Below, in pieces: positions 1-64,000 of a DNA stretch of 64,000 nucleotides (positions are counted from its first letter, which is position 1; every line of letters starts with the position of its first letter). The notes below the pieces were generated by a model that ran no database searches, was not told the DNA's origin, and saw nothing but the letters and a program-made list of their open reading frames with translations. The DNA comes from a phage: the sequence record PX880101.1, one strand, 5' to 3'. The position numbers and the translations under genes are program-made.

Positions 1-3
1 AAG

Positions 4-1503
4 ATGATTATGACTGTAGACCTTGTTGATGGCACAATCATCTATGTTCCTTTAGCTCAATATGCTGTCAGCATCTCAGAGGACAAGAATGTTGCAGAAA
101 TTCATATTGATTTTGAGGACTGCGTCGGGATGGACCAGAACAACAACATGATGGGTGTTGATCCTCGGCAGGTGAGAAGGATTTTAATACCGCTCATGCC
201 TAAAGACTGGGTAAGTAATAGCACAGACCCGAGAACGGAAAATGTAGAGTGTGAGTTGCGCCTAGATCTGCTCCAGCCAGACACAGGCTGGAAAATGATG
301 CAACTTAACAATATTCAGGTGAAAGAGCACGACGTTGGGATCTGCACAGCATATGACGATATGTGGAACGTATCCCCTTTAAGGGTGTTGAACAATATCA
401 AACGTCTGGGCTATACCGGAACCATAAACCATTATGTTGGTATGAGCCATTATTATGACTACACATGGTCAGGAACCCAATGGTCTATAAACAGAACAGG
501 GGCGCTAAACGCTGCAGCTTATAAATGGCATGATGATTTTATGTACAATGCCAAACGACATAACTTCGACGTTATGCAGTCTGTAAGTTTTGAGCTTTAC
601 AGCGATGCCTGTCCGTTGGAATGGACCCAAAGAGACTGGAACGATAACTACGCTAAAACAGGGTATACACCTTGTAGCTACCTCCTGTCTCCAACCATTG
701 AAGAGGGTATGAATTTCCTTACTGCAGTATTTAAGAATTTTGCATCAGCCGCTATGAGAAACAACCTGCCAGTGATTATGCAGGTTGGTGAACCGTGGTG
801 GTGGTACAATACCGATACTCGTAGACCTTGTATTTATGATTACCCTACAAAACAGGCGTTTTATGATGAGACAGGCGAGTATGCATTAGATATTGGGACT
901 ATTGACGATCCTAAAACTGGCGGTGTTTACGACAAGTATGTAGCATTTTGTCGTGGTAAGCTTGGCGCTCGTATTGCGGCTATTTCAAAGGCGATAAAAG
1001 CACACGCTGCATCAGCTCAGATGACAGCTTTGCTGTTTTTCCCAACCATTATGGAAACCGAGCTTACGCAAAAGCTGAACCTTGCTGACCAATATAAAAA
1101 GGAAGCAGGTGCTCTTGATTTCTTCTGCACTGAGTGTTACGATTGGGTGATGCAGGGAGGTATTGAAAAGGCAAAAGAGTCTGTAAACATACCTATCGTT
1201 AAGTTAGGTTGGCAACCGTCTGAAATACAATACCTTGCAGGGTTCGTTCCTAGTAAAGAGCTTGCTCCGGTATATGGCTACGACCCAACTAGGAATTACC
1301 AAGAATTTTTATGGAGATGTATTTGCGGAAACATGGCAACTATAGAATATAGATACCCTGAGGTAAAACAGTATGTGTGGGCATACCCGCAAGTAATGTC
1401 TGACAGCATCACTGTTACCGCTAGAGATTCTACCGTGCTTCATATGGGGCAGGTTGCTCTGAAAGGGTATGTAGAAGATGTTGTCCCGCCAAACTTCTCA
1501 TAA
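4..1503 (+). CDS. virion structural protein, tail/baseplate-associated (possibly 5'-truncated at window edge)
   Basis: 499-aa ORF; frame is open to the window start; sits directly upstream of the tail-fibre cluster; no catalytic motif recognised. Confidence 0.45.
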   Translation: MIMTVDLVDGTIIYVPLAQYAVSISEDKNVAEIHIDFEDCVGMDQNNNMMGVDPRQVRRILIPLMPKDWVSNSTDPRTENVECELRLDLLQPDTGWKMMQLNNIQVKEHDVGICTAYDDMWNVSPLRVLNNIKRLGYTGTINHYVGMSHYYDYTWSGTQWSINRTGALNAAAYKWHDDFMYNAKRHNFDVMQSVSFELYSDACPLEWTQRDWNDNYAKTGYTPCSYLLSPTIEEGMNFLTAVFKNFASAAMRNNLPVIMQVGEPWWWYNTDTRRPCIYDYPTKQAFYDETGEYALDIGTIDDPKTGGVYDKYVAFCRGKLGARIAAISKAIKAHAASAQMTALLFFPTIMETELTQKLNLADQYKKEAGALDFFCTECYDWVMQGGIEKAKESVNIPIVKLGWQPSEIQYLAGFVPSKELAPVYGYDPTRNYQEFLWRCICGNMATIEYRYPEVKQYVWAYPQVMSDSITVTARDSTVLHMGQVALKGYVEDVVPPNFS

Positions 1504-1515
1504 TCAGGAGATAAA

Positions 1516-2556
1516 ATGTCAAAACCTAGTTTTCCATTAGAGATTTGGGCAGAGGAGGATCAGGTTCTGCCTAACACCCACAGACAGAACAGGCTACGCC
1601 CGATTGATGATTTGTGGAGAAAAGGTTGGGATCTTGGTCAAAAGCCCTCATGTGAAGAACTTAACTATATTTTCAATATGCTCGGAACTTGGGCAAAATA
1701 CATTGCTGACGAGCAGATCCCCGCTCAAGAAGGCCGTTATCTGGTACGTGATAATAACTTGAGTGATCTTTTGAACATCCCTGTTGCCCGTAGAAACCTT
1801 GGGATTATTACTAAGGAAGAGGCAGACGCCAGGTATGTAAAAGTTACAGGTGATACAATGACAGGCCCCTTGGGGTTGCAACGTATCAACTTTAAAGCTG
1901 CCGAGACAGATAAGGCTTGGATAGAGACAACTATTGGCCCAGATAAGACAACCCTCGACTTTGGGTTAAGTGATAATACCGGGTCGTTTGATGATGGTGG
2001 TACATCTACAGTAGATGCGTTTCGTTGGAGATTCCAGCCAACTCAGCCGGATATTAATCCAGAGTTCACTTTGATGTACCTTAACGCGATCACGGCTAAT
2101 CGTGCGCTGTTGAAAGTGGTAGGCAATGTTGAAGTTGTCGATAACATGAGGTGCAATAACCTTACTATCAGCAATACAGCAACATTCACCAACTGTAATG
2201 TGGCTAGTCAGTTGACGGCTGGGTCAGTATATGTTAATGGTGGTGCAAGTTGTGACAGTATAGTTGTAAGAAGCCAGCACTGTGTTGTCGGTAACAGAAA
2301 TGTGGTGCGCTCTGTGAACGGGGTGACGGCTAACGGTAACGGTGATGTAACGATCACTATCCCGCAGACAGGTGTGCAAGACATCAGAATCGGTGCAAGA
2401 CTTGTGGACGGAGTTTCTGAATCTCCAATCCGCAACGGCTACGTTGTCACAGGCTGGCATTTCGGTGACAAAAAAGAGATGCGTGGTTCAACCTACTGGG
2501 CAGGACCTTTACAAAAACTTGTAAATGGTCAATGGATCACTGTTAATTATGCATAG
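1516..2556 (+). CDS. tail fibre protein (paralog A)
   Basis: RBS aggaga; ARRNLG and GDTMTGPL motifs typical of phage tail fibres; N- and C-termini (…FVNGQWITVNYA) shared with the 3569-4615 product. Confidence 0.6.
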   Translation: MSKPSFPLEIWAEEDQVLPNTHRQNRLRPIDDLWRKGWDLGQKPSCEELNYIFNMLGTWAKYIADEQIPAQEGRYLVRDNNLSDLLNIPVARRNLGIITKEEADARYVKVTGDTMTGPLGLQRINFKAAETDKAWIETTIGPDKTTLDFGLSDNTGSFDDGGTSTVDAFRWRFQPTQPDINPEFTLMYLNAITANRALLKVVGNVEVVDNMRCNNLTISNTATFTNCNVASQLTAGSVYVNGGASCDSIVVRSQHCVVGNRNVVRSVNGVTANGNGDVTITIPQTGVQDIRIGARLVDGVSESPIRNGYVVTGWHFGDKKEMRGSTYWAGPLQKLVNGQWITVNYA

Positions 2557-2570
2557 ATCGGAGGACTAGC

Positions 2571-3155
2571 ATGAAAATACTTCAAGAGTTTAAACTTTAC
2601 CAACCGGGATCTGGCGAATACCACGCCAACAAGGAAACCAAGGAGCTGACCCCTCAAGAGGTTGAGGACTACACCGCATACACTGGGTATTTTTTACGTA
2701 ATGATGATGGCGATTGGTATGTGCAGTCACGAACATTACGACAAGAAAATCCGGGTTGTATCTTCCTACTTGTTGACGAGAAGGGAATTCTTAAGACATC
2801 TACAGAAGAACCTGATGCCTTATGGCCTGCTCCAGGTCTTCGTGTGGTTATCGCCAAAAAAGAAGAGGTACCAGAAAACATTATGCTTCACCACGACGCT
2901 TTGCGTTTAGTTGGTGATGAATTTGTCACAGACAATGAATTCTTTGTTCAACAGGCAGAGGGTGTCATAGAGACAGAACTTGCTTGGGCTACTGCTAGAA
3001 TTGGTGCCTATCAAGACATGATTGACCTTGAATATGATCTTACTGATGACCAGAAACGCAACATCAGAGATTTGAAAATGTACAGGGTAAAACTTCTTGA
3101 AATAGATACATCTAAAGCCCCTGACATTTTCTTCCCGGAGCGACCTACCCTCTAA
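2571..3155 (+). CDS. putative tail fibre assembly/chaperone protein
   Basis: 194-aa ORF directly after a fibre gene, strong RBS; size and position fit Tfa-like chaperones; assignment is positional. Confidence 0.35.
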   Translation: MKILQEFKLYQPGSGEYHANKETKELTPQEVEDYTAYTGYFLRNDDGDWYVQSRTLRQENPGCIFLLVDEKGILKTSTEEPDALWPAPGLRVVIAKKEEVPENIMLHHDALRLVGDEFVTDNEFFVQQAEGVIETELAWATARIGAYQDMIDLEYDLTDDQKRNIRDLKMYRVKLLEIDTSKAPDIFFPERPTL

Positions 3156-3166
3156 GAGGAGGTGTT

Positions 3167-3481
3167 GTGGAGTTGGATTTGGCGGCATTGTACGGTATCT
3201 GCATGGGTACCGTTGTCCCGATCTGTGTATGGGCTTTCAACCAGTGGCACACCAAATGGAAAGGCATTTCCAAGAGGTTAGATGAGCTGGAGAAAGACCT
3301 CATTTTAGTGAAAAATAGCATGGTTACAAAAGATAGACTTGATTCCATTATCGAGACCCGGTTAAGTAAGCTAGAGGCCGATATTAACGACCTTAAGCAA
3401 GATGTCAGGACAGATGTCTCCGGTATCAGAGCTGATGTGCAAAAGATTTTACACATGCTTGTAGAGCATAGTAAAAGGTAA
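3167..3481 (+). CDS. membrane-anchored coiled-coil protein
   Basis: GTG start after RBS aagaggagg; hydrophobic N-terminus (ICMGTVVPICVWAF) followed by heptad-like charged region. Confidence 0.45.
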   Translation: MELDLAALYGICMGTVVPICVWAFNQWHTKWKGISKRLDELEKDLILVKNSMVTKDRLDSIIETRLSKLEADINDLKQDVRTDVSGIRADVQKILHMLVEHSKR

Positions 3482-3568
3482 ACAAAGGTCAGAACGGCAA
3501 GGATGCCGTTCTTGCATTTTGTTCTCTAAAGTGTTAAAATAGTCCTTAAGGAATTTTCTCAGGAGAAC

Positions 3569-4615
3569 GTGATGACTAAACCAGTTATCCCTCTTGATAT
3601 TTGGGCCAATCAGGATGTTGTGCTTGAAAATACAGGAGAGTTGAACAAATCTCAACCGAGCAAAGAAGAGAGATTGAAAGGTTGGGATATGACACAAAGG
3701 ATAGCATGTGAAGTTGTTAACTTTGAACTCCATATGCTCTCTGCGTGGCTAAAGCATTTAACAGAAGATGTTGTCCCTGGATGGGATAATAGATTCTTAA
3801 GGGTCACTAATAATCTGGCAGACGTTCCAGACAAAGCTGCTGCACGTAAAGTTCTCAATGTATACTCGCCTGAAGAAATGGATGACCTTTATGTTGACAA
3901 GACTGGAGACACAATGATCCAGACTCAAACTTTAGGTCTTCAAAGAATTGAGTTTGCATCTGCGTCAACAGACAATGCGGCGATATACACCACCATAACT
4001 CCAGACAAGACGATGATGGATTTCTGGATTATGGACAACATCGGTGGCGCTGACGGCACAGACCTTGATGATCCTTCTCACCAAATAGATGGTTTCCGTT
4101 GGAGATTTCAACCTTCTGGTGGGCAGCCTGTGTTTTCGGCTATGAAGCTCAATGCTATAACTGCCAACCGTGCAAGACTGGCTATCCAAGGAAATCTTGA
4201 ATGCAATGATGCAAAAAGCTCCTCTGCAAATGCCAATGCGGTAACGATACCAAGAGCCACTGTTAATGGACAACAATCCTGCGGCAGCGCTCAAATAGGT
4301 GGAAGAGTAGATTGTAACGATAAAACCGCCAGGGGTCAATATGCAACAGTTGGTGGGAGAAACGTGGTCCGCAGGGTAAATGGTAGTAGCGCAGATAGCA
4401 GTGGTAACCTTACTATCCCTATGCCTAGTAGAGGTGTTGAAGATGTAAGGATAGCAAACCGCTTCAGAACCACCTACAGAGAATCAAGAGTATACCCTGG
4501 GCATGTAATGTGCTCCGGCAATTACGCCTATAAACACCCGTATCAAGGCGACTATTGGACTGGTGCCATTCAAAAATTTGTAAACGGTCAATGGATCACG
4601 ATATCTTATGCTTAA
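3569..4615 (+). CDS. tail fibre protein (paralog B)
   Basis: RBS aggaga; shares N-terminal PLxIWAxxD, AARKVLNV, GDTM, FRWRFQP, LNAITANRA and C-terminal FVNGQWITISYA with the 1516-2556 product. Confidence 0.6.
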   Translation: MMTKPVIPLDIWANQDVVLENTGELNKSQPSKEERLKGWDMTQRIACEVVNFELHMLSAWLKHLTEDVVPGWDNRFLRVTNNLADVPDKAAARKVLNVYSPEEMDDLYVDKTGDTMIQTQTLGLQRIEFASASTDNAAIYTTITPDKTMMDFWIMDNIGGADGTDLDDPSHQIDGFRWRFQPSGGQPVFSAMKLNAITANRARLAIQGNLECNDAKSSSANANAVTIPRATVNGQQSCGSAQIGGRVDCNDKTARGQYATVGGRNVVRRVNGSSADSSGNLTIPMPSRGVEDVRIANRFRTTYRESRVYPGHVMCSGNYAYKHPYQGDYWTGAIQKFVNGQWITISYA

Positions 4616-4624
4616 AGAGGGTAA

Positions 4625-4891
4625 ATGAAATTAACTCAGTTTTTATGGGGGTTGGTTGCGGCATCTGATGACCCTACGAAAGTGTCCCAATCTAAGCTAT
4701 GGTCAAACATAGGCATGGCAGTGATGACTGGGGTGTTTATTCATATGGGGTATAATGATACGCTTCCTGAATGGTATGCGTGGATATACGCACCTTCGGT
4801 AGCTTGCCCCCAGCTTATTAGCAAATTCATCTCGCTCCGGTGGGGTTGCCAGCACCCTGACCACGTTAAAAACGAAGAGCAAAAAGCTTAA
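4625..4891 (+). CDS. small protein with one hydrophobic segment, tail-fibre module
   Basis: 88-aa ORF, RBS agaggg; hydrophobic stretch NIGMAVMTGVFIHMGY. Confidence 0.4.
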   Translation: MKLTQFLWGLVAASDDPTKVSQSKLWSNIGMAVMTGVFIHMGYNDTLPEWYAWIYAPSVACPQLISKFISLRWGCQHPDHVKNEEQKA

Positions 4892-4900
4892 GGAGAAATC

Positions 4901-6646
4901 ATGGCGCAAGACATGACAAGCTTCGAGCAGGCGGTAGATCAAGTAATTGTTGATTCTGAACGTTTGCACTTGATTGTCAACGGTAACGCTGTGGATGAAG
5001 TTGTCGTAGAGGATGGGACCACTATCCCTACGGTACGAAAAGCCATGCTTGACACCCTTTATTTTAAAACGCCACCAATCCCTTGGGCGTATGGTGCATC
5101 CACAACAGTTTTTAACCAGTTGTATGAGTTTAAAGGGGATACAGGCACTCAGTGGTGGTACGCCCCAGCAGCATCAAAATCTAACCCGGTTAGGATGCCA
5201 GCAGATCCTTCACAATCTCCGAACTGGAGATTATATACCGATTCTGCAGTAATGGCAAAATACTACGCAAAACTTAACAGTCCAAGGTTCGAAGGTGACC
5301 CGAGAGTACCTACACCTCCAATGGACGATAAGTCCGAATCTATAGCAAACACAGAGTTTGTTGTTGACTATGTGGATAGCATATTTAAAGCCATGGAGGG
5401 GATGAAAGTTACTGTAGGATCTTTGGTGGTAAAAGGTCTTACAGAACTTGCCAACACCATAGTTGGGGGCACCCTTACCTTACACGGACCTGTTAATGGA
5501 GCAGATTCTACTGCACGCTTCAGGAACCTAATCCTTACGGCAAATACTTCTACACTAACTTTTGCGTGGAGCGATCCTAAGCATGCAGACTGGAGAAGCA
5601 CAGAGCTGCAACCTCATGAAGTATCAACTCACAGAGTTATAGCTGACACTATAACTTCTGGGAAACCAGTGGCTAATAACAACGATGTGCATTTTGATGG
5701 TCTAGGTAATAACTTTTTTGACTACGTGTACATTCGTGGTAATGCCATGAAGGCAGCCACCGAACCGACATTGCAGGTTGATGGGACCACCAGGGTTAAG
5801 AACCTTGAGGTGACAGGCACCGTTACAGGGATAACCTACTCTGTAGATGGCACCATGATCTACCCTAGCTATATTGAAAGCACGGGAGATGCACTGATCA
5901 ATGGAGATTTAGAGGTTGGTGGATCTATAGTCATTCGTGGCACAGCATCTGTCCAGAACATATCTTTAAATACTCTGAGGGTGAATGAGCGTGCCACTTT
6001 TGAAGGAGAGGGGCTTACAGCCAACAAAGGTGTAATTACCGAGCTGACAACCACCACTCTAACTGCAACAACTGCAAACTCTGAAAACTGCAACGTTACC
6101 AGAAACTTGCAGGTAAATGGAGATGTTAGTTTAAACGCAGCAGGGACGGGCACCACCTACCTTCACAACCTTGAAATATCAGGTACAGTGACTGGGTGGC
6201 TGCCAGACTTCTCTAATGTCAACTTTGTCTGTAATGGCATTAACTCCAGTGGCAAGATAACCACCTCTCAAGAAATTGAAGCTGGTAAAACTATTACTGC
6301 CCCTGCTTTCCATGCAGGGAAGGTGGAGTTTGACTTAGAGGAGGCTGACGCATCTAGTGGGACATGGACACCTAACGGGCAGGCCAATATGTATGTTGTC
6401 CACGCGAAAGGGGATTTTACAATAGGGCAATGGCCTGGAACATCGGCTGAAGATAAACCTTACCCGTTCACTGCAATCATCTATGTCATTCAAGATGCTG
6501 TAGGCCACAACGTGACTTTACACGATAAATATGCCATACTGTCGGCTACTCCTGTTATTAACAACAAAGCCAACAGTGTCACCTTGCTACAATTGACATA
6601 TTGTGGTGTTGGTGATATTGTGGATGTGGTTATTGCACAACGTTAA
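4901..6646 (+). CDS. tail fibre protein
   Basis: RBS aaggag; N-terminal SPRFEGDPRVPTPP…SESIANTEFV resembles the conserved tail-fibre N-terminal attachment motif (PTAPT…TQIATTAFV); repetitive Thr/Gly/Asn-rich shaft. Confidence 0.6.
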   Translation: MAQDMTSFEQAVDQVIVDSERLHLIVNGNAVDEVVVEDGTTIPTVRKAMLDTLYFKTPPIPWAYGASTTVFNQLYEFKGDTGTQWWYAPAASKSNPVRMPADPSQSPNWRLYTDSAVMAKYYAKLNSPRFEGDPRVPTPPMDDKSESIANTEFVVDYVDSIFKAMEGMKVTVGSLVVKGLTELANTIVGGTLTLHGPVNGADSTARFRNLILTANTSTLTFAWSDPKHADWRSTELQPHEVSTHRVIADTITSGKPVANNNDVHFDGLGNNFFDYVYIRGNAMKAATEPTLQVDGTTRVKNLEVTGTVTGITYSVDGTMIYPSYIESTGDALINGDLEVGGSIVIRGTASVQNISLNTLRVNERATFEGEGLTANKGVITELTTTTLTATTANSENCNVTRNLQVNGDVSLNAAGTGTTYLHNLEISGTVTGWLPDFSNVNFVCNGINSSGKITTSQEIEAGKTITAPAFHAGKVEFDLEEADASSGTWTPNGQANMYVVHAKGDFTIGQWPGTSAEDKPYPFTAIIYVIQDAVGHNVTLHDKYAILSATPVINNKANSVTLLQLTYCGVGDIVDVVIAQR

Positions 6647-6655
6647 TATATCTGA

Positions 6656-6680
6656 CCGCTCCTGACGGGGCGGTTTTCTT
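6656..6680 (+). terminator. intrinsic terminator-like hairpin between fibre gene and giant gene
   Basis: ccgctcc-tgac-ggggcgg stem-loop followed by ttttctt. Confidence 0.45.
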
Positions 6681-6694
6681 ATCTGGAGAACACA

Positions 6695-9600
6695 ATGCTT
6701 CCAATCCCTTTGCTAAAACTTGGTCGTCATTTCCTCGATAAGAGGGGTGGAGTTAAGGAACTTGCTGTTCTGTCATACCCAATAGACAACAGTGACGGTA
6801 CAAGCACTACAGTAGCTTATGTAAATAGCTTAGCTATACTTTTTGACGACGGTCAGCTTAATATTACTGGCTATAACAAGTTCGGGGAGTGTCGCACTGG
6901 GGATCGTAACCCTATAAACTACCCGAGCGAGACGGCCTGGAATGTTGATCATGTGTGGAGAGCAGACCGTGCGTTTGTGATCCGGACTTTTGATAACCAG
7001 TTTTTCTACATCGGCTGCACTGCAGGTCTTATCGGATCCACTGCGGCAGGTGGTAACGATGTTTGCGTAAACGAGTGGACACCTCTTCCGGAACAGATTG
7101 TTAAAGGGTTACACCTTGACACGCACCCAGAGCGCCTTGTTGAGGTGATGGGGGGTATTAACAACACTGTTTGGGTTATTGCAGAGGCAGAAGGCACTGG
7201 CATACTGAACCTGTATGGATCTGGTAACAACACCTACGGATCTTTGCATGTAGATAAAAACCAGCATGCAACTCCTGTAAAGATTGGTGAAACATCGGAA
7301 AATCCTGAAACAGGTCCTTGGAAAAACCCAAGCATTAACTGTGAGGTGCATGATAACTCTGTTATTTTCGGTGGTCCTAGAGGTTTCTGGATTGCTGGGT
7401 ACGACTTTCTGAGAAACAATAGTAGAAACACTCTCGTTTGGCCTCCTGCTCAGATTACCCGTGACGATTTGAGAGGAATTCCTGCAGATGAGGAGTGGAA
7501 AGGGTTCATGTGCGGTCCGAATGGGGCAGTGGTTGCAACACAAAGAATGCACAGACCTGATGACCAACAACTTGTTAACGTATTTTATGGTCAAAACGTT
7601 TGGGGAGATGATACCTGGCGTGCTTTGAATATAACCTACACCCATGAGGTGATAATGGCTCGTGGGTACGGCACAAGTGGCATTTTCTTCAACAATGGTA
7701 CTAAGCAGTATCGTGGCTTCTCTCGAAACCTGTGCAACGATATTGGCGCACAATCTGCAAACAATAACCCCCGTGCCGATTTTGTTCATTACCAGGCCCT
7801 TGCTACGGCTAAATATGTTGAGCAACGTTTGCCAGTTAGCTGGACAGAGAGTGTTTATTTCCAAGGCATCCATAGAGAAGGTTTTTTAGGGACCTTTACT
7901 GTTGTTAATGGTAAACTTTGGTGGTCAGGTATCCCAAGGGGAAGTTTTGCAGGCTCTAATAACCTGTTTGGCGGCAGACTTAATAGTCAAGGGTTCACAG
8001 AGGTTCCTGAGAATTGGTATAAAAATGTCCCAGTAGATAGTTGGGGTGTTGATGATATTTTTGACGTTAACGGTGTTAGCAGCGTTAGCAATATTTACAT
8101 TGGTGACACGGTCAAGATGAAATTGAAGCCTCAGCCAGAGGGGGCTACGTTCATTATTGACAAGATTGAGCTGGTAAATGCTGCGGGTACGGTTGTTACA
8201 GATGCAAATTACCAATTCTCCACCAACTGGAACCACGGCGGGGCCAACGAAGTTGTTGTTACTCAGTATAACAGGAATGTTAACAGACGTGGCCTGTACT
8301 CTGTAAAAATAACCTATCATGACAAGCATGGCACAGGAAGAACTCACACGACAAGGACTTTGAACTGGAACACCATAGTTCCTGCGTATCCTTCTGACGG
8401 TAAGTGGCATACCGTTGGTAGAAACAAGCAGTTCCATGTTAACGATACTGTATACTTCGGGCTGAATGGGACTCAGCCTGCGGTAGAAGGAGATACATCG
8501 TATATGGTCCGACTCCACAGAATGGATGCTGGATCAGTCACCTATGATGTTACCCAAGAGATTTATGATCAGAGACGAAATACCTACAACAACTTAGTGC
8601 AGACACAGGCCGTATGGGAGTTCAACCCTAACGGCAGAGGCGGTAAAATGTTGCAGGTTAACGAGCAAAACGGAACGTCGTTGACTGTCCACGAACACCC
8701 AGACCCTTGGCCTGATCCTGGAAAACCTCACCCAGGTGCTCGTACACTGAAAATTGTCAGCCATGATGCAGGATATTTCGGAATACGCTGGGAAGCCACA
8801 GTAAGATATGCCGACGGGACAACAAACAACATAGGGATTACACTTGGAGGCACTAGTGAAGATAGCTCTCTGAAAATTGCCTACACTCCTAGAGGTATTT
8901 CTATTGATAATATGGATGTTGTTCGCAACGGTTACGGGGATGTGAACATCAAAGTTACTCTTGGTGAACATCTTGGCGGGGAAAGGATCATCATGTACGC
9001 CTTTGATCACGACCCACGCACTGACGGAACCTATGCAGACCAAGCGTGGAGCTACCTGATAAGCGCACCTGAGCCAAATACCAAAGAATTCTACTACGGT
9101 ATGAAACGGGATGTGTGCAAGAAAACAGGGACACATGACTGGATTGCAATCTGCGTTAAAGATGAACGTACCGCTTGGGACGAGCCTGTTAACAGATGGT
9201 TCATAGGAATTCCCACTCGAAGTGATAAATACGTTGAAGAATATATTGTATGCATGGGCGGCACCAACCTCAACATGTGTTGGAACGAGGATGCAAACAA
9301 ATACTCTGATTACGATTATATGAGGGATTACTCTTGCAATCAATGGTTTAACCAAACCGGGTATGCTAATCGACAGTCAAGAGTAAACCCTGCAATCTTT
9401 ACAGATACGCAGGTTTTCTTGACAAAACAGGCCAACGAGGTTCAGACCTTCAAGAACAAATACGACCCTAACAAGTGGTTTTATAACTGTTATGGCGCAT
9501 TTTTCTGGGGGCCAGGGGAACTGCCTAACGGGGGATCTTGCTTCGAGGCTGCAACTTACGCCAGTGATTACATCATGGGGCAGGTTAAGAAGTATAAGAT

Positions 9601-12328
9601 AATTCCAGGGCCTGAAACTCTTGGTAATGCCGTTGATCCTTATATCATCATGACTGCGCTGAGATCAAACATGGACGGGACATCTATGTCTATGCAGATC
9701 CCAGTAACAAATGGGTACAAACGTGTCGTGATGATTATTAAGTGTGACTTAATAGGTAAACAAGTCCTTGCAGAAAACGGGACCTCCACACATCCTTTTG
9801 AAATTGCTCTGCACTATCAGTTTGCTGACTCACCTTTTTCAGGAGATAAGCGAATATCTGATACAGATGCGCAGCGTTGTAAGAAGGTATTGTTGGGTGC
9901 AGGTTGGTGGTGGTATGAATTTGATTTAACAGACAAATTCACCGACACGTCAAAAGTTGTAACAGGACTTCGTCTAGACCTTGGCGAGAACATGCACAAA
10001 GCTGTTTGTGATGGCACCTATGGTGACCCTACAGTATATCTGAAGTATGTCTCTTTTGAGCATCCGGAAGATGTTGTTTACGGTCCAAAACTGAGATTGT
10101 TTGGCAGTTGGATTGCAAAAGACAGGGTAGGCATGGGTAAAAAGGTAAGAGGGTTCTTGGTTGATGCAGGAACAGAAGACATGCTGGTTAATGCAGTGTG
10201 GCCTGAATTACCTGGGACTCAGTGGGATAACTCAGCCAAGTCTATAAACTGGTTCAACATTCACAGAGCTATGTGGACCACTAACTGCTATTTGTGGAGA
10301 GAGCTTAACGATCAGGCTTTTGGCTTCAGTAACGGCAGAAGGATGGCGATCATTTGCTGGACAACGCTGCAAAGATGTTATGACCATGACTACGAGATTG
10401 GGGGCAGGGCATGGAAAAACATCAGGGATAGAATCATAACCAATTTTGCAGACGACAACGGCGGTGGAGCACATAACTTCGGCACAAGTAGACTTATTCA
10501 CTTGAATGGGTCATCCGCGTATAAGAAAGAGGGTTACTCCGGATCCATGATCGAGTGGGGTCTGGTGAAAGATGCTCGCGTATTGATGGGTCAACAACTT
10601 GCTGCTGCAATAGGTCCTAACGCAGTGCAGTCTGTTAAGCCAGCGTGGTTCGATATACCAATATGGTCATCTGGAACACCGGGAACTGCGGCAATCAACC
10701 CTACCACGGGGGATTTGGAAATCTCTTGGGAGGACTTAAAGCAGGTTGGTGGCTGGGATAAGACAGGGTACCAGGTACAATGGTGGAGATCTGACGGATC
10801 GTTAGCAGCTGATGAGTTTGTTAAGGACAATTTCTACACTATGTCCTCTGCAAAAGCCCAGCAATTGTTTGGTCAGGCCACTCCGTCAACAATCACCATG
10901 TCTATGTGTTGTAAAGACAACAGAACTGGAGCTTTGGGACCAAGGGTTGCTAAAGTTTTCTCAGGTATTAAATGGAATCTCCCTGTTCAAAGTGTTTCAT
11001 GGAAGCAAATAGGTGATAACAAGCTACTGGTTACTCCCGCCTGCCAGTTCAACGCAACCCTCAACGTTGATCCGGCTGTTGCAGCAAACTCAGCTAAAGC
11101 TTCTGACTTCTCTGTGTCTAACACTGCCATGGCAGATGTGAGAAAGATTGATACACTGAATGCCAGAATTACCTGTAAAAACACTTATGGCACATTCCAG
11201 ATCATCAACAACTTCACAGATTCTGATTCTAAGGTAGTGAGGACAGCAAGCCAGACTATGCAGTTGGGAACTCTGGCATACTCTGCCTTGATCACTGAAC
11301 AATCTCCTACCCTTCAGGGTGGGGGTGTTGGTAAGTTGATCACAACACCTGTGTGGAAGCCAAATGAGTGGGTTGTGTTTGATTTGACTGTAGACTTCTC
11401 CAGTGACAATAACTGGACATGGGTAAGGAATTGCTTGTCACAGTTGATGGGTGGTCCAAGCTCTGTTAGTGATAGCCACGACTCTACTGACCCGAGCGTG
11501 TTCCAGGTGGGTAAAACTCACCCAGAAACTGGGGCACAGTTGCCTGACAGGAAGTATGCTTTGGTTTGCATCTCCAACGGCAAGGCAGATGTAACCTTCT
11601 CAGGGACACACGCATATAACGGCACTTACAACTTCTCTAAAAAGTACAGCCTCAAGGCAGGTAACATTGTAGATGAAGTTGGTGCGTTGTATAATCCAGG
11701 TAACGGCATAGGGATTGTGGGCGGTAAACTGCAGATGCAGGAACCTTCTATTACCCCTTCCAATGTGCCAGGGATTAGAAAGACTTGGGAAAGTAGTAAT
11801 ACTAACATTGCAACAGTGGATGCTACCACAGGATTGGTAACATTTAAAGCCCCTGGTAATGTCACTATAAAGTTTGTAGTTACGGATGATGCAGGCCGCA
11901 AAACGTCTTCAACATCTTTCACTGTCAGACAGATGGCACCTCAGTGGAGAATGTGGATAGGCACAGCAACAAACGGGGCATACCCTAATCCGGCAGGGAC
12001 TTCTGGTATGAAGACTTTCTCTACAAGCAAGCCGATGGAGTACGGCAGCGGTCCTAAGGTAGGGCAGATGGTGTACTTTGGTGCATATATTCCTGAAATT
12101 ATAGGGCTTCCGAGAAGTCAGCTTCAGTTGCTGTTTGGAGCTGGTGTTGACGAGCTTGCCACTTTTGGGTATAGCGACAACATCGAGGCTGCAAGGAGTT
12201 CCGGATGGGTAGGGTTCAGAATGGAGTCTGGAAAGGAAGGCAGGATTCTAGGGACAGCCTCTATAGGTGTTATGTTCCCTGGTGACCAGCAGTATCGTCT
12301 GGGAGCCTACGCGACTTTCTCTCTTTAA
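6695..12328 (+). CDS. giant virion-associated protein (1877 aa) with C-terminal Ig-like (Big_2-type) domain
   Basis: Uninterrupted 5.6-kb ORF, RBS ggag; Trp/Gly/Asn-rich, not coiled-coil biased; C-terminal segment ATVDATTGLVTFKAPGNVTIKFVVTDDAGRKTSSTSFTV resembles bacterial Ig-like domains; last gene of the structural block. Confidence 0.55.
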   Translation: MLPIPLLKLGRHFLDKRGGVKELAVLSYPIDNSDGTSTTVAYVNSLAILFDDGQLNITGYNKFGECRTGDRNPINYPSETAWNVDHVWRADRAFVIRTFDNQFFYIGCTAGLIGSTAAGGNDVCVNEWTPLPEQIVKGLHLDTHPERLVEVMGGINNTVWVIAEAEGTGILNLYGSGNNTYGSLHVDKNQHATPVKIGETSENPETGPWKNPSINCEVHDNSVIFGGPRGFWIAGYDFLRNNSRNTLVWPPAQITRDDLRGIPADEEWKGFMCGPNGAVVATQRMHRPDDQQLVNVFYGQNVWGDDTWRALNITYTHEVIMARGYGTSGIFFNNGTKQYRGFSRNLCNDIGAQSANNNPRADFVHYQALATAKYVEQRLPVSWTESVYFQGIHREGFLGTFTVVNGKLWWSGIPRGSFAGSNNLFGGRLNSQGFTEVPENWYKNVPVDSWGVDDIFDVNGVSSVSNIYIGDTVKMKLKPQPEGATFIIDKIELVNAAGTVVTDANYQFSTNWNHGGANEVVVTQYNRNVNRRGLYSVKITYHDKHGTGRTHTTRTLNWNTIVPAYPSDGKWHTVGRNKQFHVNDTVYFGLNGTQPAVEGDTSYMVRLHRMDAGSVTYDVTQEIYDQRRNTYNNLVQTQAVWEFNPNGRGGKMLQVNEQNGTSLTVHEHPDPWPDPGKPHPGARTLKIVSHDAGYFGIRWEATVRYADGTTNNIGITLGGTSEDSSLKIAYTPRGISIDNMDVVRNGYGDVNIKVTLGEHLGGERIIMYAFDHDPRTDGTYADQAWSYLISAPEPNTKEFYYGMKRDVCKKTGTHDWIAICVKDERTAWDEPVNRWFIGIPTRSDKYVEEYIVCMGGTNLNMCWNEDANKYSDYDYMRDYSCNQWFNQTGYANRQSRVNPAIFTDTQVFLTKQANEVQTFKNKYDPNKWFYNCYGAFFWGPGELPNGGSCFEAATYASDYIMGQVKKYKIIPGPETLGNAVDPYIIMTALRSNMDGTSMSMQIPVTNGYKRVVMIIKCDLIGKQVLAENGTSTHPFEIALHYQFADSPFSGDKRISDTDAQRCKKVLLGAGWWWYEFDLTDKFTDTSKVVTGLRLDLGENMHKAVCDGTYGDPTVYLKYVSFEHPEDVVYGPKLRLFGSWIAKDRVGMGKKVRGFLVDAGTEDMLVNAVWPELPGTQWDNSAKSINWFNIHRAMWTTNCYLWRELNDQAFGFSNGRRMAIICWTTLQRCYDHDYEIGGRAWKNIRDRIITNFADDNGGGAHNFGTSRLIHLNGSSAYKKEGYSGSMIEWGLVKDARVLMGQQLAAAIGPNAVQSVKPAWFDIPIWSSGTPGTAAINPTTGDLEISWEDLKQVGGWDKTGYQVQWWRSDGSLAADEFVKDNFYTMSSAKAQQLFGQATPSTITMSMCCKDNRTGALGPRVAKVFSGIKWNLPVQSVSWKQIGDNKLLVTPACQFNATLNVDPAVAANSAKASDFSVSNTAMADVRKIDTLNARITCKNTYGTFQIINNFTDSDSKVVRTASQTMQLGTLAYSALITEQSPTLQGGGVGKLITTPVWKPNEWVVFDLTVDFSSDNNWTWVRNCLSQLMGGPSSVSDSHDSTDPSVFQVGKTHPETGAQLPDRKYALVCISNGKADVTFSGTHAYNGTYNFSKKYSLKAGNIVDEVGALYNPGNGIGIVGGKLQMQEPSITPSNVPGIRKTWESSNTNIATVDATTGLVTFKAPGNVTIKFVVTDDAGRKTSSTSFTVRQMAPQWRMWIGTATNGAYPNPAGTSGMKTFSTSKPMEYGSGPKVGQMVYFGAYIPEIIGLPRSQLQLLFGAGVDELATFGYSDNIEAARSSGWVGFRMESGKEGRILGTASIGVMFPGDQQYRLGAYATFSL

Positions 12329-12340
12329 CAAGTAGTAGAT

Positions 12341-12371
12341 AAAAAAGGGGCCAAATGGCCCCTTTCTTTTT
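12341..12371. terminator. bidirectional intrinsic terminator
   Basis: aaaaaa-ggggcc-aaat-ggcccc-tttcttttt: perfect GC hairpin flanked by A-run and T-run, between convergent gene blocks. Confidence 0.75.
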
Positions 12372-12375
12372 ATAG

Positions 12376-12576
12376 TTAGTAATACTCCCAACATGCCCCA
12401 TCTTCAGACGGCTTGACGCGCTTACCTTTATGGTCAACATAGGTATAGCCACAACCTTCACAAATAACAGGTGCCGCATAACCTTCCTTCCACTGGTCTT
12501 CTGTGATCAGTCCTTCCAGATCTCTGCAGTCAAAACCAAACAACTCTTCAGAACAATCTTTGCAAAAATCAGCCAT
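12376..12576 (-). CDS. zinc-ribbon protein
   Basis: 66 aa with CKDC…C…CEGC cysteine pairs; RBS gagga. Confidence 0.5.
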   Translation of the reverse strand: MADFCKDCSEELFGFDCRDLEGLITEDQWKEGYAAPVICEGCGYTYVDHKGKRVKPSEDGACWEYY

Positions 12577-12579
12577 TTC

Positions 12580-13062
12580 TCAGTCCTCGCATTTAACAAA
12601 TTTTTCTACAGATCCACCAAGCACAGCTTGTTGTTTGATGGCACTTACTTCATCATAGTGGATAGACTTATGTTCCGTACCTCCGAACTTACCTGTGTGG
12701 AAGGTGTGCACCCAAATCTCTTTGGGAAGGGATTTATTCTCTTCTTCCACCAATTCCCACATACCCCACAAGTGATCTGTGATATCTTTGATGAAATATC
12801 CCTCGCCGAGGTTTGTATTCACACTATAGGCCGATTCGTGATCTCCGCAAATATAACGGAAGGCAGTGTACTCTTTCCCAGGTGTGAAGTGGGTATCCAT
12901 CAGTATAGCTGTTAGAGAATTAGGGTCTCGAAAGCCCAAGAACTTTAGTTTAACAATTTCGACGTTCACACTTGCAAGATTATCCATGACAATCTCCTCT
13001 GCTTGGTTGATGAGATAATCATATATAAATCTGGTGTTGATGTCAAGCTTAATTTTAAGCAA
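12580..13062 (-). CDS. hypothetical protein
   Basis: 160-aa ORF in leftward array, 3-nt spacing to downstream gene. Confidence 0.5.
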   Translation of the reverse strand: MLKIKLDINTRFIYDYLINQAEEIVMDNLASVNVEIVKLKFLGFRDPNSLTAILMDTHFTPGKEYTAFRYICGDHESAYSVNTNLGEGYFIKDITDHLWGMWELVEEENKSLPKEIWVHTFHTGKFGGTEHKSIHYDEVSAIKQQAVLGGSVEKFVKCED

Positions 13063-13150
13063 TTTGAGAGGGTATTTTATTTAGAGAGGTAATCACACAG
13101 AGGTGGGCAGTTTATGAAGGCACAGGCCTCGTTTGAGGCCTTAAAACAGA

Positions 13151-13531
13151 TTATGACGATTTGACGTAGCGCTCTGACAAAGCTGGGAAGCCAAAAGCAG
13201 CACCTACACTACCGTACGCTATCCACCATTGAAGTTCATCGTGACACCATTTTCCGATCAGAAAGGTGCTGGGGTAGCGAGTCAGTATTTTGGCATAAGC
13301 TTTAGGGTCTGCATCCTCTGGGATAATGATGCTTGGAACATCTTTGTTATGACCACAGCAGCAGTTTAGAGTTTTCAATCCTGCCGCCCATAGACTCATG
13401 ATAGGTTTAGCCATGCACTTATCAAGGCACACACGTTTTTTGCCGTCACGGAGCTTTTTAGGCACATCAACGATAACATTTGGATGCTTGGCACCTTTCA
13501 CTTTCCAATTATAAGATTTACACTTGCACAT
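13151..13531 (-). CDS. cysteine-rich hypothetical protein
   Basis: 126 aa, multiple Cys clusters (CKCK, CLDKC, NCCCGHN) suggesting metal binding. Confidence 0.5.
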   Translation of the reverse strand: MCKCKSYNWKVKGAKHPNVIVDVPKKLRDGKKRVCLDKCMAKPIMSLWAAGLKTLNCCCGHNKDVPSIIIPEDADPKAYAKILTRYPSTFLIGKWCHDELQWWIAYGSVGAAFGFPALSERYVKSS

Positions 13532-13561
13532 TTAGTCAGTCTCCATCTAGAAAGCCATACT

Positions 13562-13732
13562 TTACTTAAAGTCTTTGTCACCTATTACGATTGCACGAAT
13601 CCACTCATTGTGATGCTCAATGGATGTAAGGTGTAACATAATGCAGTGATTGTCATTACCAAACACGGCTCGATAAGCCTTAGCAGCACCATGATATAAC
13701 TTCCACATCACGTAATGGTATCTTCGTTTCAT
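13562..13732 (-). CDS. small hypothetical protein (56 aa)
   Basis: Not in ORF track (<60 aa); ATG overlaps the stop of the upstream gene as ATGA, suggesting translational coupling. Confidence 0.3.
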   Translation of the reverse strand: MKRRYHYVMWKLYHGAAKAYRAVFGNDNHCIMLHLTSIEHHNEWIRAIVIGDKDFK

Positions 13733-14208
13733 GGTTCTTTCTCCGGTTCAGGATCTGGGTAATCTTCAATAATAAAGGGCCATCCGTTACGCTTAGCGTC
13801 AGACTTATACTCAATCTCCTTCATTGCAAACTCTAACTGATTCTTAGCCGGAATGCAAGCTGGAGAGTCATCAACCCAGATGTCTGGGTAGATATCAAAC
13901 TGCGCCAGATAAGCGGCCTTCTGAACGCCTCCAGTATAAAACACTCCAACATCGAGCTCCTTGCGCCAGTATTCGATGTCCACGTTGTCTTGAGTGATGA
14001 ATCGGGAAGTCACAAGATAGACTGTCCACCCTTCCTTCTTCAGGTCCTTAATAAGGCGGGAGAAGATGAAAGGGCTCGCATTAAACGTTCCATCAAAGTC
14101 AATAGCAATGATGTGTGTGCCGTGACGAGTCTCATATGGATTACTCGTGGTGAGATTGCTGTAGTTAAAAGGTACTTCTTCTCCGCAGTAGCTGTAGTCC
14201 ATATTCAC
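13729..14208 (-). CDS. HAD-superfamily phosphatase (possible 5'-deoxynucleotidase)
   Basis: HAD motif I IIAIDFDGTF (DxDGT) and motif IV-like IWVDDSP. Confidence 0.55.
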   Translation of the reverse strand: MNMDYSYCGEEVPFNYSNLTTSNPYETRHGTHIIAIDFDGTFNASPFIFSRLIKDLKKEGWTVYLVTSRFITQDNVDIEYWRKELDVGVFYTGGVQKAAYLAQFDIYPDIWVDDSPACIPAKNQLEFAMKEIEYKSDAKRNGWPFIIEDYPDPEPEKEP

Positions 14209-14480
14209 ACCTTCTCGTTGATAAATTTACGGGCGGTTTGGTGAGTTGTTTCTGCTGTCTTCAGAATGATATTAATTTTATTGTCAAGATCATTCATCTC
14301 AGCAGTTAATTCAGGAATCTCTCCCGCATGCATGGTGAAATCATACATAGACATACCCAGGATCTCATTGATGCGGCGGTTGCATTCTGCAGCACGCTGG
14401 TTCATTTTCCAAGCTAACACCAAAGCCTCCTGCGTAGCCTCCAGTGCAAAGTCTAATACGTCAGCTTCTTCTTTCGTCAT
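14205..14480 (-). CDS. hypothetical protein
   Basis: 91-aa ORF, 4-nt overlap with downstream gene. Confidence 0.5.
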   Translation of the reverse strand: MTKEEADVLDFALEATQEALVLAWKMNQRAAECNRRINEILGMSMYDFTMHAGEIPELTAEMNDLDNKINIILKTAETTHQTARKFINEKV

Positions 14481-14536
14481 CTCAGTCTCTCTTGTTGTAT
14501 TGTTGATAGGCGTATGAATGCTTTATAACTCACCTT

Positions 14537-15103
14537 TTATTCAAACTGCAATAGCAAATCCACTACCGCGCTAGGTCTGTCAACAAATTCCCCAGGCCCA
14601 CATGCCCACAGAGGGTATCCGTCTACATACCGCCAAATCCAACCTGCAGTGTGGAGTTCTAGCAGGGCAGTACCGTCCTTACTGTCAACCACTCTTTCCC
14701 ACAGTGTTGGGCAGCGAAGCTTGAGGATCGGATCCCCTCCCTTATACCCATCCATGTAGATACCCATCGCAAAGTTTAACATCATCTTTTTGTGCACTGA
14801 CCTCTTACTGAGGGTGCTCATCACTTCCTCTTTGTGAATGTTTGTAAGCTTCTCCTTGGCTACCCGCAGATCATTGCAGCCATTGTTCAGAAGATCTTCC
14901 AGACACTTGATCCGAAGGTCGTGAATATCTTTGTCGTGCACCGTTGGTACAGGGTCGTAGCGATAAAGCACCGTTGATACAAGGTTGCTCGGGTGTGGGT
15001 CTGACAGCAACCCATAACCCCAATACTCCTCTGTATCTGAAAGGACAAGACACCCAATGTCTCTGTCAAGCTTTCCTGTGTTGTAAGCCACATTGACCGC
15101 CAT
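14537..15103 (-). CDS. hypothetical protein
   Basis: 188-aa ORF in leftward array. Confidence 0.5.
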   Translation of the reverse strand: MAVNVAYNTGKLDRDIGCLVLSDTEEYWGYGLLSDPHPSNLVSTVLYRYDPVPTVHDKDIHDLRIKCLEDLLNNGCNDLRVAKEKLTNIHKEEVMSTLSKRSVHKKMMLNFAMGIYMDGYKGGDPILKLRCPTLWERVVDSKDGTALLELHTAGWIWRYVDGYPLWACGPGEFVDRPSAVVDLLLQFE

Positions 15104-15105
15104 AA

Positions 15106-15351
15106 TTATAGCTCCACTAGCAAAGTGCTCTCAAAATGCCTCTCATGCAGACCGTTATAAGGAACCACTTCCACAACACCGTCGCGGATGTATGGAGTCA
15201 TCATGGTGACATAATCACCGAACGGGTTGACATTATCACTAACCACGACCACATGCTGTCCCTCCTTGGCAGAGTGCCAGATAGATCTGCACTTCATCAT
15301 GTGTTCGAGAGCGCCAGGTAAAATCTTGTTACGTTCTTTACGGGTCTTCAT
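15106..15351 (-). CDS. hypothetical protein
   Basis: 81-aa ORF, tight spacing. Confidence 0.45.
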   Translation of the reverse strand: MKTRKERNKILPGALEHMMKCRSIWHSAKEGQHVVVVSDNVNPFGDYVTMMTPYIRDGVVEVVPYNGLHERHFESTLLVEL

Positions 15352-15797
15352 AACAGATATAGCTCCTTATGAAAGTGGGCTTTCAATTTCTCACCGAGAA
15401 ACTTCTTGATACCTTCCTCTAAAGTGTTTTCGATGTAGTCCAACTTAACTGCTTCGATGGACATATCATAGATCGCCAGCTCTAAGCTGTCAAGTCCCAT
15501 CATAGCATGAACCATAAGATTTTCATCTTCAGATACATTCAGGGGACTTCCTATAACATCTGGAGGCAGAATAGTTTCCCAATTATTCTGGGCGGTAGAT
15601 CTCCCGCCATCCACCTTACGTCTCAGCTCGAATGTATTCTTAGTGTAGAACACTTCATAAGAAACGATACGACTGTCACTCTCATAATAGACGAAGTTCA
15701 AGTAGGAGCCCAGCCGTAGTCGGCAAACTTCTACCCCAAACCATTGTTTCTTATAAGAATTCAGGCTAATGCTGTCGCATTCACGTTTGCTCAACAC
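15348..15797 (-). CDS. hypothetical protein
   Basis: 149-aa ORF, 4-nt overlap with next gene. Confidence 0.5.
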   Translation of the reverse strand: MLSKRECDSISLNSYKKQWFGVEVCRLRLGSYLNFVYYESDSRIVSYEVFYTKNTFELRRKVDGGRSTAQNNWETILPPDVIGSPLNVSEDENLMVHAMMGLDSLELAIYDMSIEAVKLDYIENTLEEGIKKFLGEKLKAHFHKELYLL

Positions 15798-15813
15798 GGC
15801 TCTCTCCTTCTTG

Positions 15814-16047
15814 TTAATCTTCGTAAATAATGATTTCTGCTTTAGGTTTTCGTGCTTTCAGGTCCAGCTCTATCCAGTGCACCATCGCTGTTTCAAGAAA
15901 AACAGCCTGGATGCATCCGTCTTCAGCGTGCCCTACCAGCATAACAAGATCTTCACATTCATCATCTGCATCACGGACATACAAGATCTCTCCAGATTCA
16001 AAGTCTTTCACAACCTGATTGCTGGATAATTTACGAATTTTTGCCAT
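15814..16047 (-). CDS. hypothetical protein
   Basis: 77-aa ORF. Confidence 0.45.
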   Translation of the reverse strand: MAKIRKLSSNQVVKDFESGEILYVRDADDECEDLVMLVGHAEDGCIQAVFLETAMVHWIELDLKARKPKAEIIIYED

Positions 16048-16048
16048 A

Positions 16049-16312
16049 TCAGAAACCCTCTAAAAAGCTCTTGTAGAAAATAATCTCAGTATCCACACCA
16101 GTCACGATCTTGTCGTTCCTGATTTCATCTGTAAGATAGGTGTCAAAACGCAGCACCTGTGTGGTATTGTCACACATCCACTCGGCTGTGACCATGGCAA
16201 AAATCTTGGCATCTTCATTATCTGGTGTGAATGTTACCACCTCACCGCATTTAAACTTTTCGATAGGTTGCGTGTTAGCTTTTGGTTCTGCAATGGTGAT
16301 TTTTGTAGTCAT
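16049..16312 (-). CDS. hypothetical protein
   Basis: 87-aa ORF. Confidence 0.45.
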   Translation of the reverse strand: MTTKITIAEPKANTQPIEKFKCGEVVTFTPDNEDAKIFAMVTAEWMCDNTTQVLRFDTYLTDEIRNDKIVTGVDTEIIFYKSFLEGF

Positions 16313-16578
16313 TACTCTTCCTCCATAGTTTCACCAAATACTTCGATACGAGCGTCAAGCTCTGTTGCTTTCAGCTCCCCGACAAAATCTTTCAGTTCTT
16401 TCTCGTCAAGATCATATGCCCACACACAAGATGAGCATGCAGATTTCACGATTAGCAGTGTAGATACACGGCCTGACTCTGTAATCATGCTCACAATGGT
16501 TCCTACAGGGAACGTGTTGATAGCTTTTTTAACTGGGCGTTCAGCTTTAATTACTACCTCTGTTGCCATAAATACCAT
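16312..16578 (-). CDS. hypothetical protein
   Basis: 88-aa ORF, 1-nt overlap with the adjacent gene. Confidence 0.45.
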   Translation of the reverse strand: MVFMATEVVIKAERPVKKAINTFPVGTIVSMITESGRVSTLLIVKSACSSCVWAYDLDEKELKDFVGELKATELDARIEVFGETMEEE

Positions 16579-16584
16579 CCTCTC

Positions 16585-18066
16585 TTACTTAGCATACTCG
16601 ATTAATTCCACAGTTTTCCCAAAGCTCGGGATATAATTTTTATTATACCCTTCGGTGAGAACCCATAAAGTATCGTACTTTTTCCACTTGTTGTCAACAG
16701 CCTTTTGTTCAAAGTTATGCTCAAAGTATAGGTCGGTAAGGACGATGACATCTTTTGCATTCGGTATGTTAGCATCCAGATACTCGAACACGCAGGCGGC
16801 TGTTGTGCCCCATGTTGAGTGGACCTCATAGTTGATCATCTCATCGATGTTACCGCGAGTGTATACTTTAACCTCTCCAACCTCGGTTGACCAACAGAAC
16901 ATCGTAACCTTAAACTCTTTATACAAATTGCACAACCCGGTGATCTCATTGAACATTTTCTTTAAAGTTCTTTGCGAGATCGATCCAGAAACGTCCAAAG
17001 CCACTACAATATCTATGGTGTTTTCCGGATTACGACCAGGAACAATAACGTGTTGATTCTTGTTTATAGCTCCAACTTTTCGCATTGTGGTGGTCAAAGA
17101 CCCAGATCGGCGACCAGGTTTTCTGTAGGTTAGCTCGGCCTTTCGTTTAGACAACATACGTTGCTTAATAATATCTATATAGTTGATTACAGGCTTGCCT
17201 CTGTTTTTGACAAACTCGCGCACCGCCTCAGGGCAACGACCTCCTGAAGCTTGCATTGCTGCTTCCAACATGTCACCAGAGTCCTGCATGGCCTGATCTT
17301 TATCAGATTGACTGATTACTGGTTGCGGCTGATCATACCCCATAGCCTTTCCAAGATCATCACTAGTGCCACCGTTCCCGCTCATGTGATCATCGGTTTG
17401 TCGTTTATCTCCTTGGGAGTTCTCGCCTTTACCGTTCTTACTTTTACCGCTATTCTGATCTCTTTGTTTATCAAGAACTGCATAGACGTTTTCAGCAATC
17501 CATCCATGAAACTTCATGTCGCAGTAGCAACTAGCTAAGAAGCCAAAAGGCTTACCTTTTACGAACTCAGTGCTTTTCCCCTTCGGGAAGAAAACACAAG
17601 GAGGCTTGCTAAAGTCAACCACAAGACCTGTGTTGATAACGTGATCACAAGCAATATTGAACAGTTCCGGCTCAAAGCTTTTACCACGGACCAGATGATC
17701 ACAGATAATATGCCCCACCTCATGTGACAGAAGAAAGGCCACCTCTTTCACAGATTTTGGGGAATAGAAAACCTCAGCCATCTCAAACTGCTTGTCAGTC
17801 AGAGATGCTTTAAGAATGGTTTTACGCTCATCTGCCAACCCCATAATGAACTCAGGGCTGTAGTAGATGCGTTTATGGTCTGTTGCCATAGTGGAGCACC
17901 ATGTGTGGTTTTCTACGAACTGCAACCCTGACAACAGTGTGCCATAAAACGGCAGCTTTTCAAGAAGGTACATGCGAGCGGCCTGCAGCATTCGCAAGGC
18001 ATCATCTTTTTGTGCGGTAATGATTTCTGAACTTCTGCTATCCATTAAAACTCCAGAAGGGGCCAT
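16585..18066 (-). CDS. VWA-domain protein with N-terminal HExxH metallopeptidase-like domain (DUF2201-like, MoxR-partner type)
   Basis: HEVGHIICDH (HExxH) in N-terminal half; MIDAS-like DVSGSIS (DxSxS) in C-terminal half; annotated ATG lies inside a GC hairpin, an ATG at 18045 with RBS ggag is an alternative start. Confidence 0.6.
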   Translation of the reverse strand: MAPSGVLMDSRSSEIITAQKDDALRMLQAARMYLLEKLPFYGTLLSGLQFVENHTWCSTMATDHKRIYYSPEFIMGLADERKTILKASLTDKQFEMAEVFYSPKSVKEVAFLLSHEVGHIICDHLVRGKSFEPELFNIACDHVINTGLVVDFSKPPCVFFPKGKSTEFVKGKPFGFLASCYCDMKFHGWIAENVYAVLDKQRDQNSGKSKNGKGENSQGDKRQTDDHMSGNGGTSDDLGKAMGYDQPQPVISQSDKDQAMQDSGDMLEAAMQASGGRCPEAVREFVKNRGKPVINYIDIIKQRMLSKRKAELTYRKPGRRSGSLTTTMRKVGAINKNQHVIVPGRNPENTIDIVVALDVSGSISQRTLKKMFNEITGLCNLYKEFKVTMFCWSTEVGEVKVYTRGNIDEMINYEVHSTWGTTAACVFEYLDANIPNAKDVIVLTDLYFEHNFEQKAVDNKWKKYDTLWVLTEGYNKNYIPSFGKTVELIEYAK

Positions 18067-18073
18067 TGGCCCC
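18059..18073. other. intercistronic GC hairpin (ggggcc-att-ggcccc)
   Basis: Near-identical stem to the bidirectional terminator at 12341; lies between two leftward genes. Confidence 0.4.
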
Positions 18074-18078
18074 TGTCA

Positions 18079-19068
18079 TTATTTAACGTGCTTGAAAATA
18101 CCAGCCAACTCGGTCATTGTCATGCGAGTGGTCTTCATAAGGTCTGTCATAGCCTTCTCCATGATTGGAGACACTACCATGAAGTTACCTTTGGTGAAAC
18201 CTTTGTTCCAGTCGGTAACTAATAGGGGTTTAAGTCCGGCACCGAGACGTTCACCAGTTAAAGCACAACATTTTCGAATGTATGTGCTCTTAAACTGGCT
18301 GAATGACAGATCAACTTTCATACCTGCATCGTAGAACGTCTGGCAATAGAAAGTGTAAGCTTTGGCAATCTCAACATCGTCAGGCAGTGCAGGAACCTCT
18401 TCTGTAAGCTCTTCTTCGACTCCTTGAGGCTCTTTTTCCTCTTCGTAAGCCTGTTGCGTCATCTCTTCAATCTCCTCTACTACAGGCTCGTTTACAATGT
18501 CAGAAATGTGCTTGTTGGCTCCACGATTAGCCATGAAGTTTTTAAAATCCTGCATTGGTGACATATCTTCCTCCCATTCTTCGTCAAAGAGTGCTAGTTT
18601 ATCCTCTTCCGTTCCATATTGCAAGATGAAATCTTCAAAAGTGTAATCACCTTTCAATTTCTCCATACGCTCTTCGCTCAGGTGGAGCATCATCTGCTGG
18701 ACAATTTTTCGATCAGTTTTGTCTTTAATCAAGACTGCGGTCTTTTTATCTACCAGACAGTCCTTTAGGGAGTTGCATCTCAATCCCACCACACAACAAT
18801 TATCAACCGCATAAGGACCTTCATCATCTATCCGCTCCAGAGATGGGTAGAAAGGATTTCCCAGTCCGTTTTCATCTGTGTGCATGTCGAAAGGTATAAG
18901 GGTATAGTCGCATACTCCCTCTCCTAAAAGTTTTTTACCAAATAGGAGATATTCTTCCCATGACAGGTTGAACTCTATATCCCGTTTCCGTGCGTTATTC
19001 TGTTTGCGTCTGTATTTTTTGAGCAAGCGCTCTAACTCTTCTGGTGTATAATATTTTTCAAGATTCAT
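18079..19068 (-). CDS. hypothetical protein
   Basis: ORF is open to 19128 (TTG), but ATG at 19068 lies downstream of the leftward promoter at 19100-19129; acidic C-terminal half. Confidence 0.5.
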   Translation of the reverse strand: MNLEKYYTPEELERLLKKYRRKQNNARKRDIEFNLSWEEYLLFGKKLLGEGVCDYTLIPFDMHTDENGLGNPFYPSLERIDDEGPYAVDNCCVVGLRCNSLKDCLVDKKTAVLIKDKTDRKIVQQMMLHLSEERMEKLKGDYTFEDFILQYGTEEDKLALFDEEWEEDMSPMQDFKNFMANRGANKHISDIVNEPVVEEIEEMTQQAYEEEKEPQGVEEELTEEVPALPDDVEIAKAYTFYCQTFYDAGMKVDLSFSQFKSTYIRKCCALTGERLGAGLKPLLVTDWNKGFTKGNFMVVSPIMEKAMTDLMKTTRMTMTELAGIFKHVK

Positions 19069-19099
19069 GAGTTGTCTCTTGTTCTCTGTGGGTGGAGAA

Positions 19100-19129
19100 A
19101 TCTTACCAAGTGCCTGAGAAGATGTCAAC
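19100..19129 (-). promoter_or_regulatory. sigma70-like promoter for the leftward block
   Basis: On the minus strand: TTGACA (19129-19124), 18-nt spacer, TAAGAT (19105-19100). Confidence 0.45.
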
Positions 19130-19141
19130 CTGAAAAACGTG

Positions 19142-19170
19142 TTGACTTTACTCTAAATCCACGATATAGT
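19142..19170 (+). promoter_or_regulatory. sigma70-like promoter for the rightward replication block
   Basis: TTGACT-17 nt-TATAGT, 40 nt upstream of the first rightward gene; back-to-back with the leftward promoter. Confidence 0.5.
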
Positions 19171-19210
19171 GCACCCATTCAAAAGAAAACTAACATAGGA
19201 GCACTTACTC

Positions 19211-20110
19211 ATGGCAAATCTTAACAGTTTTAGCACCAGGTGGAAACAAGATATCACAACCAATCTCTCAGCAGGTGATATCCTTTCTGCAATTTACGAG
19301 GCTTTGGATGATAAAGCTACTTCAAAATCGGTTTGTACTAATCCGCTAATCCCTGTAGTGATGAAGGTAATTGAGCGGAGGTTGGTATCTGGGTCAGATA
19401 AGTGGACATACCTTGATAATGGAGGGCATACTTACTCCAACGGATATGTTGATATAAAAGTGGAACACGCAGTATCATACCGCCGGAGCGGTTCTGTAAC
19501 TTTCAACTTCTCTGGAGGTTTCCGATCTCTGGCAACTTCACCTTTTGTTTCCTCAGAGGAGAAGTATGAGCTGCCATTTCTTTGGATGATGGCTAACGCG
19601 ACAGGAAAAACCCCCGTTAGCATCCGAGTAAAATACAACTACAACGGATCTAGTAAGATCTATGCCGAGAGTGTCTCAGCAAGTTTTTATTTTGTGATGG
19701 GGGATGGAATCCTCAAACATATAAAGATGTGCGATATGCATGATGTTATAAATGAAGTGACTGATAAGAATGTCCTAGTGAAAGACCTCAATAATTTTTA
19801 TACACCTGGAGACTATTACGTCAACCGCCCACTGTGCATCTTTAATGCCGCACACCCTTTAGGTGAGTATTTGATCGCCAATAGCGATATTGCCAATAAT
19901 CGCTTCGAGGTAGCAAGAGTACAGAATGAGGTGTTGACATCTTGCAAGAGCGGTGATAAGTTTACCGAAGAAGAGATGGGTGTTTTAGAGATGATGGGAT
20001 ATAAGTGTAGCCTTTGGGTAGATGAGGTGTTTAATGACGGCATCTATGGACAGGATATTTACCCACTAAAGAAGTATACTGATTCCAGTTTAATTTACGC
20101 GGAGATTTGA
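19211..20110 (+). CDS. hypothetical protein
   Basis: 299-aa ORF, RBS aggag; first gene after the divergent promoters. Confidence 0.55.
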   Translation: MANLNSFSTRWKQDITTNLSAGDILSAIYEALDDKATSKSVCTNPLIPVVMKVIERRLVSGSDKWTYLDNGGHTYSNGYVDIKVEHAVSYRRSGSVTFNFSGGFRSLATSPFVSSEEKYELPFLWMMANATGKTPVSIRVKYNYNGSSKIYAESVSASFYFVMGDGILKHIKMCDMHDVINEVTDKNVLVKDLNNFYTPGDYYVNRPLCIFNAAHPLGEYLIANSDIANNRFEVARVQNEVLTSCKSGDKFTEEEMGVLEMMGYKCSLWVDEVFNDGIYGQDIYPLKKYTDSSLIYAEI

Positions 20111-20385
20111 CTATGATGAAGTCATGTGGTAGTGTATATTATGTTGGTGAGAATGTTCAGGCAGATAGTGTGTGGAAATCCATTAAGTCCACCACCGATG
20201 ATGCCTTCTTGAGCGGGTTATGTTTCCCCAATCCTGGGGACATTCTCCCTCACCCTGGGGATTTTGTTGTCAACAAGACAGACGGTTATACCGTGTGCCT
20301 GATGGTTGAAAAAATCTTTTTAGACACTAGACACAATCACCGTCTTGTGCTAAAATTTCAAGAATGTAAAATGACAGTTGCCTAA
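20107..20385 (+). CDS. hypothetical protein
   Basis: 92-aa ORF, 4-nt overlap with upstream gene. Confidence 0.45.
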   Translation: MTMMKSCGSVYYVGENVQADSVWKSIKSTTDDAFLSGLCFPNPGDILPHPGDFVVNKTDGYTVCLMVEKIFLDTRHNHRLVLKFQECKMTVA

Positions 20386-20397
20386 GGAGGCCTATCA

Positions 20398-20754
20398 ATG
20401 TCTAAAGTTACTTATCGTGCAGCTATTTACTGCAATGAGCAACCAATCAATAGTGATGGTCACTGCTTTTTTAAAGAAAATCAGTTGGGCTGTATTGCCC
20501 TCCCTGATGAAGGGGAAGGTTATATGATTGCATTGACAGGGTTTGAGCCTGAAGCCTTGGAAGCCAATCTGGACTACCTGGTAGAGAAGGGTGCTGCAGA
20601 CTTGGTTGCCAATGGCCTCTCCATAAGCCTTGAAGAAGTGGAGCGCTTCATGGGCAATTACCGTGTAGTGCGTGAGTTTACTGTCGAGGTGGAAACTCCA
20701 GAGTGGGGTGGTACTGAAACTAATGCCGAAGAAAAAGAAGAGGAGGCAGAATAA
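20398..20754 (+). CDS. acidic hypothetical protein
   Basis: 118 aa, RBS aaggagg; strongly acidic C-terminal tail (EEKEEEAE). Confidence 0.5.
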   Translation: MSKVTYRAAIYCNEQPINSDGHCFFKENQLGCIALPDEGEGYMIALTGFEPEALEANLDYLVEKGAADLVANGLSISLEEVERFMGNYRVVREFTVEVETPEWGGTETNAEEKEEEAE

Positions 20755-21011
20755 TGAAAGTGCAAATCTTAACTAATGCCGAGAAGATGTTTATCGAAGA
20801 TACGCCTTTTGAAACTGGTGAGCTACAGTTTGTATATTTTGTTGACTTAGATAAGGTTTTTCCTGCGCTGAATTTGGGTTTGGAGAAAGTACCTTATAAA
20901 ACTCTATGCCAGGTTGTCCGTGCCTTAGCGGCAGATGGAGAGTTCCACACCTTTGAAGATATCCAGACCTATGGGTATCTTGAACTGCAACGAGAAGAAG
21001 AGGTAGACTGA
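20754..21011 (+). CDS. hypothetical protein
   Basis: 85-aa ORF, RBS gaggagg, start overlaps upstream stop. Confidence 0.5.
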   Translation: MKVQILTNAEKMFIEDTPFETGELQFVYFVDLDKVFPALNLGLEKVPYKTLCQVVRALAADGEFHTFEDIQTYGYLELQREEEVD

Positions 21012-21013
21012 TA

Positions 21014-21394
21014 ATGGCCCAGTGGAAGACAACAGTTGACCTTCATGATCAGTGGTTAGGACGCATAACTGAAGACGGGAAACTGGTAGAGTGGGACAAC
21101 AAACATGTTAGCGAGTTGGCAAGTATTGTGGCTGGCAAGTTACGCTCCAAGTTCCCTGAACAGCTGGATCCTGATAGTTCAAAGTTCGATCCTGAGTTGG
21201 AGGATGTTGTATACTACTTCGATACCGTTGATGACTACGACGCGTGGTTTGCAGCACGGGAGCTTTACCCACAAGGCTCTGCTATGCGCAAGATGGAAGA
21301 AGATTATCCTCCGTGTGAGCAATTCAATAGTGCAATGACTTGCCTCTATGATTGGGCAGATAAGAACCTTGTCTGGATTCGGACTGCATTTTAG
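21014..21394 (+). CDS. hypothetical protein
   Basis: 126-aa ORF, RBS agagg. Confidence 0.5.
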   Translation: MAQWKTTVDLHDQWLGRITEDGKLVEWDNKHVSELASIVAGKLRSKFPEQLDPDSSKFDPELEDVVYYFDTVDDYDAWFAARELYPQGSAMRKMEEDYPPCEQFNSAMTCLYDWADKNLVWIRTAF

Positions 21395-21438
21395 TGGGTA
21401 GGGATGGCGGCAAGGATGCTGCTTAAGGAGCAGTAGAG

Positions 21439-21708
21439 ATGTTATACCAGCAGTACGAACTTCGTGCAGAAAAAGAATTAAATTTTGACAAAGATATTCA
21501 CAGATATTATTATGGGAAAGTTAGAGGGCAAGCAAGAAAGTGTACTCCAACACTCTTTTATGCCAGCAGACGACTAGCGCCAGAAGAGGCAACAGCAGAA
21601 AGGGTTGCATATGGCTGGAGAGTTGCGTATGATATTGACAGATCCGATGTGATGTCTGTTTTGGAAAACTTTGAAAACACTTACACACAAGTAGAGGACT
21701 TTTACTAA
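21439..21708 (+). CDS. hypothetical protein
   Basis: 89-aa ORF, RBS aaggag. Confidence 0.5.
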   Translation: MLYQQYELRAEKELNFDKDIHRYYYGKVRGQARKCTPTLFYASRRLAPEEATAERVAYGWRVAYDIDRSDVMSVLENFENTYTQVEDFY

Positions 21709-22892
21709 TGTCAAGAAACGTATTCGAAAGTGGTCAAATCACTGTCCGCGAGTTGCCAGCTATTATTCAATTTGCCCAGCGTCATAACCGATCTGTCCTG
21801 ATTTTAGGACCGATGGGCGTGGGGAAGAGCCAGGTGATGAAGCAGATTGCTGATAATATGTTCGGTGAGCGAGATGACAACCTGGTTGACGTGCGGTTGT
21901 CAGATAAAGATCCTGCTGACTTATCTGGGCTACCTATCCCTGTAGAGTCGGATGGGACTACACGCACAGTGTTTGCAATTCCAGAATTTTGGCCTGCAGA
22001 TCCGGACTGGAGCGGAATTATCTTTCTAGATGAGCTTACTCATGCAGATAACTACCTGCAGAAGGTTGCAATGCAAATTATGCTCGACCACAAGTGCGGC
22101 ACCTATGCATTTCCTAAGGGCTCTGTTTTTGTAGCTGCAGGTAACCGTGCTACAGACGGTGCTGTTCTTTCGGCGCTCGAAGCTCCTCTAGCTAACCGCT
22201 TTATCATTGTAGAAGTTACAAGCAGTGCAGAGGTGTTTATTGAGGACTATGCATTCCTTAATGGGGTGCACTCCTCGGTAATTGGATATCTGAAAAGAGT
22301 CCCATCAGCCATCGATAATTATGAGGCCATGGCTGAGATTAATTGTCCATCTTTTGCTACACCGCGATCTTGGGTTGCTGCATCTGACATCCTGCACGAT
22401 TTTGACAGCGGTATTATTTCTGACGCTATGACCCGTGTCCTTCTACAAGGTGCAATTGGTCACACTGCAGCGGTAGAAATTTGGACCTACCACACCAAGA
22501 AACGAAACTTGCCAGAAATCGGTCGGATTATGGCAGGAGGCTGCAAAGAATATGTAGGTCCTAAGCAGCCAGACATCTTGTGGATTCTGGGGTCTGAAGG
22601 TTGTATCGCTATTCGTAATATGATGGAAAATGCAAGTATCTCCGACGAAGATCTCGTCAGCTGTGTGGCAAACTTCCTTGATTTCCTTTGGGAAAATTTC
22701 AAGGATGAGAACCGAGACTTTGTATTCTCAGTCTTTATGGCGATGATGAAACCTAACGCCTTAGGAAATGCCTTGCTTATTGGTAAAGGCAGGGACAAGA
22801 TCGTTGCTCAGCTGATCAAAGCATACCCAAACCTGATGAAGATTGTAAAAGAGTTTGGTGAAGAGTTTAGCGCCATTTTAGCTAAAGCTTGA
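21708..22892 (+). CDS. MoxR/AAA_5-like AAA+ ATPase
   Basis: Walker A ILGPMGVGKSQ, Walker B IIFLDELTHA, sensor-1-like AAGNRATDG; 394 aa. Confidence 0.65.
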   Translation: MSRNVFESGQITVRELPAIIQFAQRHNRSVLILGPMGVGKSQVMKQIADNMFGERDDNLVDVRLSDKDPADLSGLPIPVESDGTTRTVFAIPEFWPADPDWSGIIFLDELTHADNYLQKVAMQIMLDHKCGTYAFPKGSVFVAAGNRATDGAVLSALEAPLANRFIIVEVTSSAEVFIEDYAFLNGVHSSVIGYLKRVPSAIDNYEAMAEINCPSFATPRSWVAASDILHDFDSGIISDAMTRVLLQGAIGHTAAVEIWTYHTKKRNLPEIGRIMAGGCKEYVGPKQPDILWILGSEGCIAIRNMMENASISDEDLVSCVANFLDFLWENFKDENRDFVFSVFMAMMKPNALGNALLIGKGRDKIVAQLIKAYPNLMKIVKEFGEEFSAILAKA

Positions 22893-22901
22893 GGAGGTTG
22901 T

Positions 22902-23282
22902 ATGGCTAAAGTAGGTAAGCGGGGAAACTACTTGGTGGTATTGACCGAGGAGCCGGAGAAGGAGTACGAATGCAGCTCCACTTGTGTGATCGATATCCGA
23001 GAAAAAGATGTGGATGAAATCTGGTTTAAAATACTGGACGCTTGCGACAGCAGTGACTATTTCTTCATCTATGTCAACGATAAAGCGGGGTTCTTCCATG
23101 ACGATGGGGAATTACCGTATGAAATCTATGAACTTGTAGAGGCTTGCCATCGTGGAGATGCGGAGTTGTTTGGTCTACGGCTGAAAAGCGGTAAATTCTT
23201 CTATCAAGATGAATGCATGAATCTTCACAACTTCGTAGAGGGGACTTGCAACGATGGAGAGATTTTGGCACACTACGATTAA
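22902..23282 (+). CDS. hypothetical protein
   Basis: 126-aa ORF, RBS gaggagg. Confidence 0.5.
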   Translation: MAKVGKRGNYLVVLTEEPEKEYECSSTCVIDIREKDVDEIWFKILDACDSSDYFFIYVNDKAGFFHDDGELPYEIYELVEACHRGDAELFGLRLKSGKFFYQDECMNLHNFVEGTCNDGEILAHYD

Positions 23283-23295
23283 TTTCTAAGACACA

Positions 23296-23322
23296 CCCCG
23301 CTTCGGCGGGGATTTTCTATTT
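23296..23322 (+). terminator. intrinsic terminator
   Basis: ccccg-cttcgg-cgggg hairpin followed by attttctattt. Confidence 0.6.
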
Positions 23323-23331
23323 GGAGCTATT

Positions 23332-23832
23332 GTGAAAATTAAAATCTTTGCTATTATTTTGAGCGCATTTTTATCGCTGCCTGTTGTTGCAGCACCAAAA
23401 CAAAAAGTATATCACACTTGCAAGCCGTCGGATACTAAGGAAAACATTCTAGCATGCAATATCTACAGGGAGGCTAGAGGGGATGGCACGATGGGTATGC
23501 TGGCATCCGGATTTGCCACACTAAACAGGAAATCTCACCCCAAATACCCAGACACTATAAGAAAGATTGTCTACCAACCTAACCAGTTTTCGTGGACAAA
23601 CCACGGCAAAACTTTTAAGGTGACAGAAAAAGATTCATGGGATCACGCTAAAAGTCTTGCAAAGATGCTTCTAAAGGTCTATAATAACAACCATGTTGCA
23701 TACATGGCTATGGATATAACAGGCGGAGCAACACACTACCATACAACAAAAGTACGACCGAAATGGGCAAAAAAGATGCAGAGGACAGCTCAATTCGGGA
23801 GCCATATCTACTACAAGGAGCGCAATAAATGA
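23332..23832 (+). CDS. secreted cell-wall hydrolase (SleB/Hydrolase_2-like)
   Basis: GTG start; N-terminal signal peptide KIKIFAIILSAFLSLPVVAAP; motifs NIYREARGDG, ATLNRK, NQFSWTN, GGATHYH resemble the SleB cell-wall hydrolase family. Confidence 0.6.
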   Translation: MKIKIFAIILSAFLSLPVVAAPKQKVYHTCKPSDTKENILACNIYREARGDGTMGMLASGFATLNRKSHPKYPDTIRKIVYQPNQFSWTNHGKTFKVTEKDSWDHAKSLAKMLLKVYNNNHVAYMAMDITGGATHYHTTKVRPKWAKKMQRTAQFGSHIYYKERNK

Positions 23833-25811
23833 TTGTAAACAGCAATGAAATTAAAGCGGTGCTAACTGGGAACATGGAGGTCACCAGGGGCTCAATTTCT
23901 CTGAACAAAGAGACTTTTGGGCTAATCATTAAAGGGATTTACGAAGATAAGGTGCTGGCAAGCTGCCGTGAACCAATCTTCAATGCTGTGGACTCCCATG
24001 TTGAGTCTGGACGGGGTGATGTACCGATCATCATTCACTCCCCTACAGACCTTGAACCATACTTCTTTGTGCAGGACGTTGGATTGGGTATGTCAGAAGA
24101 GATGGTCCGCAACACTTTCATGAACCTCGGGGAGTCAACCAAGCGCAACAGCAACGCTCTGGTAGGTAATAAAGGTGTAGGTTCAAAGGCCCCGTTCAGC
24201 ATGGTGGACACTTTCGATGTGATTAGTGTGCACAACGGTGTTGAAAGCACATATCTATTGTTCTTGGATCAGGGTATCCCAAACGTTACCAAGATCCGCG
24301 AGCGGAAGACTGAAGAGCACAACGGGGTAAAAGTTCAGTTCCATGTTAAGAAAGAGCATGTTCTGAAATATCGCACTGCTATTGCGTCATGCCTACGCTA
24401 TGCAAAGTTTCCGTTTACCGTTACCGACCCTATGACCAGTAAGATGCTGGAAGGTGACAAGGTTGAGGCGCAGTATTGCTACGAGAAAGATGGTTGGAAA
24501 ATGACTATCCTGAAAGGTTATACCAGCTCTGATGAGAGCCGTGTTGTGATGGGTCACCAACCTTACCGCTCTAAGTTCCTGGAGACATTGACCGATTACC
24601 CTGCAATCTGCGTGGAAATTCCTATTGGGGATTGCAATATTAACCCTGGGCGTGAATGGACCATAGAGGGCCATGACGACGGTGGATTCCAGGATCGCCT
24701 GGAGGCCTTTGTCAAAGAAGGTATACGTCTTCGCGGGGCAGAAGTTGTTGCAGAACTGGAGACGGCAAAAACCTCCGCAGAAGCACGTGAAATGATGAAG
24801 AATAGTGGGGTGTTCGGACACATCTTCGGCAAAAACTTTATGTGGAACCGTTGGGAAGAAACAGGACTTGGAGACTTAGGCGATTGTGAAATTTTCGCTG
24901 GCGGCTTAAATAAAGGCCGCATAGGCTATGCTCGTTATGGAAAGTCAGAGTTCTTACGGGGAGTCTATTTAGTATTTAACGACGGAGACGGCAAATATAA
25001 CCGAAATAAGTGTAACTACTTAAGCGAGATCACCGGACGCAACGTTTTCTATTGCCGTAACACGGATCTGGTGGAAGAGTTTAAAGAAGCGGCACACCAC
25101 CCGTTCTTTGCAGATACGGTCAAATTGTTATCAGAGCTCCCTCGCCGACCTGTCAAGAAAGGTGAAACAAAAACTCGTTATGAGCCAGGCTATTGGGTTA
25201 AAAAACTTGAGAAGGATGGTTACTTCCGCCGTGAGCGTATTACTAAGGCAGAGTTCCGGAAGATTAAACACTGCATCCCTTATGAGGGTGATATCCAACG
25301 TGGAAGTTGTTGGCTGGGGCAGATGAGTAACATCTACCAGCAAGATTATGACCGTGTACGTGCGGCACTTCAGATTCCTGAAGGTGAAGATCTGTATCTG
25401 GTATCTGAATCTCGTCTGCTTTGGACTGATCCTGATTGCCAGTATGTTACAGAGAAGAATGTGGAGCACCTGTTGAAAGAGGATGCTTGGAAATTCTTAC
25501 TGACCCGTGCAGCAAATGAGACTTCTTATGACAACCTGTATAGACAATTAGGGAAAATTATTCCCATGCAAGATTTTGGAAATTATCGGCCACATTTCCA
25601 CAAGTGGGAAGGTAACACCACGTGGAAGCACAGTGAGCTAAATCATCGTGCCAAAATCTTAATCGCCAACCGAGTTAAGTGCGGGAAGGCCTATATTGCA
25701 AGATTGGAAAAGAAATACCCACTTTTGAAGCATGTAGGCTTGAAATATTGGGACACCCCTGCTATGATTGAATACCGTGAGCTGATTGATACAAAGAATA
25801 ACACCAAATAA
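23829..25811 (+). CDS. GHKL (Bergerat-fold) ATPase-domain protein
   Basis: N-box EPIFNAVD (ExxxNxxD), G1 box QDVGLGM (DxGxG), G2 box GNKGVGSKA (GxxGxG) in canonical order and spacing in the N-terminal 120 aa; no Toprim motif seen. Confidence 0.55.
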   Translation: MIVNSNEIKAVLTGNMEVTRGSISLNKETFGLIIKGIYEDKVLASCREPIFNAVDSHVESGRGDVPIIIHSPTDLEPYFFVQDVGLGMSEEMVRNTFMNLGESTKRNSNALVGNKGVGSKAPFSMVDTFDVISVHNGVESTYLLFLDQGIPNVTKIRERKTEEHNGVKVQFHVKKEHVLKYRTAIASCLRYAKFPFTVTDPMTSKMLEGDKVEAQYCYEKDGWKMTILKGYTSSDESRVVMGHQPYRSKFLETLTDYPAICVEIPIGDCNINPGREWTIEGHDDGGFQDRLEAFVKEGIRLRGAEVVAELETAKTSAEAREMMKNSGVFGHIFGKNFMWNRWEETGLGDLGDCEIFAGGLNKGRIGYARYGKSEFLRGVYLVFNDGDGKYNRNKCNYLSEITGRNVFYCRNTDLVEEFKEAAHHPFFADTVKLLSELPRRPVKKGETKTRYEPGYWVKKLEKDGYFRRERITKAEFRKIKHCIPYEGDIQRGSCWLGQMSNIYQQDYDRVRAALQIPEGEDLYLVSESRLLWTDPDCQYVTEKNVEHLLKEDAWKFLLTRAANETSYDNLYRQLGKIIPMQDFGNYRPHFHKWEGNTTWKHSELNHRAKILIANRVKCGKAYIARLEKKYPLLKHVGLKYWDTPAMIEYRELIDTKNNTK

Positions 25812-25821
25812 GGAGACAGTT

Positions 25822-27027
25822 ATGATTTTCATCTACGAACACTTCAAGACTCGTAAAGAAGCACGCGACCGCCGTGCAGAACTTGAGAAGAAGGGTTTCA
25901 CATGTGCCATTGAGAAAGGCGACACAACCTGGACACTGGCAGTTGGTGCCCCAGAGTTGTTCGATCCTGACCGTGACAGCGTCTGCTACACCCGTGAGGA
26001 TTTTGAAACCCGCGAAGAGGCCCGTTTATTTCGATACGGTCTGGAAGATAACGGTAAGTACGCTATGATCTTAGACTTAGGCGAAGGTTCCGTTAAACGT
26101 TGGGGCGTGGTATACCCACTGTGTGTTGTTCACGGTGTGGGGTTCACTGGGGTGGCAATCAAGTCAGAAGAACCTTTAGTAGAAGTCAAAGACCCGGTGC
26201 TGGAGGTGGTGAGCAGTGTGTCTGAGCAACAGACTCGAAGCATCGAGCCTTTAGTAGTTATTTGTGGGGAACTCCTCCAGATCACCTGCAACGAAGGCAT
26301 TTTTGAAATTCGCCGCAGCGAAAGTGAGGAAGTTTACCAGAAAGTCTTCGACCATATCTCTGTTCAGGAATATGATGAGGCAATTGGTGAAATCCTTGTC
26401 TGGCTGGAACGCAAGAATGAGTTCACCACACTTGCAGACAACCTGATCATGAAAGATGGTAAGCTCTACTACTACGGTGTAGAGATGCGATCCACCATCG
26501 CAAAGAAAATTGAGAAAGATTATGCAGACGGAACACTGGATGACCGCTATGTGAAATTCCTCGTTCGCCTGCTACGCAATCCTTCTGCAAAATCTGTAAA
26601 CATGCTCTACGGTTTTATGCAGGCCAATGATATTCAGATTGCAGAAGATGGTCGAATCATTTGCTACAAAGGGGTTCAGTTTAACGGCAGCAAGTGGGTG
26701 GATTGGCACAGTGGTAAAGTCCCACAATACCAAGGTGCTTTTGTATCCATGCCTCGTAACTTTGTAGAGGATGATCCTGAAGCTGCGTGCTCCTATGGCT
26801 TACACTGCGCCAGCAAAGAGTATGCGAAGAGCTACGGCACTGTAATGACTGTTATGGTTGACCCTGCAGATGTGGTTAGTGTGCCATACCAACACAATAG
26901 CGCTAAGTGCCGTGCATGCCGCTATGAGATTGTGGTAGCTCCGGAAGCACGCAAGGACGGAGACCCGATTGAATACGTGGTTGACCGAGACGGTAACACT
27001 ATCGACATTCTTTACGAGGAGGCGTAA
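25822..27027 (+). CDS. hypothetical protein (possible partner of the GHKL ATPase)
   Basis: ORF is open from 25786, but ATG at 25822 follows RBS aaggaga; 401 aa. Confidence 0.5.
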   Translation: MIFIYEHFKTRKEARDRRAELEKKGFTCAIEKGDTTWTLAVGAPELFDPDRDSVCYTREDFETREEARLFRYGLEDNGKYAMILDLGEGSVKRWGVVYPLCVVHGVGFTGVAIKSEEPLVEVKDPVLEVVSSVSEQQTRSIEPLVVICGELLQITCNEGIFEIRRSESEEVYQKVFDHISVQEYDEAIGEILVWLERKNEFTTLADNLIMKDGKLYYYGVEMRSTIAKKIEKDYADGTLDDRYVKFLVRLLRNPSAKSVNMLYGFMQANDIQIAEDGRIICYKGVQFNGSKWVDWHSGKVPQYQGAFVSMPRNFVEDDPEAACSYGLHCASKEYAKSYGTVMTVMVDPADVVSVPYQHNSAKCRACRYEIVVAPEARKDGDPIEYVVDRDGNTIDILYEEA

Positions 27028-28397
27028 TGGAAAAAGGGCAGTATGATGTAGGCACAGATGCTGCCCTTGTTGCAATCATGAGTGGGGAGAATGTCTTCGT
27101 TTCAGGACCCGCAGGTTGTGGGAAGACGTACCTCATCAACATGATCCAGTCAATGTATGGAGACTCTTGCATAACGGTTGCCCCGACAGGGGTAGCCGCT
27201 TTAAACGTTAATGGAGCAACAGCACACCGAACCTTCGATCTTGCAGCAGGTGTGAGCATGGAGTCTGACTGGACTGCAATAAGGGCAAAAACAGCAAAGC
27301 CTTTGAAAAGCAAGGCATTTACCATCCTAATTATCGATGAAATCTCTATGATCCGTGCTGATAAGTTTATAGAGATGGATAGGAAACTCCGCTTCCTTCG
27401 AAAAAATGACAAACCTTTCGGAGGCATACAGGTCATATTGTTTGGCGATTTTTACCAGGCACCTCCTGTTGTCTCTTCTATGGAGAAGGAGGCCTACTTC
27501 AACTTCTACCACACAGACCTATGTTGCTATACCGAATCTTGGAAAGAGTTGGACCTTCACAACATAGCCCTAATAGACCAGTTCCGACAGGAGTCTATTC
27601 GATTTGCCACAATGCTCAACTGTGTTCGTGAGGGTCGTCGCATAAAAGAGGTTGTAGCAGAACTTAATGCTCGCTGTTACAAAGGCGGTGTACCAACAGA
27701 CGCTCTCACAATTTGCGCCACCAACAAACAAGCAGAGGAAGTGAACAGAAGGTTCTATGATGCCATCAACGCCCCAGAGAAGGTATACACTGGTGAAATG
27801 AAGGGTAAGTTTCCCTCCACCCTGCCAGTTGAGCAGGAGATGAAGTTGAAAATTGGCATGAAAGTTATGATAACCGCCAACGATGTTGACCCGACGCACA
27901 AAGTACCTTATTATGTTAACGGAACACGTGCCACAATTGTTAAATTTAAGAACAAGGCGGTGGTGGTAGAGCTTGAAGATGGAACACAGGTTGACATAGA
28001 GCAGAGGTTGTGGGAAAATAACGAGTATAAGCCATCTCAGAGATACAACATTGCAGAAAGGAAGATGGAGAAGTTTATAGAGAGGGTAGTGATTGGATCA
28101 TACAAGCAACTTCCTCTGAAATCTGGGTACGCCGTAACATCTCATAAAAGTCAAGGACTTACGCTAGATTGTTACAACCTAGACCTTGGAAAGAACGGAG
28201 CTTTCTCTCCTGGGATGACGTATGTCGCTTTGAGTAGAGTTAAGACAATACAAGGAATAAACTTGTTGCGTCCACTAAGAGAGGTTGACATTATTGTTGA
28301 CCCGCGAGTCGTAGAGTTTTACAATACAACATTCCCTGACTTAGACAAAATTGTCAGGAAAGATTTTGAAACCAGAGCAGAAGAGGGGGACGTATGA
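27027..28397 (+). CDS. Dda/RecD-like superfamily-1 DNA helicase
   Basis: Walker A GPAGCGKTYL, Walker B ILIIDEISM, conserved AVTSHKSQGLTLD motif. Confidence 0.7.
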   Translation: MEKGQYDVGTDAALVAIMSGENVFVSGPAGCGKTYLINMIQSMYGDSCITVAPTGVAALNVNGATAHRTFDLAAGVSMESDWTAIRAKTAKPLKSKAFTILIIDEISMIRADKFIEMDRKLRFLRKNDKPFGGIQVILFGDFYQAPPVVSSMEKEAYFNFYHTDLCCYTESWKELDLHNIALIDQFRQESIRFATMLNCVREGRRIKEVVAELNARCYKGGVPTDALTICATNKQAEEVNRRFYDAINAPEKVYTGEMKGKFPSTLPVEQEMKLKIGMKVMITANDVDPTHKVPYYVNGTRATIVKFKNKAVVVELEDGTQVDIEQRLWENNEYKPSQRYNIAERKMEKFIERVVIGSYKQLPLKSGYAVTSHKSQGLTLDCYNLDLGKNGAFSPGMTYVALSRVKTIQGINLLRPLREVDIIVDPRVVEFYNTTFPDLDKIVRKDFETRAEEGDV

Positions 28398-28735
28398 GTT
28401 TGTGGAGAAATATCGTTAACTACGTGTGCGGCAATCCAACTCCTGAAGAGAAGGATGTTGTGATTCACGATTTTACTAAAAGATCTCGTGAAAAAGATCT
28501 ACTGCTAACAAAGGTGACTGATAAAGATCCTGCAGTAGGGGACTGGGCAGGTTTTGCGTTTACATCGGACAAATACACCTTTAACAAAGGTGACTACCTT
28601 GTTGTGGATTTTAACGAAGACATTGAGGGTGCTGAACCTTACTATCAAACCCTTATTGTTGCAGGGTGTGTTGATCTCTCTGCAGGCATGCACAGTTTGA
28701 TTCTTTTTGAGCTTGACTCTGAAGACCTTGAGTAG
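28394..28735 (+). CDS. hypothetical protein
   Basis: 113-aa ORF, 4-nt overlap with the helicase gene. Confidence 0.5.
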   Translation: MSLWRNIVNYVCGNPTPEEKDVVIHDFTKRSREKDLLLTKVTDKDPAVGDWAGFAFTSDKYTFNKGDYLVVDFNEDIEGAEPYYQTLIVAGCVDLSAGMHSLILFELDSEDLE

Positions 28736-28795
28736 TAAGATGTGAGTATAAAGGGGAGGCACTCCTCCCCACAAAAACTAAGGAAGCACTAAACG

Positions 28796-29098
28796 ATGAA
28801 ACGTTATAAACCATACACTTTTGAAATCGATTTCGAACTTGACGATATGTTTACTGTGGAAGCTCAGGCAGTTGTCCAGTTGCCAGACTCGGAGTGCCGT
28901 GACTCTGATGTTGACTATTACGGGTTTAGACAAATTACCGATGTGCGTGTTTACCACAACGGTGAAGAGGTGGACTTCCACCAACTGCCAAACGATATGC
29001 GCCACTCAATTTACAAACGTGCAGCCCGTGAACTAGAGTCCTATCTGGATGCAGCGACGACAGCAGCTGCATTTGCTGAAGAAGTGGGAGGTTTCTGA
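28796..29098 (+). CDS. hypothetical protein
   Basis: 100-aa ORF, RBS aagga, preceded by a GC hairpin. Confidence 0.5.
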   Translation: MKRYKPYTFEIDFELDDMFTVEAQAVVQLPDSECRDSDVDYYGFRQITDVRVYHNGEEVDFHQLPNDMRHSIYKRAARELESYLDAATTAAAFAEEVGGF

Positions 29099-29493
29099 TG
29101 ATTACAGGTGTGAAGATTATCCAATACCACTTAACCAAATTGGAAGATGCTGAAAAAGAGCTTGCAGAAGTTCTGAATAGTGGATATACTTTGCTATCAT
29201 GCGCCTGCTCAGACACATACGCTGTGTGGACACTTATCCGGAAGGAAGAGCCTGCGGGGATCTTGGTGCCAAACCCTAAGATCATTAGTGAGGTGGATGA
29301 CTACGCTCAGGACGGCCTGCCAGAAGGCTGGGAAGTATGGGAAGGTGGTGAAAACCCTGCACCAGGTAAGTGGGTAAAATACAAACTGCGTAGTGGCGCA
29401 CAGTACGCTGACTATTCTGATGACCTGGACTGGAGTCATTCTTCACCAGAATCATCTGCAAGTTCCTATGATATCATAGCTTTTAAGGAATAA
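29098..29493 (+). CDS. hypothetical protein
   Basis: 131-aa ORF, start overlaps upstream stop. Confidence 0.5.
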   Translation: MITGVKIIQYHLTKLEDAEKELAEVLNSGYTLLSCACSDTYAVWTLIRKEEPAGILVPNPKIISEVDDYAQDGLPEGWEVWEGGENPAPGKWVKYKLRSGAQYADYSDDLDWSHSSPESSASSYDIIAFKE

Positions 29494-29505
29494 GGAGAAG
29501 GTGGT

Positions 29506-29988
29506 ATGTCAGATTTTATGTGGAAAGTTGGTTATTCCTCCCCTGAAATGTGTAAGGCCTGTTTTGTGAAAATAGGTCGCGAGGATATCGACAAAGTGAT
29601 TCTTAAGTTTCGTGATGTGGCTGTAATCGGCAACCGAGTGCTTAAGCACTTAAAGAATCTGAAGCTCACCAAAAAGAAGTTCTTTGGACTTTTCGAAGAG
29701 AAGGTTGATGCTTGGACCCATTGCATTCAGGAAGCTAAATCTCACTACAGTGCTATCATTACCCCAGAACGGGTAGCCAAGATGGAAGGATTCATCAACA
29801 GCACAGAGTTTGAGTGCCTGAAAGCTGCACTTGATAGTTATCCGAAATGCCTCAAGCACTTGGACAAGTATGTAGAAAAGGATGGGGAAATGTACCTAAC
29901 CCTGGACGCATATTATGAGATGCAAGAAATTTTAAATTTAGATTTGACATTGGTATCCACCGAGTATACAATAGGTATCCGGGTTTAA
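29506..29988 (+). CDS. hypothetical protein
   Basis: 160-aa ORF, RBS aaggaga. Confidence 0.5.
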   Translation: MSDFMWKVGYSSPEMCKACFVKIGREDIDKVILKFRDVAVIGNRVLKHLKNLKLTKKKFFGLFEEKVDAWTHCIQEAKSHYSAIITPERVAKMEGFINSTEFECLKAALDSYPKCLKHLDKYVEKDGEMYLTLDAYYEMQEILNLDLTLVSTEYTIGIRV

Positions 29989-29994
29989 CACTAG

Positions 29995-30021
29995 GCCCTG
30001 CCCGAAAGGGTGGGGCTTTTT
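29995..30021 (+). terminator. intrinsic terminator (repeated element, copy 1)
   Basis: gccctgccc-gaaa-gggtggggc plus T5; the same 22-nt hairpin recurs at 41057. Confidence 0.6.
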
Positions 30022-30039
30022 GCATTAGGAGACAGCAAA

Positions 30040-30804
30040 TTGAAATTCATCTACAAAGAACACTACCACAAAGGTGTTGTGTGGAGTCTATTTGACGGGT
30101 CTGGTGGTGCAGTTATTGACTGGGCAAAAGCTGGGTACCTGTGCCTGTGCTTTAATGCAGAAGGTGCTGACCACGGCAGTTATGCAGAGGTGATAACCGA
30201 TCATCCTAACATTCACTATGTGGATTATTGGATTGACCCATGGTTCCCTCAGGAAACTTTTTGCATGTATCCAGCTCCAGACTTTATTCTTGCATTTCCT
30301 CCGTGCACGCATTTAGCGGTATCAGGTGCTGCACATTTTAAGAAAAAGCTGGCTAAGGATCCTTTGATCCAAATTAATGCTGTAAAGGATGCTCGGGTTG
30401 CGGAAGAGTTGGGAGAGATTTACGATTGCCCGTGGCATGTAGAGAATCCTGTAGGGGTTATGTCCACACTGTGGCGAAAACCTGATTACCGTTTTCATCC
30501 TTCGGATTATGGTGGGTATTTACCGGAGGATGATGTAAACCCCTGGTTTCCTGAATTTATAGCTCCACGTGATGCCTATCCAAAAATAACTTGCGGCTGG
30601 ATAGGCAATGGATTTATAATCCCGGCCACAAAACCTGTCCCGCAAATAGTTGACGCGGTTAGCGGGTATTCCATGCAACACGCCAAGCTGGGTGGAAAGA
30701 GTGCAAGAACGAAGATGATCCGAAGCCTCACGCCACGTGGCTGGGCAAAAGCCGTATTCTTAGCAAACGAGCCTGTAGTAAGGAGCAGAATTAATGGGAA
30801 GTAA
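30040..30804 (+). CDS. divergent DNA (cytosine-5)-methyltransferase-like protein
   Basis: ORF track starts at GTG 30010 inside the terminator hairpin; TTG at 30040 after RBS aggaga is more plausible. Motif I SLFDGSGG, motif IV-like FPPCT (PC-Q with T for Q), motif VI HVENP. Confidence 0.4.
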   Translation: MKFIYKEHYHKGVVWSLFDGSGGAVIDWAKAGYLCLCFNAEGADHGSYAEVITDHPNIHYVDYWIDPWFPQETFCMYPAPDFILAFPPCTHLAVSGAAHFKKKLAKDPLIQINAVKDARVAEELGEIYDCPWHVENPVGVMSTLWRKPDYRFHPSDYGGYLPEDDVNPWFPEFIAPRDAYPKITCGWIGNGFIIPATKPVPQIVDAVSGYSMQHAKLGGKSARTKMIRSLTPRGWAKAVFLANEPVVRSRINGK

Positions 30805-32872
30805 ATTTATGGCATCTGCATACAACCGTTTCGGTGAGCCAAACCCGAAAGCAACTAAGTATAAAAGTGGGGGAAGTGTGAAACGAGACTATCGTGATGA
30901 AAAAGAGGTTGAAACTGTAGAGACTGTTTTAGAAAATACTAAAATTGTCCCTGTCCCACAACAAAATATCGGTCTGATGGCTGCACAATATTTTGGTGTG
31001 CGATCAGCATTGTCACAAGAAGACGGTGTGACAGTCACTGCAACATATTTCCCATATTACGACCGCTACGGAAATCTGTCCGGTTTCAAAAAGCGTGACT
31101 GGGCTATTCCTAAAGAACAAAGGGGCCACTTCTCCGTTGTTGGCATCGTAAAGGCCAACTCCCAGATGTTTGGTCAAAAGCTGTGTGCATCTTCCAACAA
31201 CCGTAAGCAGATTAACGTTTGTGAGGGAGAAGGTGATGTTATTGCAGCATGGCAGGCTGCATATCAGATACAAGTAAAAGGGATTCTCACCAACGCTAAA
31301 GCCCCGGCAAAGGTGAAGCAGTGGGCTAAAGAGGTCCAGGACGGGATCGACGCAGTTATCAACGGTGGTGATCTGGCAGGAAAACCCTGCCTGCCTTTTG
31401 TTGGAATTAACTGTGGATGTGCAAACGCAGTAGATACTTTTGCAAACAATGAGAAGTTTATCCGTAGCTATGGAACAGTTGTGCTGGCAATGGATAACGA
31501 TGCAGCTAACGAGGTAGAGAAGCAAAAACACGTCATTAAAGGTGTTGAGGCCACGCACAATATCGCAGCATTTTTGATGGCTGATAACGTTTACCACGTA
31601 GAATACCCTGGTGAAGTAAATGACCCTGACGGGGTAAAAGATATCCGTGACATGCTGAAGGCTAAAAAGCTGGAAGATATTGTCAACATGTTCCGGCACC
31701 CTGTTAAATATGTGCCTGATGCTGTGTCGGATTTAGAAGACTTCTCTATCGAGTCTTTGCGGAAAAAGACTTCCAACGGGGTAGATATCAGCGCAGAGTT
31801 CCCAAAACTGCAAAAAATGCTAAAAGGCTTGCACAAAGGGACACTCGTAATGCTTACAGGGCCATCAGGGGGCGGTAAAACAACTGTAGCTAAAAAACTG
31901 GAACATTGTATTGCAAGATACCTAATGGACCCGACATGCCCGAAGGCTGATGACTATGAAGAGGATGATCGTCTATGTATGATCCATCTTGAGGAGGACC
32001 CAGAGGAAGCAATTAACTCCTTGTATGCAAACCAGTTAGGGTTTGATGTTAAAGAGTTTGTTGAAGATCCTAGCCAGTTTTTAACTGATCAAGAACACGC
32101 AGAGATTCACCAATCATGGGCAAAAGCTGGAAAAATCAAAGTGTTCAAACATTTCGGATCTATTCCGGTGGACGAGTTGATTACCAAGCTTAAGCAAATG
32201 GTTTGCCTGTACCATTGCCGTTATATTGTGCTGGATCACCTGTCCATGGTAATTTCAGGGCTTAATGTTAAGGATGAGCGAAAAGAACTGGACATGGCTA
32301 TGACTCAGCTGGCTGCGTTTTGTAAGCAGTTTAACGTGTTTATCTTGGTGATCGCTCACCTCAAACGTACAGAGATTGTGCCTCCTAAGGACAAGGATGG
32401 TAACCCGTTACCTTTCTGGTATCCTGTGCGAAAAGAGAATTTGCGAGGATCGGCGGGGCTTGAACAGTTGAGTTGGGTAGTCATAGGTGTCGAGGCCGAA
32501 GAAATGGTGGATCGTTCTCGTGGACGTGTCCGTCTGGTAGGTCTTAAAAACCGTCCAGCAAAAACTCTAGGTATTGCTGACACTTTGGTTATGGACCCGC
32601 ACACAGGTAAGTTCCATGATGCCAGTAATTGGTACTGGGACAAAGAAATGCAAATGTTTACAGACGGAGAAGGTGGGGAGGTTGTTTGGAGACCTCAGGC
32701 TATGTTTGAGGATCAGGAGCATGCAGTTGTAGAAACACCTATGGGCAAGGTTGTGGCTGATAAGGTTGTAACTCCTACTGTTAAGCCTGTTGACACGCAG
32801 GAAGACCTCCAGTACGATGATCCATCCTCTGACCAGGTCCCTGGTTTTGAGGATGATGAAACGCCTTTTTAA
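30794..32872 (+). CDS. primase-helicase (T7 gp4-like: TOPRIM primase plus DnaB-family helicase)
   Basis: TOPRIM-like VCEGEGDVIAAW and AMDNDAANE; helicase Walker A LTGPSGGGKTT and Walker B IVLDHL; acidic C-terminus ending in Phe (FEDDETPF). Confidence 0.65.
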   Translation: MGSKFMASAYNRFGEPNPKATKYKSGGSVKRDYRDEKEVETVETVLENTKIVPVPQQNIGLMAAQYFGVRSALSQEDGVTVTATYFPYYDRYGNLSGFKKRDWAIPKEQRGHFSVVGIVKANSQMFGQKLCASSNNRKQINVCEGEGDVIAAWQAAYQIQVKGILTNAKAPAKVKQWAKEVQDGIDAVINGGDLAGKPCLPFVGINCGCANAVDTFANNEKFIRSYGTVVLAMDNDAANEVEKQKHVIKGVEATHNIAAFLMADNVYHVEYPGEVNDPDGVKDIRDMLKAKKLEDIVNMFRHPVKYVPDAVSDLEDFSIESLRKKTSNGVDISAEFPKLQKMLKGLHKGTLVMLTGPSGGGKTTVAKKLEHCIARYLMDPTCPKADDYEEDDRLCMIHLEEDPEEAINSLYANQLGFDVKEFVEDPSQFLTDQEHAEIHQSWAKAGKIKVFKHFGSIPVDELITKLKQMVCLYHCRYIVLDHLSMVISGLNVKDERKELDMAMTQLAAFCKQFNVFILVIAHLKRTEIVPPKDKDGNPLPFWYPVRKENLRGSAGLEQLSWVVIGVEAEEMVDRSRGRVRLVGLKNRPAKTLGIADTLVMDPHTGKFHDASNWYWDKEMQMFTDGEGGEVVWRPQAMFEDQEHAVVETPMGKVVADKVVTPTVKPVDTQEDLQYDDPSSDQVPGFEDDETPF

Positions 32873-32930
32873 TGTTTAACAAAGAGTGGGAGGGGTAGTA
32901 CAACCGCCTCCCCTTTAAGGAGAACTGTAT

Positions 32931-35360
32931 ATGAGCATGTGGTCGTTCGATTTTGAGTCATCCGGTTTGCTGGAAGACCCAGATCTTTATTATCACTGCG
33001 GTCTGTTTAAAGAGCTGAATAAGAACCGTTTTATGCTGTTCCTTCCTCTAAATGACCGCACACACTACTCCGAGGAGGATATAGAAAAGGCTAAGAACTT
33101 CATTCTGGCAAAGAAAACTCTTTATAAAGATTTTGAAGTTCGCATAGCAGATTTTTCGGAGTTGGAAGGTTGGCTTACAGGCAATTCCGACTGGTCACCA
33201 ACAGCTTTGAACTGCCATAACTGCTACAGTTATGACTTTATGCTGATGGAGAGATTGTCCGGTATTCATTTTGATATGTTCCGTGATCCTAAATGCATGG
33301 GGACTATCAACGACCACCAGGTTAACCTGTTTGATACGTTGGCGATGAGCCGAATTTTGTGGCCTGATCGCCCTCTACCAAAAGGTTGTCCGGACGCTGT
33401 ATTCAACCCGGTTACTAAGAAAATGCAGCCTGTTGGTCCTCACGGCCTTATGGCATGGGGCTACGCCCTTGGTAACCAGAAAGTTCAAATTGATGACTGG
33501 CGCGATCTTCCGTTGTGGAAGTATGTGGATCGTGTATTCGAGGACGTTATCATCCAGGAGCTGCTCTGGAAAGAGCTGGTAGCGGAATCAAAAGGTGTAT
33601 TCTACGGCAAATCTGACATGCAGAACTTTATGTACGATCCTGCCAAAGAGAAGCCGAAAGGGTTCAAGAAGATCACCTGGAAGAACGCATTACGCCGGGG
33701 TATGCTGCAGCACTTCCTGATGGAGCTGCAGGCCCGTCAGGGTGTATATTTCGACATAGATGGAGCTATTGCTTTACGTGACCGTTGTGATGCGTGGATG
33801 AAAGAGATCGCTGATCGTGTTGAACCTCAACTTCCTTTAAAAGAGTTGTCAATGTCTCAGCGGCCCAAGTTCCCTGAAAAGCCGTTTAACCAAGATGGGA
33901 CAATCTCCAATAATGGTTGGAAATGGTTAAAAGATAAGCTTGGCTATCCTGTGGACATGAGCGCTTTAGAGTTCAAAGCCCCACCTAAGCGAGCATTTAC
34001 CTCCACAGGGGATGTCAGTAAGATGGGGATAAAATGGTGTGAAGAGATGGGCTGTAAAGACCCTGATAAGATGGCTGATTTCTTGAGGGGCTATATTAAG
34101 GGCACCTCCACACCACAACCTTTACCTAAAGAGCTAATGGATCAGGCAATAAGTGATCTACAGCAGAAGCGAATGCCTGACTGCAAGATACCTATGAAAA
34201 TCAGCAATCAGGACGACATTAAGCGATACCTGATCAGTGCTGGTTGGCTTCCGACAATGTGGAGAACTAAGGATGTAACTAAAGACAGCAAGAAGAAAGC
34301 TCTACCTGATGCAGATGTTGATGCACGAGTATATGCATATATGGACGAGCTTTTAGAGTCAGAGTATTGTGACCTGATTATCAACTTCTGGAACAAAACT
34401 GATGCTAAGTTCCAGACAACCGTGCACAAGTTCCGAAGCTTTCCTAACTCCGAAAGGATTAAAAAGGAAGTATTCGGGAAAATACGTAGAAAAGCCAGGG
34501 CACTTATTACTTCTCCGCAACTGAAAGATACGTTTGGACACCTATGTCCGAATCTTGAAAAATTGAACGGAGAGATGGCTAAAGATATCGTCTTGTGGTT
34601 ATCCTTGCGAAACCGCAGATCGGTCCTTGATCCAATCAAGGAGGATAAGGTTGATACTGGTCTTCTTAATCACCCACGTTTGAAGATTGACCATAAGCTT
34701 CCTGCTAAAAGTTCTGGATTAACAAACACTTCCCGACAGAAACACAGTATTTGTGCGAACATGCCTAAACCATCTCCTAAAGTGGTTATGGGTAAAGAGA
34801 TGCGTAGTCTGTGGGGTGTTCCTCCAGGATACTTTGAGATTGGTATTGACGGGTCCAACTTAGAGCAGCTTATCGGGGCTTGGGGTGCCTTTGAGTTCGA
34901 CAACGGCTTGTATTATGATGTTGTAAGTAACGGGGACGCACACCAAAACAATGCTGAGGCATATACAAAAGTAGCAGGTAGAGAGGTGTCTCGTAACGAC
35001 GGTAAACCTATCACGTATGGGGTTATGTATGGGGCACAAAAAGATAAAGTTGCAGATATGCTGGACATCTCTCCAGAGTTGGGACAAAGGGTAATCGATG
35101 CACTCTGGGATGCCAACCCAGGTCTTAAGGGGCGCAAAGAGGATCTGGAGAAATTCTGGGAAGCAACAGGTAAGAAGTTTATCTACTCTTTTGATGGTCA
35201 TGCTATCTGGACCCGATCTAAACACTCTTTACTTAATGCATACCAACAAAATGGCGGTGCATCGTTGTGTGACTTAGTTGGAATACTCATGCACCACCAG
35301 ATGGTGAAGCGTGGGTGGTACGATGAAGGTGTTCGTCGTATTATTTATTACCATAAATAA
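32931..35360 (+). CDS. family-A DNA polymerase, 5' exon with 3'-5' exonuclease and polymerase motifs A and B (inferred splice donor after 35354)
   Basis: Exo I FDFESSGL; motif A IGIDGSNLEQL; O-helix region RNDGKPITYGVMYG; the ORF stops at …RRIIYYHK* exactly where motif C (HDE) should follow. Confidence 0.75.
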   Translation: MSMWSFDFESSGLLEDPDLYYHCGLFKELNKNRFMLFLPLNDRTHYSEEDIEKAKNFILAKKTLYKDFEVRIADFSELEGWLTGNSDWSPTALNCHNCYSYDFMLMERLSGIHFDMFRDPKCMGTINDHQVNLFDTLAMSRILWPDRPLPKGCPDAVFNPVTKKMQPVGPHGLMAWGYALGNQKVQIDDWRDLPLWKYVDRVFEDVIIQELLWKELVAESKGVFYGKSDMQNFMYDPAKEKPKGFKKITWKNALRRGMLQHFLMELQARQGVYFDIDGAIALRDRCDAWMKEIADRVEPQLPLKELSMSQRPKFPEKPFNQDGTISNNGWKWLKDKLGYPVDMSALEFKAPPKRAFTSTGDVSKMGIKWCEEMGCKDPDKMADFLRGYIKGTSTPQPLPKELMDQAISDLQQKRMPDCKIPMKISNQDDIKRYLISAGWLPTMWRTKDVTKDSKKKALPDADVDARVYAYMDELLESEYCDLIINFWNKTDAKFQTTVHKFRSFPNSERIKKEVFGKIRRKARALITSPQLKDTFGHLCPNLEKLNGEMAKDIVLWLSLRNRRSVLDPIKEDKVDTGLLNHPRLKIDHKLPAKSSGLTNTSRQKHSICANMPKPSPKVVMGKEMRSLWGVPPGYFEIGIDGSNLEQLIGAWGAFEFDNGLYYDVVSNGDAHQNNAEAYTKVAGREVSRNDGKPITYGVMYGAQKDKVADMLDISPELGQRVIDALWDANPGLKGRKEDLEKFWEATGKKFIYSFDGHAIWTRSKHSLLNAYQQNGGASLCDLVGILMHHQMVKRGWYDEGVRRIIYYHK

Positions 35361-35630
35361 CATTGTGGCTTCATAGAGTAATCTATGTCGAATAACCTCT
35401 TTAACTGCGGGAAGCCTAAACCTTATGGCAAGGTAATCCGCAACGAAGCGCTCAAAAGAGCGAACGCTCAGAGGCCATTCCGAAAGGAAGTAGACCAGCA
35501 AGTGCGGTCGAAATGGGAGGATTCCTGTGGTTGCTTATCATAGGAATATGAGATGGTCCGATCCTACGTGAAAACGTATGGCTATGCACGTAAAGGTGCG
35601 GGGTAGCTTAACGACCTACCTGAACTATTG
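35355..35630 (+). ncRNA. group I self-splicing intron (276 nt, no internal ORF) within the DNA polymerase gene
   Basis: 5' exon ends in U (35354), intron ends in G (35630); guide sequence CAUU|GUGG (35361-35368) pairs with both exon ends; P-like CUGCGGGAAG (35405-14), Q-like AAUCCGCAACG (35435-45), P7 GACCA (35493-97) with UGGUC (35554-58); splicing restores …YYH-DEYQLQV…. Confidence 0.7.
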
Positions 35631-35984
35631 GATGAGTACCAACTTCAAGTCCCTGACACACCGAAGTATAAGACTGTGTACACCTTCGACACAATCGAAG
35701 AACTGGAAGCATTTAAGGCAGAGCAGGAGGCCAAACTTCATGTGTTCGACGGTCATAAGTACAAAAAGGCACGCAAGGATGAGGACGGAAACGAAGTGGT
35801 TGACAGAGACGGAAACACGGTGTACGATCCTATCCTGAATGATGACGGAAAGCTTGAACTTATCTGGAGCCCTGTGGGTGAAATGGTGGTGCATTGCTTC
35901 TGGCAAGCTTCTAAAATGATGGGCGTCCCGTTCCAGATCACAGGTGAATACTTGTGTGGTCGTAATTGGGGTGATTGTCACTAA
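35628..35984 (+). CDS. family-A DNA polymerase, 3' exon with motif C and C-terminus (coding sequence inferred to begin at 35631)
   Basis: Begins DEYQLQV (motif C HDE after joining to exon 1) and ends …GRNWGDCH, resembling the T7 DNA polymerase C-terminus …GPNWAICH. Confidence 0.7.
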   Translation: MDEYQLQVPDTPKYKTVYTFDTIEELEAFKAEQEAKLHVFDGHKYKKARKDEDGNEVVDRDGNTVYDPILNDDGKLELIWSPVGEMVVHCFWQASKMMGVPFQITGEYLCGRNWGDCH

Positions 35985-36033
35985 TGTAAACTATCAACAC
36001 ATGGAAGTGTTGTTGAGCAAAGAGGAGACTTTT

Positions 36034-36318
36034 ATGGTAGTAGAACCAACAAAAACATTTACATCCATGACTATCCCTGTTATTATGCAGGTGGAGTGTG
36101 TTCAGGTATCTCAAGTGTGGCCAGGCACTAAAATCCCAACAGGGCCTGATTTCTTTCAGGTTGGGAAAGTGTACAATGTCTGGAAGGCACCAGATTGTCA
36201 CCCTTTCATTAAAGATGACCGTGGAATGCTGTGGTATCTTGGAAATGATTTGACACTGCACCTTGGGAATGCTATTATTGCAGTATTCAGACTTAACAAG
36301 AAGGAGACCGATCAATGA
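36034..36318 (+). CDS. hypothetical protein
   Basis: ORF is open from 35944 overlapping the polymerase 3' exon; ATG at 36034 follows RBS agaggag. Confidence 0.45.
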   Translation: MVVEPTKTFTSMTIPVIMQVECVQVSQVWPGTKIPTGPDFFQVGKVYNVWKAPDCHPFIKDDRGMLWYLGNDLTLHLGNAIIAVFRLNKKETDQ

Positions 36319-36542
36319 CGACTTTGGTTAAAGCTACCTTTGTAGAAGAAAAGATGACAGACATGTCATTCTTTAAAGAAGGAAAGACCTACGAGGTTTA
36401 TTACGATAAAGCTCGTGCAAACAAAATGATTAAAGACGAGGAAGGGGTTGACTGGTATATCTCTCACCTGGCAAACGGTGAGTATCATATCTACGGAACC
36501 ACTTTGCTTGCCAAGTTTGTAGTTGTTGAAGAGGACCTATGA
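36315..36542 (+). CDS. hypothetical protein
   Basis: 75-aa ORF, RBS aaggaga. Confidence 0.5.
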   Translation: MTTLVKATFVEEKMTDMSFFKEGKTYEVYYDKARANKMIKDEEGVDWYISHLANGEYHIYGTTLLAKFVVVEEDL

Positions 36543-36733
36543 AAGTAAAGTATCTTGCTGAAGGTATGAATAGGTATTTTACCCTTGGTGAAGAATATTG
36601 GCCCTTTACAAACAACGGCGATGTCTACGTGAAAGATAATTTCGGCACGCCGTGGTTTCTGCACTCTAATGGGCTGGGATACTCCATTTACTGCGGTGCA
36701 GTGAACAACACAACTCTTGCAGAGTTCGTTTAG
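36539..36733 (+). CDS. hypothetical protein
   Basis: 64-aa ORF, RBS agagga. Confidence 0.45.
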   Translation: MKVKYLAEGMNRYFTLGEEYWPFTNNGDVYVKDNFGTPWFLHSNGLGYSIYCGAVNNTTLAEFV

Positions 36734-36743
36734 AGGAGGTAGG

Positions 36744-37115
36744 ATGTTAGTAAAAGGTACCCACACAGTCAAACAACGTATTGAAGTTGAGATTGATGAT
36801 TGTGAGCTGAAGCATATTTTACGGTCATGCTCCAACGTTTTGCTCCTTAGTATTCTTCAGGAGCGAGCGGAGAACGAGTTCTTAAATGCATTGGCAGGCC
36901 GTCCCGGTGACTTCTGTGTGCGTAAGCGTGGTGACAACAAGTCGTGGTTGTGGGAGATCGATGCCGACTGGGATTACCACAAAAATGAGGGTATAGATGG
37001 GCCTATTCGTGAACTGACGGACAAAGAGATTCAGATGTACAATGAAGTTTGTCATTGGGCAACACGCCAACAAATTTACCTAGACCCTGTGTGGCTGATT
37101 GAAAATAGTCGTTGA
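36744..37115 (+). CDS. hypothetical protein
   Basis: ATG at 36744 follows RBS agaggagg (ORF open from 36717). Confidence 0.5.
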   Translation: MLVKGTHTVKQRIEVEIDDCELKHILRSCSNVLLLSILQERAENEFLNALAGRPGDFCVRKRGDNKSWLWEIDADWDYHKNEGIDGPIRELTDKEIQMYNEVCHWATRQQIYLDPVWLIENSR

Positions 37116-37191
37116 CAAGAAGTAAGGCTAGATGTAAGATACTCCCCACAAACAGAGTATTGATTGTTAAATAATTAAGGAGACCTCTAAG

Positions 37192-37446
37192 ATGAAAATC
37201 ATGTTGAAACCAGAATGCGTTGCAAACGACCGAGCTTTTAAAGATTGCACACTTGGCGCTACTTATGAAGCAGAGTTTTGTGAGAACCCTTTGGTAAAAG
37301 CCCTTCTGGAAGAAGGGGCCCCTTTATCACAAGAAGAGATTGATGAGCTGGAAAACTCAGCACAGTGCCTTACCTTTAAAGATGATGAAGGAGACTCTGT
37401 CTGGTGCACTGTTAATGAAGTAGTTTTTGTAAAACCTGAACATTAA
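37192..37446 (+). CDS. small hypothetical protein (tandem paralog 1)
   Basis: 84 aa, RBS aaggaga; resembles the next gene (DRAFKDCT…EGDSVWCT versus DSAFRDCT…QGDYVCCT). Confidence 0.5.
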   Translation: MKIMLKPECVANDRAFKDCTLGATYEAEFCENPLVKALLEEGAPLSQEEIDELENSAQCLTFKDDEGDSVWCTVNEVVFVKPEH

Positions 37447-37509
37447 TACTTGACAACAGTGATGGGGCCTAATATAATGGCCCTATCAAAACGAAAGGGG
37501 ACCACAGCA

Positions 37510-37782
37510 ATGACCAAACAATATCAACGAATTAAAGCCAAGGTTAAGCCAGACTATCTGGAGAAGGACTCTGCTTTTCGGGACTGCACAGCTGACAAAG
37601 TTTATACAGGGGCCGTCCTGTTGAACGATGAACTTGAAGTAGATATTCTGGGTAAAGAGGCAACTATTAAGGACGACCAAGGCGATTATGTTTGCTGCAC
37701 CACACGTGAGCTAGAAATCTTAGAATACTTCGGTGAAATCTTCACCTCTCTTGATGATTACTTAGATGATGAGGAAGCGTGA
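37510..37782 (+). CDS. small hypothetical protein (tandem paralog 2)
   Basis: ATG at 37510 after RBS aagggga (ORF open from 37450); paralogous to the 37192-37446 product. Confidence 0.45.
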   Translation: MTKQYQRIKAKVKPDYLEKDSAFRDCTADKVYTGAVLLNDELEVDILGKEATIKDDQGDYVCCTTRELEILEYFGEIFTSLDDYLDDEEA

Positions 37783-38171
37783 TGAAAAATATTTGGGATA
37801 TCGATATCTTTGAAGCCTCTAAGCTTGATGGTGCTGATGGAGTGATTATGGTGTCTGATGGCAAGGCAACACTAACTTCCGGAGATATCATCTATGCCTT
37901 GGACGAGCTGGCGCTTCTGAAATCTACCGGTAACACTTTGGAGGAGCGTCTTCAGGGATTCGCTTTCAAAGAAGGTACAAATACAGCCATGATGTGCACC
38001 ACACGGACAGTTCAGGTTGGTAACGGTGTCTATATGATTATTGCTGTGTGTCCTAAATTCAGCAACGTCAACAAAGATGATGCTGACGCGGTCAACGATG
38101 TGGTTGTTCTCTTCGTGGGTGACGCTATGGCAGATCTGATGAATGCAGGAGAAGCAGCAAATGAAGACTGA
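37779..38171 (+). CDS. hypothetical protein
   Basis: 130-aa ORF, RBS gaggaag. Confidence 0.5.
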   Translation: MMKNIWDIDIFEASKLDGADGVIMVSDGKATLTSGDIIYALDELALLKSTGNTLEERLQGFAFKEGTNTAMMCTTRTVQVGNGVYMIIAVCPKFSNVNKDDADAVNDVVVLFVGDAMADLMNAGEAANED

Positions 38172-38463
38172 AAACATCACCCCAGCAGGGTTCTTAAAAG
38201 TATACCGTGAACTGCTATATACTACAGAGGACAGTGTTCTAGAGTATCCAGAATATCTTTTGCTGTATAAGTATCTGCAGGAGGCTGGTGAAAATCTGCC
38301 AGTTAGTGCAGAAGGTGGTCCAAACTGGATATACAGCGCATGGAGAAAGGTTGACATTCTCCCAGACCCAGGTAAAGATATGGTAGTTTGGCAGCTTATC
38401 AACAACATCGGGATTCCAATCTTTGATGAAGCTGTTAAAATCTATTTTGAACTTGACGATTAA
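38161..38463 (+). CDS. hypothetical protein
   Basis: ORF open from 38143; ATG 38161 preferred by RBS spacing. Confidence 0.45.
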   Translation: MKTENITPAGFLKVYRELLYTTEDSVLEYPEYLLLYKYLQEAGENLPVSAEGGPNWIYSAWRKVDILPDPGKDMVVWQLINNIGIPIFDEAVKIYFELDD

Positions 38464-38480
38464 TATCAGGAGACCTTAAG

Positions 38481-38726
38481 ATGACTGAAGCAGTTGCTCG
38501 CGCAGGACAGAAAGTACGTTGTGTTGAAGTGGGTTTTGGTGGCAAAGGGTGTCAAAACTTGACTCAAGGCAAGGAATATGCTGTTATCTCTGGTGGTGGC
38601 GACGAAAGTATTGTGTTCGAGGGCCACATCCTGGATGCTGAAAACTTTGAAATCTTTGACGACGATGGGGATCCGATCACCTGCCTGCTGGACGGGAATT
38701 GGGGAACTTTCGAAGTGATTGGCTAA
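38481..38726 (+). CDS. hypothetical protein
   Basis: 81-aa ORF, RBS aggaga. Confidence 0.5.
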   Translation: MTEAVARAGQKVRCVEVGFGGKGCQNLTQGKEYAVISGGGDESIVFEGHILDAENFEIFDDDGDPITCLLDGNWGTFEVIG

Positions 38727-38809
38727 CAAATACCTATTGTAATTTACAGAAGGGGATGCTAAAATAGTATCTCCTTCTATGTTGTTCAAATAAAATCGGA
38801 GATTCCATA

Positions 38810-39178
38810 ATGGAACAAATGAACGATCAAGAGTCGGTTGCGATGAACGAGCAAGAACAACCTCAAGAATTTTTCTTAGGGTTAAGTAAAGATCAAGTGT
38901 CTCTTTTGCTAGTGCTTTCTTCTTTCATGGGAAGACTTCAGGAGCTCACACAACAACCGGAGGCTGAACAATTATTTCAGGCTCTGCGTGAAGAAGAAAA
39001 ATATCGTCGTTTGGACTATGCCTTAGGTTGGGTAGCTCAACAACGAGATATGTTGATGGCCCTCTCTGGGACCACAAGTTTTGCAATGGGCCTGTTGGCT
39101 CAAGTTCAGGACAAATTAATTCAAGCAGGGTTTGCACACACGGCAAACACTAACGAAGAACAAGGAGACAAAGAATGA
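38810..39178 (+). CDS. hypothetical protein
   Basis: 122-aa ORF, RBS ggaga; preceded by a hairpin. Confidence 0.5.
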   Translation: MEQMNDQESVAMNEQEQPQEFFLGLSKDQVSLLLVLSSFMGRLQELTQQPEAEQLFQALREEEKYRRLDYALGWVAQQRDMLMALSGTTSFAMGLLAQVQDKLIQAGFAHTANTNEEQGDKE

Positions 39179-40446
39179 GCGTTATTCAACAATTCGCTAA
39201 CCCGATGAATCCGCGTGAAACTGTTTTACTGGCTCACGGCATGATTAAACGCGTCAGCATCAAGCCTATCAAAGGTGCTGATCCTACAACAGGTATTAAA
39301 ACCACTGTGTGGCAAGGTAAGAAAATTGAGTCCAGCCACACCATCTCTTTACTGATTTCTGAACTGGATTCCTCTGATAACCTACTTCAAGGTGGTGAAG
39401 AAGTTTGGATCAGTATGGGCGATAAGCTGCTTAAACCGGGTCATCAAGACTCTGTCTCTGTTAAAATTGATGACAAGTGGGAAACCGTAACGCCAGGATG
39501 GATCGTAAATATCCCTTTGAAGGCAAACGAGCATAACGGTAAGACCTACTACAAAGGCTCACTGGCTAAGATGGTTAAGCTGGGTGCAGGAGAGACTCCA
39601 GCAGCGACTCAGCAGCAAAAACCGCAACAAGGTGCACAATCACAAGGCCAGAAGCAGAAACCTCAGCAGAATGCCAATCAGGACGTTTTACGCATCTATG
39701 GTGATGTGACTCAGATTGTTGGCAACGTGGTTACTGTTAATGACCACAAGATTGGCGAAGGTGCTATGGTTGTAACTGATGAGCAGCTTAAAGACCTGGT
39801 GGTAGGTGGTCGTGTTGCAGCCATTGTTGACAAAGACACCGGAAACATTATCAGTGGTTTCAAAGCCTATCCTCCTAAGGCAGAGAACGGTACTCAAGGC
39901 TCTGGTGGCAAGCGTAAATCCTCTTACGACCCTATCGGTGTGGAAACGGGGCATAGCATCAATGCGTTGCAAATCATCCTGGATCGCGGGTTTAAGGTAG
40001 ACGACCCACTAGGAGTGGCTAAAACACTACACGTAGTCACTATTGAGCTTAAGAAAGAGTATGCTCAAGCCACCAACCGAACTGAAGATGAAGTAGGTGC
40101 CAGTGTCGGTAATGCGGTGTTGAACGCTTGTCGCCGTATTGACAAGAAAACGAAAGTTGATGATTTTGCAGCGGCAATTACTGCAGAAGCAAAAGATGTC
40201 TTGACTAATCTGGCTGAGCCGTTGTACGATTGGATCAAGAACGGTGCTGGGTCAACTGACCATCAAGAACCTCAGGCTGCCAAACAGGAAGCAGCTCCAC
40301 AGCAAAACACTGTAGACGCTCCTCCTGTAAATGATGGGGAAGATGACCCGATGGATCAGAATCCAGCACAGTATGACTTCTGTGATGACATACCTTTCGC
40401 TCCGGTAGGTCTGCAATATGGTAAAAGTAGAATCTACGCATTGTAA
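39175..40446 (+). CDS. putative ssDNA-binding/replisome accessory protein with Gln-rich linker
   Basis: 423 aa; low-complexity [26 protein letters not shown] linker; acidic …DFCDDIPF motif near the C-terminus recalls acidic-Phe tails of T7 replisome proteins; function unproven. Confidence 0.3.
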
Positions 40447-41041
40447 GAGGTGCATCAAGTGCGGAGAGGTGAAAAACCTCTCCGAGTTCTACAAACATCC
40501 AAAGATGGCTGACGGTCATCTTAATAAGTGCAAAGAGTGCTGTAAGAAGGCCAGCAGAGAGGCTGACCAGTTTTCCCACGACTCTTCAGAAAAAGGTGTA
40601 ATACGCGTGCTGTACAAGGCTCAAAAGTGCAACAGCAAGCAAAGAGGTCACCCTCCTCCGACTTACACCAAAAAAGAGTTTAAGGAGTGGCTATACCTGA
40701 ACGGTTACAAAGAGTTGTATGATCAGTGGGTAGCCAGCGGATACGACAAAAGGAAAAAGCCTTCTTGTGACAGGATAGATGATTTCAAAGGGTACTCTTT
40801 TGATAATATCCGTTTAACAACCTGGGGAGAAAATAAAGACAAGCAGACGGAGGATATTCTGTTGCATAGAAGCACCAGCGGTAGACGGTGTAAAAATGTA
40901 AGGAGGCTGGACATGAATGGCAACGTTCTTAAAGAATGGGTATCCCACAATTCTTGTAGAAGAGAAACCGGAATATGTGTTGATTACTACATTCATGAAA
41001 AAATTCCAGCTCCCGATGGATACCTCTATGAATACTTTTAG
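40418..41041 (+). CDS. HNH/zinc-finger homing-endonuclease-like protein
   Basis: N-terminal [19 protein letters not shown]…[11 protein letters not shown] zinc ribbon; later [26 protein letters not shown] resembling HNH-type nuclease motifs; overlaps the upstream gene by 29 nt. Confidence 0.45.
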
Positions 41042-41056
41042 CACCTAACTGACATA

Positions 41057-41085
41057 GCCCTGCCCGAAAGGGTGGGGCATTTTTG
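41057..41085 (+). terminator. intrinsic terminator (repeated element, copy 2)
   Basis: Identical gccctgcccgaaagggtggggc hairpin plus T5, directly after the HNH gene. Confidence 0.6.
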
Positions 41086-41103
41086 TATAAGGAGATCTGA
41101 AAA

Positions 41104-41520
41104 ATGACATTAGAAGATATCATTGTTAAACCTGAGAACTATGACCAATACAACCTGTCAACTCAATCTGTAGACCTTGGATGCGCCACGGTCAGTGCGT
41201 GGATGGTTAACGGAAAAGAGCTGGATAAATGCTTAGAAGCTCACATGTCTATTAACAAGTTTCTGGATGAAAATACTCACTGGCTTGAGGGTGCAGGTGT
41301 ATATGCTTCATGGTTGGAGAGTATGGGATTCGACTACCAATCTGAAGAGGGGTGGTGGAGCTATTTAGCTATCTGCCCAGAGACGCTGCAATGCTTCATG
41401 AAATATTCTGAAGATTTGGAGTACCGGGCGGTGGTTGATAGTGCTATTGCCCGTTATAGCCGTAAACCTTTTTCCCACGACATTAAAACTGTGGAAGAAT
41501 TTGTTGAAGTTTTCTGTTGA
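41104..41520 (+). CDS. hypothetical protein
   Basis: 138-aa ORF, RBS aaggaga. Confidence 0.5.
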   Translation: MTLEDIIVKPENYDQYNLSTQSVDLGCATVSAWMVNGKELDKCLEAHMSINKFLDENTHWLEGAGVYASWLESMGFDYQSEEGWWSYLAICPETLQCFMKYSEDLEYRAVVDSAIARYSRKPFSHDIKTVEEFVEVFC

Positions 41521-41616
41521 CACAAGTTGAAAGGTGTGCAATTATAACTTCATAGAACGGGAGGACGTGATGAACGAAGAAAACTGGGATGTATAACTAA
41601 CAGGAGGCCACTGCCC

Positions 41617-41814
41617 ATGATTTATCGAATCCGTGTAAGAGAAGATGCACCAGGCTGTTACTTTGACTGGCGTGGGTGGTGGTTTCTCCACCCAATGGAT
41701 GGACTCACAGATAGAATGCTGGAGGCTGCCCTTTATACAGATACCGACATAGAATATAATCTTTATCTGAAGGACGGTATAGATAACGGCCTGTTTGAAG
41801 CAATTCCTGTGTAA
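41617..41814 (+). CDS. hypothetical protein
   Basis: 65-aa ORF, RBS aggagg. Confidence 0.45.
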   Translation: MIYRIRVREDAPGCYFDWRGWWFLHPMDGLTDRMLEAALYTDTDIEYNLYLKDGIDNGLFEAIPV

Positions 41815-41882
41815 GAGACTATGATAGCCATGTTTTATGATCTTCCTGTAGCACCACCACCTGTTGAACCCGGAGAACTAAG

Positions 41883-42308
41883 ATGATCTATGAAATGCCA
41901 AAACTGATTCGCGACGATGCCCAAAACGCCCACACCTTTATCATGGGCAAGCGCATGGATATTATTTGTCATAAAGACTTCTGGGAAGGGAGTTACTTCA
42001 CAGAGTATTTTGGTAAACTGGACAATGGTCTGCTGATCCAGTTCTACACCGATGCGGAAAACAACATTCACTGGGAGTTCGAAACTGAAGATATCCATAA
42101 ACTTTTCACCTTCCTCGGTATTAAGGTTGAGGCCAAGTTTGAAGAAGGTGAGTGCGACGATTGTGGATTCTATGAGGTAACAGATTTCTACCTTCCAAGT
42201 GGTAAAAATCTCTACTACGAAAGCCACTTCGGCAACTCAAATATGCCACAGTGTTGGGATGAGTTTTTGGAAATTGCAGAAGAGGAGCTGGAATACCGTG
42301 ATTATTGA
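41883..42308 (+). CDS. hypothetical protein
   Basis: 141-aa ORF, RBS ggaga. Confidence 0.5.
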   Translation: MIYEMPKLIRDDAQNAHTFIMGKRMDIICHKDFWEGSYFTEYFGKLDNGLLIQFYTDAENNIHWEFETEDIHKLFTFLGIKVEAKFEEGECDDCGFYEVTDFYLPSGKNLYYESHFGNSNMPQCWDEFLEIAEEELEYRDY

Positions 42309-42756
42309 TACTGTAGAGGGAGATCTAATCTCCCTTTTCAAGAAAGGGGCAGGACACATGATCCACGGTTGCAACTGCTTTCACACAATGGGTGCAGGCA
42401 TAGCGAAAGATATTGCCCGTGAGTTCCCTCAAGCATTGGCAGCAGACAAAGAGACTGCTTATGGTAATCTAGACAAGCTGGGTATGTTTTCTTGTTGGGA
42501 GCATTTTGCCAAGAACAAGGTTGTATATGGAATCAACCTATATACTCAGTTCTACCCAGGACCTAATGCTGAATACTTCTCAATCATGAAAGGCTTTGAG
42601 CGAGTCAACGAGGTATTCAAAGGTATGTCATTACCGTTCTACATTCCTAAAATCGGATGCGGTATTGGTGGTCTAAAGTGGGAACACGTGGAAGACGTCA
42701 TTAATCTTGCCACCACCGACATCGATGTGATCGTGGTGGAGTACAAAAAGTGTTGA
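42296..42756 (+). CDS. macro-domain protein (ADP-ribose binding/processing)
   Basis: GTG start overlapping the upstream stop; VIIDTVEGDL…MIHGCNCFHTMGAGIAKDIAREFP and later IPKIGCGIGGL match the macro-domain glycine-rich loops; ORF open from 42199 upstream. Confidence 0.5.
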
Positions 42757-42810
42757 CGACCATCTTCTGAGGTGATATAGTTTCCACAACAACTAAGAGA
42801 GGAGAGCACT

Positions 42811-42981
42811 GTGGAGACTAAAATCTTAATTCTTGCTGTGGTAGATACAACCGAAGGAGCTATATTCGAATCTGCAGGAGGGTATTTCTACCTACCATAC
42901 GGAAAAAGAACTTCCGAGCCAAGTAAAGATTCAATCCTCAAAGTGTTCCCGTGTGCTTTCTGGCTGGAGATTTTGGTATAA
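42811..42981 (+). CDS. small hypothetical protein (56 aa)
   Basis: Not in ORF track; GTG start after RBS agaggagag. Confidence 0.25.
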   Translation: METKILILAVVDTTEGAIFESAGGYFYLPYGKRTSEPSKDSILKVFPCAFWLEILV

Positions 42982-43007
42982 GATTGCAGAGGATTTTGGA
43001 GAGAATT

Positions 43008-43202
43008 ATGAGAAACAAGAAAGAGCTTTACTCTGGCGAGTGGATTAACGATCAACAGATCGGAGAGGTAACCTGCTTCCGATGTTTTACCAGGTACAAT
43101 ATTAAAACTGCACCAAAAAGTGTTCCAAAGACTGACGGTTATTACATAAAAGAACCTCATTGCCCAAAATGTAAATGCCGATTGTACTGGAGCAATCTGT
43201 AA
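43008..43202 (+). CDS. small zinc-ribbon protein
   Basis: ATG 43008 after RBS ggagaga; CFRCF…CPKCKC cysteine pairs. Confidence 0.45.
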   Translation: MRNKKELYSGEWINDQQIGEVTCFRCFTRYNIKTAPKSVPKTDGYYIKEPHCPKCKCRLYWSNL

Positions 43203-43265
43203 GAGGTTGACATCTGAAAACTGCAGTGTATAATATACGCATAAACTAACAGAGAGTGATGTATT

Positions 43266-43457
43266 ATGGTAATTTTTAACCGGGATGGTATCATAGTTAG
43301 ACAGCACCCGTTCCTTGAATACTATCAAATTGAGCAATGGTGCTACGGGGATTGCAGTCACTCCTATGGGCAAAGTTGGGGATATCGCACAGTTTTTGAA
43401 TCAACAGACCTTGACAAAGTAAGACAGAAAGTTTTAGAACTTATTAACAACAAGTGA
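43266..43457 (+). CDS. hypothetical protein
   Basis: 63-aa ORF. Confidence 0.4.
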   Translation: MVIFNRDGIIVRQHPFLEYYQIEQWCYGDCSHSYGQSWGYRTVFESTDLDKVRQKVLELINNK

Positions 43458-43466
43458 GTATGATAT

Positions 43467-43799
43467 ATGGTAACATTAGAAAGACGTAAAGCTATCGCCG
43501 CCACACTGGCAGACATCTTTTGGGATTGCAACTTAAAAGATACCAGAAATTGTGGCGCATCTGTAGATGTATTATTCCCACGGCCCACCATTGTTGCAAT
43601 GGGAAACCTGTTAAACGTAGTGTACGGAGCATGGGACAAAGAAGGTGGATTCTATATCTGGCAACCTGACTACAGAGCCTGGAAAGAGGTAAGGGGTGCG
43701 GTTGACTTTGGGCCTGCAAGTGCTAAGATGGATGGCTGGGAAATTTATGTTGGAAACGACATGAAGCTGAAAGGCGAGATTGTTTACTGGTTACCTTAA
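43467..43799 (+). CDS. hypothetical protein
   Basis: 110-aa ORF. Confidence 0.45.
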   Translation: MVTLERRKAIAATLADIFWDCNLKDTRNCGASVDVLFPRPTIVAMGNLLNVVYGAWDKEGGFYIWQPDYRAWKEVRGAVDFGPASAKMDGWEIYVGNDMKLKGEIVYWLP

Positions 43800-43819
43800 G
43801 AAAGTGCAGGAGATAAAGT

Positions 43820-44065
43820 ATGAACAAAGGGTGGACATTTGTAGACGGAGTTAAAAACATGCCTCTAGGAAAGTATATCGTAGCCATGGCTGATGAGGAT
43901 GGCAATGTAGATTTCGGAGCTTGCGAGGTTGTTCTTGCAGGATCTGGTAACTATGTGAGTAAAACCGGGATAATTAACGGTCAGTTCTACTTTGATCACA
44001 ACCCTGTTGTAGCGTATATGGCTATGCCAGAGTTCAAGTTCCCAAAGGAGGGTGCAGATGTTTAA
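43820..44065 (+). CDS. hypothetical protein
   Basis: 81-aa ORF, RBS aggaga. Confidence 0.5.
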   Translation: MNKGWTFVDGVKNMPLGKYIVAMADEDGNVDFGACEVVLAGSGNYVSKTGIINGQFYFDHNPVVAYMAMPEFKFPKEGADV

Positions 44066-44255
44066 GCTTAAATCTGCATGGAACATCGCTGTGGGGGACG
44101 AGATCCGTATCCCAGGTGGAAAGACCATTATGAAGATATCTCGTATTGAGTACGAAGGTGACCGTGTATTCCACATCTTCGCAGAAGATGGTCGAGAAAT
44201 TTATATACAGGCAGGTTCTCACATTTATATCCGTAAGAAAGGGGACGACAAATGA
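44052..44255 (+). CDS. hypothetical protein
   Basis: 67-aa ORF, RBS aaggagg. Confidence 0.45.
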   Translation: MQMFKLKSAWNIAVGDEIRIPGGKTIMKISRIEYEGDRVFHIFAEDGREIYIQAGSHIYIRKKGDDK

Positions 44256-44581
44256 CAGAGATCATCATTTCAACTGCAGGGTATGTGTTCCTGACAATCA
44301 TTGCACTGACTATTTTGGTGACAGTGTATGGGTTTGTTATCCTTCCTATCCTTGAGACATTTAGTTTGTGTCGGTGTTGGAGAAAAGCTTACGGTCCACA
44401 ACCATGGAAGGACTGGCCCCACCTGGTGCGCTTAGCGTTCTCTTATGCTTACGATCACTCCAGTAGTGCATGCATAACCGGATACCACGCCCACAACTGG
44501 AGCTGGGAAGGATTGAGGAAATGGAATGTTACAAAGACCATACCTCTACGCATGTACAAACCTAAAAACAAAGACAGCTGA
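44252..44581 (+). CDS. membrane protein
   Basis: 109 aa; N-terminal TM segment IIISTAGYVFLTIIALTILVTVYGFVILPIL; last gene of the replication block. Confidence 0.5.
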   Translation: MTEIIISTAGYVFLTIIALTILVTVYGFVILPILETFSLCRCWRKAYGPQPWKDWPHLVRLAFSYAYDHSSSACITGYHAHNWSWEGLRKWNVTKTIPLRMYKPKNKDS

Positions 44582-44892
44582 TACTTGAAAATTCCTGGCA
44601 TATCAAGTGTAAGGGGGATTTCTAAAATGGATTTCCTCCTTTTGATATTTCACCGGGCTGGATATTTTAAAATTCTTAGAAAATCAGAAAATGGATCGAA
44701 AACTAAAATGGATTTTTCAGAGTAGGCGCGACAAGCTGAATAACTCATCCTATCGTTTGCACCATATTCCAGGCCACCATTATAGATTTCCCACACATGC
44801 TAACCTCCCTCTACTAGAACTTCCTCCACTTGCCCTTAACCTTCTATGGTAACAATCTAACCACTATCTTGAAGTTGCGGTGCAGCTTTCCA

Positions 44893-45025
44893 AGTACTCG
44901 ATCTACTTTTCATTTCATGGCTTGGATTTTCTGAAAATTTTTCTCGATAAATTTCTCAGTACTCGATCTGTTTTTCGTTTTCTGAATCGGATTTTCTGGA
45001 AATCGTTCCGGATCTCGACCTGAAA
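44893..45025. repeat. imperfect tandem direct repeat, two 65-bp units
   Basis: agtactcgatct…ggattttctg…ttctc occurs at 44893 and 44958 in the same order and spacing. Confidence 0.6.
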
Positions 45026-45130
45026 TTTTTGGGGACGAAATCGATTTTTCGTTTTCAGAAATGGATTTTTAAAATTTCTATATGGGAATATTTTATGGGA
45101 TACTGTTTTATAGGAAATTGTTACGGAGGG

Positions 45131-45148
45131 TAATTAGCATGCTAATTA
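45131..45148. repeat. 18-bp perfect palindrome taattagcatgctaatta
   Basis: Exact inverted symmetry seen directly; possible protein-binding site. Confidence 0.6.
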
Positions 45149-45216
45149 AATTTATTAAATGCGAGGAGTTCTCATTTAGAATTTTGAATGATAATCATTC
45201 TCGTTTGCAGAATAAC

Positions 45217-45258
45217 GGGCAGGCCCGGTGATTGTCTCCCGGCCCCTGTTGCCCCGGC
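45217..45258 (+). repeat. GC-rich repeated element, copy 1
   Basis: gggcaggcccggtgattgtctcccggcccctgttgcc; GC-rich island in AT-rich DNA; near-identical inverted copy at 54969-55013. Confidence 0.55.
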
Positions 45259-45356
45259 TTGTTATTATAGTATCACACAGGACAAAGAAAGCAAGGATTT
45301 TTTGCATAAATTTTTAAATGATAATGATAACCGTTCTCATTTTATGCAGCGCCCAT

Positions 45357-45396
45357 CCCCGGTGGTTGTCTCCCCCGTCACCGGTGCCTGCCGTCC
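45357..45396 (+). repeat. GC-rich repeated element, copy 2 (diverged)
   Basis: ccccggtggttgtctcccccgtcaccggtgcctgccgtcc shares the ggtgRttgtctccc core; the preceding aatgataat…tgcag is also duplicated at 45183 and 45315. Confidence 0.45.
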
Positions 45397-45598
45397 TTTC
45401 GATAGGTATATTTTGCCACCTGGCGGGGCCGCTGTCAACACTTTTCAAAAAAAAATTTCTAACCTGATGCGCTGACCGCTGCAACCTGGCGGGGCCAGCC
45501 TGGCAGGGCCTAACTGACCAGGTAGGAGATAATGAAGGCTTGCAAACCTGGTGGGCCTATGCTATAGGATAGGTAACAATTGAAGAGGAGGTACAAAA

Positions 45599-45775
45599 AT
45601 GGAAGGTAATATGATCCCCCTGGAAAATGTAGCTATTAATGACACTGAGGCTATCGCCCTGGTTGAAAAGGCTATGGCGGGAGCGTTGGAACATAAAGAA
45701 GAGTACGAAAAAATGATGGTTAACCTGGCAGGGGCGGCGGCTGGAGAATTCTACCCAAAAAATAATTTTAACTAA
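45599..45775 (+). CDS. small hypothetical protein (58 aa), first gene of the early array
   Basis: Not in ORF track; ATG follows strong RBS gaagaggagg at 7-nt spacing. Confidence 0.45.
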   Translation: MEGNMIPLENVAINDTEAIALVEKAMAGALEHKEEYEKMMVNLAGAAAGEFYPKNNFN

Positions 45776-45778
45776 TGG

Positions 45779-45807
45779 TTGACAGCTCGGACAGTTCTTG
45801 TTATTCT
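45779..45807 (+). promoter_or_regulatory. sigma70-like early promoter
   Basis: TTGACA-17 nt-TATTCT. Confidence 0.45.
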
Positions 45808-45860
45808 TATCCTCGCAAGGTGAACAACACCACACCAATTAACAGAGAGGATAAAAAATC

Positions 45861-46058
45861 ATGAACGCCTACGGAATTAAAGTACGTCGCAACACTCGCC
45901 AGGTGGTCACCAATCAAGTGATTTGCCGGGTGGATGTAACCATCAACAACGGGCAAGGCCTTTATAAATTTCGTCGCGGTCATAGCTATACCCTGCAGCA
46001 GCTTAACCGTTGCGCCCTGACAAAAGGTCAGATCAACCACTGGTTTAATAAAAAATAA
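45861..46058 (+). CDS. small basic hypothetical protein
   Basis: 65-aa ORF, RBS agagagga. Confidence 0.5.
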   Translation: MNAYGIKVRRNTRQVVTNQVICRVDVTINNGQGLYKFRRGHSYTLQQLNRCALTKGQINHWFNKK

Positions 46059-46061
46059 ATA

Positions 46062-46090
46062 TTGACACGTAGTCTGACACAAAATATACT
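46062..46090 (+). promoter_or_regulatory. sigma70-like early promoter
   Basis: TTGACA-17 nt-TATACT. Confidence 0.55.
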
Positions 46091-46122
46091 TAAATCACAA
46101 AAGACACTAAGAGGATAAAATC

Positions 46123-46521
46123 ATGAAAACTACAACCTTTAATTTTGACAATGCCGACTTCTCTTTTTCTGATGTTAAGAATTGCCGCCGTGATCGTGGA
46201 TTTTACAAGGCTTATAATCTGGTTGGCCTAGACGATGATAATAATTTGCACGAAGTAGCGGAGATCCGGTACTATGCCGCCGCCAGCGGTAACACTAACT
46301 ACTGCGTTTTTTGGATACACGACAACAAGAATAATAAGTACGGTTATACTGGTGGCAAGGCGAGCGGTCACGGTTATGATAAGGCCAATGCAGCACTTGA
46401 GAGCGCGTTAAATGCTATGGGGATCACTGCCAACGGCTGGATCTATGAAGATGAGTTTTTGTCAGCACTTGCTGCCCACCTGGGGTATAAAAAGCACATT
46501 GTGACATGCGCCCACGAATAA
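46123..46521 (+). CDS. hypothetical protein
   Basis: 132-aa ORF, RBS aagagga. Confidence 0.55.
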   Translation: MKTTTFNFDNADFSFSDVKNCRRDRGFYKAYNLVGLDDDNNLHEVAEIRYYAAASGNTNYCVFWIHDNKNNKYGYTGGKASGHGYDKANAALESALNAMGITANGWIYEDEFLSALAAHLGYKKHIVTCAHE

Positions 46522-46531
46522 AAAAAAATTA

Positions 46532-46560
46532 TTGACACGCTGCAAAATTAAAGTAAACTA
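46532..46560 (+). promoter_or_regulatory. sigma70-like early promoter
   Basis: TTGACA-17 nt-TAAACT, followed by leader hairpin ggcggg-aatgttt-cccgcc. Confidence 0.5.
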
Positions 46561-46608
46561 GACACAAAAGGCGGGAATGTTTCCCGCCAACACAAAGGAA
46601 AAAAGATC

Positions 46609-47004
46609 ATGAATAAGAACGTACGCCGCATCATGAACGAACTGGCAAACGATGAAAAAATTATTGATATGCATTTGGTAAACATTTGCCGCCGTTGTGT
46701 AACATATAACAACCGCGCCGCAAAAGCGCGTGAGATGAACGCAAAAGGCACCTTAAAGCCCTTTCAGGTGGTTGTAAAATCTATAACCAGTGCAGCAGAC
46801 CAGGCGCATGACCACAACAACGGGAGCACTAATATTGATCCGTCTTACGTAATGAAACGGATCCGGACTTGCAAGAATAAAGAGCAGGTGTATAACGTCA
46901 TAGATTGGTTGGACTCCCTGGGCGATGTGGTTTATAATAGGTTTTCTGCAGCTATCGAGATCCAGCTTGACAGACTGGACGGGAAAGTACTGAAAACTTA
47001 CTAA
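46609..47004 (+). CDS. hypothetical protein
   Basis: 131-aa ORF, RBS aaggaaaa. Confidence 0.55.
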   Translation: MNKNVRRIMNELANDEKIIDMHLVNICRRCVTYNNRAAKAREMNAKGTLKPFQVVVKSITSAADQAHDHNNGSTNIDPSYVMKRIRTCKNKEQVYNVIDWLDSLGDVVYNRFSAAIEIQLDRLDGKVLKTY

Positions 47005-47052
47005 GTTTATTTTTAGATGGCCTTGACGCCAGGGCCATCAATAAAGTAAACT
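47005..47052 (+). repeat. promoter-stem-loop cassette (PeSL-like), copy A
   Basis: ttatttttagatggccTTGACgccagggccatcaataaagTAAACT: 7-bp stem gatggcc/ggccatc with the -35 hexamer in the loop, -10 18 nt downstream. Confidence 0.6.
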
Positions 47053-47083
47053 AATCCCAGTTAAGCTAAAAGGAGGCTTGAAG

Positions 47084-47203
47084 ATGAGCACTACACGCCA
47101 GCACACAAAGGTAACTATTATCGTTTGCATCATTGGTTATATCCTGGCGCAAATGTTGATGGGTAGCGCCAACGGTGTCGCAAAATTTTTCTTAAACTTT
47201 TAA
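47084..47203 (+). CDS. small membrane peptide (39 aa)
   Basis: Not in ORF track; strong RBS aaaggagg; hydrophobic core IIVCIIGYILAQMLMG. Confidence 0.4.
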   Translation: MSTTRQHTKVTIIVCIIGYILAQMLMGSANGVAKFFLNF

Positions 47204-47231
47204 TTGACAAGCTAACTTAGATCGGTATACT
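47204..47231 (+). promoter_or_regulatory. sigma70-like early promoter
   Basis: TTGACA-16 nt-TATACT, then leader hairpin gggaaaacttccc. Confidence 0.55.
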
Positions 47232-47281
47232 AAACACATCAACGGGAAAACTTCCCAGAACACACAAAAGGAGAAAACACC

Positions 47282-47623
47282 ATGACCACTATGACCGCCG
47301 CAGAAAAAGCTATTCAGATCGCTGCCCTGAAAAAACAGATCGCAGACCTTGAGAATAAGATCGATAACTTTGAAATCGACGAGGACAAGTACGACGAAAA
47401 CTATGATGAATGGTTAGACGAGATCTACGGCGAAATTATGATCGGAAACATTTCTTTTCTTCCGTCGCGTATCCTCAAGGAGCTAGATCCTATCGCTTAC
47501 CGCTGCGGATTTAGCGACTACATCGACAGCCTGGATATTGAGGACGATGAAGAATACCAGGAATTACAGACAGAGTTGGAAGAAGCAAAAGAAGAGCTTG
47601 CGGAGCTGGAAGAAAACGAGTAA
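47282..47623 (+). CDS. highly acidic protein; candidate DNA-mimic/anti-restriction factor
   Basis: 113 aa with very high Asp/Glu content (…DIEDDEEYQELQTELEEAKEELAELEENE); RBS aaaggag. Confidence 0.5.
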   Translation: MTTMTAAEKAIQIAALKKQIADLENKIDNFEIDEDKYDENYDEWLDEIYGEIMIGNISFLPSRILKELDPIAYRCGFSDYIDSLDIEDDEEYQELQTELEEAKEELAELEENE

Positions 47624-47671
47624 GATTATTTTTAGATGGCCTTGACTCCAGGGCCATCAATAAAGTAAACT
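47624..47671 (+). repeat. promoter-stem-loop cassette (PeSL-like), copy B
   Basis: gattatttttagatggccTTGACTccagggccatcaataaagTAAACT; one mismatch to copy A. Confidence 0.6.
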
Positions 47672-47712
47672 TTATACTGTTAACACTGAACTAATGCATA
47701 GGAGTTAAAACC

Positions 47713-47958
47713 ATGGCAGCACTAATCACTAAATATTACGCCCCTACCAACACCAAAAGCGCCCGTATCATGGTAAAAGGCTTCGGACGTAAAAAGGTTT
47801 ACACCTGGGATTATGCCTTAGACACGGAAGACAACTACACCAACGCGATGACAGATTTTATTAATGAGCTGAACACGCGGATCTTGACAAATTATAAAAT
47901 TACCGATATTGCCTATATAGGGGAAGGCGGGATCTGTTTTGTCGGTATCGTCAAATAA
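47713..47958 (+). CDS. hypothetical protein
   Basis: 81-aa ORF, RBS aggag. Confidence 0.5.
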   Translation: MAALITKYYAPTNTKSARIMVKGFGRKKVYTWDYALDTEDNYTNAMTDFINELNTRILTNYKITDIAYIGEGGICFVGIVK

Positions 47959-48016
47959 ACTGTTTTTTCGGTGGTCCTGGTAGCAGGGCCATCTATAAAG
48001 ATAGTTTATCAATACA

Positions 48017-48388
48017 ATGAAAGGAGAAAGTAACATGATCAGTGGGGCAAGTTTTATTATTGGCGCTATTGCTACGGCTTTAATTGTAAACAAGATCCAA
48101 TCTAAAAACGAAAAAGAGAGCAACGCGCTCACAGAATACCCATTTTGGATATTCAACGACAATGAAGACTACATTATCAAGTACAAGAATGAGAAGGGCG
48201 ACCAGGTAACACCGCGACCGATCCCGGCCTACAAGATGCAAGAAACACTATACCGCCTAAAGGCTGGAGGCGCAAAAATCGTAGACTTTTGGGGATATGA
48301 TTGCAAGGATCAGGAGGTTATAAAACGGCGTATCCGGGCTATTCAGGCCAATATTGAAGTTAGCAAGGGGGGAATATATGAAGATTAA
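48017..48388 (+). CDS. hypothetical protein with N-terminal hydrophobic segment
   Basis: 123 aa, RBS aaaggag; preceded by a degenerate PeSL-like hairpin (47971-48000). Confidence 0.5.
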   Translation: MKGESNMISGASFIIGAIATALIVNKIQSKNEKESNALTEYPFWIFNDNEDYIIKYKNEKGDQVTPRPIPAYKMQETLYRLKAGGAKIVDFWGYDCKDQEVIKRRIRAIQANIEVSKGGIYED

Positions 48389-48575
48389 TTTTGAGAAGAT
48401 TGTAAAGCGATCTCATGATTCCGAAGAGCTGCCGGAACGCCGCCAGCGTAACAATAAACTGAATAAGCCAAAAAGATTTGGGAAGATCTGGCGGAATCAT
48501 TATGATCGTAAATTGCCGGGCCTCCTTTTGGAACGTGAACGGCAGGCGGAACGATACCGCCACAAAGGCAACTAA
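48378..48575 (+). CDS. small basic hypothetical protein
   Basis: ATG 48378 after RBS aagggggg (ORF open from 48354). Confidence 0.4.
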   Translation: MKINFEKIVKRSHDSEELPERRQRNNKLNKPKRFGKIWRNHYDRKLPGLLLERERQAERYRHKGN

Positions 48576-48583
48576 CAACCAAC

Positions 48584-48612
48584 GCCCCGCCATCGTGCGG
48601 GGCTTTTTATTT
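48584..48612 (+). terminator. intrinsic terminator
   Basis: gccccgc-catcgt-gcggggc followed by tttttattt. Confidence 0.65.
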
Positions 48613-48755
48613 CTACCCTACGAATAGCGCCCCTGGTTGGCCCTGTAAGCGCCAAAAAGGCCCCACCTATGCAATCGCCCCCTTTAACCTGAAAACATCG
48701 CTTAGGGCCGTTTTATGGCGTTAAAAATATCATTGACAGTGATTTTATTTAAAGC

Positions 48756-48783
48756 TTGACATCTTAAACAGGTTAGCTATACT
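48756..48783 (+). promoter_or_regulatory. sigma70-like early promoter
   Basis: TTGACA-16 nt-TATACT; a second TTGACA lies 23 nt upstream. Confidence 0.55.
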
Positions 48784-48815
48784 AACCACATCAAAGAGAG
48801 AAAGGAGTAAACGCC

Positions 48816-49076
48816 ATGCGTAAATTAAAAAATTTTGATAAAGTTGATGTTGTCCTGAATAATTTTTACTACTGCAACAACAAGGCCATTTGGTGGCGTG
48901 ATAGTTCCACCGATAAAGTCAAGGCGCGCTTTCTCCAGGGGCACTGGCAAGGCCGCCCAGTGATTAAAATCATGGGGCAATTGGTAGCGTTTAAAAATTG
49001 CCGCCGTGTTGATGACGTTGAGGAGATTTTAAACATTTTGCGCCACAATAATTTAAAAAATAGTGTTGACAAGTAA
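48816..49076 (+). CDS. hypothetical protein
   Basis: 86-aa ORF, RBS aaaggag. Confidence 0.5.
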   Translation: MRKLKNFDKVDVVLNNFYYCNNKAIWWRDSSTDKVKARFLQGHWQGRPVIKIMGQLVAFKNCRRVDDVEEILNILRHNNLKNSVDK

Positions 49077-49093
49077 ATCTCAATAAGTATAAT
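49066..49093 (+). promoter_or_regulatory. sigma70-like early promoter
   Basis: TTGACA-16 nt-TATAAT overlapping the stop of the upstream gene; leader hairpin ggcgggaaaacttaccgcc. Confidence 0.55.
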
Positions 49094-49150
49094 TAAACAC
49101 ACAGGCGGGAAAACTTACCGCCACTAACAAAGAAAACAGGAGAAAATATC

Positions 49151-49774
49151 ATGACCACCGTTAACATTACCACAGGTTACAATTTATCTTTCGACGTGCT
49201 GACCGACGAACAAAAAGAAAAAGCCATTGAAATGGTACGCGAAAGAGAAGAACACAGCGGGGATGACTTTTTTGCAGAAAGTGTAATTGAACACTACAAA
49301 GAATATATCTTTCCAGAGTACGGCCTTGAAGATACCGAAGTACATTGGTCCGGCTTTTGGTGCCAGGGTGACGGCGCGTCAATCAGTGCTGAAAACGTGG
49401 ATTTAGAAAAATTTTTGCGTAAAGTAAAGGCCCTGACCAAGTTCCGATCAATTCGTCACTTGTTCGGCACAATGCACGATGGCGAGTTATCAGCCAGTGT
49501 TGAACGCGACAAGTACAGCCATTACAGCCATGAAAACACTGTAAGCGGATACATTGATACCACCTGGCTAGATCTGACCGCCAAACAAGAAAACAAAGTG
49601 GAAGACCTGGAAGAGCTGATCACCGAGACGGTACGGGAGCTATCCCGCAAGGTTTACGTAGACCTGGAGGAGGCCTATCTAGAACAGTTCACTACCGAAA
49701 ACCTGATCGGCCTTATTGAGGCCAATGATTGGCGGTTTGATGTGGATGAATATGGAGAGATGAGTTTTTCATAA
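49151..49774 (+). CDS. acidic hypothetical protein
   Basis: 207-aa ORF, RBS caggaga; net acidic. Confidence 0.55.
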   Translation: MTTVNITTGYNLSFDVLTDEQKEKAIEMVREREEHSGDDFFAESVIEHYKEYIFPEYGLEDTEVHWSGFWCQGDGASISAENVDLEKFLRKVKALTKFRSIRHLFGTMHDGELSASVERDKYSHYSHENTVSGYIDTTWLDLTAKQENKVEDLEELITETVRELSRKVYVDLEEAYLEQFTTENLIGLIEANDWRFDVDEYGEMSFS

Positions 49775-49782
49775 ATAAAGTG

Positions 49783-49810
49783 TTGCAATAATCTAAAAAC
49801 CTGCTATATT
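49783..49810 (+). promoter_or_regulatory. sigma70-like early promoter
   Basis: TTGCAA-16 nt-TATATT, then leader hairpin ggggcaagacgtttgcccc. Confidence 0.45.
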
Positions 49811-49865
49811 AAAACTCAAGGGGGGGCAAGACGTTTGCCCCACACAAAACAAAGAGGAAAACATT

Positions 49866-50246
49866 ATGAAAAACACTACTAAAGCTATTGACACCGTTAT
49901 GTTTAACCTGGTTACCTTTCGCGAGGATATGAAAGATCTTCCACGTGAAACAGTGTGCGATCACATTGAAAACTATCGCAAACTAATCAAAGAGTTGCCT
50001 TTAAAACGTGACCAGTATGCGGCTAACGCTATGCTCAACGCCATGATCAAAAAGATGATTCAGTGTGATTTAACCCTGGCCTATGATTATGCAGGTGGTC
50101 GTTTTGCAGTATACAATCAGCCCGTGCCTGGTATGAGCACCACCGAAGAATTGCACGCGTTAAATCTGAAACAAGATGTATGGGATAACATGCCCCGCGT
50201 GGTGGTGTGGGCAGAAAGCGGAAAGATTTACGGCGATAATTTTTAA
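49866..50246 (+). CDS. hypothetical protein
   Basis: 126-aa ORF, RBS agaggaaaa. Confidence 0.55.
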   Translation: MKNTTKAIDTVMFNLVTFREDMKDLPRETVCDHIENYRKLIKELPLKRDQYAANAMLNAMIKKMIQCDLTLAYDYAGGRFAVYNQPVPGMSTTEELHALNLKQDVWDNMPRVVVWAESGKIYGDNF

Positions 50247-50256
50247 TCAGGTAACA

Positions 50257-50284
50257 GGCGGCATATTTGCCGCCTTATTGTTAA
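50257..50284 (+). terminator. intrinsic terminator/attenuator
   Basis: ggcggc-atattt-gccgcc followed by ttattgtt. Confidence 0.5.
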
Positions 50285-50310
50285 ACAGAACTGCAAAAGA
50301 GGTACATAGA

Positions 50311-50682
50311 ATGGAATTTATTATTTTGGCTGTAGTAGTTGCCTTGTTCAACGCCTGGATCGCTGGCAAGATAGGTAGATCCGCTTTTCTATGGTTTGTT
50401 ATATCTATTTTCCTGGGAGTGGTTGCAACTATTGTATTGGTTATCCTTGCAATTGTTGACAAGGGCGATAATAGAAAGGGTAAAGTGTTTTCCGACCTGT
50501 ATGACGCACAAACGTTTGTCAACGCCTATTATAGTGATCTTCCAGTCTCCCTACGCTGCAGCCTGGCACAACAGGTTTTTGATGAGGCTAAAACCAGAGA
50601 CCAAGCCCATGAGATATGTTTAACTGAAGCGGATCGCCTATTTGAGAGGAATAGAAAATATGTGGACCAGCCGTTTAAATAA
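50311..50682 (+). CDS. membrane protein with two predicted TM helices
   Basis: ATG 50311 after RBS aaagagg (ORF open from 50176); MEFIILAVVVALFNAWIAG and FLWFVISIFLGVVATIVLVILAIV. Confidence 0.5.
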   Translation: MEFIILAVVVALFNAWIAGKIGRSAFLWFVISIFLGVVATIVLVILAIVDKGDNRKGKVFSDLYDAQTFVNAYYSDLPVSLRCSLAQQVFDEAKTRDQAHEICLTEADRLFERNRKYVDQPFK

Positions 50683-50792
50683 CGCCACGTTAATTAATCC
50701 CTTTAGTGAAGATTTGAAGCCAGCCGCCTGGCGTGACGGATTCAATAACGAACGCTTTATTTTCAGGCCTGATCTTGAGGAATTTTATAACA

Positions 50793-50918
50793 ATGGATCG
50801 AACAACAGCGGAGATAATTTTTCTTGTGGTGTGCGTGGTGATAGGACTCCTGGGGGCCATTGTAAACCACGTCACTACTAACAGGAGGGAAGGGGGAGAC
50901 GATGACAACCAAGGATAA
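50793..50918 (+). CDS. small membrane peptide (41 aa)
   Basis: Hydrophobic core IIFLVVCVVIGLLGAIV; an alternative overlapping frame (50660-50881) cannot be excluded. Confidence 0.25.
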   Translation: MDRTTAEIIFLVVCVVIGLLGAIVNHVTTNRREGGDDDNQG

Positions 50919-51021
50919 GCCATGCGCTGATAAGGTGCGCCGTGTTATGGTATGGCTTGAGATTATCGCCCTTGAAATATTGTTAGGCGTAGGGATGTAC
51001 TTTATCGCTGTAAGTAACTAA
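50902..51021 (+). CDS. small membrane peptide (39 aa)
   Basis: Not in ORF track; RBS aggagggaaggggga; hydrophobic core VMVWLEIIALEILLGVGMYFIAV. Confidence 0.3.
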   Translation: MTTKDKPCADKVRRVMVWLEIIALEILLGVGMYFIAVSN

Positions 51022-51025
51022 GAGC

Positions 51026-51053
51026 GGCCCCCGATCATGGGGGCCTATCTTTT
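51026..51053 (+). terminator. intrinsic terminator
   Basis: ggccccc-gatcat-gggggcc followed by tatctttt. Confidence 0.65.
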
Positions 51054-51075
51054 AAAAAATTTTTCTTCCGGGGTG

Positions 51076-51103
51076 TTGCAATCCGGTCCGGAATGTGGAT
51101 AAT
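51076..51103 (+). promoter_or_regulatory. sigma70-like early promoter
   Basis: TTGCAA-16 nt-GATAAT, then leader hairpin ggggagctaatcccc. Confidence 0.45.
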
Positions 51104-51159
51104 AACAATCAACGGGGAGCTAATCCCCACCACCACAAAAACCAGAAAGGAGAAACAAA

Positions 51160-51360
51160 ATGAGCAACAATATCCGCGTTATTAACTTCAAAAAAGAAGA
51201 AAAAATTGCCGTGCTGATTGACGGTCAAGAAATCTTCAAGGGCGACTATGAAGATCATCAAACGGCGATTAGTATCACTCGCGTGATTGGTTATCATAAT
51301 TTCTACCCCCAAGGCGCTGAGGCAGCAGTTAAACGAATCAAAGAGATTGTAGGCCTGTAA
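51160..51360 (+). CDS. hypothetical protein
   Basis: 66-aa ORF, RBS aaaggaga. Confidence 0.5.
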   Translation: MSNNIRVINFKKEEKIAVLIDGQEIFKGDYEDHQTAISITRVIGYHNFYPQGAEAAVKRIKEIVGL

Positions 51361-51362
51361 AA

Positions 51363-51409
51363 TTTATTTTTAGATGGCCTTGACTTCAGGGCCATCGATA
51401 AAGTAAATT
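51363..51409 (+). repeat. promoter-stem-loop cassette (PeSL-like), copy C
   Basis: tttatttttagatggccTTGACTtcagggccatcgataaagTAAATT; same architecture as copies A and B. Confidence 0.6.
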
Positions 51410-51444
51410 TAAACCCTGTTAAAATACCACGCAGTTAACAAGGA

Positions 51445-51753
51445 GTGATAGACATGTTTATCCAGGCTAATAATCTTTATTTCTTTGATGGTCAGATCGT
51501 AGATGGTGTGGAAGTGGAGATCACCGGGTGCCCTGGCGGTCAGGCTATGACTTTTCGGAATAATGCCTTTGATGATTCTCATATCGTTATGAGAATGGAA
51601 GTTACGAAGCTGGACGACAAGAAAACACTTATTGACTATTCTGTGAAAGATCATCCAGACTACCGCATGATCCATGGTGATTTGTGCATTGTTGACCGTG
51701 ACAAGGTGGGCGGCATTGTGATCGCTATTGTGAACGATGTTTTCTCAAACTAA
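51445..51753 (+). CDS. hypothetical protein
   Basis: 102-aa ORF, RBS aaggag. Confidence 0.5.
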   Translation: MIDMFIQANNLYFFDGQIVDGVEVEITGCPGGQAMTFRNNAFDDSHIVMRMEVTKLDDKKTLIDYSVKDHPDYRMIHGDLCIVDRDKVGGIVIAIVNDVFSN

Positions 51754-51930
51754 TTTCAGCAGGCGATTTTATGAAAGTCAAACTATATTACCTTAATGAG
51801 CTTAACCCCCTTGCCCAGGTCCGCGCCCTAGCTAATACCTTGATTTGTGAGAAATCTGTATATTGTGTTGAGCTTAACACGTCTCAAAGGTGGTTACTTT
51901 GACATCCATGCTGCAATCAACGGCCTGAAT

Positions 51931-52110
51931 ATGGAATTTATACGCTTACGTAACAGCCGCCGGAATCTGGCAAGAATGGAACAAGATCCGGCCCACCTTC
52001 GCAAGCTGGTTATTGAAAATCATCTGATGTTTAATGCCGAGGGGGATTATTACCATTTTCACCGCAAACGCTGGTACCGTGGCGGCAATACAGGCAAGAA
52101 TGCAAAATAA
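51931..52110 (+). CDS. small basic hypothetical protein
   Basis: In frame with ORF 51847-52110; start ambiguous (ATG 51847 or 51931); a 43-aa ORF at 51771-51902 is an alternative neighbour. Confidence 0.35.
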   Translation: MEFIRLRNSRRNLARMEQDPAHLRKLVIENHLMFNAEGDYYHFHRKRWYRGGNTGKNAK

Positions 52111-52147
52111 GGCCCCTAGCAGGGCCTGCAGCAATATAATCACATAA

Positions 52148-52179
52148 AGGCCATGCGGTTGCATGGCCTTTATTATTTT
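52148..52179 (+). terminator. intrinsic terminator
   Basis: aggccatgc-ggtt-gcatggcct followed by ttattatttt; preceded by a second hairpin ggcccctagcagggcc. Confidence 0.65.
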
Positions 52180-52227
52180 GGCGTTACAACGGCATACGGG
52201 GCGCTTAAAAAATTTTTAAAGAAGTAC

Positions 52228-52256
52228 TTGCATCATTCCCGACAATATGGATAATA
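52228..52256 (+). promoter_or_regulatory. sigma70-like early promoter
   Basis: TTGCAT-17 nt-ATAATA, then leader hairpin gggggaggccccc. Confidence 0.45.
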
Positions 52257-52312
52257 AGAGTTGTCGAGGGGGAGGCCCCCAATCGTTGACCAGATAGATA
52301 GGAGTTAAAATC

Positions 52313-52597
52313 ATGGCTATTGTTACCGCTGGCGATGTAGTAGAAATGGAAGCAAAATACTTAAAAGCGGGTATGCACATCCTACGGAATGATCAAGAGT
52401 TATTATTAACGATGGTTGACTATAATCACGGCCAGGATTATCCAAGCATCGACTACTTTTTTGAGTATGTTGATGAAGAGTTGAAAGAGGATGAGGCCTA
52501 TTGCGGTGAGTTCTGCAACTTCTTTTGTCCTGATGAGGTTGTAAAGGTTATTTATCAACCTGGCGTAGCTTTCCCGCTGCACGCTATCAATAAATAA
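52313..52597 (+). CDS. hypothetical protein
   Basis: 94-aa ORF, RBS taggag. Confidence 0.5.
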   Translation: MAIVTAGDVVEMEAKYLKAGMHILRNDQELLLTMVDYNHGQDYPSIDYFFEYVDEELKEDEAYCGEFCNFFCPDEVVKVIYQPGVAFPLHAINK

Positions 52598-52652
52598 ACC
52601 TGGCGGGGCCGAAAAGGCCCCCAATTATGAAAATAAAGAGAGGCAAATCATC

Positions 52653-52886
52653 ATGATGGAACAAATTAAACGCGCCGAGGCTATTAATGGCAACGTGATC
52701 TATTTTGTCAGCAAAAACGAAAAAGGCGTACCATATGCGGCAGTAATAGTACAACCTGACGGCGATTATTGGTTTACTGTGTACGGCGCTTATTCTTTTG
52801 GGCGTCCAGTGCATGATAAAATTTTGAAAGTAGCGAACCCTACCGGGAAGAATATCACAGCAGAAAAATTTTTTGAAAATAGTTGA
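52653..52886 (+). CDS. hypothetical protein
   Basis: 77-aa ORF, RBS agagagg; leader hairpin ggggccgaaaaggcccc. Confidence 0.5.
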   Translation: MMEQIKRAEAINGNVIYFVSKNEKGVPYAAVIVQPDGDYWFTVYGAYSFGRPVHDKILKVANPTGKNITAEKFFENS

Positions 52887-52910
52887 CATGACCATATAAG
52901 ACTGTAATAT
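52883..52910 (+). promoter_or_regulatory. sigma70-like early promoter
   Basis: TTGACA-16 nt-TAATAT; the -35 overlaps the stop codon of the upstream gene. Confidence 0.5.
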
Positions 52911-52961
52911 ATAAATCAAAGGGGGCAACGAACCCCACCAACTACAAAGAGGATAAAAATC

Positions 52962-53141
52962 ATGGCTATTATTGCAAAGACTGAGATCGTAGGCTTAGAT
53001 TCTATTCTCCTCGCATATGAGGAAGCTATAGAAATGTATGTGGTTTCCTATGGTGAGTATATCCGTGAATATAAATCTATTGATCTGGCTTTTGAATGTT
53101 ATATCCGCCAGGTTAATAAAGCGTACGATGATTATCGTTAA
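52962..53141 (+). CDS. small hypothetical protein (59 aa)
   Basis: Not in ORF track; RBS aagagga; downstream of promoter and leader hairpin gggggcaacgaacccc. Confidence 0.45.
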   Translation: MAIIAKTEIVGLDSILLAYEEAIEMYVVSYGEYIREYKSIDLAFECYIRQVNKAYDDYR

Positions 53142-53147
53142 AATAGT

Positions 53148-53177
53148 TTGACAACAGCCATCTTACAAAGCATAATA
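53148..53177 (+). promoter_or_regulatory. sigma70-like early promoter
   Basis: TTGACA-18 nt-ATAATA, then leader hairpin ggcggtggaatggtccgcc. Confidence 0.5.
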
Positions 53178-53228
53178 CATAAGGCGGTGGAATGGTCCGC
53201 CACCTGGAACAAAGAAGAGGTAAACACC

Positions 53229-53474
53229 ATGAAAAGCAATAAAGGTTATAACGGTTACAAAAACAAAACTCATTGGAATGTAAGCCTTTGGATTAATAAC
53301 GATGAGTCATTGTACCGGTTGGCCCAAGGCTTTATTAACGCCAATGCTAATCGTAATGATGCGGCGCGGGATATGATGCTTTTTCTGGAGCTAACCGGAC
53401 AAGATAAGACCCCGGACGGCTTCAAGTACAGCACTACGGCGATCCGTGCCGCGATGGTTGGAATGAAACACTAA
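53229..53474 (+). CDS. hypothetical protein
   Basis: ATG 53229 after RBS aagaggtaa (ORF open from 53148, which would overlap the promoter). Confidence 0.5.
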   Translation: MKSNKGYNGYKNKTHWNVSLWINNDESLYRLAQGFINANANRNDAARDMMLFLELTGQDKTPDGFKYSTTAIRAAMVGMKH

Positions 53475-53665
53475 AAGCACATAGCTGCCTTACCCTGGGG
53501 CTGTGGTAGCGGCCCCATGAATAAGGTTACTAACAGAAGAGAATAAACACCGTGAAACAGAAATTAATCGATGCAGTGATCTTGGTTATTGCCCTGGGTA
53601 TTGGCCTGATTGCAACCATGTCTAATATGATCTTGTCTTCCAACGGTATCTGGTGAGGTTGGCAA

Positions 53666-53881
53666 ATGATCACTAACAAAACAGGCAAAACGGAATTTTT
53701 ACGCAACTTACAGATCGGCAAGCCTGAGATCTGGTACTGCACTAAAACACCGCGTGACGAAATGAAAGACTTCACCGCCACGCTGCAACGGGTAAAGATA
53801 TCTATCACGCAGAAAAAGGCCTTACTAGTGGTGGAAGGGGAGATCCCCCAAACCGTTGTTATAGTTGAGCGTACAGCATAG
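53666..53881 (+). CDS. hypothetical protein
   Basis: 71-aa ORF, RBS gaggttgg; a 34-aa hydrophobic peptide ORF (53551-53655, GTG start) may precede it. Confidence 0.45.
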   Translation: MITNKTGKTEFLRNLQIGKPEIWYCTKTPRDEMKDFTATLQRVKISITQKKALLVVEGEIPQTVVIVERTA

Positions 53882-53972
53882 TTTAATTTATACAGATACC
53901 TGAAAATTAACCAACAAAGCATAAACAGGCGGTTACCGCCGCCTTAAACGTAGCAGAAAGAGGATAGACACA

Positions 53973-54257
53973 ATGAAAAAGATGATCGCAGTGGTTACCC
54001 TGGTTGTTGGACTTAATGCGCCTGTAATGGCTAAAGAGCTGGCAAAAGAGGTTAATCTAACGGATATTCATGCCGTCAATCAAATCGGGGTTACTTATCG
54101 CTTATGCCTTGCCGCTAAAACTTTTAAGGACGGCACAACAGAGTACTACGGATTCGAGGGTATCCGGTGCGGTGAGCTTGCTCGCGACCTTAAGGAAGAT
54201 CCAGACCTGGAGGAACTGCCCATAACCGTGAACGGGAAAACTTACGTGAACCGTTAA
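53973..54257 (+). CDS. secreted/periplasmic small protein
   Basis: 94 aa; signal-peptide-like N-terminus MKKMIAVVTLVVGLNAPVMA; RBS aagagga. Confidence 0.5.
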   Translation: MKKMIAVVTLVVGLNAPVMAKELAKEVNLTDIHAVNQIGVTYRLCLAAKTFKDGTTEYYGFEGIRCGELARDLKEDPDLEELPITVNGKTYVNR

Positions 54258-54259
54258 CC

Positions 54260-54394
54260 ATGAGAAAGATAATTATTACCATGGGGATCGTGGCGGCAAT
54301 GTTGGCGATCTTTCCCTTTATGGTTAGGTATGTGCTGATTAATGTTGTCCTGGTAGTCAGCGATCTGGTGTTATATATTAACTCATTGTTTTAG
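54260..54394 (+). CDS. small membrane peptide (44 aa)
   Basis: Not in ORF track; hydrophobic MGIVAAMLAIFPFMVRYVLINVVLVVSDLVLYI; 2 nt after the upstream stop. Confidence 0.3.
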   Translation: MRKIIITMGIVAAMLAIFPFMVRYVLINVVLVVSDLVLYINSLF

Positions 54395-54402
54395 GCGCGA
54401 TA

Positions 54403-54594
54403 ATGACAGCGGAAGAAGTTAAAAAAGTACTGGCGGTACTGCGTTATCATAATCATTGCAAGGTGAAGAATGATCCTGATTATCTTGATTCATCCCTTGA
54501 AGAGGATACACTACAAGCCATAAGCAACATGCAAGAATTGCTTAAGCGTATGACAGAGAAAAACCGACCGGACTACATAGGGGGTAAAATATGA
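54403..54594 (+). CDS. hypothetical protein
   Basis: 63-aa ORF. Confidence 0.4.
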   Translation: MTAEEVKKVLAVLRYHNHCKVKNDPDYLDSSLEEDTLQAISNMQELLKRMTEKNRPDYIGGKI

Positions 54595-54902
54595 TCGCTA
54601 TTACGCCAACCGTTTTAGATTGGTATCGGCAACGCATAGCGCCTCCGCTGGCTATCTTCAAAGATGCGGAAGCAAAACAACGCCGGATCTCAATACATGA
54701 GATCATCAACCTTAACGCTGGAGGCACACCATACCGCCCAGGACCTGGCCGTGAGATGGACAATACATTGGCGATCCTGAAGATACGCCGTAAACGGTCC
54801 TCCCTTACGCTGGATTCATTACACACAATGCAGTCTCCGTTCCAGGTGACTGGGAAACGGATCGCCAGGTCCTGGACAAAGGCCAATGACCGGACCGTAT
54901 AA
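54591..54902 (+). CDS. basic hypothetical protein
   Basis: 103-aa ORF, 4-nt overlap with upstream gene. Confidence 0.45.
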   Translation: MIAITPTVLDWYRQRIAPPLAIFKDAEAKQRRISIHEIINLNAGGTPYRPGPGREMDNTLAILKIRRKRSSLTLDSLHTMQSPFQVTGKRIARSWTKANDRTV

Positions 54903-54968
54903 ATAAAAAGTGTTTTGGTACTGATTTTGGGGTTGACTTGTTCGGCCCCTTTTGCTATTCTTATTAAA

Positions 54969-55013
54969 CGGGCGGCACTTGGGAACAGGGGGAGACAATC
55001 ACCAGGCCTGCCT
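54969..55013 (-). repeat. GC-rich repeated element, copy 3 (inverted relative to copy 1)
   Basis: Reverse complement reads caggcaggcctggtgattgtctccccctgttcccaag, about 30 of 34 identical to copy 1 at 45217. Confidence 0.55.
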
Positions 55014-55037
55014 GTCATATAAGAACTATAAAAACCG

Positions 55038-55067
55038 TTGACATCTGCCAGGGGGGTGGGGTAACAT
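55038..55067 (+). promoter_or_regulatory. sigma70-like early promoter
   Basis: TTGACA-18 nt-TAACAT, then leader hairpin gggcaaaggtgccc. Confidence 0.4.
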
Positions 55068-55121
55068 TTATCTTGAAGGGGCAAAGGTGCCCACACAACA
55101 ACCAGAAGAGAGGAAAACACT

Positions 55122-55394
55122 ATGTCAAGCTGGATTAATCAAGAAGTCGAATCACGTTTTAATGCTATTTGGGATCTCATCGAAAAAGAAGACGGCACAT
55201 CAAGCCCCTACCTCAACAATTTGGAATTCCATTTTGTGGAAGCGATGAACGCAGAACATGATCACGAAGGTGGTGCGGACGAGTTCGCTAAAGGGTATGG
55301 CTTCAATAATGCCAACGAAATGATCGAGGCGGTTGTACTCCAGGCTGAGGAAGATTATCAATTAAAAACGCTTGAATTCTGCCGCCGTAAGTAA
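55122..55394 (+). CDS. acidic hypothetical protein
   Basis: 90-aa ORF, RBS agagagga. Confidence 0.5.
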   Translation: MSSWINQEVESRFNAIWDLIEKEDGTSSPYLNNLEFHFVEAMNAEHDHEGGADEFAKGYGFNNANEMIEAVVLQAEEDYQLKTLEFCRRK

Positions 55395-55454
55395 TAGGAT
55401 AATGACACGGGCCGGGAGGCCCACTAATCAGAACCACACAAAGAGGTAAACATC

Positions 55455-55718
55455 ATGAAACGTCTTGATCAGCTTAAACTAGTTCAGTACATGGCCTACA
55501 AAGTTCTTGAAGTCCAAAAAGGTAGCAAAAAAGAGGTTTGCGAGAAAGCATATAAGATCTTTACCCGTAAAAAAGATGATTGGATGTTACGCCAGACCAA
55601 AAAAGCCGATATCCTGGGATACCTGGAAGAAGAGATCCGACTTGAAGAACAAGAAGAGATCCGCCGTAGTGAGGCAGATTATCAGGCAGCTTGGGAAAAC
55701 TGGATGAGTAACAAATAA
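55455..55718 (+). CDS. hypothetical protein
   Basis: 87-aa ORF, RBS aagaggtaa; leader hairpin gggccgggaggccc. Confidence 0.5.
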   Translation: MKRLDQLKLVQYMAYKVLEVQKGSKKEVCEKAYKIFTRKKDDWMLRQTKKADILGYLEEEIRLEEQEEIRRSEADYQAAWENWMSNK

Positions 55719-55785
55719 TACAACAAGTTACATGGTCAGGGGCAATAAAGCCCCTTGATCGCATAAAAAATTATGCTATCCTTGG

Positions 55786-55814
55786 TTGACAAGGATCGTC
55801 AGTTTTGCTATATT
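55786..55814 (+). promoter_or_regulatory. sigma70-like early promoter
   Basis: TTGACA-17 nt-TATATT. Confidence 0.55.
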
Positions 55815-55862
55815 CTTTTTGAAGGGAAGTTGTAAGAAAATTAACTAAGAGGTAAAAACACC

Positions 55863-56282
55863 ATGAACATTAAATCTAATAATCCGGCATATAGCTTTGA
55901 TAACGCTTTTTGTCACGGTCCGGCGGCGAAAGGATTCGAAATCGATGGTAAACTAATTATTGTCAATGTTGACGGGGAAGAGGTTGCAGTATATCCGGTG
56001 GCAGACGTAAAAAGCCGTTTACAATGCCGCATTGATGTTACCGCCTATCAGCTTGATCCGGTCCGCATAGTTGCCCTGGTCCTGGAAGAAGAAATTAAAG
56101 CCATGCACCATAGCAACAGATTTATTGGTGACGCGCAGGATAATATGAAAGTATGCCGCCATAAAGTTAATGAAGTGCTTAAAGAGTACGGCTATAAAGA
56201 TCTTATGATCAAACGTGAGGAAAAATTCCGCTACCGTAACGACCTGGCAAATCGAATCTATGAAATATACGAATCATTATAA
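55863..56282 (+). CDS. hypothetical protein, last gene of the rightward early array
   Basis: 139-aa ORF, RBS aagaggtaa; followed by a terminator. Confidence 0.55.
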   Translation: MNIKSNNPAYSFDNAFCHGPAAKGFEIDGKLIIVNVDGEEVAVYPVADVKSRLQCRIDVTAYQLDPVRIVALVLEEEIKAMHHSNRFIGDAQDNMKVCRHKVNEVLKEYGYKDLMIKREEKFRYRNDLANRIYEIYESL

Positions 56283-56300
56283 TTTCTTAACTAAACTATC

Positions 56301-56328
56301 AGGGGCTTTAAAAGGCCCCTTTCTTTTT
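56301..56328 (+). terminator. intrinsic terminator closing the early array
   Basis: aggggc-tttaaaag-gcccct followed by ttcttttt. Confidence 0.65.
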
Positions 56329-58805
56329 GTCTGTATTTCTCCTACCACAAACGGCCCAGCCTGGCAAGTGGAATAATTGACTAGCCATCAATCCCACACA
56401 CTGTACAAATATACATGGAAAATAACTATTGCATAATTTTTCATTGTGTGGTAGCAAGTCCATTTTTACCCGTTTTCTCTCTCAAAATTGCACGTAATGC
56501 CGCTATTGCACAAATTTTAACCTGATGCACATCTCCAATATCTTGTCAACAACTAAAAATCTTTATAAGTCATACACTTACACAGCATCGAAAGCGTGTT
56601 CTACGCGAAAAATCGAGTATAACTATAGCCGCCAGATCTCAGAATTCACGTACGCACGCCATTCTATAGCCTGCAAAGTATTTATTCCAACCACAGAATA
56701 ACGGAATAGTCAATACCTGCATAAAATAATTATTCGTGTAAACTGCATAACATAAATCAGCTCAGGTGTCAACATTTTTCGTAAACAGTCCGAAATTATC
56801 ACGATGAGTTATCATAAACAGAGAAATCTTTAGTCGTCTAATGTTTACTGTACATTACTATACTGACTGGAATCATTAGATGACTAAGAGAAAGATAAGA
56901 AATAATTAATAATGTAATTATTTTACCTGTAACAATAAGGCAACTATGCAAACGAATGGCATGGCGCGACGGAGTCGCGACATAATATAAAAGCAGTAAC
57001 CATCACCCCCGTGATAGTTTGTCTGCAATCTATTAATCAGATCATAGTTGCCTTGTATTCAGTTAATCATGACATAATAAGCAAGGCAACTATAGATCTG
57101 CTAATAGTTGCCCTGCTTTTATATTATGTCATAGAAACACCCGAAGGGGTGACCAAAGGTCACCTGGCATGGCCAGTGAAAGATTATTAACTTGTTAATT
57201 GTTAACTTGCTAATTGTTTTCATGCAAACGAATGTCATGGCTTATCCTATCTGTGTAAACAGTTAAGGTGTAAACTATCCAGGCGTAAACAGTCTATGCG
57301 GGAACAATCTATACGTGAACAGTGAAACATGAAATAATAACAATCGTTATTGTGTCGAAAGTGTATAAGGTGTCATAGTATGTCAGACAAGTTTTTCTCC
57401 TCTTTGTCAAGTGCTGCATGAAAATTTACAAACTGGTATGGTAGCATTTTTGCGGCCCTGTTTACATTCAGTTGTGTATGTATAACCCTTGTTGTGTGGG
57501 CGTTTAGACGTCTGGACGGTTGGAAGTCTACAGGTCAATATCTAATCTATTGGCTGCTAACTATATCCCACACAAATAGTAAGAAATACAATTGTTATGT
57601 GAGTAAACGGTAACTCATGTTATCAATCCCTGTATGGATCGCCAGTGGTGCGCATAATGGGTATTATGTTAAATTGCCCGTAATGATAACTATTCTCACA
57701 ATGATAGGTATTCTCATTCACTCCCACAAGATAGGTTGCAAATGTTGTGCCACTGTGTGAACGGCCTCACCTATTAATTTGCCTCACTGCCTCGATATTT
57801 GAGAATTGTTATAAGAATGAGAAGTATTCCCATTTCGTCCGCCTGGCAGCACTCCAGTCGCTACCGCTCATGACAGGGCAGAACTGGGTCCATTCAGATA
57901 TTTCTGGCTGACTCTTCAGGTCTGTGTGGGAAAAGCCAACCTCTCCGGCGGGGCAGGGGTAGGTCAATTAAAAAATTTACGTGGTGTATGAAGAGCCCTT
58001 CAGGTAAGGCATGTATTATGGGATGAAACACCCTTCAGGCAATGATATTTGTGGGTGGGATATTTGCTGGAAAGCCAGATATGACGGGACTCCTGGCGGG
58101 GCAGGGGTAGTACAGACAGGGGAAATATGGTGGATGTAGTTGGGTGGATTGATCAGGCAGGTAGAGTATGGAATATGTTACAAGTATGTTAAATATGGAG
58201 GATGAATATCTGTAGGATTTGTGTGTAAAATCAAAGACTTAAGTGGTGTTGTGGTATTTTCTATAAATAATTCAAGTTTAATAGGTAATATTTGTCTCTA
58301 TCCGCTTTGTGTGGTAAACAAATTCAGATGGTGTTGGTTTACAAGTGTATACATAATATACAAATTAAAGATACAAGAAACCCCCCTCCCCCTTCGGCTA
58401 CCATTCACCTTTTCCTCTGACTGGTACTTAAACACTTATTCAGACTCTTCAGGTTATCACCCATATATCATATGGCAGTGACTGGTGTCCTCCGGCCCCT
58501 CTTTCGTCACCCGTCCGCTTCGCCATGCTAATGCCATAGCCAACGGTTCGGTTGTTCACCCTGTTCACTCAGGTGTATCTCCATACCCCTTCAAACCGAA
58601 GAGAACAGAAAACCCGAATTACTCGGTAAAAGAAAAGAGAAGAACTTAATTTTATCAGGATAGGCAAGAATGTCAAGGCATGACTGCTCACTAAACAAGC
58701 AAACAGTCATGTGTGGAAGGTAAGTGATTGTGGTGGTAGGAAATTTAGTTGAAAGATGTGTTATAGGTGCGCTTCCAGCACTTTAGCCGGGCAGCTAATT
58801 GTGTG
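56329..58805. other. 2.5-kb ORF-free, repeat-dense region between convergent gene blocks
   Basis: No ORF with an RBS. 18-bp inverted repeat gacataatataaaagcag (56979-56996 and 57113-57130); hairpins cgcgac-gga-gtcgcg (56965) and ggtgacc-aaa-ggtcacc (57148); direct repeats atgcaaacgaatgNcatggc (56946, 57231); gtaaacagt-like iterons (57252-57325); ctggcggggcaggggtag twice (57935, 58093). Confidence 0.5.
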
Positions 58806-59021
58806 TCAGTCCAGCGGTTCATCCTCTACTTCACTGAAATCAATGTTCATGGTCTCTTCCCAACCATCGATCTCAGCACAAGAGTGGAGTTCTTTAGGGT
58901 TTACTCCCAAAGCCTCAGCAACAGAGTCTATATTTAACACCTCTGGCAGGTATGATTCATCGAATTCAAGGTAAATCAGGCCACGAGTGTTGTCAGCTCC
59001 ACCAAATATTTCTATCTTCAT
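58806..59021 (-). CDS. small acidic hypothetical protein
   Basis: 71-aa ORF; last gene of the leftward array. Confidence 0.45.
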   Translation of the reverse strand: MKIEIFGGADNTRGLIYLEFDESYLPEVLNIDSVAEALGVNPKELHSCAEIDGWEETMNIDFSEVEDEPLD

Positions 59022-59142
59022 AAAATCTCCTCTGGAAATGAGAGTGTGAACAGGGTTTTATACGTTCTAATGCACAGGAATTATACACGTTTTCCTCTTC
59101 AGGCCATGCTTTAGCATGAGGAACCTGTGTGGGCTCGGTGCT

Positions 59143-59355
59143 TCATAGTCTACCACCCCTGAACTCTTCGTGCTCAGGCATAATAGAGAACCAGATATCT
59201 ACGATGTCTTCCCACGTTAGGTCATCAGCCTCAGGATCTACCTGGAGCGAAGATGGAGAATCTTCAGAATCGAAGTTTTCCTCTTTCACTGGCTCAGCCA
59301 AGGGACATATAGTCACTCCTTTGGATGTCTCTTCAGATGCATGTGTGTTTATCAT
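59143..59355 (-). CDS. small acidic hypothetical protein
   Basis: 70-aa ORF. Confidence 0.45.
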   Translation of the reverse strand: MINTHASEETSKGVTICPLAEPVKEENFDSEDSPSSLQVDPEADDLTWEDIVDIWFSIMPEHEEFRGGRL

Positions 59356-59453
59356 GTTCCACCCGTGAGTATTCCGGCAACAGCCGCTATGGACGTAATG
59401 ATCATCAGGATCACCACTAAAACTTCGGACAATGTTCTCATTGTGTACCTCAT
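59352..59453 (-). CDS. small membrane peptide (33 aa)
   Basis: Not in ORF track; RBS ggaga; hydrophobic LVVILMIITSIAAVAGIL; stop overlaps the next ATG as ATGA. Confidence 0.25.
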   Translation of the reverse strand: MRYTMRTLSEVLVVILMIITSIAAVAGILTGGT

Positions 59454-59660
59454 ATTCTCCAAACTATGTGTGGATACTATCACGAGAGTGGCAATGTGTC
59501 AACAGAAACGCCGCGAGGGTTTGGTTAAAATCCGAGCGTATGGTGATTTGGGTCAAAACGGACGTGCGTTCTCGCTACGCTCGAAATATGGAGTTGTTTG
59601 TAGGAAGCTCTTAAACGCTCTGTAATGAGATTATCTGTCCAAGGTATGCAATCGTGCACC

Positions 59661-59690
59661 AGATAAAGAAAAGGACGCCACAGAGCGTCC
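59661..59690 (-). terminator. intrinsic terminator (minus strand)
   Basis: On the minus strand: ggacgc-tctgtg-gcgtcc followed by ttttctttat. Confidence 0.55.
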
Positions 59691-59715
59691 TAGGTGTCTT
59701 AAATTTGATATTTTG

Positions 59716-60027
59716 CTATACCCATGAGGGCTTATCAAGGTTGGAGTAGCTGAAAGGTGTCAAAAGGTGACTGTCAAAATCCCTCAAACTATCCAAATCT
59801 TTTTCCTCGTCCTGACACCATCTGTGCCTACATTTATTGTTGTAGTGCATGGAATGCATGGCGTTCTGCAACTTAACAGGCACAAGTGATTCAGGAGTAG
59901 ATAGTATTGTTGGGTATGCCAGAACCACCTCAAACAGTGGAAACACATCGAAACTAAAGTCTACCTCTGCAGAGGTTGATGGCATATAGGAGTATTTAGC
60001 CGCCTTTGTAGACATAATCCACCTCAC
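59716..60027 (-). CDS. hypothetical protein
   Basis: 103-aa ORF, 4-nt overlap with upstream gene. Confidence 0.45.
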   Translation of the reverse strand: MRWIMSTKAAKYSYMPSTSAEVDFSFDVFPLFEVVLAYPTILSTPESLVPVKLQNAMHSMHYNNKCRHRWCQDEEKDLDSLRDFDSHLLTPFSYSNLDKPSWV

Positions 60028-60356
60028 ACAGGTTTGATAATACCTTTACCGAATAACTCTTCGTATCTAATCTTGTCCGGATCCCACTCCTGGATAATTT
60101 CGAAGACAATATCCAACCCAGGAACAATCACTTCTCCAGTGTCAAGCTTAGCAAGAACAAAACCGGAAGGTTGAATGGTTTCCCAGTTACGGCGATCAGA
60201 ATAAAATACTTCGAAAATATCACCAACCTCAATCCGTTTCTGTTGCTCAAGATGCTCAAGGTTCTCTTTCATACGGATGCAACGGATTTTTCGTACAGGC
60301 CATAGACCACCTGCATCACGTTCATTCAATTCTTTTACAGTGATCGGCATACCCAT
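60024..60356 (-). CDS. hypothetical protein
   Basis: 110-aa ORF, RBS aaggaga. Confidence 0.5.
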   Translation of the reverse strand: MGMPITVKELNERDAGGLWPVRKIRCIRMKENLEHLEQQKRIEVGDIFEVFYSDRRNWETIQPSGFVLAKLDTGEVIVPGLDIVFEIIQEWDPDKIRYEELFGKGIIKPV

Positions 60357-60375
60357 CTCAAATCTCCTTCATAGA

Positions 60376-60405
60376 TAGTAAAAAGAGGGGCCTAAGCCCC
60401 CCTCT
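60376..60405 (-). terminator. intrinsic terminator/attenuator (minus strand)
   Basis: On the minus strand: agagggggg-cttagg-cccctct followed by ttttt, then the RBS of the next gene. Confidence 0.55.
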
Positions 60406-60411
60406 TTGTCA

Positions 60412-60717
60412 TTATTCTACAGAGCGTTTGAACAGAATGTCTGCCTCAGACATGTGCTCAACCTCTTCTTCGATTTTAGCTCGACGTTTTTCAGCCTCAT
60501 ATCGAATATCGAACTCGGTAGCCACCAAAGATTTGATGAATTTAGGAGAATACAGATGATCCTGCTTCTCAACAAGAATGATATCCTTGATGGCATCTTT
60601 CAGATCTTTAATCTGAAGCTGGAGTTCCACCAGTTCTTCGATTGTTTTGCGAAGGCGATCACGTTCTGCAGTGTCAGAAGGAAGAGAGGTGAACAGTTCA
60701 ACTTTAGATTTAGCCAT
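60412..60717 (-). CDS. coiled-coil hypothetical protein
   Basis: 101 aa, charged heptad-like sequence (ELVELQLQIKDLKDAIKD). Confidence 0.5.
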   Translation of the reverse strand: MAKSKVELFTSLPSDTAERDRLRKTIEELVELQLQIKDLKDAIKDIILVEKQDHLYSPKFIKSLVATEFDIRYEAEKRRAKIEEEVEHMSEADILFKRSVE

Positions 60718-60745
60718 AGTAAGAGTCTCCTTATGTTGTTTTAAA

Positions 60746-61063
60746 TTAACGTTCTACAAAAATACCGTTCAGTTCAATAACCAGGAATTTCTGGTCTTCA
60801 CTATCGTCTCGTGCCAGCACCTCACAGACGTATCGGTCATCCCCATCATCATCGCAGTCAAATACAAGACTGAGGACTTTATCATGATAAACCTTCGCCA
60901 CTACCGCCTCATAAGTATTGCCGATTGTGAATCCAAGATAATCTCCGATGCATTTGACAACAACATGGTCGCCAGCATTCAAGTCAATCTTCGTCATTAC
61001 TGCGCTCCTTGGGTAATAATACTGTATGTAAAACTTTAACCAGAGATGTGAATAACGCCCCAA
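60746..61063 (-). CDS. hypothetical protein
   Basis: 105-aa ORF. Confidence 0.5.
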   Translation of the reverse strand: MGRYSHLWLKFYIQYYYPRSAVMTKIDLNAGDHVVVKCIGDYLGFTIGNTYEAVVAKVYHDKVLSLVFDCDDDGDDRYVCEVLARDDSEDQKFLVIELNGIFVER

Positions 61064-61152
61064 AACACACCGATAGCGCTAAAACAGACAAGGCCATCAT
61101 TAAAGCTTCAGTAAAATCAGTCACTCCTCACCTCTTGTTAGTCACTATACTG

Positions 61153-61416
61153 TCATTTATCCTTGCCGTCAAGAACTTTTTTAAATCTTTCAGGAATATC
61201 ACCTGTTCTTAGATAGTTCATGACCTCACAAGGTTCCCACTTGAATTTCTTACAAAGCAGGGCGGCTGAGATTGTTTCATTGCGAAAAGAAAGGATATTA
61301 ATATCCCATTCTGAGAACCCCAACTTCCGAAGGGTAGCTACAGAAATCCTCACCGCAACCCAGCAGCAAAAACATGCAACAAACGCCACTGCTATAACCC
61401 ACATCAGGATGTTCAT
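61153..61416 (-). CDS. membrane-anchored hypothetical protein
   Basis: 87 aa; N-terminal TM segment ILMWVIAVAFVACFCCWVAV. Confidence 0.5.
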   Translation of the reverse strand: MNILMWVIAVAFVACFCCWVAVRISVATLRKLGFSEWDINILSFRNETISAALLCKKFKWEPCEVMNYLRTGDIPERFKKVLDGKDK

Positions 61417-61505
61417 ACAAGCACCTCACTGAAATACAAGACACAGTGTTAAGGTTACTGACCAGCAAATAATTAACAGTACCGTTGCAACCTTGGCAAG
61501 ATTTA

Positions 61506-61793
61506 TCATAGTGCCTCTAAGATTTCATATCCTTCGGGTCGGAATACAAGCCACTCCGTGGCTCCGTTTGGTCGATACGCTTTATACAGAACAACCTGGT
61601 CTCGGCACATGCACATGGCTACATAGTTTTCATCCACACCTGCAGCCTGCATTGCATCTTCTTCTCCGGCAACTGCTTTGCTTACAACTTCCTTGGTAGG
61701 CAGGTGTGCGATCAGCTCGTCACCATCATTAATTCCAAAATGGCTGAGTTCGCCGTTGGTATCTTTAATCTTAATCTTAACCAGATCTTTCAT
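61506..61793 (-). CDS. hypothetical protein
   Basis: 95-aa ORF. Confidence 0.5.
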   Translation of the reverse strand: MKDLVKIKIKDTNGELSHFGINDGDELIAHLPTKEVVSKAVAGEEDAMQAAGVDENYVAMCMCRDQVVLYKAYRPNGATEWLVFRPEGYEILEAL

Positions 61794-62122
61794 TAGTCTT
61801 CCCCCAGGTTCAAAGGTCCTAAGATTTCATATGCCAGATTAGAAGTTACAAGAGGGTCTTCTGCGTCTTTAGTATTATACCACCCGTGAATAACCAGAGT
61901 CCCACTTTGTTTCATGTCCAACTGGAACTCTTCTGCCGTTTCCTCATCCAGCTCCAAGATTTCCATAAGGTATTTGATGTTAGGGAGGTATGCAGCTGTT
62001 ACAGTCCCCTCTACCAGACCTTCAGGCCAACCTACATCTGGATGACAAGTAGGAACCAGGTTGGTCAGCTTAATGGTGTACGCTTTTTCTGCACGAGCCT
62101 TCAGTAACGGGTCAATCTTCAT
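61793..62122 (-). CDS. hypothetical protein
   Basis: 109-aa ORF, 1-nt overlap. Confidence 0.5.
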   Translation of the reverse strand: MKIDPLLKARAEKAYTIKLTNLVPTCHPDVGWPEGLVEGTVTAAYLPNIKYLMEILELDEETAEEFQLDMKQSGTLVIHGWYNTKDAEDPLVTSNLAYEILGPLNLGED

Positions 62123-62472
62123 TATTCGTCCTCCTCTTCGGTACCTGCTTCCAGTAATAAGTTAAGAATATCTTCTGCACAAGGCTCATAGAACTCTTGG
62201 CCTTCATTATCGATGATTTTATAGTCATCTCCACGAATAATCAGGGGATCACTCTCAAAATTATCGAGACCTTTAACAACGACAACACGATCGATTGCCA
62301 TCATTGTAAGAACTTTATCGACATCTTCCTCTGCTACACCATACTGCAGCAGAATGTCTTTGGTAGGAGGAACAGCATCCACCACAACACCGTTACCAAA
62401 ACCTTCCGGGAGTTTAGCTAAAATATCTTCCGGAACCACATTCACATCAAAACCAGTAATTTCTACTTTCAT
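62122..62472 (-). CDS. acidic hypothetical protein
   Basis: 116-aa ORF. Confidence 0.5.
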   Translation of the reverse strand: MKVEITGFDVNVVPEDILAKLPEGFGNGVVVDAVPPTKDILLQYGVAEEDVDKVLTMMAIDRVVVVKGLDNFESDPLIIRGDDYKIIDNEGQEFYEPCAEDILNLLLEAGTEEEDE

Positions 62473-62733
62473 TTACAGCACCTCTTCGTCAACTACTTCA
62501 TAAAAATGGCTTGGGATTGCAATAGCGTTCTCACCTTCACCCAAGAACACTGTCCCACTAACGATTAACATTAGAAGAACGTCTGCGATACCTTCCTCGG
62601 GGACGTTGCCAAAACCTTTGATCAGCTCGTAGGTTGGAATATTTACCTCTAAGATGTCACCATCTTTAGAACGGAAATCAACACCGTCCTGAATCTCTGC
62701 CGTTTCAAGGTTTTTCAATTTAATCTTCATCAA
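62473..62733 (-). CDS. hypothetical protein
   Basis: 86-aa ORF, RBS aggaga. Confidence 0.5.
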   Translation of the reverse strand: MMKIKLKNLETAEIQDGVDFRSKDGDILEVNIPTYELIKGFGNVPEEGIADVLLMLIVSGTVFLGEGENAIAIPSHFYEVVDEEVL

Positions 62734-62761
62734 TCGGTCTCCTGTCTTGTTAAGATGAAGG

Positions 62762-62792
62762 TATTATTTCACACAGGGTTGGCGTTGTCAAC
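62762..62792 (-). promoter_or_regulatory. sigma70-like promoter (minus strand) with overlapping imperfect palindrome
   Basis: On the minus strand: TTGACA-18/19 nt-ATAATA/AATAAT, about 25 nt upstream of the gene starting at 62733; -35 sits in the near-palindrome cacaggtgttgacaacgccaaccctgtgtg. Confidence 0.4.
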
Positions 62793-62809
62793 ACCTGTGT
62801 GCAAGAAAA

Positions 62810-63205
62810 TTACTGAAACAGTGCAGATAAATTACCTTCTGGTGGGAACTTATCTGCCAAAAACGGTGTTAGCACAGTAGCCTTCTGAAGATCTGGGGTC
62901 CACTCGTTGTTCAGAACATCCCAGTAGTACGCAATATTGCTGTGTGGGTGCCGCATTACGAACTTTTTCCCTTCGTAGTCATCTGAAACCTCTACAGAAG
63001 AAATAACAACAGAATCTTCAAGGGTTTCTTCATAGAAAGATCCACCTTCAAATTTCCAACGAGATGCAAGAGCCCCTGCCTTGAACGCTGCAGATAACGG
63101 ACTGTCGGCAAGAACATACATTTCTTGCACTCTGTCGCTGCGATCTTTGCTTCTTACGTTGTATACAGTATCTGAGCTATACTCAACACGGTATAGGCTT
63201 ACCAT
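62810..63205 (-). CDS. hypothetical protein
   Basis: 131-aa ORF. Confidence 0.5.
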   Translation of the reverse strand: MVSLYRVEYSSDTVYNVRSKDRSDRVQEMYVLADSPLSAAFKAGALASRWKFEGGSFYEETLEDSVVISSVEVSDDYEGKKFVMRHPHSNIAYYWDVLNNEWTPDLQKATVLTPFLADKFPPEGNLSALFQ

Positions 63206-63564
63206 TACCGCACCTCCTCAATAACTTCCACATCTGAACCTACCACAAATGCAAAAGGACAGGTTTCATGAAAGATATCCGGATCGCCGCCAAGCTTGCT
63301 AACAATTTCTCCACCACTAATAAACACAAGCTCACCGATATTCATCAGATTGCTGAAATAGTACCCATAATGATTAAAGAATGCAGCAGGGTCAGGTAGA
63401 CTAGTAGCCTCAAGCACTACATCGGTTGAGGTTACTTTCTTATCATAACCTCTCGCCTTTTGAGATGCAAGATCTGCAGAATCCTCAGGAGACCGGAGAT
63501 GCACAGGAATTGTTTCACCAATAAAGCGTACTTTCATATTATCACCCAACAACCATAGCTTCAA
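63205..63564 (-). CDS. hypothetical protein
   Basis: 119-aa ORF, 1-nt overlap. Confidence 0.5.
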   Translation of the reverse strand: MKLWLLGDNMKVRFIGETIPVHLRSPEDSADLASQKARGYDKKVTSTDVVLEATSLPDPAAFFNHYGYYFSNLMNIGELVFISGGEIVSKLGGDPDIFHETCPFAFVVGSDVEVIEEVR

Positions 63565-63805
63565 AAGGAGTCATGAACGAATAAACGGCATCATCATCTG
63601 CTTCAGGGAATGCTCCCAAAGACTTCATGTCTGAGCCCTTGACAAATACAAGGTTTTGATCAAAAGCTTCTTGGGGGTCAATCCGATACATATTTCGTAG
63701 AATATCGCTTACCTCCTCATCAAGAGGTGAGTATGCTGTGCACGTTTTTCCGATCAAGCTTTGAGAATCAGGGTAGCCACCTGAAGTTTTAAAATAAACA
63801 ATCAT
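63542..63805 (-). CDS. hypothetical protein
   Basis: 87-aa ORF overlapping the downstream gene by 23 nt. Confidence 0.45.
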   Translation of the reverse strand: MIVYFKTSGGYPDSQSLIGKTCTAYSPLDEEVSDILRNMYRIDPQEAFDQNLVFVKGSDMKSLGAFPEADDDAVYSFMTPFEAMVVG

Positions 63806-63896
63806 ATAGTATCACCTCTGGTAAGAGATTGGGATTCCTTTCCCATAAATAATTACAAATCTTCCTTAGCGAGGAAGTATGCTAATCCAAGCAGGA

Positions 63897-64000
63897 TTAT
63901 TCCTCTACAATCTCATACACATCAGGAGTTACAATCAACTCTTCTCCATTACCAGGTGCAACAAACACCACCAAACCCTCAGGTGTGTGCTTTTTAGCCA
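63897..64000 (-). CDS. hypothetical protein (3' end only; gene starts beyond the window)
   Basis: Minus-strand frame open from the window edge to a stop at 63897-63899. Confidence 0.3.
   Translation of the reverse strand, partial: AKKHTPEGLVVFVAPGNGEELIVTPDVYEIVEE

Follow-up and report, generated by a model that had tools for sequence, protein, structure and literature searches.

The window analysed here is a stretch of 64,000 nucleotides of phage DNA (sequence record PX880101.1), and this article is concerned with the place where its rightward and leftward gene blocks converge, the last rightward gene stopping at 56282 and the last leftward gene at 58806 (Table 1). The roughly 2.5 kb between these two stops (56283-58805, hereafter the gap) had been described in the original prediction, which was made from the letters alone, as an ORF-free region where the two blocks meet, and both parts of this description stand: the blocks do converge, and the longest ORF between the stops has a GTG start and only 86 aa.

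At 80-99% identity, the gap has matches in 122 phage records, all of them Vequintavirus (rV5-like E. coli myophages), the best being phage A6-1 (98.8%), and judged from these matches the source of the window is likewise a Vequintavirus, an rV5-like E. coli myophage. The label "Campylobacter phage" is carried by 19 of the 122 records. The same locus, ~89-95% identical to the window in BLAST segments, was marked in the rV5 paper as a "non-coding" box at rV5 coordinates 104013-106618; no function was assigned to it, the genome ends were not determined there, and bidirectional terminators were expected between genes 163 and 164, with none reported found (Kropinski et al., 2013, PMC3606486). rV5 is not covered by Merrill (2016), and no transcriptome, origin mapping or ncRNA study was found in the literature on Vequintavirus.

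Table 1. Features in and around the gap, in window coordinates; a slash marks a boundary of the terminal repeat.
Feature	Position	Strand	Remarks
Last gene of rightward block	55863-56282	+	139-aa product; left flank
Rho-independent terminator (element 1)	56301-56320	+	AGGGGCTTTAAAAGGCCCCT then T-run; strong, closes rightward block
Conserved block (element 2)	56330-56945		includes TTGTCA-15-TATAAG
Conserved non-coding patch	56504-56652	+	69% identical and collinear in distant relative L004
Putative promoter	56543-56569	+	TTGTCA-15 nt-TATAAG, inside 56504-56652; points to right genome end; kept in L004
Inverted-repeat module (element 3)	56946-57241		bounded by 20-nt direct repeats ATGCAAACGAATGNCATGGC, 56946-56965 and 57222-57241
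GC hairpin in module	56966-56978
Perfect 18-bp inverted repeat	56979-56996 / 57113-57130		arm GACATAATATAAAAGCAG
CCCC-loop hairpin in module	56998-57019
Optional triple-hairpin cassette	57131-57182		52 nt
TTAAYTTG run	57187-57216
Variable array, then RTGTCA repeats (element 4)	57255-57385
GTRAACAGT-like array	57255-57323	+	five units, 15-bp period
RTGTCA repeats	57352-57385		abut left boundary of terminal repeat
Homolog of 458-bp direct terminal repeat (element 5)	57386-57843		left boundary gtca/GACAAGTTTTTCTCC; right boundary CATTTCGTCCGCC/tggcagc
Near-palindromic AATGATAAnTATTCTCA	57682-57698, 57700-57716, 57816-57832		inside terminal repeat
Dispersed-repeat block, region inside left end (element 6)	57844-58362	+	begins with hypervariable indels (57855-57900); conserved dispersed repeats follow
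Dispersed repeats	57909; 57988, 58023; 57947, 58095		GACTCTTCAGGTCTGTGTGG; ATGAAnnnCCCTTCAGG twice; GGCGGGGCAGGGGTAG twice
Ultra-conserved block (element 7)	58363-58712	-	350 bp, with orphan sigma-70 promoter
G5AG6 run	58392-58381	-	transcript strand, ~250 nt downstream of orphan promoter; G5-6TAG5 in second lineage
GTGAACA unit pair	58552-58568		in ultra-conserved block
Hairpin plus U-run	58626-58614	-	~20 nt downstream of orphan promoter; both partners changed in 3 of 4 pairs between lineages
Orphan sigma-70 promoter	-35 58676-58671; -10 58654-58649	-	TTGACA-16-TGATAAAAT; TGn-extended -10 TAAAAT
Last gene of leftward block	58806-59021	-	right flank

A constrained gap without genes

Scored against an alignment of 17 genomes, none of the 56 ORFs that are 20 aa or longer carries a signature of purifying selection, non-synonymous changes equalling or exceeding synonymous ones in 55 of the 56 and the single exception being a 22-aa ORF (15 vs 14); many of the tested frames are also frameshifted in relatives. 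Hidden small genes were accordingly dropped as an explanation, and no CDS is annotated in the gap in the well-curated relatives AlexBoehm, LL12 and rV5. ARAGORN finds no tRNA or tmRNA in the gap; the original reading of the letters had seen no tRNA-like T-arm consensus. The two flanking proteins match no Pfam family and fall into PHROGs of unknown function, and a terminator at the position equivalent to that behind the left gene is annotated in Murica, phAPEC8, HdK5 and Schickermooser.

The gap is non-coding but strongly constrained and not a neutral spacer, because its column identity among 17 diverse genomes (~0.9-1.0) exceeds that of the left protein gene (0.78-0.88). The exceptions in the same alignment are 57113-57412 and 57855-57912, two hypervariable stretches with many indels. 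Scans of metagenomes and IMG/VR added one lineage only, a second lineage comprising L004, L026, L028 and others, in which collinear conserved patches keep the elements in the order of the window. Near the left side of the gap, the TTGTCA and TATAAG hexamers at 56543-56569 are promoter-like, with a suboptimal 15-nt spacer, and further right distant relatives keep the patches 58023-58132 and 58176-58285. The predicted two copies of GGCGGGGCAGGGGTAG are there and exact, the first of them lying about 10 nt from the 57935 at which it had been placed; the longest exact direct repeat in the gap is 16 nt, marginally above the maximum of 15 in shuffles. Two shorter motifs were considered and rejected, namely TGTGTGG / CCACACA as a phage promoter motif (several-fold enriched, with 8 of 32 copies, the other copies being intragenic and without consistent context) and CTTCAGG as a promoter part (inconsistent spacing to -10-like elements).

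The inverted-repeat module and the GTRAACAR sites

Several of the repeats noticed originally lie in or next to the module at 56946-57241, and apart from small slips in coordinates they proved accurate. The 18-bp inverted repeat is exact at 18 of 18 positions, whereas the longest inverted repeat in 200 dinucleotide-preserving shuffles was 13 (mean 9.6); the reiterated motifs ATAGTTGCC / GGCAACTAT recur at 56939, 57044, 57085 and 57104; hairpins are found at 56966-56978 and 57141-57179; and the TTAAYTTG run is present. The flanking direct repeats ATGCAAACGAATGNCATGGC exist as well, as 20-nt copies, and here only the position given for the second one, 57231, was off.

A perfect inverted repeat of 15-18 bp around 73-129 nt occurs in four lineages with arms that differ in sequence, the arm of Vequintavirus given in Table 1 being replaced by GACATAATAACGCTGAG in the L004/L028 lineage, GACACTATAAAACGAG in A7_1 and GCTAATAATAAGCCA in Phapecoctavirus, and the stem of the CCCC-loop hairpin is altered on both sides in L004. 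Since arms and stem change together, the pairing itself appears to be selected, and I regard this as good evidence that the inverted-repeat arms are under selection to pair, whether as DNA or as RNA, a choice to which this evidence is blind. In the two lineages with a known boundary, the inverted repeat lies at a similar place relative to the right copy of the direct terminal repeat (DTR), 256 bp inboard here and 209 bp inboard in Schickermooser. In FV3 the module is deleted exactly between its flanking direct repeats, so that, provided this record is no artefact, the module cannot be strictly essential; its 52-nt hairpin cassette gives the only match of host homology.

To the right of the module, the gtaaacagt-like iterons of the original prediction are confirmed as a regular array of five GTRAACAGT-like units. 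This block is hypervariable (35-49% column identity), with 0 to ~10 copies in relatives and none in the V18 record, so that the iterons are not strictly essential either, and the GTRAACAGT motif is found at the equivalent place in the L004/L028 lineage. Of the 20 occurrences of the shorter form GTRAACAR in the 64-kb window, 9 lie in 56781-59053, and none of the shuffles of the window reached 20 sites. The copies stand on both sides of the terminal repeat, as plus-strand iterons to its left and as an inverted and invariant pair within the ultra-conserved block on its right, and this arrangement suggests a DNA-binding protein that would recognise GTRAACAR on both sides of the junction, for which the small terminase is the obvious candidate.

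The terminal repeat and the probable genome ends

The first 459 nt of HdK5 (MK373780.1) are the same as its last 459 nt and map onto 57386-57843 of the window (458 bp), and EdH4 (MK327930.1) matches this repeat at both record ends. Both phages were reported to carry 458-bp terminal redundancies, the ends having been placed where most reads stopped abruptly (Korf, 2019, PMC6563267). Judged from these alignments, 57386-57843 is the homolog of the 458-bp repeat that stands at both ends of the virion DNA in the genus, and I infer the ends of the phage studied here from those of relatives whose repeat is ~93-95% identical.

Two points in the gap recur as starts or ends of several GenBank records: Pr121LW and ECP2303 are linearised at 57386, ECP2309 and the bov phages at 57843, and in CM1 a tandem duplication has its right edge at 57843. 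The records share both break points to the base, at one end while oriented in opposite directions, and some of the coincident starts may be re-orientations to HdK5 and not independent observations. Each boundary of the repeat has essentially the same sequence throughout the 17 aligned genomes, with hypervariable DNA just outside it, and conservation of the final 58 bp of the repeat extends to the distant metagenomic relatives L004 and L026 and, more weakly, to L028, stopping at the boundary. The repeat_region features in Danish records correspond to a 34-36-nt tandem motif inside the DTR.

Taken together, the gap is very probably the genome-terminus (concatemer-junction) region of a phage with unit-length packaging and short exact direct terminal repeats. 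One of the candidates put forward originally was a packaging site or the boundary of a terminal repeat, and it is supported by the 458-bp DTR homolog, but the repeats that had been highlighted for it (56946-57325) are not termini and lie 60-440 bp inboard of the right-end copy. As the terminal repeat sits between convergent blocks, transcription in both gene blocks runs towards the chromosome ends, and on virion DNA elements 1-4 of Table 1 come before the right-end copy of the repeat while elements 6-7 come after the left-end copy.

A mechanism can be proposed in which replicating concatemers would hold a single copy of the repeat between adjacent genomes, the terminase would recognise fixed sites at or near both repeat boundaries, and the repeat would be duplicated via strand-displacement synthesis from staggered nicks in T7/T3 fashion. 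The conserved non-coding DNA flanking the repeat on both sides would then provide cis-acting signals for end formation: the GTRAACAR units on either side could bind protein, the covarying inverted repeat that lies inboard of the right copy could form a hairpin or cruciform, and the orphan host-type promoter would fire towards the repeat.

A possible origin or structured RNA

The ultra-conserved block at 58363-58712 has a column identity of 99-100% in the 17 genomes and is 96-100% identical in 119 records, and it contains the only strong promoter in the gap, which scores 11/12 plus TG and is followed by no gene. In the second lineage, the promoter reads TTGCAA-17-TGCTATAAT (-10 TATAAT) with both hexamers changed, and promoter function is thus likely to have been preserved, since the promoter is kept through this change in sequence. 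Two readings other than a genome terminus draw on this block.

According to the one, which I consider rather unlikely, the gap is or contains a replication origin, either of the iteron type, using the GTRAACAGT array and AT-rich DNA, or primed by transcription. The original prediction had already named an origin among its candidates, and what speaks for it are the five iterons with their regular 15-bp period, a local GC of 0.38-0.41 and the lowest GC of the window (0.377); the L004/L028 relatives also have three perfect DnaA boxes inside the region equivalent to the DTR. Against an iteron-type origin stand the copy number of 0 to ~10 with zero in V18, the absence of an adjacent initiator gene and the absence from 56283-58805 of any DnaA box with at most one mismatch. 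In the transcription-primed version, RNA started at the promoter (58676 to 58649) would form an R-loop at the G5AG6 run and prime the family-A DNA polymerase that the phage encodes, in the style of ColE1 or of mitochondrial LSP/CSBII. Such a reading would make sense of a conserved promoter without a gene and of a G-run at the same distance from it in both lineages (G5AG6 vs G5-6TAG5), and three of the six paired G-run motifs of the window fall within the gap, although no canonical G-quadruplex motif does. A further point against an origin is that the authors of the rV5 paper put skew changes down to changes in the direction of transcription (Kropinski et al., 2013, PMC3606486). Origin function would in any case be compatible with the terminus explanation.

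The other reading holds that 58363-58645 on the minus strand, possibly together with the inverted-repeat module, is a new structured ncRNA made by host RNA polymerase, and its probability is likewise on the low side. In its favour, the promoter has been conserved despite the change of both hexamers, and RNAalifold gives a consensus fold of 39 pairs, 10 of them with both partners changed and 99% of cells paired, compared with 37-45% paired and 0-1 double-changed pairs in a control with slid partners. The minus strand also folds better than the plus strand (-26.8 vs -19.2 kcal/mol for the consensus; -90 vs -57 kcal/mol for single sequences), and the closing helix of the fold uses G-U pairs that are possible on the minus strand only. 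These numbers have to be read with care, since with two lineages only each double change amounts to one event, the fold was predicted from the same alignment that was used for its test, and the opposite strand is similar, with 11 double-changed pairs of 35; the z-score of the single sequence is a mere -1.65, and the near-total invariance within each lineage fits a DNA-level signal at least as well. The Rfam 15 covariance-model scan returned no family for the gap at the gathering score, the best E-values (0.12-4.5) lying far below threshold and being biologically irrelevant, and no Vequintavirus transcriptome for comparison was found in the literature. Of the long structured RNA suggested originally, there remains a conserved orphan promoter with a covarying hairpin behind it, without an Rfam match.

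It is conceivable, as a tentative possibility, that the region holds uncharacterised machinery, in that the 350-bp block could be a new structured phage RNA or an R-loop origin at the left end, and the covarying inverted repeat together with the GTRAACAR sites could belong to a T7-like but host-RNA-polymerase-dependent maturation of ends in a large myovirus.

Returning to the genome terminus, it is highly improbable that these phages instead package by headful with circularly permuted ends, in which case the gap would be no more than a pac site or a spacer prone to recombination and the 458-bp redundancy would have arisen in assembly, for although two reports give PhageTerm calls of "circular permutated" and "headful (PAC)" for Vequintavirus, one of the libraries behind them was Nextera XT and the other an Ion Torrent run on a phage cocktail (the authors of the PhageTerm paper state that transposase libraries lose termini), whereas the ends of HdK5, EdH4 and Schickermooser were placed from abrupt read ends (Korf, 2019, PMC6563267), the break points of records repeat at the same two bases, and conservation shifts sharply at both repeat boundaries. 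The evidence from record ends appears to favour fixed over permuted ends.

Significance and comparison with known systems

The terminal repeat of Vequintavirus is already known (Korf, 2019), and the gap itself was noted in 2013; what is new is the set of strongly constrained, uncharacterised elements around the repeat. Vequintavirus is widely used in phage therapy and biocontrol, most of its ~120 records open at an arbitrary point, and headful or permuted genomes are ascribed to the genus in some papers; placing the DTR in the non-coding box gives a correct chromosome map and a shared start point for annotation. It also shows phage engineers which DNA must stay for packaging, and the inverted repeat, the GTRAACAR sites and the orphan promoter with its ultra-conserved block offer targets for work on end maturation and replication.

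The closest comparison is within the genus, where HdK5 and EdH4 have the homologous 458-bp repeat with the same boundary sequences in the corresponding non-coding region, which is flanked by the same pair of genes. The paper devotes one sentence to it, and leaves the flanking inverted repeat, iterons, orphan promoter and ultra-conserved block undescribed (Korf, 2019, PMC6563267).

Phapecoctavirus extends the likeness beyond the genus. Schickermooser has a DTR of 328-329 bp in the equivalent non-coding region beside a homolog of the 139-aa gene, and at least ~10 further Phapecoctavirus records, among those listed, end or start at this point. In phAPEC8, a 1.5-kb ORF-free region (5513-7021) directly follows the terminator of the homolog, and the lineage shares with the window a perfect inverted repeat, there 209 bp inboard, the AATGATAAnTATTCTCA motif within the DTR, and a similar left DTR boundary (AGCAAGTTCT vs GACAAGTTTT). 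It differs in that the genes on the far side of the repeat point away from the end, not towards it, and in having no equivalent of the ultra-conserved block. Homologs of the left gene in Phapecoctavirus and Septuagintavirus are 85-90% identical, and each is followed by a terminator and then 1.5-2.2 kb that are ORF-free or ORF-poor. Homology to the non-coding regions of phAPEC8 and A7_1 was looked for and given up, with nothing alignable beyond short motifs. On these comparisons of gene order and motifs, the terminus arrangement is, as far as can be judged, older than the genus.

A further likeness is to T7 and T3, which have short exact DTRs at fixed positions (160 and 231 bp) generated from concatemers (PhageTerm paper). 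There are differences: T7 and T3 are 40-kb podoviruses and the phages considered here are myoviruses of 135-140 kb, the repeat here is three times longer and shows no sequence similarity, both flanking blocks here run towards the ends, and there is no phage RNA polymerase here, the orphan promoter being of the host sigma-70 type. In T7, the short-repeat arrays SRL and SRR directly abut the repeat on both sides, and the orphan promoters phiOL and phiOR lie near both ends. An inverted repeat that T7 has inboard of its right end reportedly gives rise to a hairpin intermediate, as Chung, Nardone and Hinkle are said to have described in 1990. By analogy, the resemblance of the elements described here to the arrays, end-proximal promoters and right-end hairpin of T7 may serve as a lead.

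Conserved motifs in and around the terminal repeat

The terminal repeat of this rV5-like phage carries several copies of a near-palindromic motif, AATGATAAnTATTCTCA, which comes close to the Fur box of E. coli, TGATAATnATTATCA, with one to three mismatches, and across the 64-kb window matches number 18 against a chance expectation of 5.4. The motif is kept in the direct terminal repeat (DTR) of Phapecoctavirus and also in L004, a metagenomic relative belonging to a second lineage. TGTGTGG, counted on both strands, has 8 of its 32 window copies, at 56445-59126, within or beside the ORF-free terminus region, and one of these belongs to a conserved element, GACTCTTCAGGnCnGTGTGTGG, that is likewise present in L004. 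Three perfect tandem DnaA boxes, TGTGGATAA, lie within the DTR-equivalent region of the second lineage, and the terminus region of the window has none. In L004, an ORF (7777-8485) is inserted into the non-coding terminus region, and its DNA sequence, judged by eye, holds an HNH-endonuclease-like motif.

Features discussed in this section, with their positions
Feature	Sequence	Position	Strand	Remark
AATGATAAnTATTCTCA motif	window	57682-57716, 57816-57832		inside terminal repeat
AATGATAAnTATTCTCA motif	window	45189-45203, 45319-45339		further copies
AATGATAAnTATTCTCA motif	L007	6483, 6662		
AATGATAAnTATTCTCA motif	L023	254-270		
DnaA boxes TGTGGATAA	L004	6860-6890		tandem
DnaA boxes TGTGGATAA	L028	1003-1046		tandem
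52-nt cassette	window	57131-57182		three overlapping hairpins
Cassette counterpart	L041 (NZ_CP035869.1)	1501-1552		
139-aa protein	window	55863-56282	+	phrog_12277
809-aa ORF	window	32931-35360		Pfam DNA_pol_A match
Group I intron, RF00028	window	35345-35580	+	Rfam match, 64.7 bits

The last gene and a hairpin cassette near the right end

Wherever it occurs, the gene for the 139-aa protein is the final one ahead of the right genome end, with 85-90% identity among Vequintavirus, Phapecoctavirus and Septuagintavirus; it is missing in FV3 and VB-EcoM-WM. The 52-nt hairpin cassette is patchy within Vequintavirus, with only some genomes having one, and in L028, of the second lineage, it is placed within the inverted repeat. 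It shares 88% identity with an intergenic stretch of circular E. coli "plasmids" of 13.6-13.7 kb, which encode a major capsid protein and may be a satellite or small phage-like element.

Database records

Two records hold internal tandem duplications: that of Shigella phage CM1 corresponds to window 57371-57843 and looks like a permuted assembly having kept the terminal repeat twice, and that of phage I29 corresponds to 57627-58170, a short inverted piece included. Separately, about 19 GenBank records (MG0656xx) are titled "Campylobacter phage", with C. jejuni as the stated host, and their sequences are Vequintavirus or Phapecoctavirus, sharing 90-96% identity with phages of E. coli; either mislabelling or contamination probably lies behind these names.

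An apparent intron in the DNA polymerase gene

Since the RF00028 match sits at the 3' end of the DNA_pol_A ORF, the family-A DNA polymerase gene appears to be split by a group I intron, with exon 2 probably at 35628-35984. The rV5 paper (PMC3606486) reports none for the polymerase and places its introns in the terminase gene.
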